A stretch of DNA of 41,974 nucleotides from Octopus bimaculoides. Taxonomy: Eukaryota. A program made the position numbers and the translations under genes. The stretch is from positions 52,973,395-53,015,368 of the forward strand of contig NC_068990.1 of NCBI RefSeq assembly GCF_001194135.2, in the 5' to 3' direction. The notes beneath the pieces were generated by a model, which had not been told where the DNA came from, did no database searches, and worked only from the letters and a program-made list of their open reading frames with translations. Every line of letters begins with the position of its first letter. Position 1 is the stretch's first letter. Shown piece by piece: positions 1-41,974 of the stretch.

Positions 1-305
1 CTCTTAATTGCTTTATCTACCCTGGTACTATCAACTCGGATAGCTGGTCCCTCTATTGGGTCGACATAAGGCAGGCTCTCTTTCTCCCATTCATTCTCTT
101 TATTAAGCAATCTATCGTAGTGGCATCTCCAGACCTCTTTCTTTGCATCCTCATTTAATGCAAGCGTACCATCATCCATGCGAACACATTTCTCTCCTAC
201 AACATCACTATTCTCTCTCCTACACTGTCTTGCAACACGAAATACCTCGAGTCTTTGGTCCTCACGGCGCAGAACATTGGCAAATCTTACTCTTTGTCTC
301 TCTCT
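1..305 (-). mobile_element. RTE-clade LINE ORF2 fragment (linker between endonuclease and RT), 5'-truncated, runs off the left edge
   Basis: The minus frame is open: RFANVLRREDQRLEVFRVARQCRRENSDVVGEKCVRMDDGTLALNEDAKKEVWRCHYDRLLNKENEWEKESLPYVDPIEGPAIRVDSTRVDKAIK. This resembles the RTE pre-RT region and has no stops. Confidence 0.85.
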
Positions 306-623
306 AACTACAATAGCAACATTCTTGGTGCAATTAATTGCATTTGATGTTGTTAGTGGAGAGGATTCTACATGATGCAGTACTGATAAAGCTTGTATGT
401 TTTATTTAATTTTACTAAATCAACCAATCTTAGTTTAGAGAGACTTAATTACAGCTAAATTGTTTCCTCCTTCCCTCTCTACCTCTATAACTAATTTATT
501 GGGAAACCACTTGTTTAGTCAGACTGTGGCAGAATTGGTTGAACCTACAGTTTCTGAGTTCAAACTGCATTAGAGATGACTTTAGGTTTTACCCTCCTGA
601 AATTAATAAAATAAATGCAAATA

Positions 624-1799
624 AGATACTGGGAGTGGAGCTTCAAAACCAAGCTAAATAAATGTCTCTGATTTGTTTTATTTGTTCTTGGTGATTTTTA
701 GATTCATTTTCTTTTTCTTTAGATACTTTGTTTAGTATCTTACTATAATGGGTGTTATGTCCATCTGTCCACTCTTCACGGTCAAATGGTTGGACCAATG
801 GTCATGATGCTTTTCAGGATTATGAAGGAGGTAATCAAGGTTTTTAGTGGAAAAAAAAAAAAAAAAAAGTGATAAAGTATGTTAATTTTGTGGATATTGA
901 GTTTTGTATAAATAAATCACCTTTGATTTTTTTTTGTTAAAATTCCGGTGGTGAGGAATAACTCTGGATCCCTCCCACCCCCATATAATTCGTGAATTTA
1001 AAGGGTTTAGATTTGCAATACTACCTATCCCCTTATTTCTCATTGTAGATGGGCAGATTTGCTATCTTACTATAATGGGCATTATGTCTGTGTGTCTGTC
1101 TTTCCTCTTCATGGCCAGACAGCTGGACCATTGGTTACGATATTTTTGGGGATTACAAAGACAGTCACCAGGAAGGTTTTTAGCATTAAAAAATCAAAAA
1201 GTATGTTAGTGCCAACCAAACAGAAAATATTGTCCACAAAGAAGTTTTGTAATCATATTGATATTATCGAAAGGAATGTGATTCATAATTTAAATAAGGA
1301 AATTTGTGAACTTTGAATGTATAAGAGTATAAAATAGTGTAAACAACTAAAATAAAGATATATCTAAATAACATTTTTTTCTTAATACTTTTTATGTAGT
1401 GGTCAAAAGAAGCTCTGGCTTTCATTAGGAGTGATTCACGTAACCATTCATGATACAGAGGCTGGGAGCCTATTTCAGTTCGGGAGTGAATCGTCATCAC
1501 ATCACTTAGTCGCAAATACATGTCATATAGCTGCAATAGAATGCTGTATCACCAACAATAATCTAATTTCTCTAAGACATCACCCAGTAATCTATCAAGT
1601 CCATTGACACATTTCTCAATACATACTGCCTTTATGACTTCCCTCCCTCATTTTATGCCTCCATCATTGTAGATGGGTAAACTTGCTAGATACTTGGGGT
1701 GGAGCTTCAAAACCAAGCAAAATAAATGTCTCAGATTTGTATTGTTTGTTTTTGGTGATTTAAAATCATTTTCTTTTTCTTTAGATACTTTGTTTAGTA
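624..1799 (+). repeat. About 114-bp direct repeat (624-737 and 1688-1799) flanking the Helitron-like pair
   Basis: AGATACT..GTGGAGCTTCAAAACCAAGC..TTAGATACTTTGTTTAGTA occurs twice, about 88% identical by manual alignment. Confidence 0.85.
738..1689 (+). mobile_element. Two head-to-tail non-autonomous Helitron-like units (738-1064, 1065-1689)
   Basis: Both units start A|TCTTACTATAATGGG and end CATTGTAGATGGG..A.TTGCTA(G). A 5' TC, a 3' CTAG and insertion at A|T are Helitron hallmarks. Confidence 0.55.
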
Positions 1800-2001
1800 T
1801 ACTGGTAACTTCTAATACCAGTTTCCAGCACCAACTGTTGTAATATTCTATATCTGACCATATCTCTGTAAACATTATCATCATCATCATTATTTAATGT
1901 CCATGCTCCATACTGGCTGTAGCCAGAAGCTTTAACATTCTCTGTTATCACACCTCTATAAACTATTTTCTCATCAGTCAGAACATTTGACCTGAGACTC
2001 A

Positions 2002-2058
2002 CCTCACAACATTATTATCTCCTCACAACATTATTATCTCCTCACAACATTATTATCC
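2002..2058 (+). repeat. 19-bp minisatellite, 3 copies (CCTCACAACATTATTATCT)
   Basis: Read directly from the sequence; the copies abut with no spacers. Confidence 0.95.
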
Positions 2059-2195
2059 TCTGTGAAAACAGTTTCATCTTAGACCAGAAATGGTGTTGTG
2101 ATCTCTGTAATCCCCACAATGTTATCAGTGTCATTAAAGAATGCGAAAGCCCCATTTTCTAATGATTCTGACCATTTCTGTAGTAACAACACTAG

Positions 2196-2390
2196 ATCAT
2201 CATCATCATTATCATCATCGTTAAACGTCCGTTTTCCATGCTGGCATGAGTTGGACAGATTGACTGGGGACTGGCAAGCCAGGAAGCTGTACTGAGCTCC
2301 AATCTGATCTGGCAATGTTTCTACAGCTAGATGCCCTTCCTAATGCCAACCACTCCGAGAGTGTAGTGGGTACTTTCTACATGCTACTGT
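2196..2390 (-). mobile_element. RTE 3' end or RTE-tailed SINE, diverged copy
   Basis: An (ATC)n tail plus CGTCCGTTTTCCATGC..GATGCCCTTCCTAATGCCAACCACTC, homologous to 7995-8179 and 41619-41806. Confidence 0.85.
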
Positions 2391-2689
2391 CTCCCCCTCT
2401 CTTTATATGATATAAAGTGTGGCAGGAGAAATCAGCCAAAAGGTTATTATGAAATAGAGATAAAATTTTTTTGCTAAAACTGCTACAGTTTAAATTGTGG
2501 AGAAAGTAATATTGGTTTCAAATTTTGACACAAGGCCAGCATTTTGTTCTGCATGCTATCTTTGTAGAGAAAGTAATATTGAATAAAGAAAAAGACAGAC
2601 ATATGGTAGTAATGATGATCATAACAATAGCAATAATATTACTATAATCATGAATGATGTGAAGAATATTCCATTTTTCAGGCTATTAT

Positions 2690-2935
2690 TAGAAGTAAGA
2701 AGTAATTCCAGTCTGGGATCGGAATTGCAATTAGCCAGAAGCTTACTGTCATATCAAAGCAGACTTTGGAATATTATATTTTTAATGCTGTGGACAATGC
2801 TAGATTGAACGGTACTACCCAGGTGTCAAAACCACAGTGATATCTGTTTGGGCAGCTGATGTTGGGGGTGCACATATATTATGCTCAGTTGTGAATTTCT
2901 TATATCTTAGACTCATAATTCTGGGTTGTCCTTCA
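2690..2935 (-). mobile_element. Old RTE-like endonuclease relic
   Basis: The minus frame reads PRIMSLRYKKFTTEHNICAPPTSA, resembling the AP-endonuclease motif PRI..CYAPT. It contains stops and is degenerate. Confidence 0.35.
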
Positions 2936-3090
2936 TTCTTGTGAAATGCAAAGTTTGTAAATTCATTGTTTGTGGAGATTGCTTACTTTGGTATTGTTTA
3001 GTTTTCTTCATAGGTAACCTAATTAGGCTTAGACAATGCTTAGTTTAGGGAGATTCTGTGGCACACACACATTCATATATATGTTGTTAT

Positions 3091-3329
3091 ATTTGGGGAT
3101 GGTCACTTTTGGCCAACAAACCAGATGCACTCCACATGCCTGTTACTCACTCCATCCTCATTATTATTATTTTAGGGTTCTCTGTCCGAAGTCTCCTGCT
3201 ACACATTCTGTTCTGTTTAGTCCATTCTGTCAGAATGGACTAAACAGGACAGGAGGAGACACATGAGATGTAGAGTCATTGAAAAGGTCACAGGATGTGC
3301 AAAAAAAGACTTCAGATAAAGGACAATGA

Positions 3330-3377
<48 letters not shown>

Positions 3378-3445
3378 GATGAAGCGAAGAACAAGCACAT
3401 AGAGTGCACCTGGTTGATTGGCCAAAAATATGACCATCCCCATGT
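3091..3445. mobile_element. Foldback MITE with long TIRs and a central 45-bp palindrome
   Basis: 3094-3172 and 3362-3442 are inverted copies (TGGGGATGGTCA..TTTTGGCCAA..AACCAG.TGCACTC), extending inward imperfectly to about 3207/3293. The central palindrome spans 3208-3252. Confidence 0.8.
3330..3374. repeat. (AAT)n microsatellite
   Basis: Direct read. Confidence 0.95.
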
Positions 3446-3464
3446 ATGTATGTATGTATGTATG

Positions 3465-3493
<29 letters not shown>
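3443..3493. repeat. (TATG)n microsatellite
   Basis: Direct read. Confidence 0.95.
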
Positions 3494-3495
<2 letters not shown>

Positions 3496-3724
3496 CTCTT
3501 TATGAACAAACTTCTAAGGTTTTGAAATGTCAGAAAGATATAGGCTAACAGACAGAGAAAAAACAAAAAAGATTCAGTTGGAGCCTTCCAAAGTTCAAAG
3601 AATAGGCTAAGCCTTACTTATGATGCTCCAAATTAACATCCCCAAACAGTAAAGAGTGAATTGCCTTTTAGTTTTCATTACAAGAATACTATGCATATAC
3701 ACACACGCACGCGCACGCACGCAT

Positions 3725-3725
<1 letters not shown>

Positions 3726-3788
<63 letters not shown>
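3726..3788. repeat. (CA)n microsatellite
   Basis: Direct read. Confidence 0.95.
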
Positions 3789-3791
<3 letters not shown>

Positions 3792-3962
3792 TATACTGGG
3801 GTGTGATCAGAAGTAGGTATACAGCCATGGGAAAAGAAAATACACACAAAACTCATTTACTTAATTTACTTTTATCGAAAAATTAAAAATTTATGATAAA
3901 AGTGTTATTATATTTATGATAAATGTATTATTATGATTAATGACACTGATAATTATCAAACA

Positions 3963-4312
3963 CTAGCAGTATAGCTCGGCTTTGCCTGGGATTAAGTTAG
4001 GATTATTAAGCTAATCAAGTTCTTTATTTCAAACCAAACTAAGTAACATCGACATCAAATTTGGGCAGAATCAGTGTCGCGACGGGAGCACATGGGTTGG
4101 GAGTTTGATTGGCAGAGGTGATCAGGTTACACATGCCAGCCCTTTGAAAGCACCACCCCCATCATCTAACTCCTCTTTGCCCATGGGTTGGGAACCCTTC
4201 CAGCAAGGAAAATAGAATGCCCAAAAGGGCTCCCGATTCTCTGTGTCAGAAGCGGTTATGTTCAGATCACAACTAAGTCTTAAGTATGTGTGTGTGTGTG
4301 TGTATATGGGCA

Positions 4313-4343
<31 letters not shown>

Positions 4344-4692
4344 TGTACGTACACCAATTTCATATACATTGCTTGTACGCATACATGTTCGTATGTGTGC
4401 GTGTGTGTTGCCCATATATCAACAAAACACTTTTTTCATCGATAGTAAAAAAAACAACAAAAGTCTTAAAAACTTGCTCGTTGCTAGAAGGGGACTTAAC
4501 TCCTGTTTGTAAACAATGGTGGTTTTCTTAAACTTGAAAATTGTTAAAAGTTTTGATTGAAAATTTATTTTTACTGCTATTCGCTGGTGCCTCTGGGGAA
4601 AATAAGTTGACGAAAATGCAGCTAGGGTCATGACGAATGTCCCCCTAAAATTGGAGCGACATGCGTGCTAATTTGTGGACGTGCATAAATTA

Positions 4693-4732
<40 letters not shown>

Positions 4733-4748
4733 CTTTTATATATACAGA
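3963..4748 (-). mobile_element. Non-autonomous Helitron, 786 bp
   Basis: The minus strand starts A|TCTGTATATATAAAAGGCAG(TG)n and ends with a degenerate GC hairpin (3975-3990) followed by CTAG|T, i.e. insertion at A|T with no TSD. Confidence 0.75.
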
Positions 4749-6052
4749 TGAGGCTAACTTTTAATTTTTTTGATAAAAACAAATAAGCATTGTACATGCT
4801 TTTCCCTTTTCACAACTGTATACCTACCTTTGCACTCACCCACCCTGTATATACATCCATATATATACATCTATATATAAATGCACACACTTATGTGTTT
4901 GTCTACAGACACACAAATATGTTCGATGGGAAGATATATTTGCAAATGTGGCCCCTGCTGGAGCTAATATTTCAATGAGTTGATGTGTTCATACTAATAT
5001 CCATTCAAATATCTGTGAAGTAAAGTTATTAATTTCTAATTACCAGGCACAAGTAATTAGAGTAATATTTAATTCTATAAATTAATATTTTTCATTCTAA
5101 AATAACATAATGGTTGTTACTGGGAAAATAGGTGTGTTTAGCCACAGTAAGATCATAATTCTGATTGTGTTGGGTCTCAGCTTTGGTAAAGTGAAAAAAC
5201 TCACATGCCCTGTCACTTAAATTGTGTGTGTGTGTGTGCACACGCATGCATGCATGGAGTGCTGTGATAATTTAGTTGCAGCAAAGGAATTTAGTTCAGA
5301 TTGAATATTTACTCTATGAGGTGTATTGATTTCTCCTTTGTTCATTAGTTCAACAAAATTGTGTATGTTGTTATATTGAATTAACCACTATCATGGTATG
5401 TTACAGAATGATAATAGTATGTTACATAATTTTCTCAGAATAATGTGTTGTACATAGAATCTACAACATAAGTTTTGAAACTATGAAAAAGAAATTTGAA
5501 CTTAGGGAAGGAACTCCTTTGAAAAATATTGCAAAATCCATTGTTCATTTTGTGACAGTTAAGGGAAACTAATTCACTTTTACTAAAAAAGATAATAAAA
5601 TAAAACTAAATAAATGCTAATTCTAGTTCAGTTGAAATGGTTTTTAATTTCTAATTTTTCTGAAGTTTGCATTTCTAGGTAGCTTATGAATCTACTTTAG
5701 CTGAGACATATTTTCTTAATATGAGTTTGGTTCTGCTATATAACTAATAATTGAACCAAATGAAACTTAGCTTACTAAATGTTTAATGTTACTTAAGTTG
5801 GTTATACTTTGCTCCAAGGTGGAATAACCCCTCCTCCTTTTGATTATACATGTATAATGTATGTGTGTGTGTGTGTAAATATAATAAACTGTGGCATAAT
5901 TCCAGCTAATTAAAAATAATCTGTATTATATTTCATTGATGAATTCCACTGAGTTATTATAGACCTTGAAACATATTTGTGATAAGATAGAAATTCTTTT
6001 TCAAAACTATTTTTTCTTAATTAATAAGTTAAAATTTATCACAATACACCAT

Positions 6053-6178
<126 letters not shown>

Positions 6179-6736
6179 TACCACACATCCTCATCTATAC
6201 CACACTAGTGTTCTTTCATTGCGTTCACTTTATCACCTCAGTTCTCTTTTGCCACTCCCTCTTCTAATGGCCTCTTGGTCATATTGTTTGTATCCAATCT
6301 CATTATCTATAACCATCATTTAGTTGTTCCTCCCTCCTCCTTTCCTTCCATCTTTCTTTTCTATTGTTTGTCATCACTCTGGTTCATCTCTTCCATTACC
6401 ACCCCCTCTGCTCTGACTCTTTTCTTATCCTGATGTGTAGGAAGGAAGGGAATGAATGCATAGAGACAACATTAGAAAGAGGGACTGTTCTAGTTTATCC
6501 TGAAAAGGAACTCTGGTACAGGTGAAAGAATACATGGTGACAATGTAGGGTAGAGAGGACTCCTTAGTCCTGTTGAGGACAACCTTTGAAGTGCTGGTGC
6601 TACAATAAAAGAAACTGATTACACTTTGTAAAGTGATTGAAATTAGGAATGGTATCCTGATGTAGAAAAGGAACATAAGAGAAAGTTGTGAACTCCTACC
6701 TGAAAGTCTGAATAAGAGCTAATTCTGACTATGATA

Positions 6737-6861
6737 GTTATAATTATTACAATGTTGGATTATTAATAACGCCCACTTTGGTATGCAGTATACTTAGTAA
6801 AACCAGTAAAGACATGACTATCTCTTACCGTGTACTCTGGTACTTCACATATTTTTCTTTA
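6737..6861 (-). repeat. Partial 3' LTR of the outer Gypsy element, continuing at 8180-8194 after the RTE insertion
   Basis: AATGTTGGATTATTAATAACGCCCACTT.GGTAT.CAGTATACTTAGTAAAACCAGTA..GACATGACTATCTCT matches 12527-12601. Confidence 0.9.
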
Positions 6862-8179
6862 TCCAGTCCTCCAGGCAATCACAGAGGAGTTCAAGACAGG
6901 TTGCCCCTGGGAGCTCCTCTATGCTGATGACCTTGCCCTAATTGCGGAGTCACTATCAGAACTAGAGGAGAAGTTTCAGGTGTGGAAGCAAGGTCTAGAA
7001 TTGAAGGGCCTTAGAGTCAACCTAGCTAAAACCAAAATCCTAATAAGTAGGAAGGTAGATAAAACACAAACCCCTTCAGGTAGATGGCCCTGCTCAGTAT
7101 GTAGAAAAGGAGTAGGTAGTAACTCTATAAGATGTACCCGGTGCAAGCTATGGACACATAAGAGGTGCAGCAACATCAAAGGCAGGTTAACTAGCAAGTT
7201 NNNNNNNNNNNNNNNNNNNNNNNNNNNNNNNNNNNNNNNNNNNNNNNNNNNNNNNNNNNNNNNNNNNNNNNNNNNNNNNNNNNNNNNNNNNNNNNNNNNN
7301 NNNNNNNNNNNNNNNNNNNNNNNNNNNNNNNNNNNNNNNNNNNNNNNNNNNNNNNNNNNNNNNNNNNNNNNNNNNNNNNNNNNNNNNNNNNNNNNNNNNN
7401 NNNNNNNNNNNNNNNNNNNNNNNNNNNNNNNNNNNNNNNNNNNNNNNNNNNNNNNNNNNNNNNNNNNNNNNNNNNNNNNNNNNNNNNNNNNNNNNNNNNN
7501 NNNNNNNNNNNNNNNNNNNNNNNNNNNNNNNNNNNNNNNNNNNNNNNNNNNNNNNNNNNNNNNNNNNNNNNNNNNNNNNNNNNNNNNNNNNNNNNNNNNN
7601 NNNNNNNNNNNNNNNNNNNNNNNNNNNNNNNNNNNNNNNNNNNNNNNNNNNNNNNNNNNNNNNNNNNNNNNNNNNNNNNNNNNNNNNNNNNNNNNNNNNN
7701 NNNNNNNNNNNNNNNNNNNNNNNNNNNNNNNNNNNNNNNNNNNNNNNNNNNNNNNNNNNNNNNNNNNNNNNNNNNNNNNNNNNNNNNNNNNNNNNNNNNN
7801 NNNNNNNNNNNNNNNNNNNNNNNNNNNNNNNNNNNNNNNNNNNNNNNNNNNNNNNNNNNNNNNNNNNNNNNNNNNNNNNNNNNNNNNNNNNNNNNNNNNN
7901 NNNNNNNNNNNNNNNNNNNNNNNNNNNNNNNNNNNNNNNNNNNNNNNNNNNNNNNNNNNNNNNNNNNNNNNNNNNNNNNNNNNNNNNNNNNNNNGACACG
8001 TAAAAGCACCCACTACACTCTCTGAGTGGTTGGCGTTAGGAAGGGCATCCAGCTGTAGAAACTCTGCCAAATCAGACTGGAGCCTGGTGTTGCCATCCGG
8101 TTTCACCAGTCCTCAGTCAAATCGTCCAACCCATGCTAGCATGGAAAGCGGACGTTAAACGATGATGATGATGATGATG
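6862..8179 (+). mobile_element. 5'-truncated young RTE LINE inserted in the LTR (RT C-terminal half, PHD-like finger, 3' UTR, (GAT)n tail); gap at 7201-7994
   Basis: VLQAITEEFKTGCPWELLYADDLALIAES (YADD at 6920-6931) and GLRVNLAKTK are present; the tail is AAACGATGATGATGATGATGATGA. Confidence 0.92.
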
Positions 8180-8194
8180 ATAGTGACTAGGTTA

Positions 8195-9650
8195 AGACAT
8201 ACCATCGGCATGTCCCAACTCTTTTGAAGGCAGATATTCCATTCCATAATTGTAGTTTAATAGAAGGGTACCCCACCATTGCAGTCTGTTTGCCTTATGT
8301 GTTGGGATTCCTTCTTGTATCTGTATATCATTATTAGAGGTCTATGGTCCATTTGCAACCAAAAACATCTGCTGTAAATGAACCCGTGGAACTTTTTCAT
8401 ACCAAATGTAATAGCTAATGCCCCTTTTTCAATCTGGCTATAGCTCTTTTCTGCCAGCAATAATGTCCTTGATGTGTGAGCTATGGCCTTTCTCCTGTCA
8501 TCGTTATCCTTGTGAAGGAGTATGACTCCTTTCCCATACTCGCTAGCATCTGTAGCTAATATTATCTCTAACTTTGGGTTGAAATGCATAAGATACAAGC
8601 CTGAAGTTATCACATCTTTGAACTTGTTAAAGGCTTTCTGGCATTTCTCTGTCCAAACCAATTTGGCATTTGTTTTTAGTAATTCATTAAGTGGCGCCTT
8701 TACCTTATGTATATTTGGAATTTATACTTGGAATGTATATTTGGAATTTACCAAGCCTAGGAATGCTCGTAGCATTGTCACAGTCATTGGGGGTGGCACG
8801 TTTCATATTGCTGTTGCCTTTGATGGGTCTGGTCTACATCCAGTTTCGTCGATTACTTGATCTAGGTATTTTATTTTTTCCATCAAAAATTTTTCTTTTG
8901 TCAATTTTAGTCTGTATTCACTTATTCTCTTGAATACTTTCTTTATGTGTTCGACTTGTTGCACCCGAGACTCGCACTTTATCAAAATGTCATCGAGGTA
9001 TGTGATGGTGACGATACATTCACTTAACATCACATCCATTATTTGTTAGAATATGGTGGGTGCCACTTTTACTCCGAATAGCAGTTGTTTGAACTTGTAC
9101 AATCCACGGTGCATGTTAATTGTTAGTAGATGTATGCAGTCTTCCTCTAACTGAATCTGAAAGTATGATGCTGAGAGGTCTAACTTTGAGAAGATTTTCC
9201 CTCTATTTAGTTTAGTAAATATTTCTTTTGGGCTTGGTAGTGGGTAATTGTGTGTGAGTAAACAGTCATTTAATCTGGTTGAGAAGTCTGTGCATACTCT
9301 CAGCTTTTTAAAAAATTTTTTTTTTTTAATATAGACTGCCGATGCTGCCCAGTCTGCATGGTTAATCTTTTCAATTATATTCAGGTTTTCCAACCTTTCT
9401 AGTTCTTTATTGGTCTGGTCTACTGCTGCAAATGGCACATTCCGTTTGGGACTGAAAATAGGTGTTGAATTTTCTTTGATAGCTATCCTTGCTTTTGTTT
9501 TTGTGAAACAGCCTAAACCTTCCAAACTTATATTTTTTGTCTCAGTTCATTGACCTCATTCGATCATTTGACTGCTCCATTTACGTTATTGTACAAAATG
9601 CTTATGGATGTATCCCTTAAATCAAATTTCTCCATACATTCGGTGCCAAA
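8195..9650 (-). pseudogene. Gypsy pol fragment: RT and RNase H, frameshifted, with no integrase
   Basis: RVCTDFSTRLNDCL, FSKLDLSASYFQI, LLFGVKVAPTIF, YLDDILI, LATDASEYG, SYSQIEKGALAI, ending GIPTH.ANRLQ..HADGMS at the LTR junction. Confidence 0.92.
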
Positions 9651-10866
9651 TAAATTCATGGATTTTTCTGACACATAAACATTCACTTTTTTGGTTCAGC
9701 CTTTGAATATTATATTACAAACGCATTCACCTGTGAAATATAATTTTCTTCCTGTAACACCATACGCTATTTTGTTTGGACTACATAATTTTGGTTTACC
9801 CATTTGTTTCTATGTTTTCTCATTTATGATTGTGATGTCACTTCCTGTGTGTAACTGCATTCTGATGCTAGTGGTTTCAATTTTCACATTCATGAATTTT
9901 CTGTTTGTTCTAATCACAACTTTTTCTGCTGGCAGACTATTTATTTTTTCTTGTTTGTTCCATTTTCCTATCATTCTAATTTTGCAGTGCGATTTTATAT
10001 GTCCTGTAAACCTGCAGCAATAACACTTTGCTTTTTTATGCAGACAGTCTTTTATCAGGTGCATACTACCACATGCCATACATGGATTTACATCCCAGTA
10101 TTTTTTCCATTTTTCCTGCAACACTTTTTTGCCTTCCGACTTTCTTGTACTAGTCTCATGTGAAAATACTCTTTCCATTAAATTTCTTCCGTGTCATGCC
10201 TTAATTTTAATATCATGTCACACTCTTCCAACAGTCACTGCAATGTCAAATACGGGTTCATTTCCAGTTTTGTTAGACTCTTCATTCAGATTTCTACATC
10301 TCTTTTATCTGTCAATCCTTGTGCAAAAATCAAACACTTGAAAGAATTTGGAGTAAGCATATCCAGCCTAAATCTCTTACATTCTTTGTTGACTTTGTGT
10401 AAATAACGGAATCTTCATCTTTGTTTAAACATACAATGTTTAAACATTTCCATCTAGTACTAAACAGTGAGCTCTTTTCACTAAACATTTTGCACAAAAT
10501 GTCAACTGTGTTGGTAAAATTTATGTTGGATGCTTTCTTTGGCAATATGAAGTTGCTATACTTCTCATGCTCTGCTGTCACTAGTTTTCTTAAAACTAGA
10601 TGCGTTTTCATTTCGTCCGTCCAATCCTGACATTCTTTTTCACAAATTTGTTGAAATTTTCGAAAGTAAGCCTCAAAGGTTACTCCTTCTTCGAGGTCAT
10701 ATTTGAATTCACTTATGGAATTTGCTACATGGTTAAGTAAAAATGTATTCTCTGGTCTGGTTATCAACTTTAATAGTTGTAACATTTGCTGCTGCAATCC
10801 TTGTTGTTCTCGTTTCTTGAGTTGTTGCTTTTGCAACTCAACTACCCCGGCTAATAAGTCTTCCAT
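9651..10866 (-). pseudogene. gag and protease of the inner (nested) Gypsy element
   Basis: FKYDLEEGVTFEAYF..EKSSLFSTRWKCLN; zinc knuckles CMACGSMHLIKDC and CYCCRFTGHIKSHC; protease MQLHTGSDITII with the catalytic D changed to H. Confidence 0.88.
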
Positions 10867-11012
10867 ATTTTACAATTTTCGTAAGTTTGCCCAACAAGAT
10901 TTTTTTATTTCTTTTTTGTCGAGTTATTTAATTTTCCACGTGAATTAGTTTAAACTCTCTGTATAGTTGCTTTTTTTTTTCACTCTGTAAATTTGTTTTT
11001 CCCTGTTTGCAC

Positions 11013-11294
11013 TGTTGTAAAGTGGGTTCCTCCTGCTGGTGTGATGTATGACTGCCATTGTACTGTAGTTGCTGTTTTATGCTAGTAGCCACAATAGTTA
11101 CTAGTCATTGGATACCCTTGTATCTCTTTGTACTGGAATAACTTCTGTCTTACTATCGCTGATAACTCCCCAAGACACTGACTAGAACTGTTGAATCTCA
11201 ACTCTTTCTTGACAACTAGCTACTGGTCTATTTATAATGGCTGCTTCCTACCACTTTTTACCGGGAGGGGTATACAGTTTCACTATTCCACACA
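11013..11294 (-). repeat. 5' LTR of the nested Gypsy element, 282 bp
   Basis: TG..CA termini (TGTGTGGAAT..TTTACAACA on minus) and TATAAATAG at about 11228-11236 on minus. Its start resembles the outer LTR (GTA.ACCCCTCC). It is followed by a degenerate PBS and the same CCACGTGAATT.GTTTA leader motif seen at 12482. Confidence 0.7.
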
Positions 11295-12435
11295 TATATA
11301 TCGTAGCCTTTTTCGTTTGACCTCAACATGTTACATTACATATGAATTCATCGAAAAAATATCTTTTTCCTGAAACACCATGTGCTACTTTTTTTTGATT
11401 TATTTATTTTTGGCGTACCAATATATTTCCACTTTTTTTTCGTTTATAATGGTAATATCACTACCAGTGTCCAATTGCATTTTAACAAATATATTTCTGA
11501 TTTTCACCTTCATGAATTTCTTCATCGTTATATTACCAATTTCTTCTGATGAAATACTATTTATTCTGTTTCCTTTGTTCTGATGTTTTGTAATCTTTGT
11601 TCTACTATGCATCTTTATATGTCCTATATTACCACAATGAAAGCACTCCGCTTTTTTAAATGGACAGTTTTTCCTCAGGTGTATACCTCCACATGCAAAA
11701 TGTGTTTATTTCCTGATTTACCTGGAAATAATCATTACCTTCAATTTCCTTGGTGTCGTGTCTGAATTTGACTATCCTTTCACATTCTTCTGATACTTTG
11801 TGTAGGGTTACATCCTGGTTTTGTTCCAGCTTTGTGAGAATTCTAGATCTAACTTCTGTGTTCTTTTCAGCAGTAAGTCCCTGTGTAAAAATCAGGCGTT
11901 TTAACCTATCTGGTGTTAATTCATCCTGCTTAAACTTCTCATACTTCCTGTTTGCTCTATCAGCATATCTGATGTAGTCCTTGTCTTTGTTTTTCTCTTT
12001 GTTCAGACACTTCCAACATGTGTTGAACAATGAACTTTTTTCACCGAAACTTTTACACAATATATCTATTGTGTCATTAAAGTTTATGTCTGAAGGTTTT
12101 CTTAGGAGTCCATAATTACTGTATCATTCATGTTCTGTTGCTGCTAGTTTTCTCAAGATTAAGTGTATTTTCATCTCGTCCCAATCTTTACATTCTTTCT
12201 TGAAGATTTCTTCATATCTTCTGTAGTATGCTTCGATAGCAACTCTTCATCAGGTTAGTATTTGAACTCTGTTATGGAGTTCACGACATAGTCTGGCAAG
12301 AACTCTTTTTCTGATTTTCCTGATGACTTCAGTAATTGCAACAGCTGTTGCTGTAATATTATTTGTTATTGTTGTTGCTTCTGTTGTTGCTGTTGCAGTT
12401 GTATCACGATTTTTTTTGTAAAATTTGCACAACAA
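11295..12435 (-). pseudogene. gag and truncated protease of the outer Gypsy element
   Basis: FGEKSSLFNTCWKCLN, LIFTQGLTAEKNTEVRSRIL and MQLDTGSDITII. The protease homology stops abruptly at the LTR at 11294. Confidence 0.88.
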
Positions 12436-12497
12436 AACTTTGTGAGTTTATTAACTCCTCTTAGAGTTTCTATTATTAACTCCACGTGAATTGGTTT

Positions 12498-12510
12498 ATC
12501 CTCGTTGCCA
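12498..12510 (-). promoter_or_regulatory. Primer-binding site, probably tRNA-Ser(GCU)
   Basis: TGGCAACGAGGAT lies 1 nt inside the 5' LTR. It has one mismatch to TGGCGACGAGGAT, the complement of the 3' end of eukaryotic tRNA-Ser(GCU) as I recall it. Confidence 0.75.
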
Positions 12511-12511
12511 C

Positions 12512-12714
12512 TGTTATAATCCTTTTAATGTTGGATTATTAATAACGCCCACTTCGGTATACAGTATACTTAGTAAAACCAGTATAGACATGACTATCTC
12601 TCACCACCTACTATGTACTCTGGTACTTCACGTACTTCTCTTTACTTATAGCAACTAGGTTATTCCATTCATCACGTAGGAGGGGTGTACCATTATTATT
12701 AATTCCCAACAACA
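12512..12714 (-). repeat. 5' LTR of the outer Gypsy element, 203 bp
   Basis: TGTT..AACA termini, an adjacent PBS and a partial duplicate at 6737. Confidence 0.9.
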
Positions 12715-13831
12715 GATAGCCCATCTAACTAATGGGAAAAGTGAATATACAATACTAATGGTGGCACTGCCTTCTCCTCCTCCTCCTCTAAATTTGTTCC
12801 TTTTCCTCTTCCTAACATCCCTGTTCTTTGCTATTAACTAACAATATCAACACCAGTAATTCACTTATTTCTCATGGTTTTCTTATATAAATAAATTAAT
12901 TGATGTTTCTGATTGGAAAACCATTTCCCAACTTGCCACAATTCCCTTGGCTCACCTCTGTTGGACATTCTAGGAACTAATATTCTATATTTTTAGCTCT
13001 CCTTATCATTTGCTATATGTACAGTCATAACATTTATACAGATTTAAAATATTCAACAAAAGACATTGCCCTCAGTGTTTCAGACAAAGACAAGGGAAAA
13101 AACTAATATCCTACCTGCTCAGTCTGCATCCTACATAAACAAAACTGTAATTGTAAACTAAAAGAGAAGGTCCAAGGCATTATATTGGTCATGCTTTATA
13201 TACTGCTGGATTGCCATTCTTCAGTATTCATGACAGTGATATCTTCCTGTTTGAGCCTTACTCTGTTTTCATTAATCATTTACCCTAGGTATTTCTGGTT
13301 GCATAAACTCTGCTTAGATTTCTCTCTCTTAACAGTCTCACCTGTACACTGCCTGCCCTTTTCACTAGCAACTCCCTTTACATACAAAAAACCTTCTTGC
13401 TGACTCATTTTGCCTGAGAAAGAAAGGAGGGAAAATGCTAACAGAGGTAAAACACCTCTGTGATGCTCTGCAAATATCTTATTTTTGTTTTTTAACTAAA
13501 TGAAACATTAAAAAAAAAAAAAAAAAAGATATTTTCCCCTTTCATCTTCTGAAATTTGACATATTGGACTGTTTCATTAGCAAAAATTTGATTCATTTCT
13601 GTGTTTCTATTTCAAGGATATTTTAAACATTCTATGATGGAATGTTCTTTTGACATTTATTCAATTGTTTATCTTGTTGATTATCCAACACATGGATGGA
13701 TTTTTTTGTCCTATTTATGAGAGCCAGGAGTTGAGAAGTGGAACAGCTCTTATTGCTTGTTGCACATACTATTCACTCACTTACATGCACACATGTGCTT
13801 ACATGCAAACCATTCACTGACATGAATACAA

Positions 13832-13833
13832 CC

Positions 13834-13920
<87 letters not shown>

Positions 13921-14035
13921 GTCTATATATCTCTATCTTATATCTGTCTGTCTGTCTGTCTGTCTTCTCTCACTATCTCTCTCTCTATATATATATATCT
14001 TTGTCGCTCTCTGTCTGTCTACCTCTCTCTCTATC
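13832..14035. repeat. (CTGT)n compound microsatellite with CT/TA runs
   Basis: Direct read. Confidence 0.95.
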
Positions 14036-14134
14036 TCACAGATGCAAACATGCACACATAAATGTACATGTGCATGCATCTCTTGCTGTCTTTTTTTTCT
14101 TCCCTTTCTACTTCTTTGTATTCTTGTATATCTA

Positions 14135-15389
14135 CAGGGGTTGGACAAAATAATGGAAACACTTAGCATCATAGCATCATAATTTTGAAATATCTATATA
14201 AAACCGTCAAAAGCTTGTTTATTTTTATGTTTTTTGATTTATTATTAGTGTTGCTTAATATGTTTTGCTAAAATTGCTGTTTCTTTTCATATATCATCAG
14301 AAAAAGGTCATTAAAATTAAAGATCTATCAGACTTTCAAAGAGGTCAAATTGTTGGTGCTCGTATGGCGGGCGCTAGCGTAATGAAAACAGCAGAAATGT
14401 TTGGTGTATCAAGAAGTACTGTCTTGAAAGTAATGACAGCCTTTAAGAAAGAGAGAAAAACCTCCTCGTCGAAACAAAACTCCGGAAGAAAACTTTCAGA
14501 TAGGGACTGTCGGACTCTTTTGCGAATTGTTAGAAAGGATCACAAAAGTACAGCTCCCAAAATTACTGCAGAGCTTAATGATTACCTTGAGAATCCAGTT
14601 TTCACAAAAACTGTTCACCGTGGGCTGCACAAAGCTGGATTTCACGGGAGGGCTGCAATCAGAAAACCACTACTTTCAAAAACAAACGTTACAAAGTGTT
14701 TAGAATGGAGTAAAAACCCACAGAATTGGTCCCTAGAGCCGTGGAAGAATGTTATTTTCTTGAATGAGTTATCCTTTACCTTATTTCCGACCACCGGGCG
14801 AGTATACGTGTGGAGACAGCCAAAAGAAGCATTTGACCCAGACTGCCTTCTTCCAACTGTTAAACATGGAGGAGGATCTGTGATGATCTGGGGGGGGGGG
14901 GCTATATCTTGGAAATCCACTGATGGTCTCCCTTCATGGCAGAATTAATAGTCAAGACTATTAAAGCATTTTTTTCTGATCAAACTCATCCTATGGTTGA
15001 GGAACTCTTTCCGAAGGAAAACAATCTTTCAAGATGGTAATGCACCAATTCACACAGCTAAGGTTGTTACTGAATGGCACGGGGAACATTCTAGTGAAGT
15101 TGAACATGTTATTTGGCCATCAGAGTCCCCAGATCTCAATATTATTGAACATTTATGGTGTATTTTAGAAAAACAAGTAGTCAATAATGTCCACCATCAT
15201 CACTACAAGAACTGGAGACAGTTTTAACTGAAGAATGGACAAAAATTCCTTTGGAAACAATTCAAACTTTGTATGAGTCCATACCTCATAGAATTCAAGG
15301 TGTAATTACTGCCAAAGGTGGTCCTACCCCATATTAAAATAAATTTGTTTCAAATTTTACGGTGTTTCCATTATTTTGTCCAACCCCTG
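14135..15389 (+). mobile_element. Tc1-like DNA transposon, 1255 bp, DD37E spacing, defective
   Basis: Perfect 28-bp TIRs CAGGGGTTGGACAAAATAATGGAAACAC with TA on both sides. The transposase (about 14305-15337) has an HTH region, KHGGGSVMIWG, FQDGNAPIH and SPDLNIIEHLW. The first D is changed to N and there is a frameshift at the G-run near 14890. Confidence 0.95.
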
Positions 15390-15559
15390 TATTTTTTCTT
15401 TGTTCTTTTCCTTTCTCTTTATAAAAATTTGTTTTTCCCTTCACATCCAATCTTTCTATTGTTGGAATGGTTTGCTTGAATCTATAATATACGGTATCAC
15501 TATCTACCACAGCCCTGCCTCATGCTGCCTATCACAACCAACATTTTCAGCTTTCAGCT

Positions 15560-15860
15560 CTGAGCTCTCTACTTGTTTCCAGATTTCCCACAAACCTTCC
15601 ACTCTCAACTCAAAAATTTCACCTCTAGCAAGTCATATGCCGTACCATTAATGCTTGGCTCACTTGCATTTAGCCTTTCAATGACACCTAAAAGACCATG
15701 TTTAACCTATTCGTCCTAGCTTCTCTCATTCAGCATCTGCATCTCATTACTCTGCATTTCCATATTTCTTGCACTTGCTGCACACAATGTGTTCATAGCA
15801 TGACAGAAGGTGAAGAGCTTCATCAGTAGTAACCCTATTACTACCTCCATTATTATCTTG
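15560..15860 (+). mobile_element. Possible old CR1/L2-like LINE relic
   Basis: Only weak resemblance to a LINE post-RT region, with no clean motif. Confidence 0.25.
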
Positions 15861-16559
15861 CCTTGGTAAGGGATGAATTTGTAAGTAGCTCCTACTGTTG
15901 ATTACACATATATTTTGCACATTTTGATCCTAATTCCTACCAATTCCCCTTGTGTTGAACACTCATAGGCATTTAAATTAGATTATTCTTCTAGATTTCA
16001 AACTTCTTTAGCAGCATACAATAAGAACTCCTGTATTGTTGTCTTAAGGAGTATTAACAGCTGATTCATATGACTAACATCACTGAACAATTCAGTCACA
16101 TCTTCCCCACCACCTTACACAATGAGGTAACATCAAAAGTCTTCTTTAGGTTACCTAGATTAAAGTTGTTTGTTGATAGTTATGAATGATCTCCATACTT
16201 TTGTTTATGAAGCAAAAGCGGTGTATTTTAGCAATTTAAAATCCAGATGCAAGGTCACTAAAGAAATTACAGTAAATGTCTATAAAACTATATCTCCCTG
16301 ATCAAAATGTGTGTTGTATGCAATATACATAAATTTACTATAAATCATATCTGTATGAGAGGGAAACTTGGGTGACCAGTAGGAGATCATGACTCGAGAC
16401 TTGTTTGCAGAGACCTTATCTCTTCTGCTATGATTATTTGTTATGAGGATGGCGACTACTACTACTGCTACTACCAGTGCTACTGCTGCCGCCGCCACAC
16501 AAGACTTGCAATTCTGAGGTGCACGTTGATTTCTATCTTGCCCCTCAGATGTAATCAAC

Positions 16560-16690
16560 TGGCTGGTACTTTATCAACTCAGAAAGGATGAAAGATAAAG
16601 TTGGCCTTGGTGGGATTTGAAGTCAGAATGTAAAGAGCCAGGAGAAATGCCAGAAGTATTTTGCCCAATGCACAAAATACATTACTTGGA
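16560..16690 (-). mobile_element. tRNA-type SINE fragment (family A)
   Basis: AAGGATGAAAG..AAAGTTG.CCTTGG.GG.ATTTGAA.TCAGAA is shared with 16810-16992, 31944-32118 and 33996-34182. Confidence 0.75.
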
Positions 16691-16809
16691 ACAGCAAGGA
16701 TCATAAAAAAAATTGTTGTGACCTGAGGCTTGTTGGGTGTAGCTTGTTCCAAAGAAAAATTTTTTGGGTTCAACAATCTCACATCAAGATAATTCAAAAA
16801 TAATAATTT

Positions 16810-16990
16810 CAAATTTTGGTACAAGGCAGCAATTTCGGGGAAGAGGTAAGTCGATTCCATTGACTTCAGTACTCAACTGAAAGTGTGAAAGAAAGTTATC
16901 CCTGGCAGAATTTGAACTCAGAACATAAAAACGACAAAATACTGCTAAGCATTTTACTCAGCATGCTAACAATTCTGCCAGCTCATTGCC

Positions 16991-16992
<2 letters not shown>
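16810..16992 (-). mobile_element. tRNA-type SINE (family A), near full length
   Basis: The minus strand has the head AAGGCAATGAGCTGGCAGAATTGTTAGCATGC, a B-box-like GAGTTCAAATTC and the tail GCCTTGTACCAAAA. Confidence 0.8.
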
Positions 16993-17057
<65 letters not shown>

Positions 17058-17066
17058 TGATAATAA
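16993..17066. repeat. (AAT)n microsatellite
   Basis: Direct read. Confidence 0.95.
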
Positions 17067-17879
17067 TAGTTTTAGTTTTTGACACAAGGCCGGCAACTTT
17101 ATAAGTTCTCAATTTTAAACTCTTTTTATTAGTATTGTTAAGAACACCAAGCACCTCAACTATATTATATCTAGCTTCGTAATTGTTTACAATAAAATGT
17201 GTTTTTTCTTGTATGTATAAGTATATATAATTACATACACATGTATGCACATACATTGTGTATAATGAAGATAATTTTTATGCAAAGTTAGAAAGCATCC
17301 AACCTATTAATCCATTAACTAATATTTGTTATTTCTTGTAAAAACCATCTCTGTTTATTTTTACAAAATTTTTGGTGTCTTTTAGAAAAAATCTGACACT
17401 GTTTTTTTCGATATTACTTTGTTCTTTCATTATTTGAACCTAAAATTGATTCTGTCTGCTGCAACTGCTATCTTGCCACTTTCCATACAAGTACTGCAAC
17501 ACCACTAACACCATCACTGCCACCACCACTGCCATTGCCACTTCTATCAACTGTAACTTTCACTCTGTTTCCAACTCCAAATAGCTTGCAAAATTGGTTT
17601 ACTGTTGTGTTTTTTTAAGAATGTTTTTGTAATGTATCCTTTCACAGTCCATCTTTTCACTGGACTTGAGAATTTCATATCACATCATGTAGAAGCATCA
17701 TTTACCATGGCTAAAATGTAGAACATGAATTCAGTTGTTGATCTTATCTGTATGGGTTTTAATACAGTTTTAAAACATCAGTTATAACTAAATTCTACTT
17801 CTGCTTCTTTCTCCACATTTACTACATATTCCTGCTGAACTTTCTCTTTACATTCTTTATGTCTCTAGAATTGCTAAGT

Positions 17880-18320
17880 CTGATGATAACTTTAGTCTAT
17901 GAAACCCAACAAAGTTGGATGGATTGACAATACCTCAATATTATCATGAAACAGTGTTCTCTGAGTTGACTCCTGTCCTTGCCAAATGTCTGAACCTTCC
18001 CTAAGAATAGAAATGCACAACAGTGTTGCCTTTTCCCATGAACTTCAAACTTTGTGTTTGGTTTAGTAATCATATTCCAACATTTCTTAAAAATATTGTC
18101 AGTTCAGTTTTCCTTTTGTGTCGCACGTAACAATAACAGCAAGACCCTACATCACACAGAATAGGCATATTTTGGTGAAAAGGAAGCTGTCATACTTGAG
18201 ACATTCACAAAACCATCATCTCCTTCTGGCAAAGCTGCCTGTCTACATATTCTATTTATCATTGGCCCCTGACATTGAGATCTTCTGGTGAAATTTTCCA
18301 ACATGTTGATACCATTCTCT
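17880..18320 (+). mobile_element. Old CR1/L2/Jockey-like RT relic
   Basis: Degenerate similarity to LINE RT N-terminal motifs (PNK..G.D.I..SELTPVLAKCLNL), with many stops. Confidence 0.4.
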
Positions 18321-19269
18321 TCTCCTCCTCCTCCTCCTCCTCCTCCTCCATTAATGTCCTACATACCATGTCTACCCTTCTGATGATCACATGACTCACT
18401 ACTCCCCCTCCATCTTTCTCCCTTCACCACAGCAATGTTACTGGTTCCAAACACATGTAGCACAACCACATCACACAAGACACATACATCATTTATGAAG
18501 AGAAACTATAAAACATGCTACAAAAATGATTTAACAAAATAAATTAAAACATAAAACTATGATAGATAGTTCAAGAAAACAAAGCCACAAGCCTAGCAGC
18601 CATAGTGTTGATGGTGATGGTCATGCCTGTTCTGAAATATATCTTTTATTTGTGGAACATGTCTTTCTTCTTTTACACAGTCCTCTGTTGGAAGTCCATA
18701 AAACTGTATCTTGTCATTCACCTCTACCTAAGTTTCAAATACTTCTTAGAAATAATCCAACTTTGAGGATTTATATATTCTTGTTCTTCAACACTAATGT
18801 GTATAACTTAAGAAGTTGAATATGAAAACACTTGTATTTAGCCATATTTTATTATTTAAATAACTTATATATAAATATTGGGTGGTTACTGACCTCTAGA
18901 ATGAAATAACATATTCTCTTGTCATGTTTGACTCGTGTAAAAACTTAGCTCAGTTTTGTTAGTCTGTGACTGACTGAAACCAACAGAAATTAACTGTAAA
19001 CTATGGCAAATTCTAAGCGATAAAAGGTTTCTTGAGTAGTCTTAGAATATGTGTGTGTGTGTGTTTCTTACATTGTTTTCATTGTCAAAAGTACTAATTG
19101 TATGCTTGTTAAGAGAAATAGCATTTTAAAGTAATAAAATTCTTGACCAAATTAAATGTGATTAAGTTCATTGAAAGGACCAGTGCTATATTTTGAGAAT
19201 TGCAAGTGTGGAAGCAAAACTTGAAATCAAAGGATCTTAAGTTAGTGAAGATGAAGCTTCTAGTACACT

Positions 19270-19965
19270 AGAAATCAGTCAGGATCCTATCCCCATCTTA
19301 GGTAGTTGGTCCTGCTCAATATGTAGGAAAGGTGTTGGCAGGTATTCCATATGGTGTATTCAGAGCAAGCTATGGACACTCAAGAGGTGTGGTGGAATCA
19401 CAGGAAGGTTAATGGAGAAAGTAGTTTTTGTATGTGAAGATGGTCAAGGGTCATAAAATCCAAGGTTACAAGGTGATCTAATTAGCAGTAGCGGGGGATG
19501 TTCTGAAAGTGTAACCTCTAGAATAAGAATAGGATGGAAAGAGTTGAGAGAACTATTACCTCTGTTGGCAAAAAGATCTACAGCAATACAACATGGTTGT
19601 GAGACATGGGCTCTGAATTCAGATGTGTAGACTAGAGAGGAATGAAGCTAGTATGCTCTGCTGGATGTGCAATGTTAGTGTGCATGTACGACAAATTGCA
19701 AATTGTATTGAGAGAAAGGTGCATAAGAAGAATCAGATGTTCTGTGCAAATGTAGTGGTTTGATCATGTGATATGTATGGATGAGATAGTTCCATAAAGA
19801 AGTACTGATTGCTTTAAGTAGATGGAACTCTTGGGAGAGAGAGGCTCAAGGAAGACATGGGATGAAGTATTGAAGGCTGATCTCAAGAAGCCAAGCCTTA
19901 TGAAGGAGACTACAAAAGGCCAAGATGATTGGCGTTTTGCTATGCTCAAGAAGACTTGTCCATTA
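19270..19965 (+). mobile_element. Degenerate RTE LINE fragment (PHD-like finger plus post-RT domain)
   Basis: WSCSICRKGVGRYSIWC..KLWTLKRCGGITGRLMEKVVFVC, SRIRIGWKELRELLPLL and HGCETWAL, paralogous to 7084-7200. Confidence 0.85.
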
Positions 19966-20504
19966 CCATTACCACAAAAATGATTCCCTCAGCCCTTCCC
20001 TAACAGTCTCCCACCCCCAGAACTACTTCTGTTCCTCATCATCCCTGGCCATACTATACTATTTTAACCAATCACCTTTTTGTGCCTTCAGCCACTGCTG
20101 TCTCTCTCATCTACTATACTTTCTTATCTGCTAAACACTTTCTTATCTGCTATTATTCTCAATGCTCTCCTATAATGACCCACCTACTGTAGCCCCATGT
20201 GTACCCCTATATCTCCCTCTCCATAGCTCCTATACCATGCACATCATCTCACAACTTTCTGTTCTATTCTCTTTCCTGAGCAACTCCTACTTCTTCCACC
20301 TTACCCCTCTACATACTGGTATTTCCCATCATCTGCACCCCCACCCTAGTTCATCACTCACTACTTTTTATCTCCGCCTGTTTACTATCCTCACACACTC
20401 TTATGAAGGCATCCACTCTCTTTTCCCCTCCCATGACCCACACTACATATCCTCTCTTATTCTCACCTTCTTGATGTTTGAGAGTTTGCTCTAGCACCCC
20501 ATTA

Positions 20505-21071
20505 TTATGTACCTCTTATCTTCTTCAGCCATATATCTCCTCTATAGGGCTTTCCGATAAGTAGATTATCTCCCTTGGCTAGGTGGCGCTCTATGCAGAC
20601 AATTATACTTCCGCAGACTACCCACGCCATTTCACTTGCTGCATCATCTTTAATTTCATCAAAAAGACAATCAAAAGTCATGGAATCTGGTATTCCCGTG
20701 TAAAAGAGAAGCTTCTGATTATCATTTTTCACATCTTCATATGTAAGCACAGGTGCTTTTGCCTGTGTTTCACAATCCACCATCTTACTTTCCAAGGTCT
20801 GAATACTGCTATTTGTATAAATAGGTTTATTGACAAGATCACATTGTATTCCTATTCCCTTGGTACAAATTTCTTGTACAGTCTGCACTGACTTGTGTGT
20901 AAAAGCTGAGAATGATTCAGGATTAACTGGACCACAGTAATCATGAAACATTAAAGAATTGTTCAACATAGACATGGTAGGACTTACGAAGCAACCAAGC
21001 TGTTCTGTGACATTCATATCTTCGACTTCCCTGGTCTCAATAGCTTCTTGACATTCATTCACTTGTATATT
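20505..21071 (-). pseudogene. Transposase exon 2 (188 codons open; reads through the deletion junction and TIR to TAA at 20505-20507)
   Basis: The TTATTTGCAG acceptor at 21072 is in phase 0. LTYEDVKNDNQKLLFYTGIPDSMTFDCLF resembles the region preceding the HTH/DDE_Tnp_4 domain in Harbinger-type transposases. Confidence 0.75.
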
Positions 21072-21884
21072 CTGCAAATAAGTTAAATACATTTTTACGT
21101 GGGCATAGCTTACAGCAATCATTCACTGATTTGGCCATAAAGTCTATTAATCTATTATGTCTATTAATAATTAGAGGAATATTAGATTCAATGCTGTAAA
21201 TTTATTATTTAATCAAACAAAAAAATATATAAAGAAAAATATCACAGCCAGGCTTACTCGAAATTCCCACATTCATTCAGAACATTCACAACAATTTCAA
21301 TGTATTTATTCTTTGAATGCAAAATGCTTTTATTAAAAATACCTGTACATCAACACAACACTTAGTTTAAACTTTTGTGTTTAGCCCAAGGTAGACTACT
21401 TGAATTTTAATATGTTCTAATCTGTTAGTGAGGAGATAAATCATAGAGACATTTCACTCATCTACTAACTGCGTATATGATCATGCACTTACTGATGTTT
21501 TAAATACTTTGTTTGGGAAAATGGATGGCAAGGGGTGATCTGTCAATGGTCCATTAGAATTGACGAAATGCTGGGAGCAAATCTGGCTATTTGCAGTGTA
21601 AACAAAGTCTTTCCTCACAAGTCTCAATCTCTGAAGCCAAATACGACAAATAGCGATGTTTTCAGGGTATCTGTGAAGTGAAATAACTTTGCCGTCTACA
21701 TTCTTCCCTCTATAATTGCTTCATATACAACAGTATTTGCACGATTTCTTGGGAGACATATTAACCGGTCATACAGCCTGTGAGTCGTTAGTCTGCGGAA
21801 GTAAATGCGAGTCACTCAGCATGCGTGCATGTCATATGGGAGAGTTCCAATCAGGGGTGGATAATTACCTTATCGGAACCACCT
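20546..21884 (-). mobile_element. Internally deleted PIF/Harbinger-superfamily (ISL2EU-like) transposon, 1339 bp
   Basis: Imperfect TIRs AGGGCTTTCCGATAAGTAGATTATC and AGGTGGTTCCGATAAGGTAATTATC, with AT on both sides (20544-45, 21885-86; a TA/TATA reading is also possible). There is a perfect 15-bp subterminal inverted repeat. The element encodes a THAP domain and the FYTG-type N-terminal half of a transposase, with no DDE domain. Confidence 0.8.
21493..21759 (-). pseudogene. Transposase exon 1: THAP zinc-finger domain with an in-frame TGA at codon 13
   Basis: MSPKKSCKYCCI*SNYRGKNVDGKVISLHRYPENIAICRIWLQRLRLVRKDFVYTANSQICSQHFVNSNGPLTDHPLPSIFPNKVFKTS. It has the THAP signature (C..C, P, W, CxxHF, PSIF) and ends at a GTAAGT donor in phase 0. 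Confidence 0.85.
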
Positions 21885-22035
21885 ATAGCAAGATGCCTGT
21901 GCTTGTCCTTCTATCATGCTTTAGCCTTTCAACACCTGGCATAAATCCACCCACATCCACCTTTCCCTCCCAAATACTTCTTAGTAGTCGGAGCTTTTTC
22001 CTTTTCCCTTTTTCCTGCTCTTTTCTGTTTTGTAA

Positions 22036-22240
22036 GTCACATGGCAACATCACTAGTGCCAAAGACATGAAAAAGTACCCTGTACATTCTGTAATTTGAG
22101 TGGTGTAAGGAGGGGCATCCAGTTGTAGAAACCATGCCAAAGATGACATTGGAGTCTGACATAGCCCTGCATCTTGTCAGTTCCCTGTCAAACCATCTAG
22201 TCCATGCTAGCATGGAAAGCAGATATTAAATGATGATGAT
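22036..22240 (+). mobile_element. Old RTE 3' end or RTE-tailed SINE
   Basis: GGGCATCCAG.TGTAGAAAC..CCATGCTAGCATGGAAAGC.GA..TTAAATGATGATGA, as at 8041-8179. Confidence 0.8.
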
Positions 22241-22344
22241 TGTTTCTTTACTGCTGTTTGATTAGTCTTTCTCTTCTTTTTTGTGAAGTGACACTTTTCA
22301 GACTAAAAAATATTTAAACATTATTTTTATCTTTTTATTTTCAG

Positions 22345-22371
22345 AAGTTGTATCCCTCAAGAAAAGTTTTG
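22345..22371 (+). other. Candidate 27-nt host micro-exon (phase 1/1: (E)VVSLKKSFG)
   Basis: A T-rich tract ending TTTCAG precedes it and GTATGT follows it; the length is a multiple of 3. No homology was recognised. Confidence 0.3.
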
Positions 22372-22805
22372 GTATGTATTCCGTTTGTTTCTTGTCTGTT
22401 TCTTACAGAAGTTGTGGCATTATTGCAACAATGCTACAAAGGTTCTCATACAGATTTAAGTATAAGCAACTTAGTAGTGAAGTGGTTTCAATCAATTCTC
22501 TTTTGTGCATTGCTCTAGTGTAATGTTTTTCAAAGGTGTTGGGAAGCAGCATTATTTTGATGTGAAGTATGAATTACTTCAGGATGGGATGTAAAACAGT
22601 AACAAGTGAATAAAACTTGCAATGAAGTCTTAGTTAAAACTCCTTTTGAATGTGTGTTTATGTATGGTATATATTTAAGACATACTTTATGTATGGCATA
22701 TATTTAAGACATATACTTCATGTGAGATGTATAATTTTTTGGAAGTCATAGGGATGTGGGACAGAAAACTAGTGTTCTAGCACATTCTTCATTTAAACAT
22801 TTCAG

Positions 22806-22877
22806 GTGAAAATAATCTGTTTGACATCCTTCCTTCCTTTCTTCCCAAATTAATAAGTGAAGAATTCAGTGACCATA
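22806..22877 (+). other. Candidate 72-nt host exon (phase 1/1: GENNLFDILPSFLPKLISEEFSDH)
   Basis: ATTTCAG acceptor and GTAACG donor; the frame is open and compatible with 22345-22371. No homology was recognised. Confidence 0.25.
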
Positions 22878-23001
22878 GTAACGTGTAGGACTATAATTTC
22901 CTCTTATGTGTATGCGCTCACAATGAGCATCCTATAAAAAAGAAATATATAGATTCTTTTCCCCTCTTCATCATATATATATATATATATANNNNNNNNN
23001 N

Positions 23002-23849
23002 TGATGAATATACTGTCATGTAAATTATGCAAAAATGAAAATAAAACTGACATCTCATTTTAACAGTTATATTTACCAAAATTGTATAAAAATATTATTT
23101 ATTCTATAAAATCACCATTGGCTTTAACCATGGCCTCCAAACGACTTCGGAATCTCCTACAACTCTTCTGGACGGTCTCCTTGAATGCTGCCATAATTCT
23201 TGCCTTCAGTTCATCTTTGGTGTTACGAGAAGTTTTGTTGGTCTCTTGCACAACTGCACCCCACACATAATAATCAAGGGTGTTGCAGTGTGGGGAGTTA
23301 GGTGGCCAGGTGTTAGAGATGATGTGGTCGCAGAAATTGTCTGACAACTGTGACTCTGTTCTCCTGCTTGTGTGACATGGTGCAGAGTCCTGTTGCCAGA
23401 CATAGGGTCTTCCAGCAGCCACCCTTTTGACCCAGGGCAGCACTACCTCCTCCAGACACTTGATGTAGGCCTCTGTGTTGAGTCTGAGGCTTTGTGGGAA
23501 GATGAATGGAGGCATAATGTCGCCATCGCTAGTGATCACTCCAAACACCATGATGTTGACTGGATGTTTGATATTTATCACTCTTGGTCCATACCCTCAG
23601 ATTGCACTGTCCTGAGATAGACACCCAAACACTCTGAAATGTTTGTATTGGAGCTTCCAGTGTGAATGCCAAGCAGTACATGTCATTTCCAAATTTCTGG
23701 CAGAGTGAATTGTGTCATGGTGCTGTTTTTCTCACAGATGGTACCCAATTAACCCTACTATACTGCATTGTCGACAAAGCCAAAAACAAACAATACCCAT
23801 GCCTAAAATTAAAGATATAAAATGGCAACAATTTACCCATCGCACCCTG
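23002..23849 (-). mobile_element. Internally deleted mariner-like maT (D37D) element; the 3' end runs into the gap at 22992-23001
   Basis: The 5' end reads TA|CAGGGTGCGATGGGTAAATTG. An N-terminal fragment (MTQFTLPEIWK..) is fused to VWQQDSAPCH..WPPNSPHCNTLDYYVWG, with 37 residues between the last two D. Confidence 0.9.
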
Positions 23850-23890
23850 TATATATACCAAGAAAAATGTGTCTATGCAAGTTTCTTTAA

Positions 23891-24111
23891 CCCGTTAGCA
23901 TTTAAACTGACCATATCAGGCCCAAATAGTCTACTTGTGTTATATTCAAACTGGTCAGATCCAGCCTCTCACACTTAGCCTACAATGTCATTCTAAAAAT
24001 GGACAACCACATTATTGAAATTTTGAAGCTATGAGATAATGCATGATTAATTCAAAACAGTGTGAATAAAATGAATGTTATATTTGACAAGGTAATCTGA
24101 ATGCTGAAGGG
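23891..24111. mobile_element. piggyBac-derived MITE, 221 bp
   Basis: TTAA|CCCGTTAGCATT..AATGCTGAAGGG|TTAA. Confidence 0.9.
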
Positions 24112-24703
24112 TTAATGAGTTTATCTGAATCAACCAGAAAATATGTATTCTTTTTACTTCACAATTATTTTGAGCACAGGTGTCTCTCTCCTTGCAATAC
24201 ATTTATTTTTTTCAATAGAAATTATTGACATCTAAGGATTAGAATTTTTTTTTTAATGTCTTGTTAAAAAAAAAAAGTGTGCAAAGAATTCAGTAACACC
24301 TGCATAGTTATTTAGAAATAAGAATTAAAGATAGAAGCAGGTTTTAAATCAATTGGAATTACTTAACATGCATTGGCCTCAGCTTCTAGACAAATACATA
24401 AAACATTGGCTTGCTGGCTGCTGTTGGTAGTGTGCCAGAATCAGTATCAGCCAGATTTCTATTTCAAATCTTAAGTGATCCTGTCCTGTAGATTTGCCAA
24501 AAGAATAAAAGAAATGATTTGTTCTGTGCAAAGTCTGCCCATGTGGTTGGCAAGAATTTGAATTGAACTCTTATTTTTGTATATTATTACATGCATTAAT
24601 AACCTCAGGAGGTGTGTTCATCACCTATATAATTTCATAGCAAATGAATCATTATACACATATACATGTTTGGTAATTTCCAAGTGTAAACATATAATCG
24701 TAG

Positions 24704-25030
24704 ACATCATTGTCATTTTAATGTTCACTTTTCCATGGGTCAGGTAAATTCGTTGAAGCAGATTTTCAGTGGTTGGATTCCCTTCTTATCACAAACCTTC
24801 ATCATTTTCCAAGCAAGTTCCCCACTAGTCCTTTAAATATGAGCAGTACACATAACCACAGAAGAAGCCTGTATGACTGAGGTTTCTGAACAAATGCATG
24901 TTGTCAAGATTATGACAGACTTGCACACATACATGACAAGTTTCTTTCAGTTTCCTTTTTCCAAATTCACTTGTCCAAAGTGCTGCACAGTGGGACTGAA
25001 CCTGAAATCACATGACCATACCTGCACCTA
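24704..25030 (-). mobile_element. Old SINE-like fragment with an RTE-type tail
   Basis: CATCATTGTCATTTTAATGTTCACTTTTCCATG..GGATTCCCTTC resembles the RTE tail family, but is degenerate. Confidence 0.5.
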
Positions 25031-25162
25031 TATTTAAACACATTTAAAGTTATTCTGCTCTGTGCTAGTGGCTCTTTTAAAAGAACCTTTTTCAAGCATC
25101 TGATGGGAAGATTTGATATAGTTGTTTAGCAAGTATTATACATATTTAACAAGTTTAAGGTA

Positions 25163-25164
<2 letters not shown>

Positions 25165-25200
<36 letters not shown>

Positions 25201-26898
25201 TAATTCGTTTTATTGGCCACAGGGGCTAATATCAATTAAAAACATATAAGGACAAAGACAGGACGAAGGTTACAAAAGGTTTTGTCCAAAAAGGTAGGAA
25301 AGTTCGTCTAAACAGAGGAAGAAAATGGAGAAAGATATAATAAATAAATAGATAAATAAATAAGTAGAACTCCCAAAGGNNNNNNNNNNNNNNNNNNNNN
25401 NNNNNNNNNNNNNNNNNNNNNNNNNNNNNNNNNNNNNNNNNNNNNNNNNNNNNNNNNNNNNNNNNNNNNNNNNNNNNNNNNNNNNNNNNNNNNNNNNNNN
25501 NNNNNNNNNNNNNNNNNNNNNNNNNNNNNNNNNNNNNNNNNNNNNNNNNNNNNNNNNNNNNNNNNNNNNNNNNNNNNNNNNNNNNNNNNNNNNNNNNNNN
25601 NNNNNNNNNNNNNNNNNNNNNNNNNNNNNNNNNNNNNNNNNNNNNNNNNNNNNNNNNNNNNNNNNNNNNNNNNNNNNNNNNNNNNNNNNNNNNNNNNNNN
25701 NNNNNNNNNNNNNNNNNNNNNNNNNNNNNNNNNNNNNNNNNNNNNNNNNNNNNNNNNNNNNNNNNNNNNNNNNNNNNNNNNNNNNNNNNNNNNNNNNNNN
25801 NNNNNNNNNNNNNNNNNNNNNNNNNNNNNNNNNNNNNNNNNNNNNNNNNNNNNNNNNNNNNNNNNNNNNNNNNNNNNNNNNNNNNNNNNNNNNNNNNNNN
25901 NNNNNNNNNNNNNNNNNNNNNNNNNNNNNNNNNNNNNNNNNNNNNNNNNNNNNNNNNNNNNNNNNNNNNNNNNNNNNNNNNNNNNNNNNNNNNNNNNNNN
26001 NNNNNNNNNNNNNNNNNNNNNNNNNNNNNNNNNNNNNNNNNNNNNNNNNNNNNNNNNNNNNNNNNNNNNNNNNNNNNNNNNNNNNNNNNNNNNNNNNNNN
26101 NNNNNNNNNNNNNNNNNNNNNNNNNNNNNNNNNNNNNNNNNNNNNNNNNNNNNNNNNNNNNNNNNNNNNNNNNNNNNNNNNNNNNNNNNNNNNNNNNNTG
26201 ACAGTAGCTGTTCCATTTAGACCCACAGGTCAGCAATGCTCGGGCACTGGATGAGTGCGTGCAGAATGGTTTCGTGGTCCTGAGCGCACCTCGGGCAGGC
26301 CCGGTTGACGGCACTTCCGTGTCGGTAGAGTTTATCTCGAACAGGTAGCGCACCTCGGTAGCACTGCCAGGCGAGGGACCTTTGGAAATTATCCATGGGC
26401 TCCGGCTCGAAAGTTCTCCTGAACAGACTGTTTAGCTGATTATCTTCGACGCCTAGAGTTTCCCCGAGAACGTCGTCGCACTTTTCTCCCACTAACCCTC
26501 TATAGAACGCTAGAGTGGAGCTACTACCGATCGCGCTGCCTGCCTGACTGAGGGCAGTGAGAGCTTGGCGGCACTCGAGGTGCCAAGCACCCTTTCTCTG
26601 TATACGTTTGATCCAGGACTGCAGCTCTGTTAAAGAAACGAGCTGCAGAAAATCATGTCTGACGAAAGGCGACCACACCTGTTCACCGTCCAGGAAACGC
26701 TTGAGNNNNNNNNNNGTGAGGTTGGCCACCCTGTTCGTCACCTCTTCCCAGTTTTTCTCCAACTGAAGGTCCGGACCGAACCAGACTCCGAGCAGTTTAA
26801 TGGTCCAGCACCCTACGACGCTGCTGGACGGCATGGACTTGCCCCTCCAGGTGCCTAGTTGCAAGCCTACTGACTTTTCCGCGTTAATTTTCGCACCT
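25165..26898 (-). mobile_element. L1/Tx1-clade LINE, 3' part (post-RT region, CCHC finger, 3' UTR, AATAAA, (ATT)n tail); the 5' part lies in a gap
   Basis: GAKINAEKS..IKLLGVWFG, LAWQCYRGALPVRDKL and CPRCAQDHETILHALIQC. AATAAA lies at 25209-25214 on minus, before the tail at 25165-25203. Confidence 0.88.
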
Positions 26899-27807
26899 NN
26901 NNNNNNNNNNNNNNNNNNNNNNNNNNNNNNNNNNNNNNNNNNNNNNNNNNNNNNNNNNNNNNNNNNNNNNNNNNNNNNNNNNNNNNNNNNNNNNNNNNNN
27001 NNNNNNNNNNNNNNNNNNNNNNNNNNNNNNNNNNNNNNNNNNNNNNNNNNNNNNNNNNNNNNNNNNNNNNNNNNNNNNNNNNNNNNNNNNNNNNNNNNNN
27101 NNNNNNNNNNNNNNNNNNNNNNNNNNNNNNNNNNNNNNNNNNNNNNNNNNNNNNNNNNNNNNNNNNNNNNNNNNNNNNNNNNNNNNNNNNNNNNNNNNNN
27201 NNNNNNNNNNNNNNNNNNNNNNNNNNNNNNNNNNNNNNNNNNNNNNNNNNNNNNNNNNNNNNNNNNNNNNNNNNNNNNNNNNNNNNNNNNNNNNNNNNNN
27301 NNNNNNNNNNNNNNNNNNNNNNNNNNNNNNNNNNNNNNNNNNNNNNNNNNNNNNNNNNNNNNNNNNNNNNNNNNNNNNNNNNNNNNNNNNNNNNNNNNNN
27401 NNNNNNNNNNNNNNNNNNNNNNNNNNNNNNNNNNNNNNNNNNNNNNNNNNNNNNNNNNNNNNNNNNNNNNNNNNNNNNNNNNNNNNNNNNNNNNNNNNNN
27501 NNNNNNNNNNNNNNNNNNNNNNNNNNNNNNNNNNNNNNNNNNNNNNNNNNNNNNNNNNNNNNNNNNNNNNNNNNNNNNNNNNNNNNNNNNNNNNNNNNNN
27601 NNNNNNNNNNNNNNNNNNNNNNNNNNNNNNNNNNNNNNNNNNNNNNNNNNNNNNNNNNNNNNNNNNNNNNNNNNNNNNNNNNNNNNNNNNNNNNNNNNNN
27701 NNNNNNNNNNNNNNNNNNNNNNNNNNNNNNNNNNNNNNNNNNNNNNNNNNNNNNNNNNNNNNNNNNNNNNNNNNNNNNNNNNNNNNNNNNNNNNNNNNNN
27801 NNNNNNN

Positions 27808-28100
27808 TATCGAAAACACCTAAAGCCCCATGAGGCTCCGGCAGGGGATGGTGGAAAACCCTGCTGTATTCTTTCCCCACAACTTTCTCTCACTCTTTCT
27901 TCCTGTTTCTGTTGTGCCTGTAATTCAAAGGGTCAGCCTTGTTACACTGTGTCACGCTGAATATCCCCGAGAACTACGTTAAGGGTACACGTGTCTGTGG
28001 AGTGCTCAGCCACTTGCACGTTAATTTCATGAGCAGGCTGTTCCGTTGATCGGATCAACTGGAACCCTCGACGTCGTAAGCGACGGAGTGCCAACACACA
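27808..28100 (+). mobile_element. SINE (family B), 5' end in the gap
   Basis: CCTGTAATTCAAAGG.CA.CCTTGT..GAACTAC.TTA.GGGTACAC.T.TCTGTGGAG..CTCAGCCACTTGCAC is shared with 35660-35986. It has twin 3' hairpins and a CA-rich tail. Confidence 0.8.
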
Positions 28101-28598
28101 TAGTTACATAAATTTAGCTGATCTTTCTGACTAAGTTTTACTTTTATGGGTAGGTAAATTTAATTAACTGGTGTAAATGAATAAACACTAAAATTGATAT
28201 TCTTAATACATCTTAACCTGTTTGATTTGTTACTAAAATTATCCCAGATGTCAACCACCAACAACTTTACATTTTTCAAGATGAGGTACATTAATTTGAA
28301 TTAATTAAAATACAGGTGTAATCGGTACAAGATTTTATTCTTTTTCTCTATATCATTCAAAATTTTTCTTTGAAAATAAAGTACAAAACTCTTCTACTAG
28401 TCAATATACCATTAGCTATGTACTTTTATACAATTTAATGAATTCATTTATGTAACAGAATACATCTAATAAAAAAATCTCATTAACAGGTGAAACAAAG
28501 GTGAATACAGGTGTGTAACATACTGAAAATTAATATGTATTTTTCACTTTCACATATTATTTATAATAAAATGAAAATGAATATGCAAAACTATATAG

Positions 28599-30411
28599 TT
28601 ATGACATATTTCTGTCATGAAACTGTTCAAAGCACCCTTTACACAAGGGCACTTTGCAAAAGGAACACATATACGAAGTCTCTATCTGATACCCTTTTGC
28701 AGTTTTTCTTTTTTGCAGTGAACACAGTCTGCAAACTTTTTTCCTTCTGTTTATCTTTTCGACTTTATGAAAGTCAATGTTTTCTCTGTTGACATCTATC
28801 TCAGTTAATTTTGCTTTCCTTCCAGTTCTGTGATGCGATGTCAACCCGAAATTTGAAGTGGTCGTAGTCCTTTGGTGGCGGAGGTACCTTGTGGCTTTTT
28901 ACATATACAATATATGAATTTACAATAGTTAAATTAACTAAAAACCACAAAATGTACCTCCACCATTTCTTCCTAGGTCAACCAACTGGGAAATATGCCC
29001 GCTATTGGTCAGATTTGTCAACCCCACCCATATATTTGCTATAAGAAATATTCACTAGGGGTTTCCCCTCAGCGCCAACACCAGGTTGTTCATTAGAAGA
29101 CAGAAATAAAATGTCCCCACTTTTTTAAATTTTGATTTCTTTTCACGGGGTATACCTTTATGGTTTCCCATCACAGTACTGCACATGTAAGTACTTACAT
29201 GGGCAAGATTTTCTGTTAAAGCCACTGAAGAAAAAAATGGTCAAAATAGAGGTGTCGGTAATTATCGTGAAATGGTTCAGTAAGAGACCATACAACATCA
29301 TGCAGTCTGTTTCCATTATATTTTTTACCTGTGTAAACATCGAAGTTTACACAATACCCAGTCTCTGATTCACAAACTTCCCATACCTTATTCCCCAATT
29401 TAATAGGTTTGGCAGGCATGTACTGCCGAAAATATACTCTGCCCTTACAGCCTATCATGGCTTCATCTACACTGAAATTTTTCCAGGTAGATACACAGTT
29501 TTATAATTATTAATGAGTAAATCAATTACAGGACATACTTTATACAGGGATTGTCGTTTGGGTTGTTTTTGCTGGAGGCATTAGCAGGATCATTTAAATG
29601 CAAATACTGAGATATTTTCGAATACCACGTCTTCGACATTATACTTGAGATATATGGATTGCCATACCTTATATCCGGACTCCAGTAGTTCCACAATCGA
29701 GGAAGTTGTTTCATACCAAACATAATATTTATTGTGAAAAATGCTCTCATTTCCACAGTATAAGTTGGCTGCCATAGTGGATCGTCTCTTCCACAAATAG
29801 AAATTAAATGTTGCACATATTTGTTTGTTTCTTCTGTCACATTTTCAAAAAAAAAAAAACTTTCTAGTAAAAATAAAAATAGATAGTCCAATGGTTGAGC
29901 ATCAGGAGGTAAATTGTGTTGTGGACCAGTGTTTTCTGTGAAATCAGGAATAGTGATTGGTGTTGTAATCTTTGACCATGTTGCCATATTTACGATATCA
30001 TTTTCATCACTTTCGTTCTCAAAATCTTCCTCATCTGACAAATAATCACTAATATAAATATCAGATTCATCCGAAGACAAAATATTCTTGTTTTCATTTA
30101 TATTTTCTATATCAAGAGTAAACCTTCAAAGTCGGAATCGCTATTTGCTGATGCCATTTCTTTAACAACTAAGGTACACACTTCTCTTCAAACATTGAAA
30201 AAAACCATGTGGTCTAAACAATTTCACAGTATTTTTACTTGAATAAAGGCGGGAAAGGCTTCATCTTAAAGCTACAAGAATTGAATAACGTGATTTGTTT
30301 ATTTTTTTTAGCGACTTTGTAGAGCAGTCGGATATGACCGGATATGACTGGCTTGAATAAATAAGGGGGAATTAATTTTGACCAGTTACGGCTGGTTTGA
30401 ACACTAAAGGG
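28599..30411 (-). mobile_element. piggyBac-like transposon relic (PGBD4-type transposase, disrupted); only the 5' terminus was found
   Basis: The terminus reads TTAA|CCCTTTAG on minus (TTAA at 30412-15). The protein has an acidic N-terminus, SVDEAM, RQYMPAKPIKLG, LYFDHFF, KYMGGVDKSDQ and a C-terminal cysteine-rich domain CRLC..CSFCKVPLCKGCFEQFH. Confidence 0.92.
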
Positions 30412-30694
30412 TTAAAAAAAGTTCTTTCTCAGAACTTTCTTTATCAGAATTTACTATTCCACAGAATAAAGTAAACTGTGAAGAACATCAAAATATTATT
30501 TTGCAGGTTTAATGTTCAAATGTCAGCCCCTATATTTACTGTGGTAAATACATTAACTATAATTTGATTGCAAAGTAATGCATCATCTGTAAATTTGGCA
30601 TTGTGCCAAATTCATCACCAATAAATCTGTCATTATGCTTCATGTACATTACAGTTTTTATTTGCTGTGTGAAAATGCTGCATTTTATTAATAA

Positions 30695-31330
30695 CTAGCT
30701 GAATGACCTGGCGTCGCCTGGGTTACAGCTGTTATTATTCAGATCAATAAGCAATAAATATAAAGATGTATTCTCAACCTGTTATGAAGATGACCAAATC
30801 TGAAATTGTTTTATGTAGTTGTACTTACAACATTGGATATGGTTTATTGAAATGTTTCAGATTCTTGGCGTATAATTTAAGGTCTGGATTGCACTATTGT
30901 AAAGTACAGTGTGGTTGTAGACAATGAAGGTAATTTATCACACGCAACTGTAAAGTTTTGCAGAATATCAAAATATCAGGAGTTATTCTTGAACTGTTTT
31001 GGATTAATACCAAGTAAAAAATGTTGCCCTTCTGAAAATGAATCAGTTCCAGCATCAGCATCCCTAGTTTTGAAAATCTTGCTGTAAGGGTTACTCTTAT
31101 ACTAGTTTCAGCTCAATAGCTGTGGCCACACTGAGGGTTGTTAATGCTTGAGTAACAACATTCTTGAAGCTATAGATAAGAATGTCAGACATTATCAATG
31201 ATTTATCTTCTCAATGAACATATGTTCTGAGTAATCTTTGTAGACTGGACCATTTGTTTCTGTATCCAGACAATTCCTAGCTCTTTGTCTCCTTATTACT
31301 GTTTGATATTAAACAGAAAATGTAGGAAGG
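30695..31330 (-). mobile_element. Degenerate Helitron 3' end, possibly with a helicase relic
   Basis: On minus, the hairpin CCCAGGCGACGCCAGG (30707-30722) is followed by CTAG|T at 30695. Upstream frames weakly resemble the PIF1-like helicase C-terminus (SINNPQCGH.., KGNIFY..TLQLRV.., QTLNY). Confidence 0.5.
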
Positions 31331-31943
31331 AAAACTAAGAACATAATTTATCATGACAGTCTTATCTTCCATCAGCTTAGCTTCTTGAACTGTTTGTATA
31401 ATACTCTTATTGAGAAATGTGTATTATTTGCTCAAAATAACTGAACAGTGATCATTGAACTTATGGAGCTATATGTTTCGCTATATTACAGTGAGTCTGA
31501 AGAGAAGAAATTTTAGCTTTTATTGGGGTCACTAGACTGGTATAAAGAAACTGAAAAGTTTTAGTGTCAATGAAATATTGCTATGTTATTAATCCTATAG
31601 ATAGATGTTTGCTTGTCAGGTGTTATTTTTAGTTAAACTTCTCTCTTCAATGTTAAAACAAAATATATAATTGATTTCTGACAAATGTTAAATATTCACT
31701 ATAATAGCATAGAAGGTTTTAAACATTAAAGCTGTGTTAAGATAGGATATTAATTAAATCATTGAAAGTGTAGTTTGATGGGCAATAGTTTGAATATAGA
31801 TAAGAGTTTAATTTGAATAGTTTCAGGGCTGCACCATTCCAACTAATAATGGTCTAGCCTACCAGCAGCTATGACAAAGCCCTGTCATCAAGTGAACTGA
31901 ATTTTTTTCAGAGTTTATTTCTAATTTTTCTCTAATGATATTA

Positions 31944-32118
31944 GTTTTAATTTTTAGTATAAGGCCAGCAATTTTGCGGGGTGGGGATAAGTTCATTACA
32001 TCAACCTCAGTTCTCAATTGATCCCAAAAGGATGAAAAACAAAGTTGAACTTGGCGGAATTTGAACTCAGAACATAGAGACGGATGAAATATTGCTAAAC
32101 ATTTTGCCTGGTACCTTT
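31944..32118 (-). mobile_element. 5'-truncated family-A SINE with a 19-bp TSD
   Basis: TTTTTCTCTAATGATATTA occurs at 31925-31943 and 32119-32137, and the SINE body is shared with the other copies. Confidence 0.85.
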
Positions 32119-32596
32119 TTTTTCTCTAATGATATTAAAAGACAGACAAAGATGTCTAGTTGGTACTGCTGGTAGTAATTACAATATTATTAATATTCAG
32201 CGTGACCAGATGATCATCCTTTAGATTACATAGCCTACATCCTAAATGGGTAATGTTAACTGTCAGCTACATAAATATTGTCATTAATATTCATGTATTA
32301 ATTCAATGTGTAGATGTACACACTATCTTCTGTAGTATAAATGAGTGAATGAACAAATTAACATTAGACTTCTAATGACTCACCTGGTTTTTTGAGTTTC
32401 ACTTTAATTTATAAATTTATAATGTTGGGATTTTTTTTTTGATTAAAACTTTATGAAAGATGAAAAGATTAGGATTATTCTTAGTTAGTTAATAACCTTT
32501 TTATTTTTTACTTGCTGGGTTTGGAGGGAGGGGCAATACCTTCATGATATTTGTAGACCAGTGTGGTTGATGACATTAATGTTACTCTTAAACCTT

Positions 32597-32994
32597 TATT
32601 ATTATTATTATTATTGTTCAGTAGTTTTATTTTTATAACGTGCTTTCACTTCACTACCGAGCGCAGCTCTGTGCGCCTTGGGTATGTGCTGTGGTTTGCT
32701 GTGGTGTTCTTATGGTTACTGTATTGAAAGTGTTTTGCGTAGGATGTGTGCAGTGCCCAGTAGTGAAATTTTCTGTATGTTATATATATTTGTAAGTCCT
32801 GGTGTTTTTGTTATGTATTTGTCTGAATATTTTTTTATTATACCTAAGGCACCTACTATGATAGGAATTGTTTCTGTTTTTAGATTCCACATTCGAGTTA
32901 CCTATATTTCCAGGTCTTTGTATTTTGAAAGTTTTTCCATTTCTTTTAGAGAAACGTTGTCATCTACTGGTATTGATACATCAATTAGAAAGCA

Positions 32995-32995
<1 letters not shown>
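32597..32995 (-). mobile_element. R4/Dong-like (RLE) non-LTR 3' fragment, young, (TAA)n tail
   Basis: KCFLIDVSIPVDDNVSLKEMEKLSKYKDLEI*VTRMWNLKTETIPIIVGALG..QKISLLGTAHILRKTL, with one stop. Confidence 0.88.
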
Positions 32996-32996
<1 letters not shown>

Positions 32997-33061
<65 letters not shown>

Positions 33062-33540
33062 CATTATTATTATTTAAGATGTCACACAGTATCCAATATC
33101 GTAATGTTGCTGATTGAAGATATTGTGTCTATGGGGGTGGCGTACTGTCTGTCAAGTCACAAGGACCTCAGACAGACAGTACTTTATGCAATACACCTAA
33201 ATTGTAGGGTAGTTCTAAAGTTTCCAGATGTTTTTTCAGATGGAGTGGTATTGAATGAACCCAATGCTCTGATGACAATAGGGACAATCTTTATATTTGA
33301 CTCTCATAGCTGCCACATCTTGGTGATCTCAGTTCTCAGGTCTCCATATTTATCAATCTTTTCTCTTCCTTCCATGATAATATGTTGATTTTCTGGCACT
33401 GCCACGTTGATTATTAAGCACTCTTGTTTGTCACTCCTAAAGGTGACTATATCTGGCCTTGTCTGTCTGGAAGTCAAAGTCTCAGAGGATTTTTGCCTTC
33501 CCCTCAGCTTTAATTTGCTGGGTATGATGGAAAGTGTCAA
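32997..33540 (-). mobile_element. Second, older R4/Dong-like RLE 3' fragment; its (TAA)n tail lies at 32997-33074
   Basis: RPDIVTFRSDKQECLIINVAVP..EKIDKYGDLRTEITKMW..IVPIVIRALG. Confidence 0.85.
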
Positions 33541-33544
33541 CTGT

Positions 33545-33725
33545 CCACAACCAGCAGACTAAAAGGACGTTTGTTTACTAATCATGTTTCAAGAACTCAG
33601 CAGAATACTCTTGCAGTTCCAAGCAATGATGATTTTTGTGGGTGTTTTATCTTCACATTCATTCCAATTTTTTGAGCCATGTTAGTAGTTGGGTACTGAT
33701 GCTTCCAGTGCAATTATTATTATTG
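33545..33725 (-). mobile_element. Third RLE C-terminal fragment
   Basis: GMNVKIKHPQKSSLLGTARVFC*VLET* matches the conserved QK..LLGTA.IL.K.L terminus. Confidence 0.7.
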
Positions 33726-33888
33726 TTGTTGTAGTAGCAGCAGCAGCAGTAGTAGTAGTAGTAGTTGTTGTTATTGTCAAGTCAGGTTTTGTTGGAACTC
33801 CTGGAGTCTTGAATGTGTAGTGGGCTTGCTACCTGCAGCCTATGGTTCCACGCTATCAGTTCTTTTCAACTATCTAATACTTACCTCT

Positions 33889-33924
<36 letters not shown>

Positions 33925-33995
33925 TATTATTATTATTATTATTGTAGTTGTCGTCGTCATTATTATTATTGTTGTTGTTGCTGTTGTTAATAATC

Positions 33996-34182
33996 AAGGC
34001 AGCAAATTGGCAGAATTGTTAGCATATCTGACAAAATGTTTAGTGGCATTTCTCTTGACCATTTACATTCTGAGTTCAGATTCCTCTGAGGGCAAATTTG
34101 CTTTTCATCCTTTCAGGGTTGATAAAATAAAGTGCCATTCAAGTACTGAGGTTGTGCTGGCCTTGCGCCAAACTCTGAAATG
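33996..34182 (+). mobile_element. Family-A SINE
   Basis: AAGGCAGCAAATTGGCAGAATTGTTAGC..TTCTGAGTTCAGATTC..TTTCATCCTTTC.GGGTTGATAAA. Confidence 0.8.
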
Positions 34183-35659
34183 ATTCTTTCCTTCTTCCTC
34201 TTATTATTATTAATGCAGTATAACTACCACCTCCACCAATGATGATGATGATGCAGTATAACTTATCTAGTCTCACAGAAGCTACCCCCTATCCACCAAT
34301 CCATAAAGAAAAAACAACAAAAAAGCAAAACATGGAATTTGAAACATTTGTTTTATCAAGCTGAAATGGAAAGAAAGAACTTGGTTTCCAGCTGACTGCA
34401 GTCATTTGCTGAAATAACTGATACCCTTTTTGAAGTCAGTGTTTGGTATTAGTGAAGGCTTCCTGTTGCATTAGCAGAGTTTGTAGTACCCACCACCCTA
34501 CTCTGAAGAAAGTATAATTGCTAAGAACTATATACAATTCAGAATAACTCTATACAGACATTCATACATATATTGCTAATGTTACCTAGATTTTAAACAA
34601 ATCACCTTAGTTTATGATAGCTGTCATCAATGCTTTTATTCTTAGCTAGTTGTTTTGGTGAAGAACAAAGAGATATCTCTCTCTCTCTCCTTTTGCCAGT
34701 ATCCTTCAATGATTAATCTTCATTAATTGCTATTTTTTGTATTTGTGTTTCATTCTTGCCACAAGTTGTTCACTGAGAAATATAAATATTGTTTTTATTT
34801 ACATTTTAGTCTTCCAAAATTTATAAATGCACCCAAAAATACCTGTGTGACTAAGTTATTAAAATAGTGGACAGCTGACCAGTTAAGGTCATTGACTGAT
34901 TTAATTTCAAATATCTATAAAGCCAATTGCCAGGCAGTTTGATACCATTCTTGTCATTTATAGAGCTTCTGGGGGGCATTGGGTTCCAATAGTGGAAGGT
35001 TCAATCTTCTTAGTTATTTCTTGAAATTGAAGATGCCTCAATCCAAATACACCAACTGAATGGTGTAGGTCCAGGTTTGGTGTCCAGTAGGAGGTTAGTG
35101 AAGTTGTTCTCAATCAGAGCATTTGGGTTCCTGTTGTGGAAAAAGGCTTTTAAGTTGGGTCTGACAGAGGAAACATTCACTATTGCCATATATGTCAAAT
35201 TTACTAGGTTCGTCTTGGAGGGATAAGATATAGGCTCCTGCTGCACAGAGCTTGTTTGGTATCTGTGAAGGTATACCTGTTGGGTTAATTAAAACATTGG
35301 ATGTTGTGGACATTGTGGAAGTGTAACACTGATGGATAAGTAGCTAAAATTTAGAGGTGTTTTGGGGGGACCAGAAATTACTAAAGTCTGCTGTTGAAGT
35401 ATGCCTGTCTCTTTGTCTGTGTTTTGGTACTGTTGCTTGCCTAATTTTATGTTCTGTAACTTAGCAGCGTGACAAATAGAGATCACAAAAATACCAGCCA
35501 TGAAAATAAGTACTGGGTCAATAAGATTTATTAAAATCCTTCATGATGGTGCTCTAGCATAGTCACAATCTAATGATGGAAGTCTGGAAAGAAAAAGACA
35601 GGTTGGTTATAGGTTAAACATGTTTGAGCACAGATCTCTTTGATCATACTACTACTATA

Positions 35660-35986
35660 TGGCTGATGACTTTGTTGGTTATGATGAGTGTTCAAGTTGA
35701 TACAATCAACAAAGCAGCCTCTTTGTGAAATTAATGTGCAAGTGGCTGAGAACTCCACAGATATGTGTACCCCTAATGTAGTTCTGAGAGAGATTCAGTG
35801 TGACACACACTTTGACAAGGTTGGTCCTTTGAATTACAGGTACAACTCATTTTTGCCAGCTGAATGGACTGGAGCAACATGAAATAAAAAGTGTCTTGCT
35901 CAAGGACTCAATGCACCATCAAGAATCAAACTCATAACCTTATGATCCTGAGTCGAACACTCTATTCACTAAGCCTTTTGCCTTCA
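35660..35986 (-). mobile_element. Family-B SINE, old, with a tRNA-like head and a conserved-core-like segment
   Basis: On minus: GAAGGC..GGCTTAGTG..GAGTTTGATTC, then TCCTTGAGCAAGACACT..TTGCTCCAGTCCATTCAGCTGGCAAAAATGAGT. The tail is homologous to 27905-28090. Confidence 0.75.
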
Positions 35987-37091
35987 CATATTTCTACATG
36001 ATTCAAAGAGTATTAACTGTAGACAGTTTGTGTCAAGTTAAAATGCATGTACCAAAAATTCATATACAACTACTGAAATTTTCTGATTCTGCAATAAAGG
36101 GGTAAAAATATTTACACATACATGGTTCAAGAATGGTTGTGCTCTCTGAGAAAAAAAATTGTCATCAGCCTTGACCATTACAGTGTCAATAATTAGTTTA
36201 GCACATGTATCTCTAGGCTGGTATGAGGAGCTCCCAGCCCATGGTTCCATAGAGTTTGAATCTCTACCATCTTTACCTTATAAAATCTTGCGTCATCTTA
36301 TCTCCAAACTTAATCAAATTATGTGAGGGTGGGGAGGAGGAGAAATTGGAGGAATTTTGAAATGGTGGTTGTTCGGCAGTGAAGCTGTGAATGAGTGTGT
36401 CTCAGGTGAAAGTTTGGAACAGTAAATGAAATATGAATCAGTGGCAGAAGTAAAAGGGTGGTTTTGATGAGTTTGGCCATAAATGAAACTGACAAAATAT
36501 TTAAAGGGCATGCATGTGAACACACACACACATTAGGTTTTTTTTTTTTTTAAATTGGAAATATTTTCTAACATATTGAAGTTGAATTAAGGGTTGAGTT
36601 GAACAGCTGCAAATGTCACAAACTCTGGAATTTATCTAACTTCTTAGGTTTGTCATAACTCTGCTTTATCTTTTACATCTTTATAGGTATTATCTTATAA
36701 TTATTATTGTTATTTACTATTTTACTGTATGACACTATACAATTGTCTGCGTTATTGGTGTTTTATGTGGTTATATTACTTGTTCATTGTTTTTTATGTC
36801 TGACATTGTTTTCATGTTTTATGGTAATTCAGTTTTGAATTGATAATCTAGAAGTTAAGATTTTAAAATGTTTATTTACTCATACAGTTTTTTATGTTTC
36901 TTTTATGAGTTTTAATTTCATTTCTAAATAGTGACTTTCTCCCAACATACAACACAACAGAAAACCTGCCACAAATTTCATATCTTCTCGGTTTCCAAAG
37001 AGTTGTTTTTGTTACAACAAAGTCATGCATTGTTTAGTGCTATCATTCTGTGCTGTTATTGAGTCTATCGAGTTTAGACTAAAACCAAATA

Positions 37092-39300
37092 CAGAACAAC
37101 CTCGGTTCTTGAATGTCTCACATGTCAAACAAATCTGTTTTTGAACAGAAAATTTGAGATGAGAATGCCTTGGTTATTGAACAAAATTTCAGTTCTCAAA
37201 CAACATTGCTGAACTAAGCTGAACCGAATTAACCTGAACGGAATCATTTCTGTGTCAACTACTGTATTGTATACATTTCTGTGTTGTGCTGTGTTTTTCT
37301 TTTCCAATTTTATTGTACTGCGCCTTTTTTCTCTTCATTAGCCCTTAGTCGTGGCTCCAAAGAAAGCTAGCAGTGATACTGGCAAAGAAAAAAGAAATGT
37401 TGAGAGAAAAACAATTGAAGTGAAGAAAGAAATTATCACAAAACACAGAAATGATGTTTGAGTGTCAAATCTCACTGAGCAGTATGGTATGCCTAAACCG
37501 GCAATATCTACTATTCTAAAAAATAAAGAAGTGATAAAAGCAGCTGTTGCAAAAGGAGTGATTGTTATTAATAAACAAAGACCAAAGATACTTTTATAAA
37601 TGAGAAACAGTTAGCAGGTGACAATGTCTGTGAAGCATTTATTTATGAGAAAGCATTAGAAATTTATAATGATCTAGTAAAGACAACCCCGGGTACAAGT
37701 GCTGAAAGTGATACTTTTGAATTCAAAGCTAGTAGAGGCTGGTTTGAGAAATTTAAGAACACAAGTGACACAGTGTAATTAGGCATGGAGAGGTGGCAAG
37801 TTCAAACAAGGAAGTGGCTGAGAAATTTTTGATTGAGTTTAGTGACTTGATAAAGAAAGGAGGTTATCTTCCCCAACAGATGTTTAAAGGGGATGAAACA
37901 GGGTCATTTTCGAAACGAATGCCAAATAGGAACTATATTACTAAGAAGGAAAAAAAGCATTGCCAGGGCACAAGCCAATAAAAGATAGACTCACTCTTTT
38001 GCTATGCAGCAACGCAAGTGGCAATTTGAAGGTCAAGCCATTGCTTGTTTACCATTCTAATAATCCAAGGGTTTTCAAAAGAAAAAAATGTTATGAAGAG
38101 TAAATTGCCTGTTATGGTGGCAGGCTAATATGAAGGAGTGGATTCATGAAGTTTTTGCTCCGAGTGTTAAAAAATATCTGCAAGAAAAAAACATGCCATA
38201 AATGCCTTCTCGTGTTAGACAATGCTCCCACTCACCTTCTAGGTTTGGAGGATGACTTAGTTGAAAACTTTGATTTTATTCAGGTCAAATACCTGCCACC
38301 TAACACAACTCTAATACAACCAATGGATCAACAGGTCATTGCAAACTAAGAAACTTTATACAAAAGCCCTGTTTTGAAAGTGTTTTCAAGTCACTAATGA
38401 CACTCAGTTAATTCTCAGAGAATTTTGGAAAAATCATTTCAATATCCTGAATTGTGTTTATCTTATTGATAATGCATAGAACCAAGCGAGTTACAGAACC
38501 ATGAATTCAGCATGGAGGAAACTTTGGCCAGACTGTGTACCATAATGAGACTTTGAGGGGTTTGAGACAGCTACAAGTACTGTTGTTGTGAAGGAAAATG
38601 CTATTATTGATGATATTGTCTCTGTGGGAAAAACTACGGGCTTAGATGTTGACAGTGAAGATATTGGAAGACCACCGTACTGAGCTTACCACCGAAGAGC
38701 TCATACACCTCCAAAATGAACAGCAAAAAACTTTGGCTCAGGAAACATCTTCCGGGGAAAAGGAAGGAAAGGAGGATGTTGCAACTTCTTTAATCAAAGA
38801 AATTTGTGCTAAATGGGTTGATGTGCAAAGTTTTGTGGGAAAATATCACCCTGATACAGTGGTAGCAAATAGAGCAGTAAACCTTTTCAATGATAATGTC
38901 TTGTCTCATTTTAGAAAAATTTTACAATGCAGGCAAAAACAACTAACATTGGACAGGTTTTTACTAAAAGAAAAAAGAAACCCCCAGAGAAAGATTTACC
39001 TGAACCAAAGAGACAGTGAAGGGAAACCCACCACCTGAAGACAGTTACCAGAAGTTATTATGGAAGGGGATTCCCCTTCTAAGAAATAACACACTTTTGC
39101 GTGTTAGTTACAGTTTGAATAAACGTTTTTCTACTAAAATACTTAGTGTAAGTGTGTAAATAAGCATTCATCTGGTGCTTGGAAATGAGTTAATCTCTTT
39201 TACATAAATTTTAATGGGAAAAAATGATTCAGTTCTCGAACAATTCAGTTTTAGAACAGACTTTCAGAACAAATTATGGTTGAGAACCTAGGTTCCTCTG
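37092..39300 (+). mobile_element. Tigger/pogo-like DNA transposon, 2209 bp, defective
   Basis: Imperfect TIRs TA|CAGAACAACCTCGGTTCT and AGAACCTAGGTTCCTCTG|TA. The protein has a CENP-B-type HTH (RKTIEVKKEII..ISTILKNK), FKASRGWFEKF, GDETG, VLDNAPTH and QPMDQQVI, with many stops and frameshifts. Confidence 0.92.
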
Positions 39301-39439
39301 TATTTTAGAAGGTTTTATTCAAACTCTTCTCTCTACTACTTCTTTAGACAGTGGTCAAATCAGTCTGTGATGTGTGGTGGTGACCACATATTATCTCATA
39401 TTTTGGTCAAATGGTCTGTGAAGGTTATAAATGTAACAC

Positions 39440-39880
39440 CCTCCTTTCTTCTGACTAAACTAACCAGTTAACAAAGCTGGCCTTCTTCAGTGTACAGGGG
39501 ACATTCTTCAGTATGAAGATGAAACCTGGACTCTGAAAAGGAGCTTCAAGATTACCTTCAAGGTACCTACATCAGATTTTTAAGAAGGACACCAAACATC
39601 TCATAGCACAAACACAAAACTGAAAAGGAGATTTATAGACATATTCCACACATCACTACTATTGTTGCTCAATGTAGAGTAGGCATTACTGGTTACTCCT
39701 AATTATGCTGCACATTAAGCCATATCAGGTGTTGTATTTTAGATATTTACAAATGCAGGATGGAGGCCACTCAAGTACATTGATATTGGCAGGGGAAGGC
39801 ATACAACATGAAATTGAAGATATACAAAATCAGTAGGGGTCAGAGATACCTGTAAGGTGAGAAATACATTGCAATTGCCG
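39440..39880 (+). mobile_element. Old RTE post-RT relic
   Basis: DILQYEDETWTLK resembles the RTE motif VLLYG.ETWTL, followed by a degenerate TIV..R....G. Confidence 0.55.
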
Positions 39881-40439
39881 CTAATTGATGGAAAATAGAT
39901 ATTTTACTGTTGTCTACTTGATTGTAGTTTTCTTTTCATTCATTCATCACCTTTGGCAACATTGTTTTATTGTTTCTGGCTAAATTACTTCATAGCTTTT
40001 TGTTTTGTTCTTCATAATTGCGATGTTTAAAATTTGTTCCTACTTAGTTGAAGTTTTAGTTTCTTTGCAGCTACTCTAATGGATTATTTAACTCTATTTA
40101 TATAACTCTATTTTGGATATTTTATTAACTGGTACAAGTTTTTAATGCTTTTTTTTAGTTTTATGACTTTTCCAACTGTAAATTTAAGTCTATAAAACTA
40201 GTTTAGGAGCAAGACTGGATTAAAACCCAAAGAAGCCCTAAGCACTTAAAAGATTTCGGTGCTTCATATATATGTGGTTCAAAATATAAACAATAATAAA
40301 CCATAAAGTAAATTGTTACTTTACAAAATCAATAGTAAGATGGAAAATAATGTTTATTTTTGTATATTCATATTTGAAAAGTTTCCTCCAACTTTTTTTA
40401 ATTGCAAAGTCTTTGATCAGATCCTCAAAATTAATCTTA

Positions 40440-40720
40440 TGTAACACATCTGCTTCTATACTTAGAGATAGGGCATCCTGAATATTATTATAGCAAGTTT
40501 AAAGTGATTTCTTTTGTACTGGTGCACCCCCATCCTCCCCGCTTTAGGAGTGATGGCAGCTGTAGTGTTTCTGTACAAAATATTCTTTGATGAATTCCAC
40601 GATTTCCATCAGCTCATTCTCAAACAGCAGCCATTCTCATTATAGGATTAAATCTTGGATATTCTGATATCAGTATGTACTCTCAGGCAAGGTAGAGGGC
40701 TCTCCTTCCTTTAGGGAAAA
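40440..40720 (+). mobile_element. Old CR1/L2-like endonuclease relic
   Basis: Frameshifted HPR..G..VAV.LYK, FFDEFHDF and ILIIG.LN resemble AP-endonuclease motifs. Confidence 0.4.
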
Positions 40721-41618
40721 TACTACCAGAGGTTAGTCATTAAGTTAGAAATAAAAATGGGGACTGATTCAGGCTAATTAACTGAGCATAACCATTCTAT
40801 TTGACTTGTTTCATTAATGCCCTTGAGAAGGACATGAATTTCACTCAATCTCACTATGCCTATCACTGACACTTAACCAGGTCATCTCTCTCTCTCTTTT
40901 CTCTCTGCAAATTCAGTCTATTTCAGCACTTCTCAATGTGGATGGCACTGTCCCCTAGTGGTGGGGAACATTGGAAAATTTTATATGGGCACCAGGGAAA
41001 AAGGGGATACTAGGGAGTCATAGATGATTCTTTACAGTTTTTTAGTCTTTGACTTTGATTGAAATATTAATTTTCATTGCTTGTTAGTCATCATCACCAG
41101 CAACAATTACAATATTAGTAATAATGATGGACTTTGAAATATAAAATAAATAAATTAACATAAGCTGTGTTTATAAATAGTAAACAATATGCTTAAGTAT
41201 AATTGTCAAAATTAGTTGGTATTTCCACACATACAATAAAGGTAGCCACTGCACTTCTAGTGTTAGGTCATATCTCAACTTGAAATGTGCAAATATATTG
41301 ATATGTAAATGTTTGTTATTGATTCTAGTATAAACAGAATTTTAAACTTTCATATGGGCAGAGAAATTAATGTTTGTGGATAACATAGAAAATGGAATAT
41401 AAGAATGTTTCAACTGGTTTCCATATGAAGCACAACAAATATATACCTGAGTTTGTTTGAAGTCACAAGCTAAAGTTTGGGGCTAGTAGTCACCTGTATC
41501 AAACTAGTACCAGAATCAAATTACCCCGGCCTAATAATATGTGTATATGTAATGACTAAAAAGAGTTTGAGAAGCATTAATCTATCTGAAAAATAGTAGG
41601 TGTAAAATATCTGTTAAT

Positions 41619-41974
41619 CATCATCATCATCATCATCGTTTAACGTCCGCTTTCCATGCTAGCATGGGTTGGACGATTTGACTGAGGACTGGTGAAACCG
41701 GATGGCAACACCAGGCTCCAGTCTGATTTGGCAGAGTTTCTACAGCTGGATGCCCTTCCTAACGCCAACCACTCAGAGAGTGTAGTGGGTGCTTTTACGT
41801 GTCACCCGCACGAAAACGGCCACACTCGAAATGGTGTCTTTTATGTGCCACCCGCACAAGCCAGTCCAGGGGCACTGGCAACGATCTCGCTCGAAAATCC
41901 TACAGGAGCCAGTCAGGCGGTACTGGCAACGGCCACGCTCAAAATGGTGCATCTCATGTGCCACCCGCACAAGA
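41619..41974 (-). mobile_element. Young RTE LINE 3' end, continuing past the right edge
   Basis: It has an (ATC)n tail, and 41622-41806 is the reverse complement of 7995-8179 with no mismatch that I could find. Confidence 0.93.

Follow-up and report, generated by a model that had tools for sequence, protein, structure and literature searches.

A probable non-autonomous deletion derivative of an ISL2EU-like THAP transposon in octopus, with a stop codon at a zinc ligand

THAP domains have been domesticated repeatedly. The domesticated genes (human THAP0-11, THAP9) contain a C2CH THAP domain of transposon origin; they are open, syntenic across species and have no terminal inverted repeats (TIRs). 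DNA transposons also give rise to ordinary deletion derivatives, such as Ds from Ac, internally deleted P elements and zebrafish P-like copies, in which the termini are kept, the catalytic region is lost, transposase is needed in trans and point lesions occur. The Drosophila KP element is an internal deletion derivative that keeps the N-terminal THAP domain, the first intron(s) and both ends. Small non-autonomous P elements of this kind can encode repressors, and the 207-aa KP protein, the product of an open 207-codon frame, has dimerising, DNA-binding repressor activity (PMC7776569). In the ISL2EU group the transposase combines DDE, HTH and THAP domains, the target-site duplication is 2 bp long and the TIRs usually start with GG (PMC4482050). 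The published ISL2EU duplication is AT within an A|AT|T target (PMC4482050).

The window analysed here, a stretch of 41,974 nt from Octopus bimaculoides, contains a non-autonomous element of 1347 bp on the minus strand (20542–21888, including its palindromic CTATAG ends; the GG...CC core covers 20547–21883). Our best explanation, to which we give a probability of about 0.8, is that it is an ordinary non-autonomous derivative of an ISL2EU-like THAP transposon, fairly young, which arose by internal deletion and was inactivated when a zinc-ligand codon became a stop. An earlier note on this DNA had named a dead non-autonomous copy of the ordinary kind as its fallback, and this reading fits best: the copy has a lesion of its own and an accidental tail, other copies of the family are decayed, and no SECIS element was found. 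There is no essential difference between this copy and the ordinary deletion derivatives of DNA transposons, which are its category. Alone it matters little, being one more broken non-autonomous DNA transposon. It does, however, document that a THAP-bearing, Harbinger-related family is present in molluscs, octopus among them, and that this family has a conserved first intron and a candidate site for transposase binding.

The reading frame of the element is split into two exons. Exon 1 (21493–21759, minus strand) has 89 codons from the ATG and encodes the THAP domain, with C10, a stop at position 13, C61, H64 and PSIFP. Its translation reads MSPKKSCKYCCI, stop, SNYRGK...PSIFPNKVFKTS, where the sole stop is the TGA at codon 13. 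It is followed by a phase-0 GT-AG intron of 421 nt (21072–21492, minus strand; gtaagt...tttgcag) and by exon 2 (20505–21071, minus strand), whose 188 codons are free of stops and frameshifts and end in a TAA at 20507–20505. The spliced frame thus has 277 codons, no frameshift and one in-frame stop. Exon 2 lies in a stop-free run of 205 codons, longer than the longest run in any of 30 shuffled versions of the window (mean 127, maximum 162).

When the spliced product was used as query in an exhaustive HMMER search, 214 proteins matched at E<=1e-3, 83 of them at E<=1e-10, and it is collinear with mollusc proteins (best E 1e-37). Several of these relatives cover both exons as one collinear stretch (for example query 4–234, 9–232 and 9–235), which shows that the splice is genuine and came from the parent element. 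Translation and collinear relatives are thus in agreement with the gene structure proposed earlier: 89 codons, a 421-nt phase-0 intron and 188 codons, with one stop and no frameshift. In the genomic copies L001, L002 and L004 the homology breaks exactly after the ...KTS codon and is followed by GT. The intron in the window is 82% identical to that of L002, a second family copy from the Logan run SRR11869394; thus, the intron belongs to the element.

The relatives also reveal the parent family. The homologous part of exon 2 (20631–21071, minus strand), a transposase linker with an HDY motif and the pattern ...LTYEDVK..FYTGIPD..TF..LFDEIKDDA, can be aligned collinearly with full-length mollusc transposases as far as DDA(ASE). 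In the long relatives, which are annotated proteins of Solemya, Argopecten, Haliotis, Biomphalaria, Elysia, Mercenaria and Ylistrum, the Pfam domain order is THAP, HTH_Tnp_4, DDE_Tnp_4. All three domains are present in P0004, P0011, P0023, P0045, P0056 and P0138, and all six can be aligned to the spliced product of the window. Closest in sequence is a THAP-domain protein of Octopus bimaculoides (UniRef A0A0L8FQ40, 84% identity over residues 22–89), and exon 1 is 66–68% identical to P0001 and P0005. Look-ups of P0007, P0016 and P0172 for a full-length genomic relative returned nothing on record.

By these domains, the parent family is a THAP plus HTH_Tnp_4 plus DDE_Tnp_4 transposon of the PHIS superfamily (PIF/Harbinger-ISL2EU-Spy), ISL2EU-like and a relative of Harbinger; the window copy has no DDE domain, and the class is assigned through its full-length relatives. 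As in ISL2EU, the family transposase combines a THAP domain, an HTH and a DDE_Tnp_4-type catalytic domain, there is an A/T dinucleotide at each end, the repeats open with GG if the ends are set there, and occurrence is in animals only. The second ISL2EU open reading frame (ORF), a YqaJ exonuclease, is absent from the 1.3-kb window copy. A P-element or THAP9 parentage is rejected, because the domains found in the relatives are HTH_Tnp_4 and DDE_Tnp_4, with no match to a P-element transposase domain. The KP and P-element frame in which the earlier note had placed the copy is therefore half right: the THAP-only, internal-deletion anatomy stands, the P-element parentage does not. The comparison with KP is an analogy and not a relationship, since the family is not a P element, and a THAP-only relic need not derive from one.

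Two of the relatives deserve mention. In Mya arenaria, P0003 (XP_052777993.1) has a weak B-box (23.7 bits, cut-off 24.1) and a long N-terminal region fused to the THAP-plus-linker half, and its transposase part ends inside the HTH. A full-length THAP-HTH-DDE protein (P0045/P0168) is >90% identical between Biomphalaria glabrata and B. pfeifferi. These proteins may represent domestication or recent activity elsewhere in the family.

The ends of the element were identified by an inverted-repeat search and by alignment of both ends. The 5' TIR, CTATAGGTGGTTCCGATAAGGTAATTATC (21860–21888, minus strand), is 29 nt long, imperfect and 79% complementary to the 3' TIR, CTATAGGGCTTTCCGATAAGTAGATTATC (20542–20570, plus strand). 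The 5' TIR is kept in L002 and is recognisable in L001 and L004. A 2-bp TA target-site duplication fits the flanks, the candidate being the TA at 21884–21885 (minus strand), which abuts the GG of the repeat, with its partner at 20545–20546. TA adjoins GG at all four ends compared (both window ends, L002 and L004), and TAGG is where homology with L002 and L004, both independent copies, sets in. Read one base shifted, an AT duplication fits three of the four, L004 being the exception; the palindromic CTATAG permits TA or AT. After the TA, the repeats read GGTGGTTCC and GGGCTTTCC in the window, GGGTATTC in L002 and GGGTTCTT in L004, i.e., they start with GG as is usual in ISL2EU. However, the flanks in the window are CTA-TA-GG and CC-TA-TAG, so that the duplication is TA or AT and the target TATA-like, unlike the published ISL2EU target. 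A Harbinger-type 3-bp TWA, an 8-bp P/hAT-type duplication and a NuwaII-type CTNAG target were also considered, and none fits the flanks. Both flanks are purine-rich (purine fractions 0.73 and 0.63, against 0.47–0.59 within the element), which is what one insertion site would give.

Inside each end lies a copy of the motif TACTTCCGCAGACTA, at 21789–21803 (minus strand) on the 5' side and, inverted relative to it, at 20606–20620 (plus strand) on the 3' side. The window contains exactly these two copies, and no others are found even with two mismatches; none of 100 shuffles gave two copies. Its 12-nt core, ACTTCCGCAGAC, is identical in the window (21791–21802 and 20607–20618), L001 (232–243) and L004 (526–537), i.e., at four element ends from three samples, while the nearby non-coding DNA has diverged. 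We suggest that ACTTCCGCAGAC is a candidate THAP/transposase binding site of the family, and TACTTCCGCAGACTA a putative binding site for the transposase through its THAP domain.

The missing part of the transposase is evident from the same alignments. In the relatives, the linker (...FYTGIPD..TF.ALFDEIKDDAE...) continues into ...GGRPR.LR.IDEFFMVLMRLRLGLL, which belongs to HTH_Tnp_4, and then into the DDE domain. In the window, homology ends at DDA(ASE) and is directly followed by the 3' subterminal region; the coding sequence for HTH_Tnp_4 and DDE_Tnp_4, and anything downstream of it, is missing. From this comparison we infer the breakpoint, with the junction at about 20621–20642 (minus strand). 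The frame then runs on through a tail of 42 codons (20505–20630, minus strand; MAWVVCGS...KKIRGT), which is MAWVVCGSIIVCIERHLAKGDNLLIGKPYRGDIWLKKIRGT followed by the stop. This tail arises by chance, as the frame stays open across the 3' end of the element and a further 37 nt of flanking DNA. It had been proposed that the DDE half is deleted, with a junction at about 20625–20640 and a frame that ends past the TIR; the relatives and the alignment of the ends, with its 37 nt of flank, bear this out.

The window also contains long N runs at 7201–7994, 25380–26198 and 26899–27807 and 10-nt runs at 22992 and 26706. The assembly is thus a gapped draft, and errors are possible both at single bases and in structure. 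It could therefore be argued that the "deletion" is an assembly artefact, in which the 5' and 3' parts of a full-length repeat were collapsed in a short-read draft, and the three long gaps (794–909 nt) and two 10-nt gaps in a repeat-rich window are in favour of this. However, there is neither a gap nor a repeat at the junction, the sequence is continuous across it and the two flanks are alike in being purine-rich, which makes a collapse very improbable.

Two word-indexed searches, one exhaustive search of representative proteins and two metagenome scans revealed no further copy that shares the junction or the tail, although these collections hardly sample the source genome. The word-indexed protein search gave one relative for the whole product and one for exon 2 plus tail; the latter query found no homologue of the tail, and the tail has no Pfam match. 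In the metagenomes, the scan with peptide patterns gave 600 pattern matches and no relative, and the scan with a 17-nt motif gave 21 matches, none containing a relative of the element. The two longest of the 17-nt matches are in unrelated high-GC coding DNA, which looks like a RhoGAP-type gene. Exact look-ups in public assemblies of the ORFs of exon 2 and of the flank, and of two short ORFs after the stop with alternative starts, found none on record.

The THAP domain itself is well preserved apart from the stop. With an X placed at the stop, exon 1 scores 29.6 bits against the Pfam THAP model (PF05485, cut-off 23.9); relative P0001 scores 42 bits. The family profile also matches the solved THAP2, THAP1 and THAP11 domains. 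Three of the four zinc ligands are intact, as are HR(Y/F)P, the W and PSIFP. The zinc site C-X2-4-C-X35-53-C-X2-H is thus incomplete: C10, C61 and H64 are kept, and the second Cys is replaced by the TGA (21721–21723, minus strand; KYCCI-stop-SNY). Position 13 and C61 are separated by 47 residues, which is inside the permitted range.

In the family alignment, 15 relatives extend over the stop column and 14 of them have Cys there, within a local motif YCC-I-C-SNY or YCC-VTG-C-SNY, and the Pfam THAP model in P0001 begins at the first Cys of CCIC. Both agree with the earlier placement of the TGA at the second THAP Cys. Aligned to the solved THAP1, the stop column would instead be the first Cys of THAP1. 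We judge this an edge artefact of the local alignment, because the second ligand would then be absent, and prefer the family alignment and the Pfam start. At codon 13 the other family copies have TGC (L001 and L004), TAC (L002 and L003) or CGC, coding for Arg (P0013); among the family copies compared, TGA occurs only in the window. Polarised with outgroups, the ancestral codon is TGC, and the stop is explained by a C>A change at 21721. The next in-frame Met after the stop is residue 107, past the THAP domain, so this allele cannot make a THAP-containing protein.

Could the TGA be recoded? A selenocysteine would give a Cys-like ligand, and the pairing of the TGA column with Cys in the relatives is like that of genuine Sec/Cys pairs. 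Cephalopod RNA is edited extensively, so that ADAR editing of UGA to UGG was also considered. However, A-to-I editing would produce Trp, as had been pointed out before, and Trp cannot bind zinc. For selenocysteine, a scan of the whole window gave no Rfam match at gathering score, and the Rfam matches up to E=10 in 18500–22200, on both strands, did not include a SECIS family. The SECIS is thus absent at both thresholds, and the TGA is not common to the other copies. Recoding is hardly credible, and as far as can be judged from the sequence it is already close to refuted.

The other copies of the family have decayed independently. L002 and L003 have Tyr (TAC) at codon 13, deletions of 36 and 25 nt and have lost the acceptor; L002 has Tyr at the third Cys too. 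L004 has a TAA two codons after the codon 13 site, plus a frameshift. The window copy is 78% identical to L002 in the terminus and 5' UTR, 78% in exon 1, 82% in the intron and 83% in exon 2, so the exons (78–83%) are no more similar than the intron. The pairwise dN/dS between the two is 0.91. This was a check suggested by the earlier note, and taken alone the value corresponds to the ratio of about 1 expected there for a dead copy; L002, however, is itself dead. A pairwise dN/dS of two transposon copies is uninformative on whether either serves the host.

The changes in exon 1 were therefore polarised with outgroups. With L001 as outgroup, the changes at codon positions 1/2/3 are 0/1/6 in the window lineage and 11/11/6 in the L002 lineage; with L004 they are 2/1/6 and 11/7/3, and where both outgroups agree, 0/1/5 and 8/6/2. 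Under equal rates, the binomial probability of at least six third-position changes out of seven (L001 outgroup) is ~0.007. In exon 2, the conserved positions (HDY, GxQC, TQ, PxL) have the family state in the window and are lost in L002. The third-position bias implies that the window copy separated recently from a coding-competent lineage and has since accumulated little damage. As selection acts on the source transposase, such a bias is expected for a young deletion derivative and cannot be credited to a host or repressor function.

A single stop is also unremarkable. A neutral simulation of the 236 retained codons gave one stop or none with probability 0.84 at 3%, 0.69 at 5% and 0.36 at 10% divergence; one stop in 236 codons is thus not remarkable under neutrality up to ~10% divergence. 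The absence of indels would suggest only a few per cent of neutral divergence. The frameshift-free frame together with the third-position bias would also fit selection until very recently.

In L002 (~1224–1320) and L003 (~953–1042) the homology to the window is lost abruptly after ...CTTATATATGAA (window ~20745). This break is common to two sequencing runs and represents a different truncation or a nested insertion.

The preserved frame is also what would be expected if the element were a KP-like repressor, a role raised in the earlier note. In this reading, a spliced THAP-only protein would act on the ACTTCCGCAGAC sites and damp transposition of its family, and the TGA would be a null allele of recent origin, a polymorphism or an error in base calling. 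In favour of it, the stop is the only damage to the THAP exon and the 277 codons are free of frameshifts, the likely binding site is conserved at both ends, and the changes in the window lineage are mainly at third positions; the KP protein itself provides the precedent. However, an origin from an active transposase gene would leave the same selection signal, the C-terminus results from chance translation into flanking DNA, and no dimerisation region comparable to that of KP has been demonstrated. The assembled allele stops at codon 13 without another Met before residue 107, and the protein searches and metagenome scans found no copies with the same junction or tail. The proposal is thus left without support, and we consider it unlikely. 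KP is a P element with an open frame and a dimerising product, while the window copy is of the PHIS superfamily, stops at codon 13 and has an accidental C-terminus. If the KP-like reading were true, this would be a second, independent deletion derivative turned repressor of its own family. In its full form, it would hold that TGC haplotypes make a spliced THAP-only protein which binds ACTTCCGCAGAC at each end and represses its own family, i.e., an independent KP-type repressor in a cephalopod PHIS/ISL2EU transposon; this is very unlikely.

It can also be asked whether the transposon has given rise to a nascent or domesticated host THAP gene, given the repeated domestication of THAP domains and a frame that is open but for one codon. 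In the domesticated genes TIRs are gone; here, both TIRs and the subterminal sites persist, the frame ends accidentally in the flank and the stop is at a zinc ligand. The protein collections searched contain neither an ortholog nor an annotated protein for the locus, and its surroundings are a field of transposon fragments. A nascent THAP gene, which had also been suggested before, is therefore not supported either and is extremely unlikely.

We suggest that the ordinary deletion derivative arose as follows. A full-length element would have suffered an internal deletion, most likely through abortive gap repair, by which the HTH and DDE catalytic parts were lost, while both termini, the promoter-proximal THAP exon, the conserved first intron of the family and the exon 2 linker were kept. 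Such a copy could move only with transposase supplied by a full-length relative, which presumably binds the conserved ACTTCCGCAGAC inside each end. Later, a C>A change would have turned the second zinc-ligand codon from TGC to TGA. The resulting allele would then encode a 12-residue peptide and no THAP protein, and would have no function of its own.

Other mobile-element fragments are found in the window at 6830–7180 (plus strand), 8257–9525 (minus), 10330–10866 (minus), 14265–14948 (plus) and 29526–30080 (minus). They include a reverse transcriptase with a PHD-like finger, an LTR-type RT and RNase H with a DUF7083 gag-like ORF; a Tc1-type transposase N-terminus and a piggyBac-type DDE_Tnp_1_7 fragment are also present. 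Judged by this content, the region is a transposon graveyard. A repeat of ~175 bp occurs in four copies that are 71–73% identical, at 22064–22240, 7995–8169, 41629–41803 (minus strand) and 2211–2376 (minus strand). One copy is ~180 bp from the 5' end of the element, and the repeat looks like a SINE or MITE. For two further ORFs, 23099–23581 (minus strand, 160 aa) and 38646–39038 (plus strand, 130 aa), Pfam gave no match at E<=0.01; the former, judged by eye, seems to resemble the C-terminal part of a mariner-type transposase.
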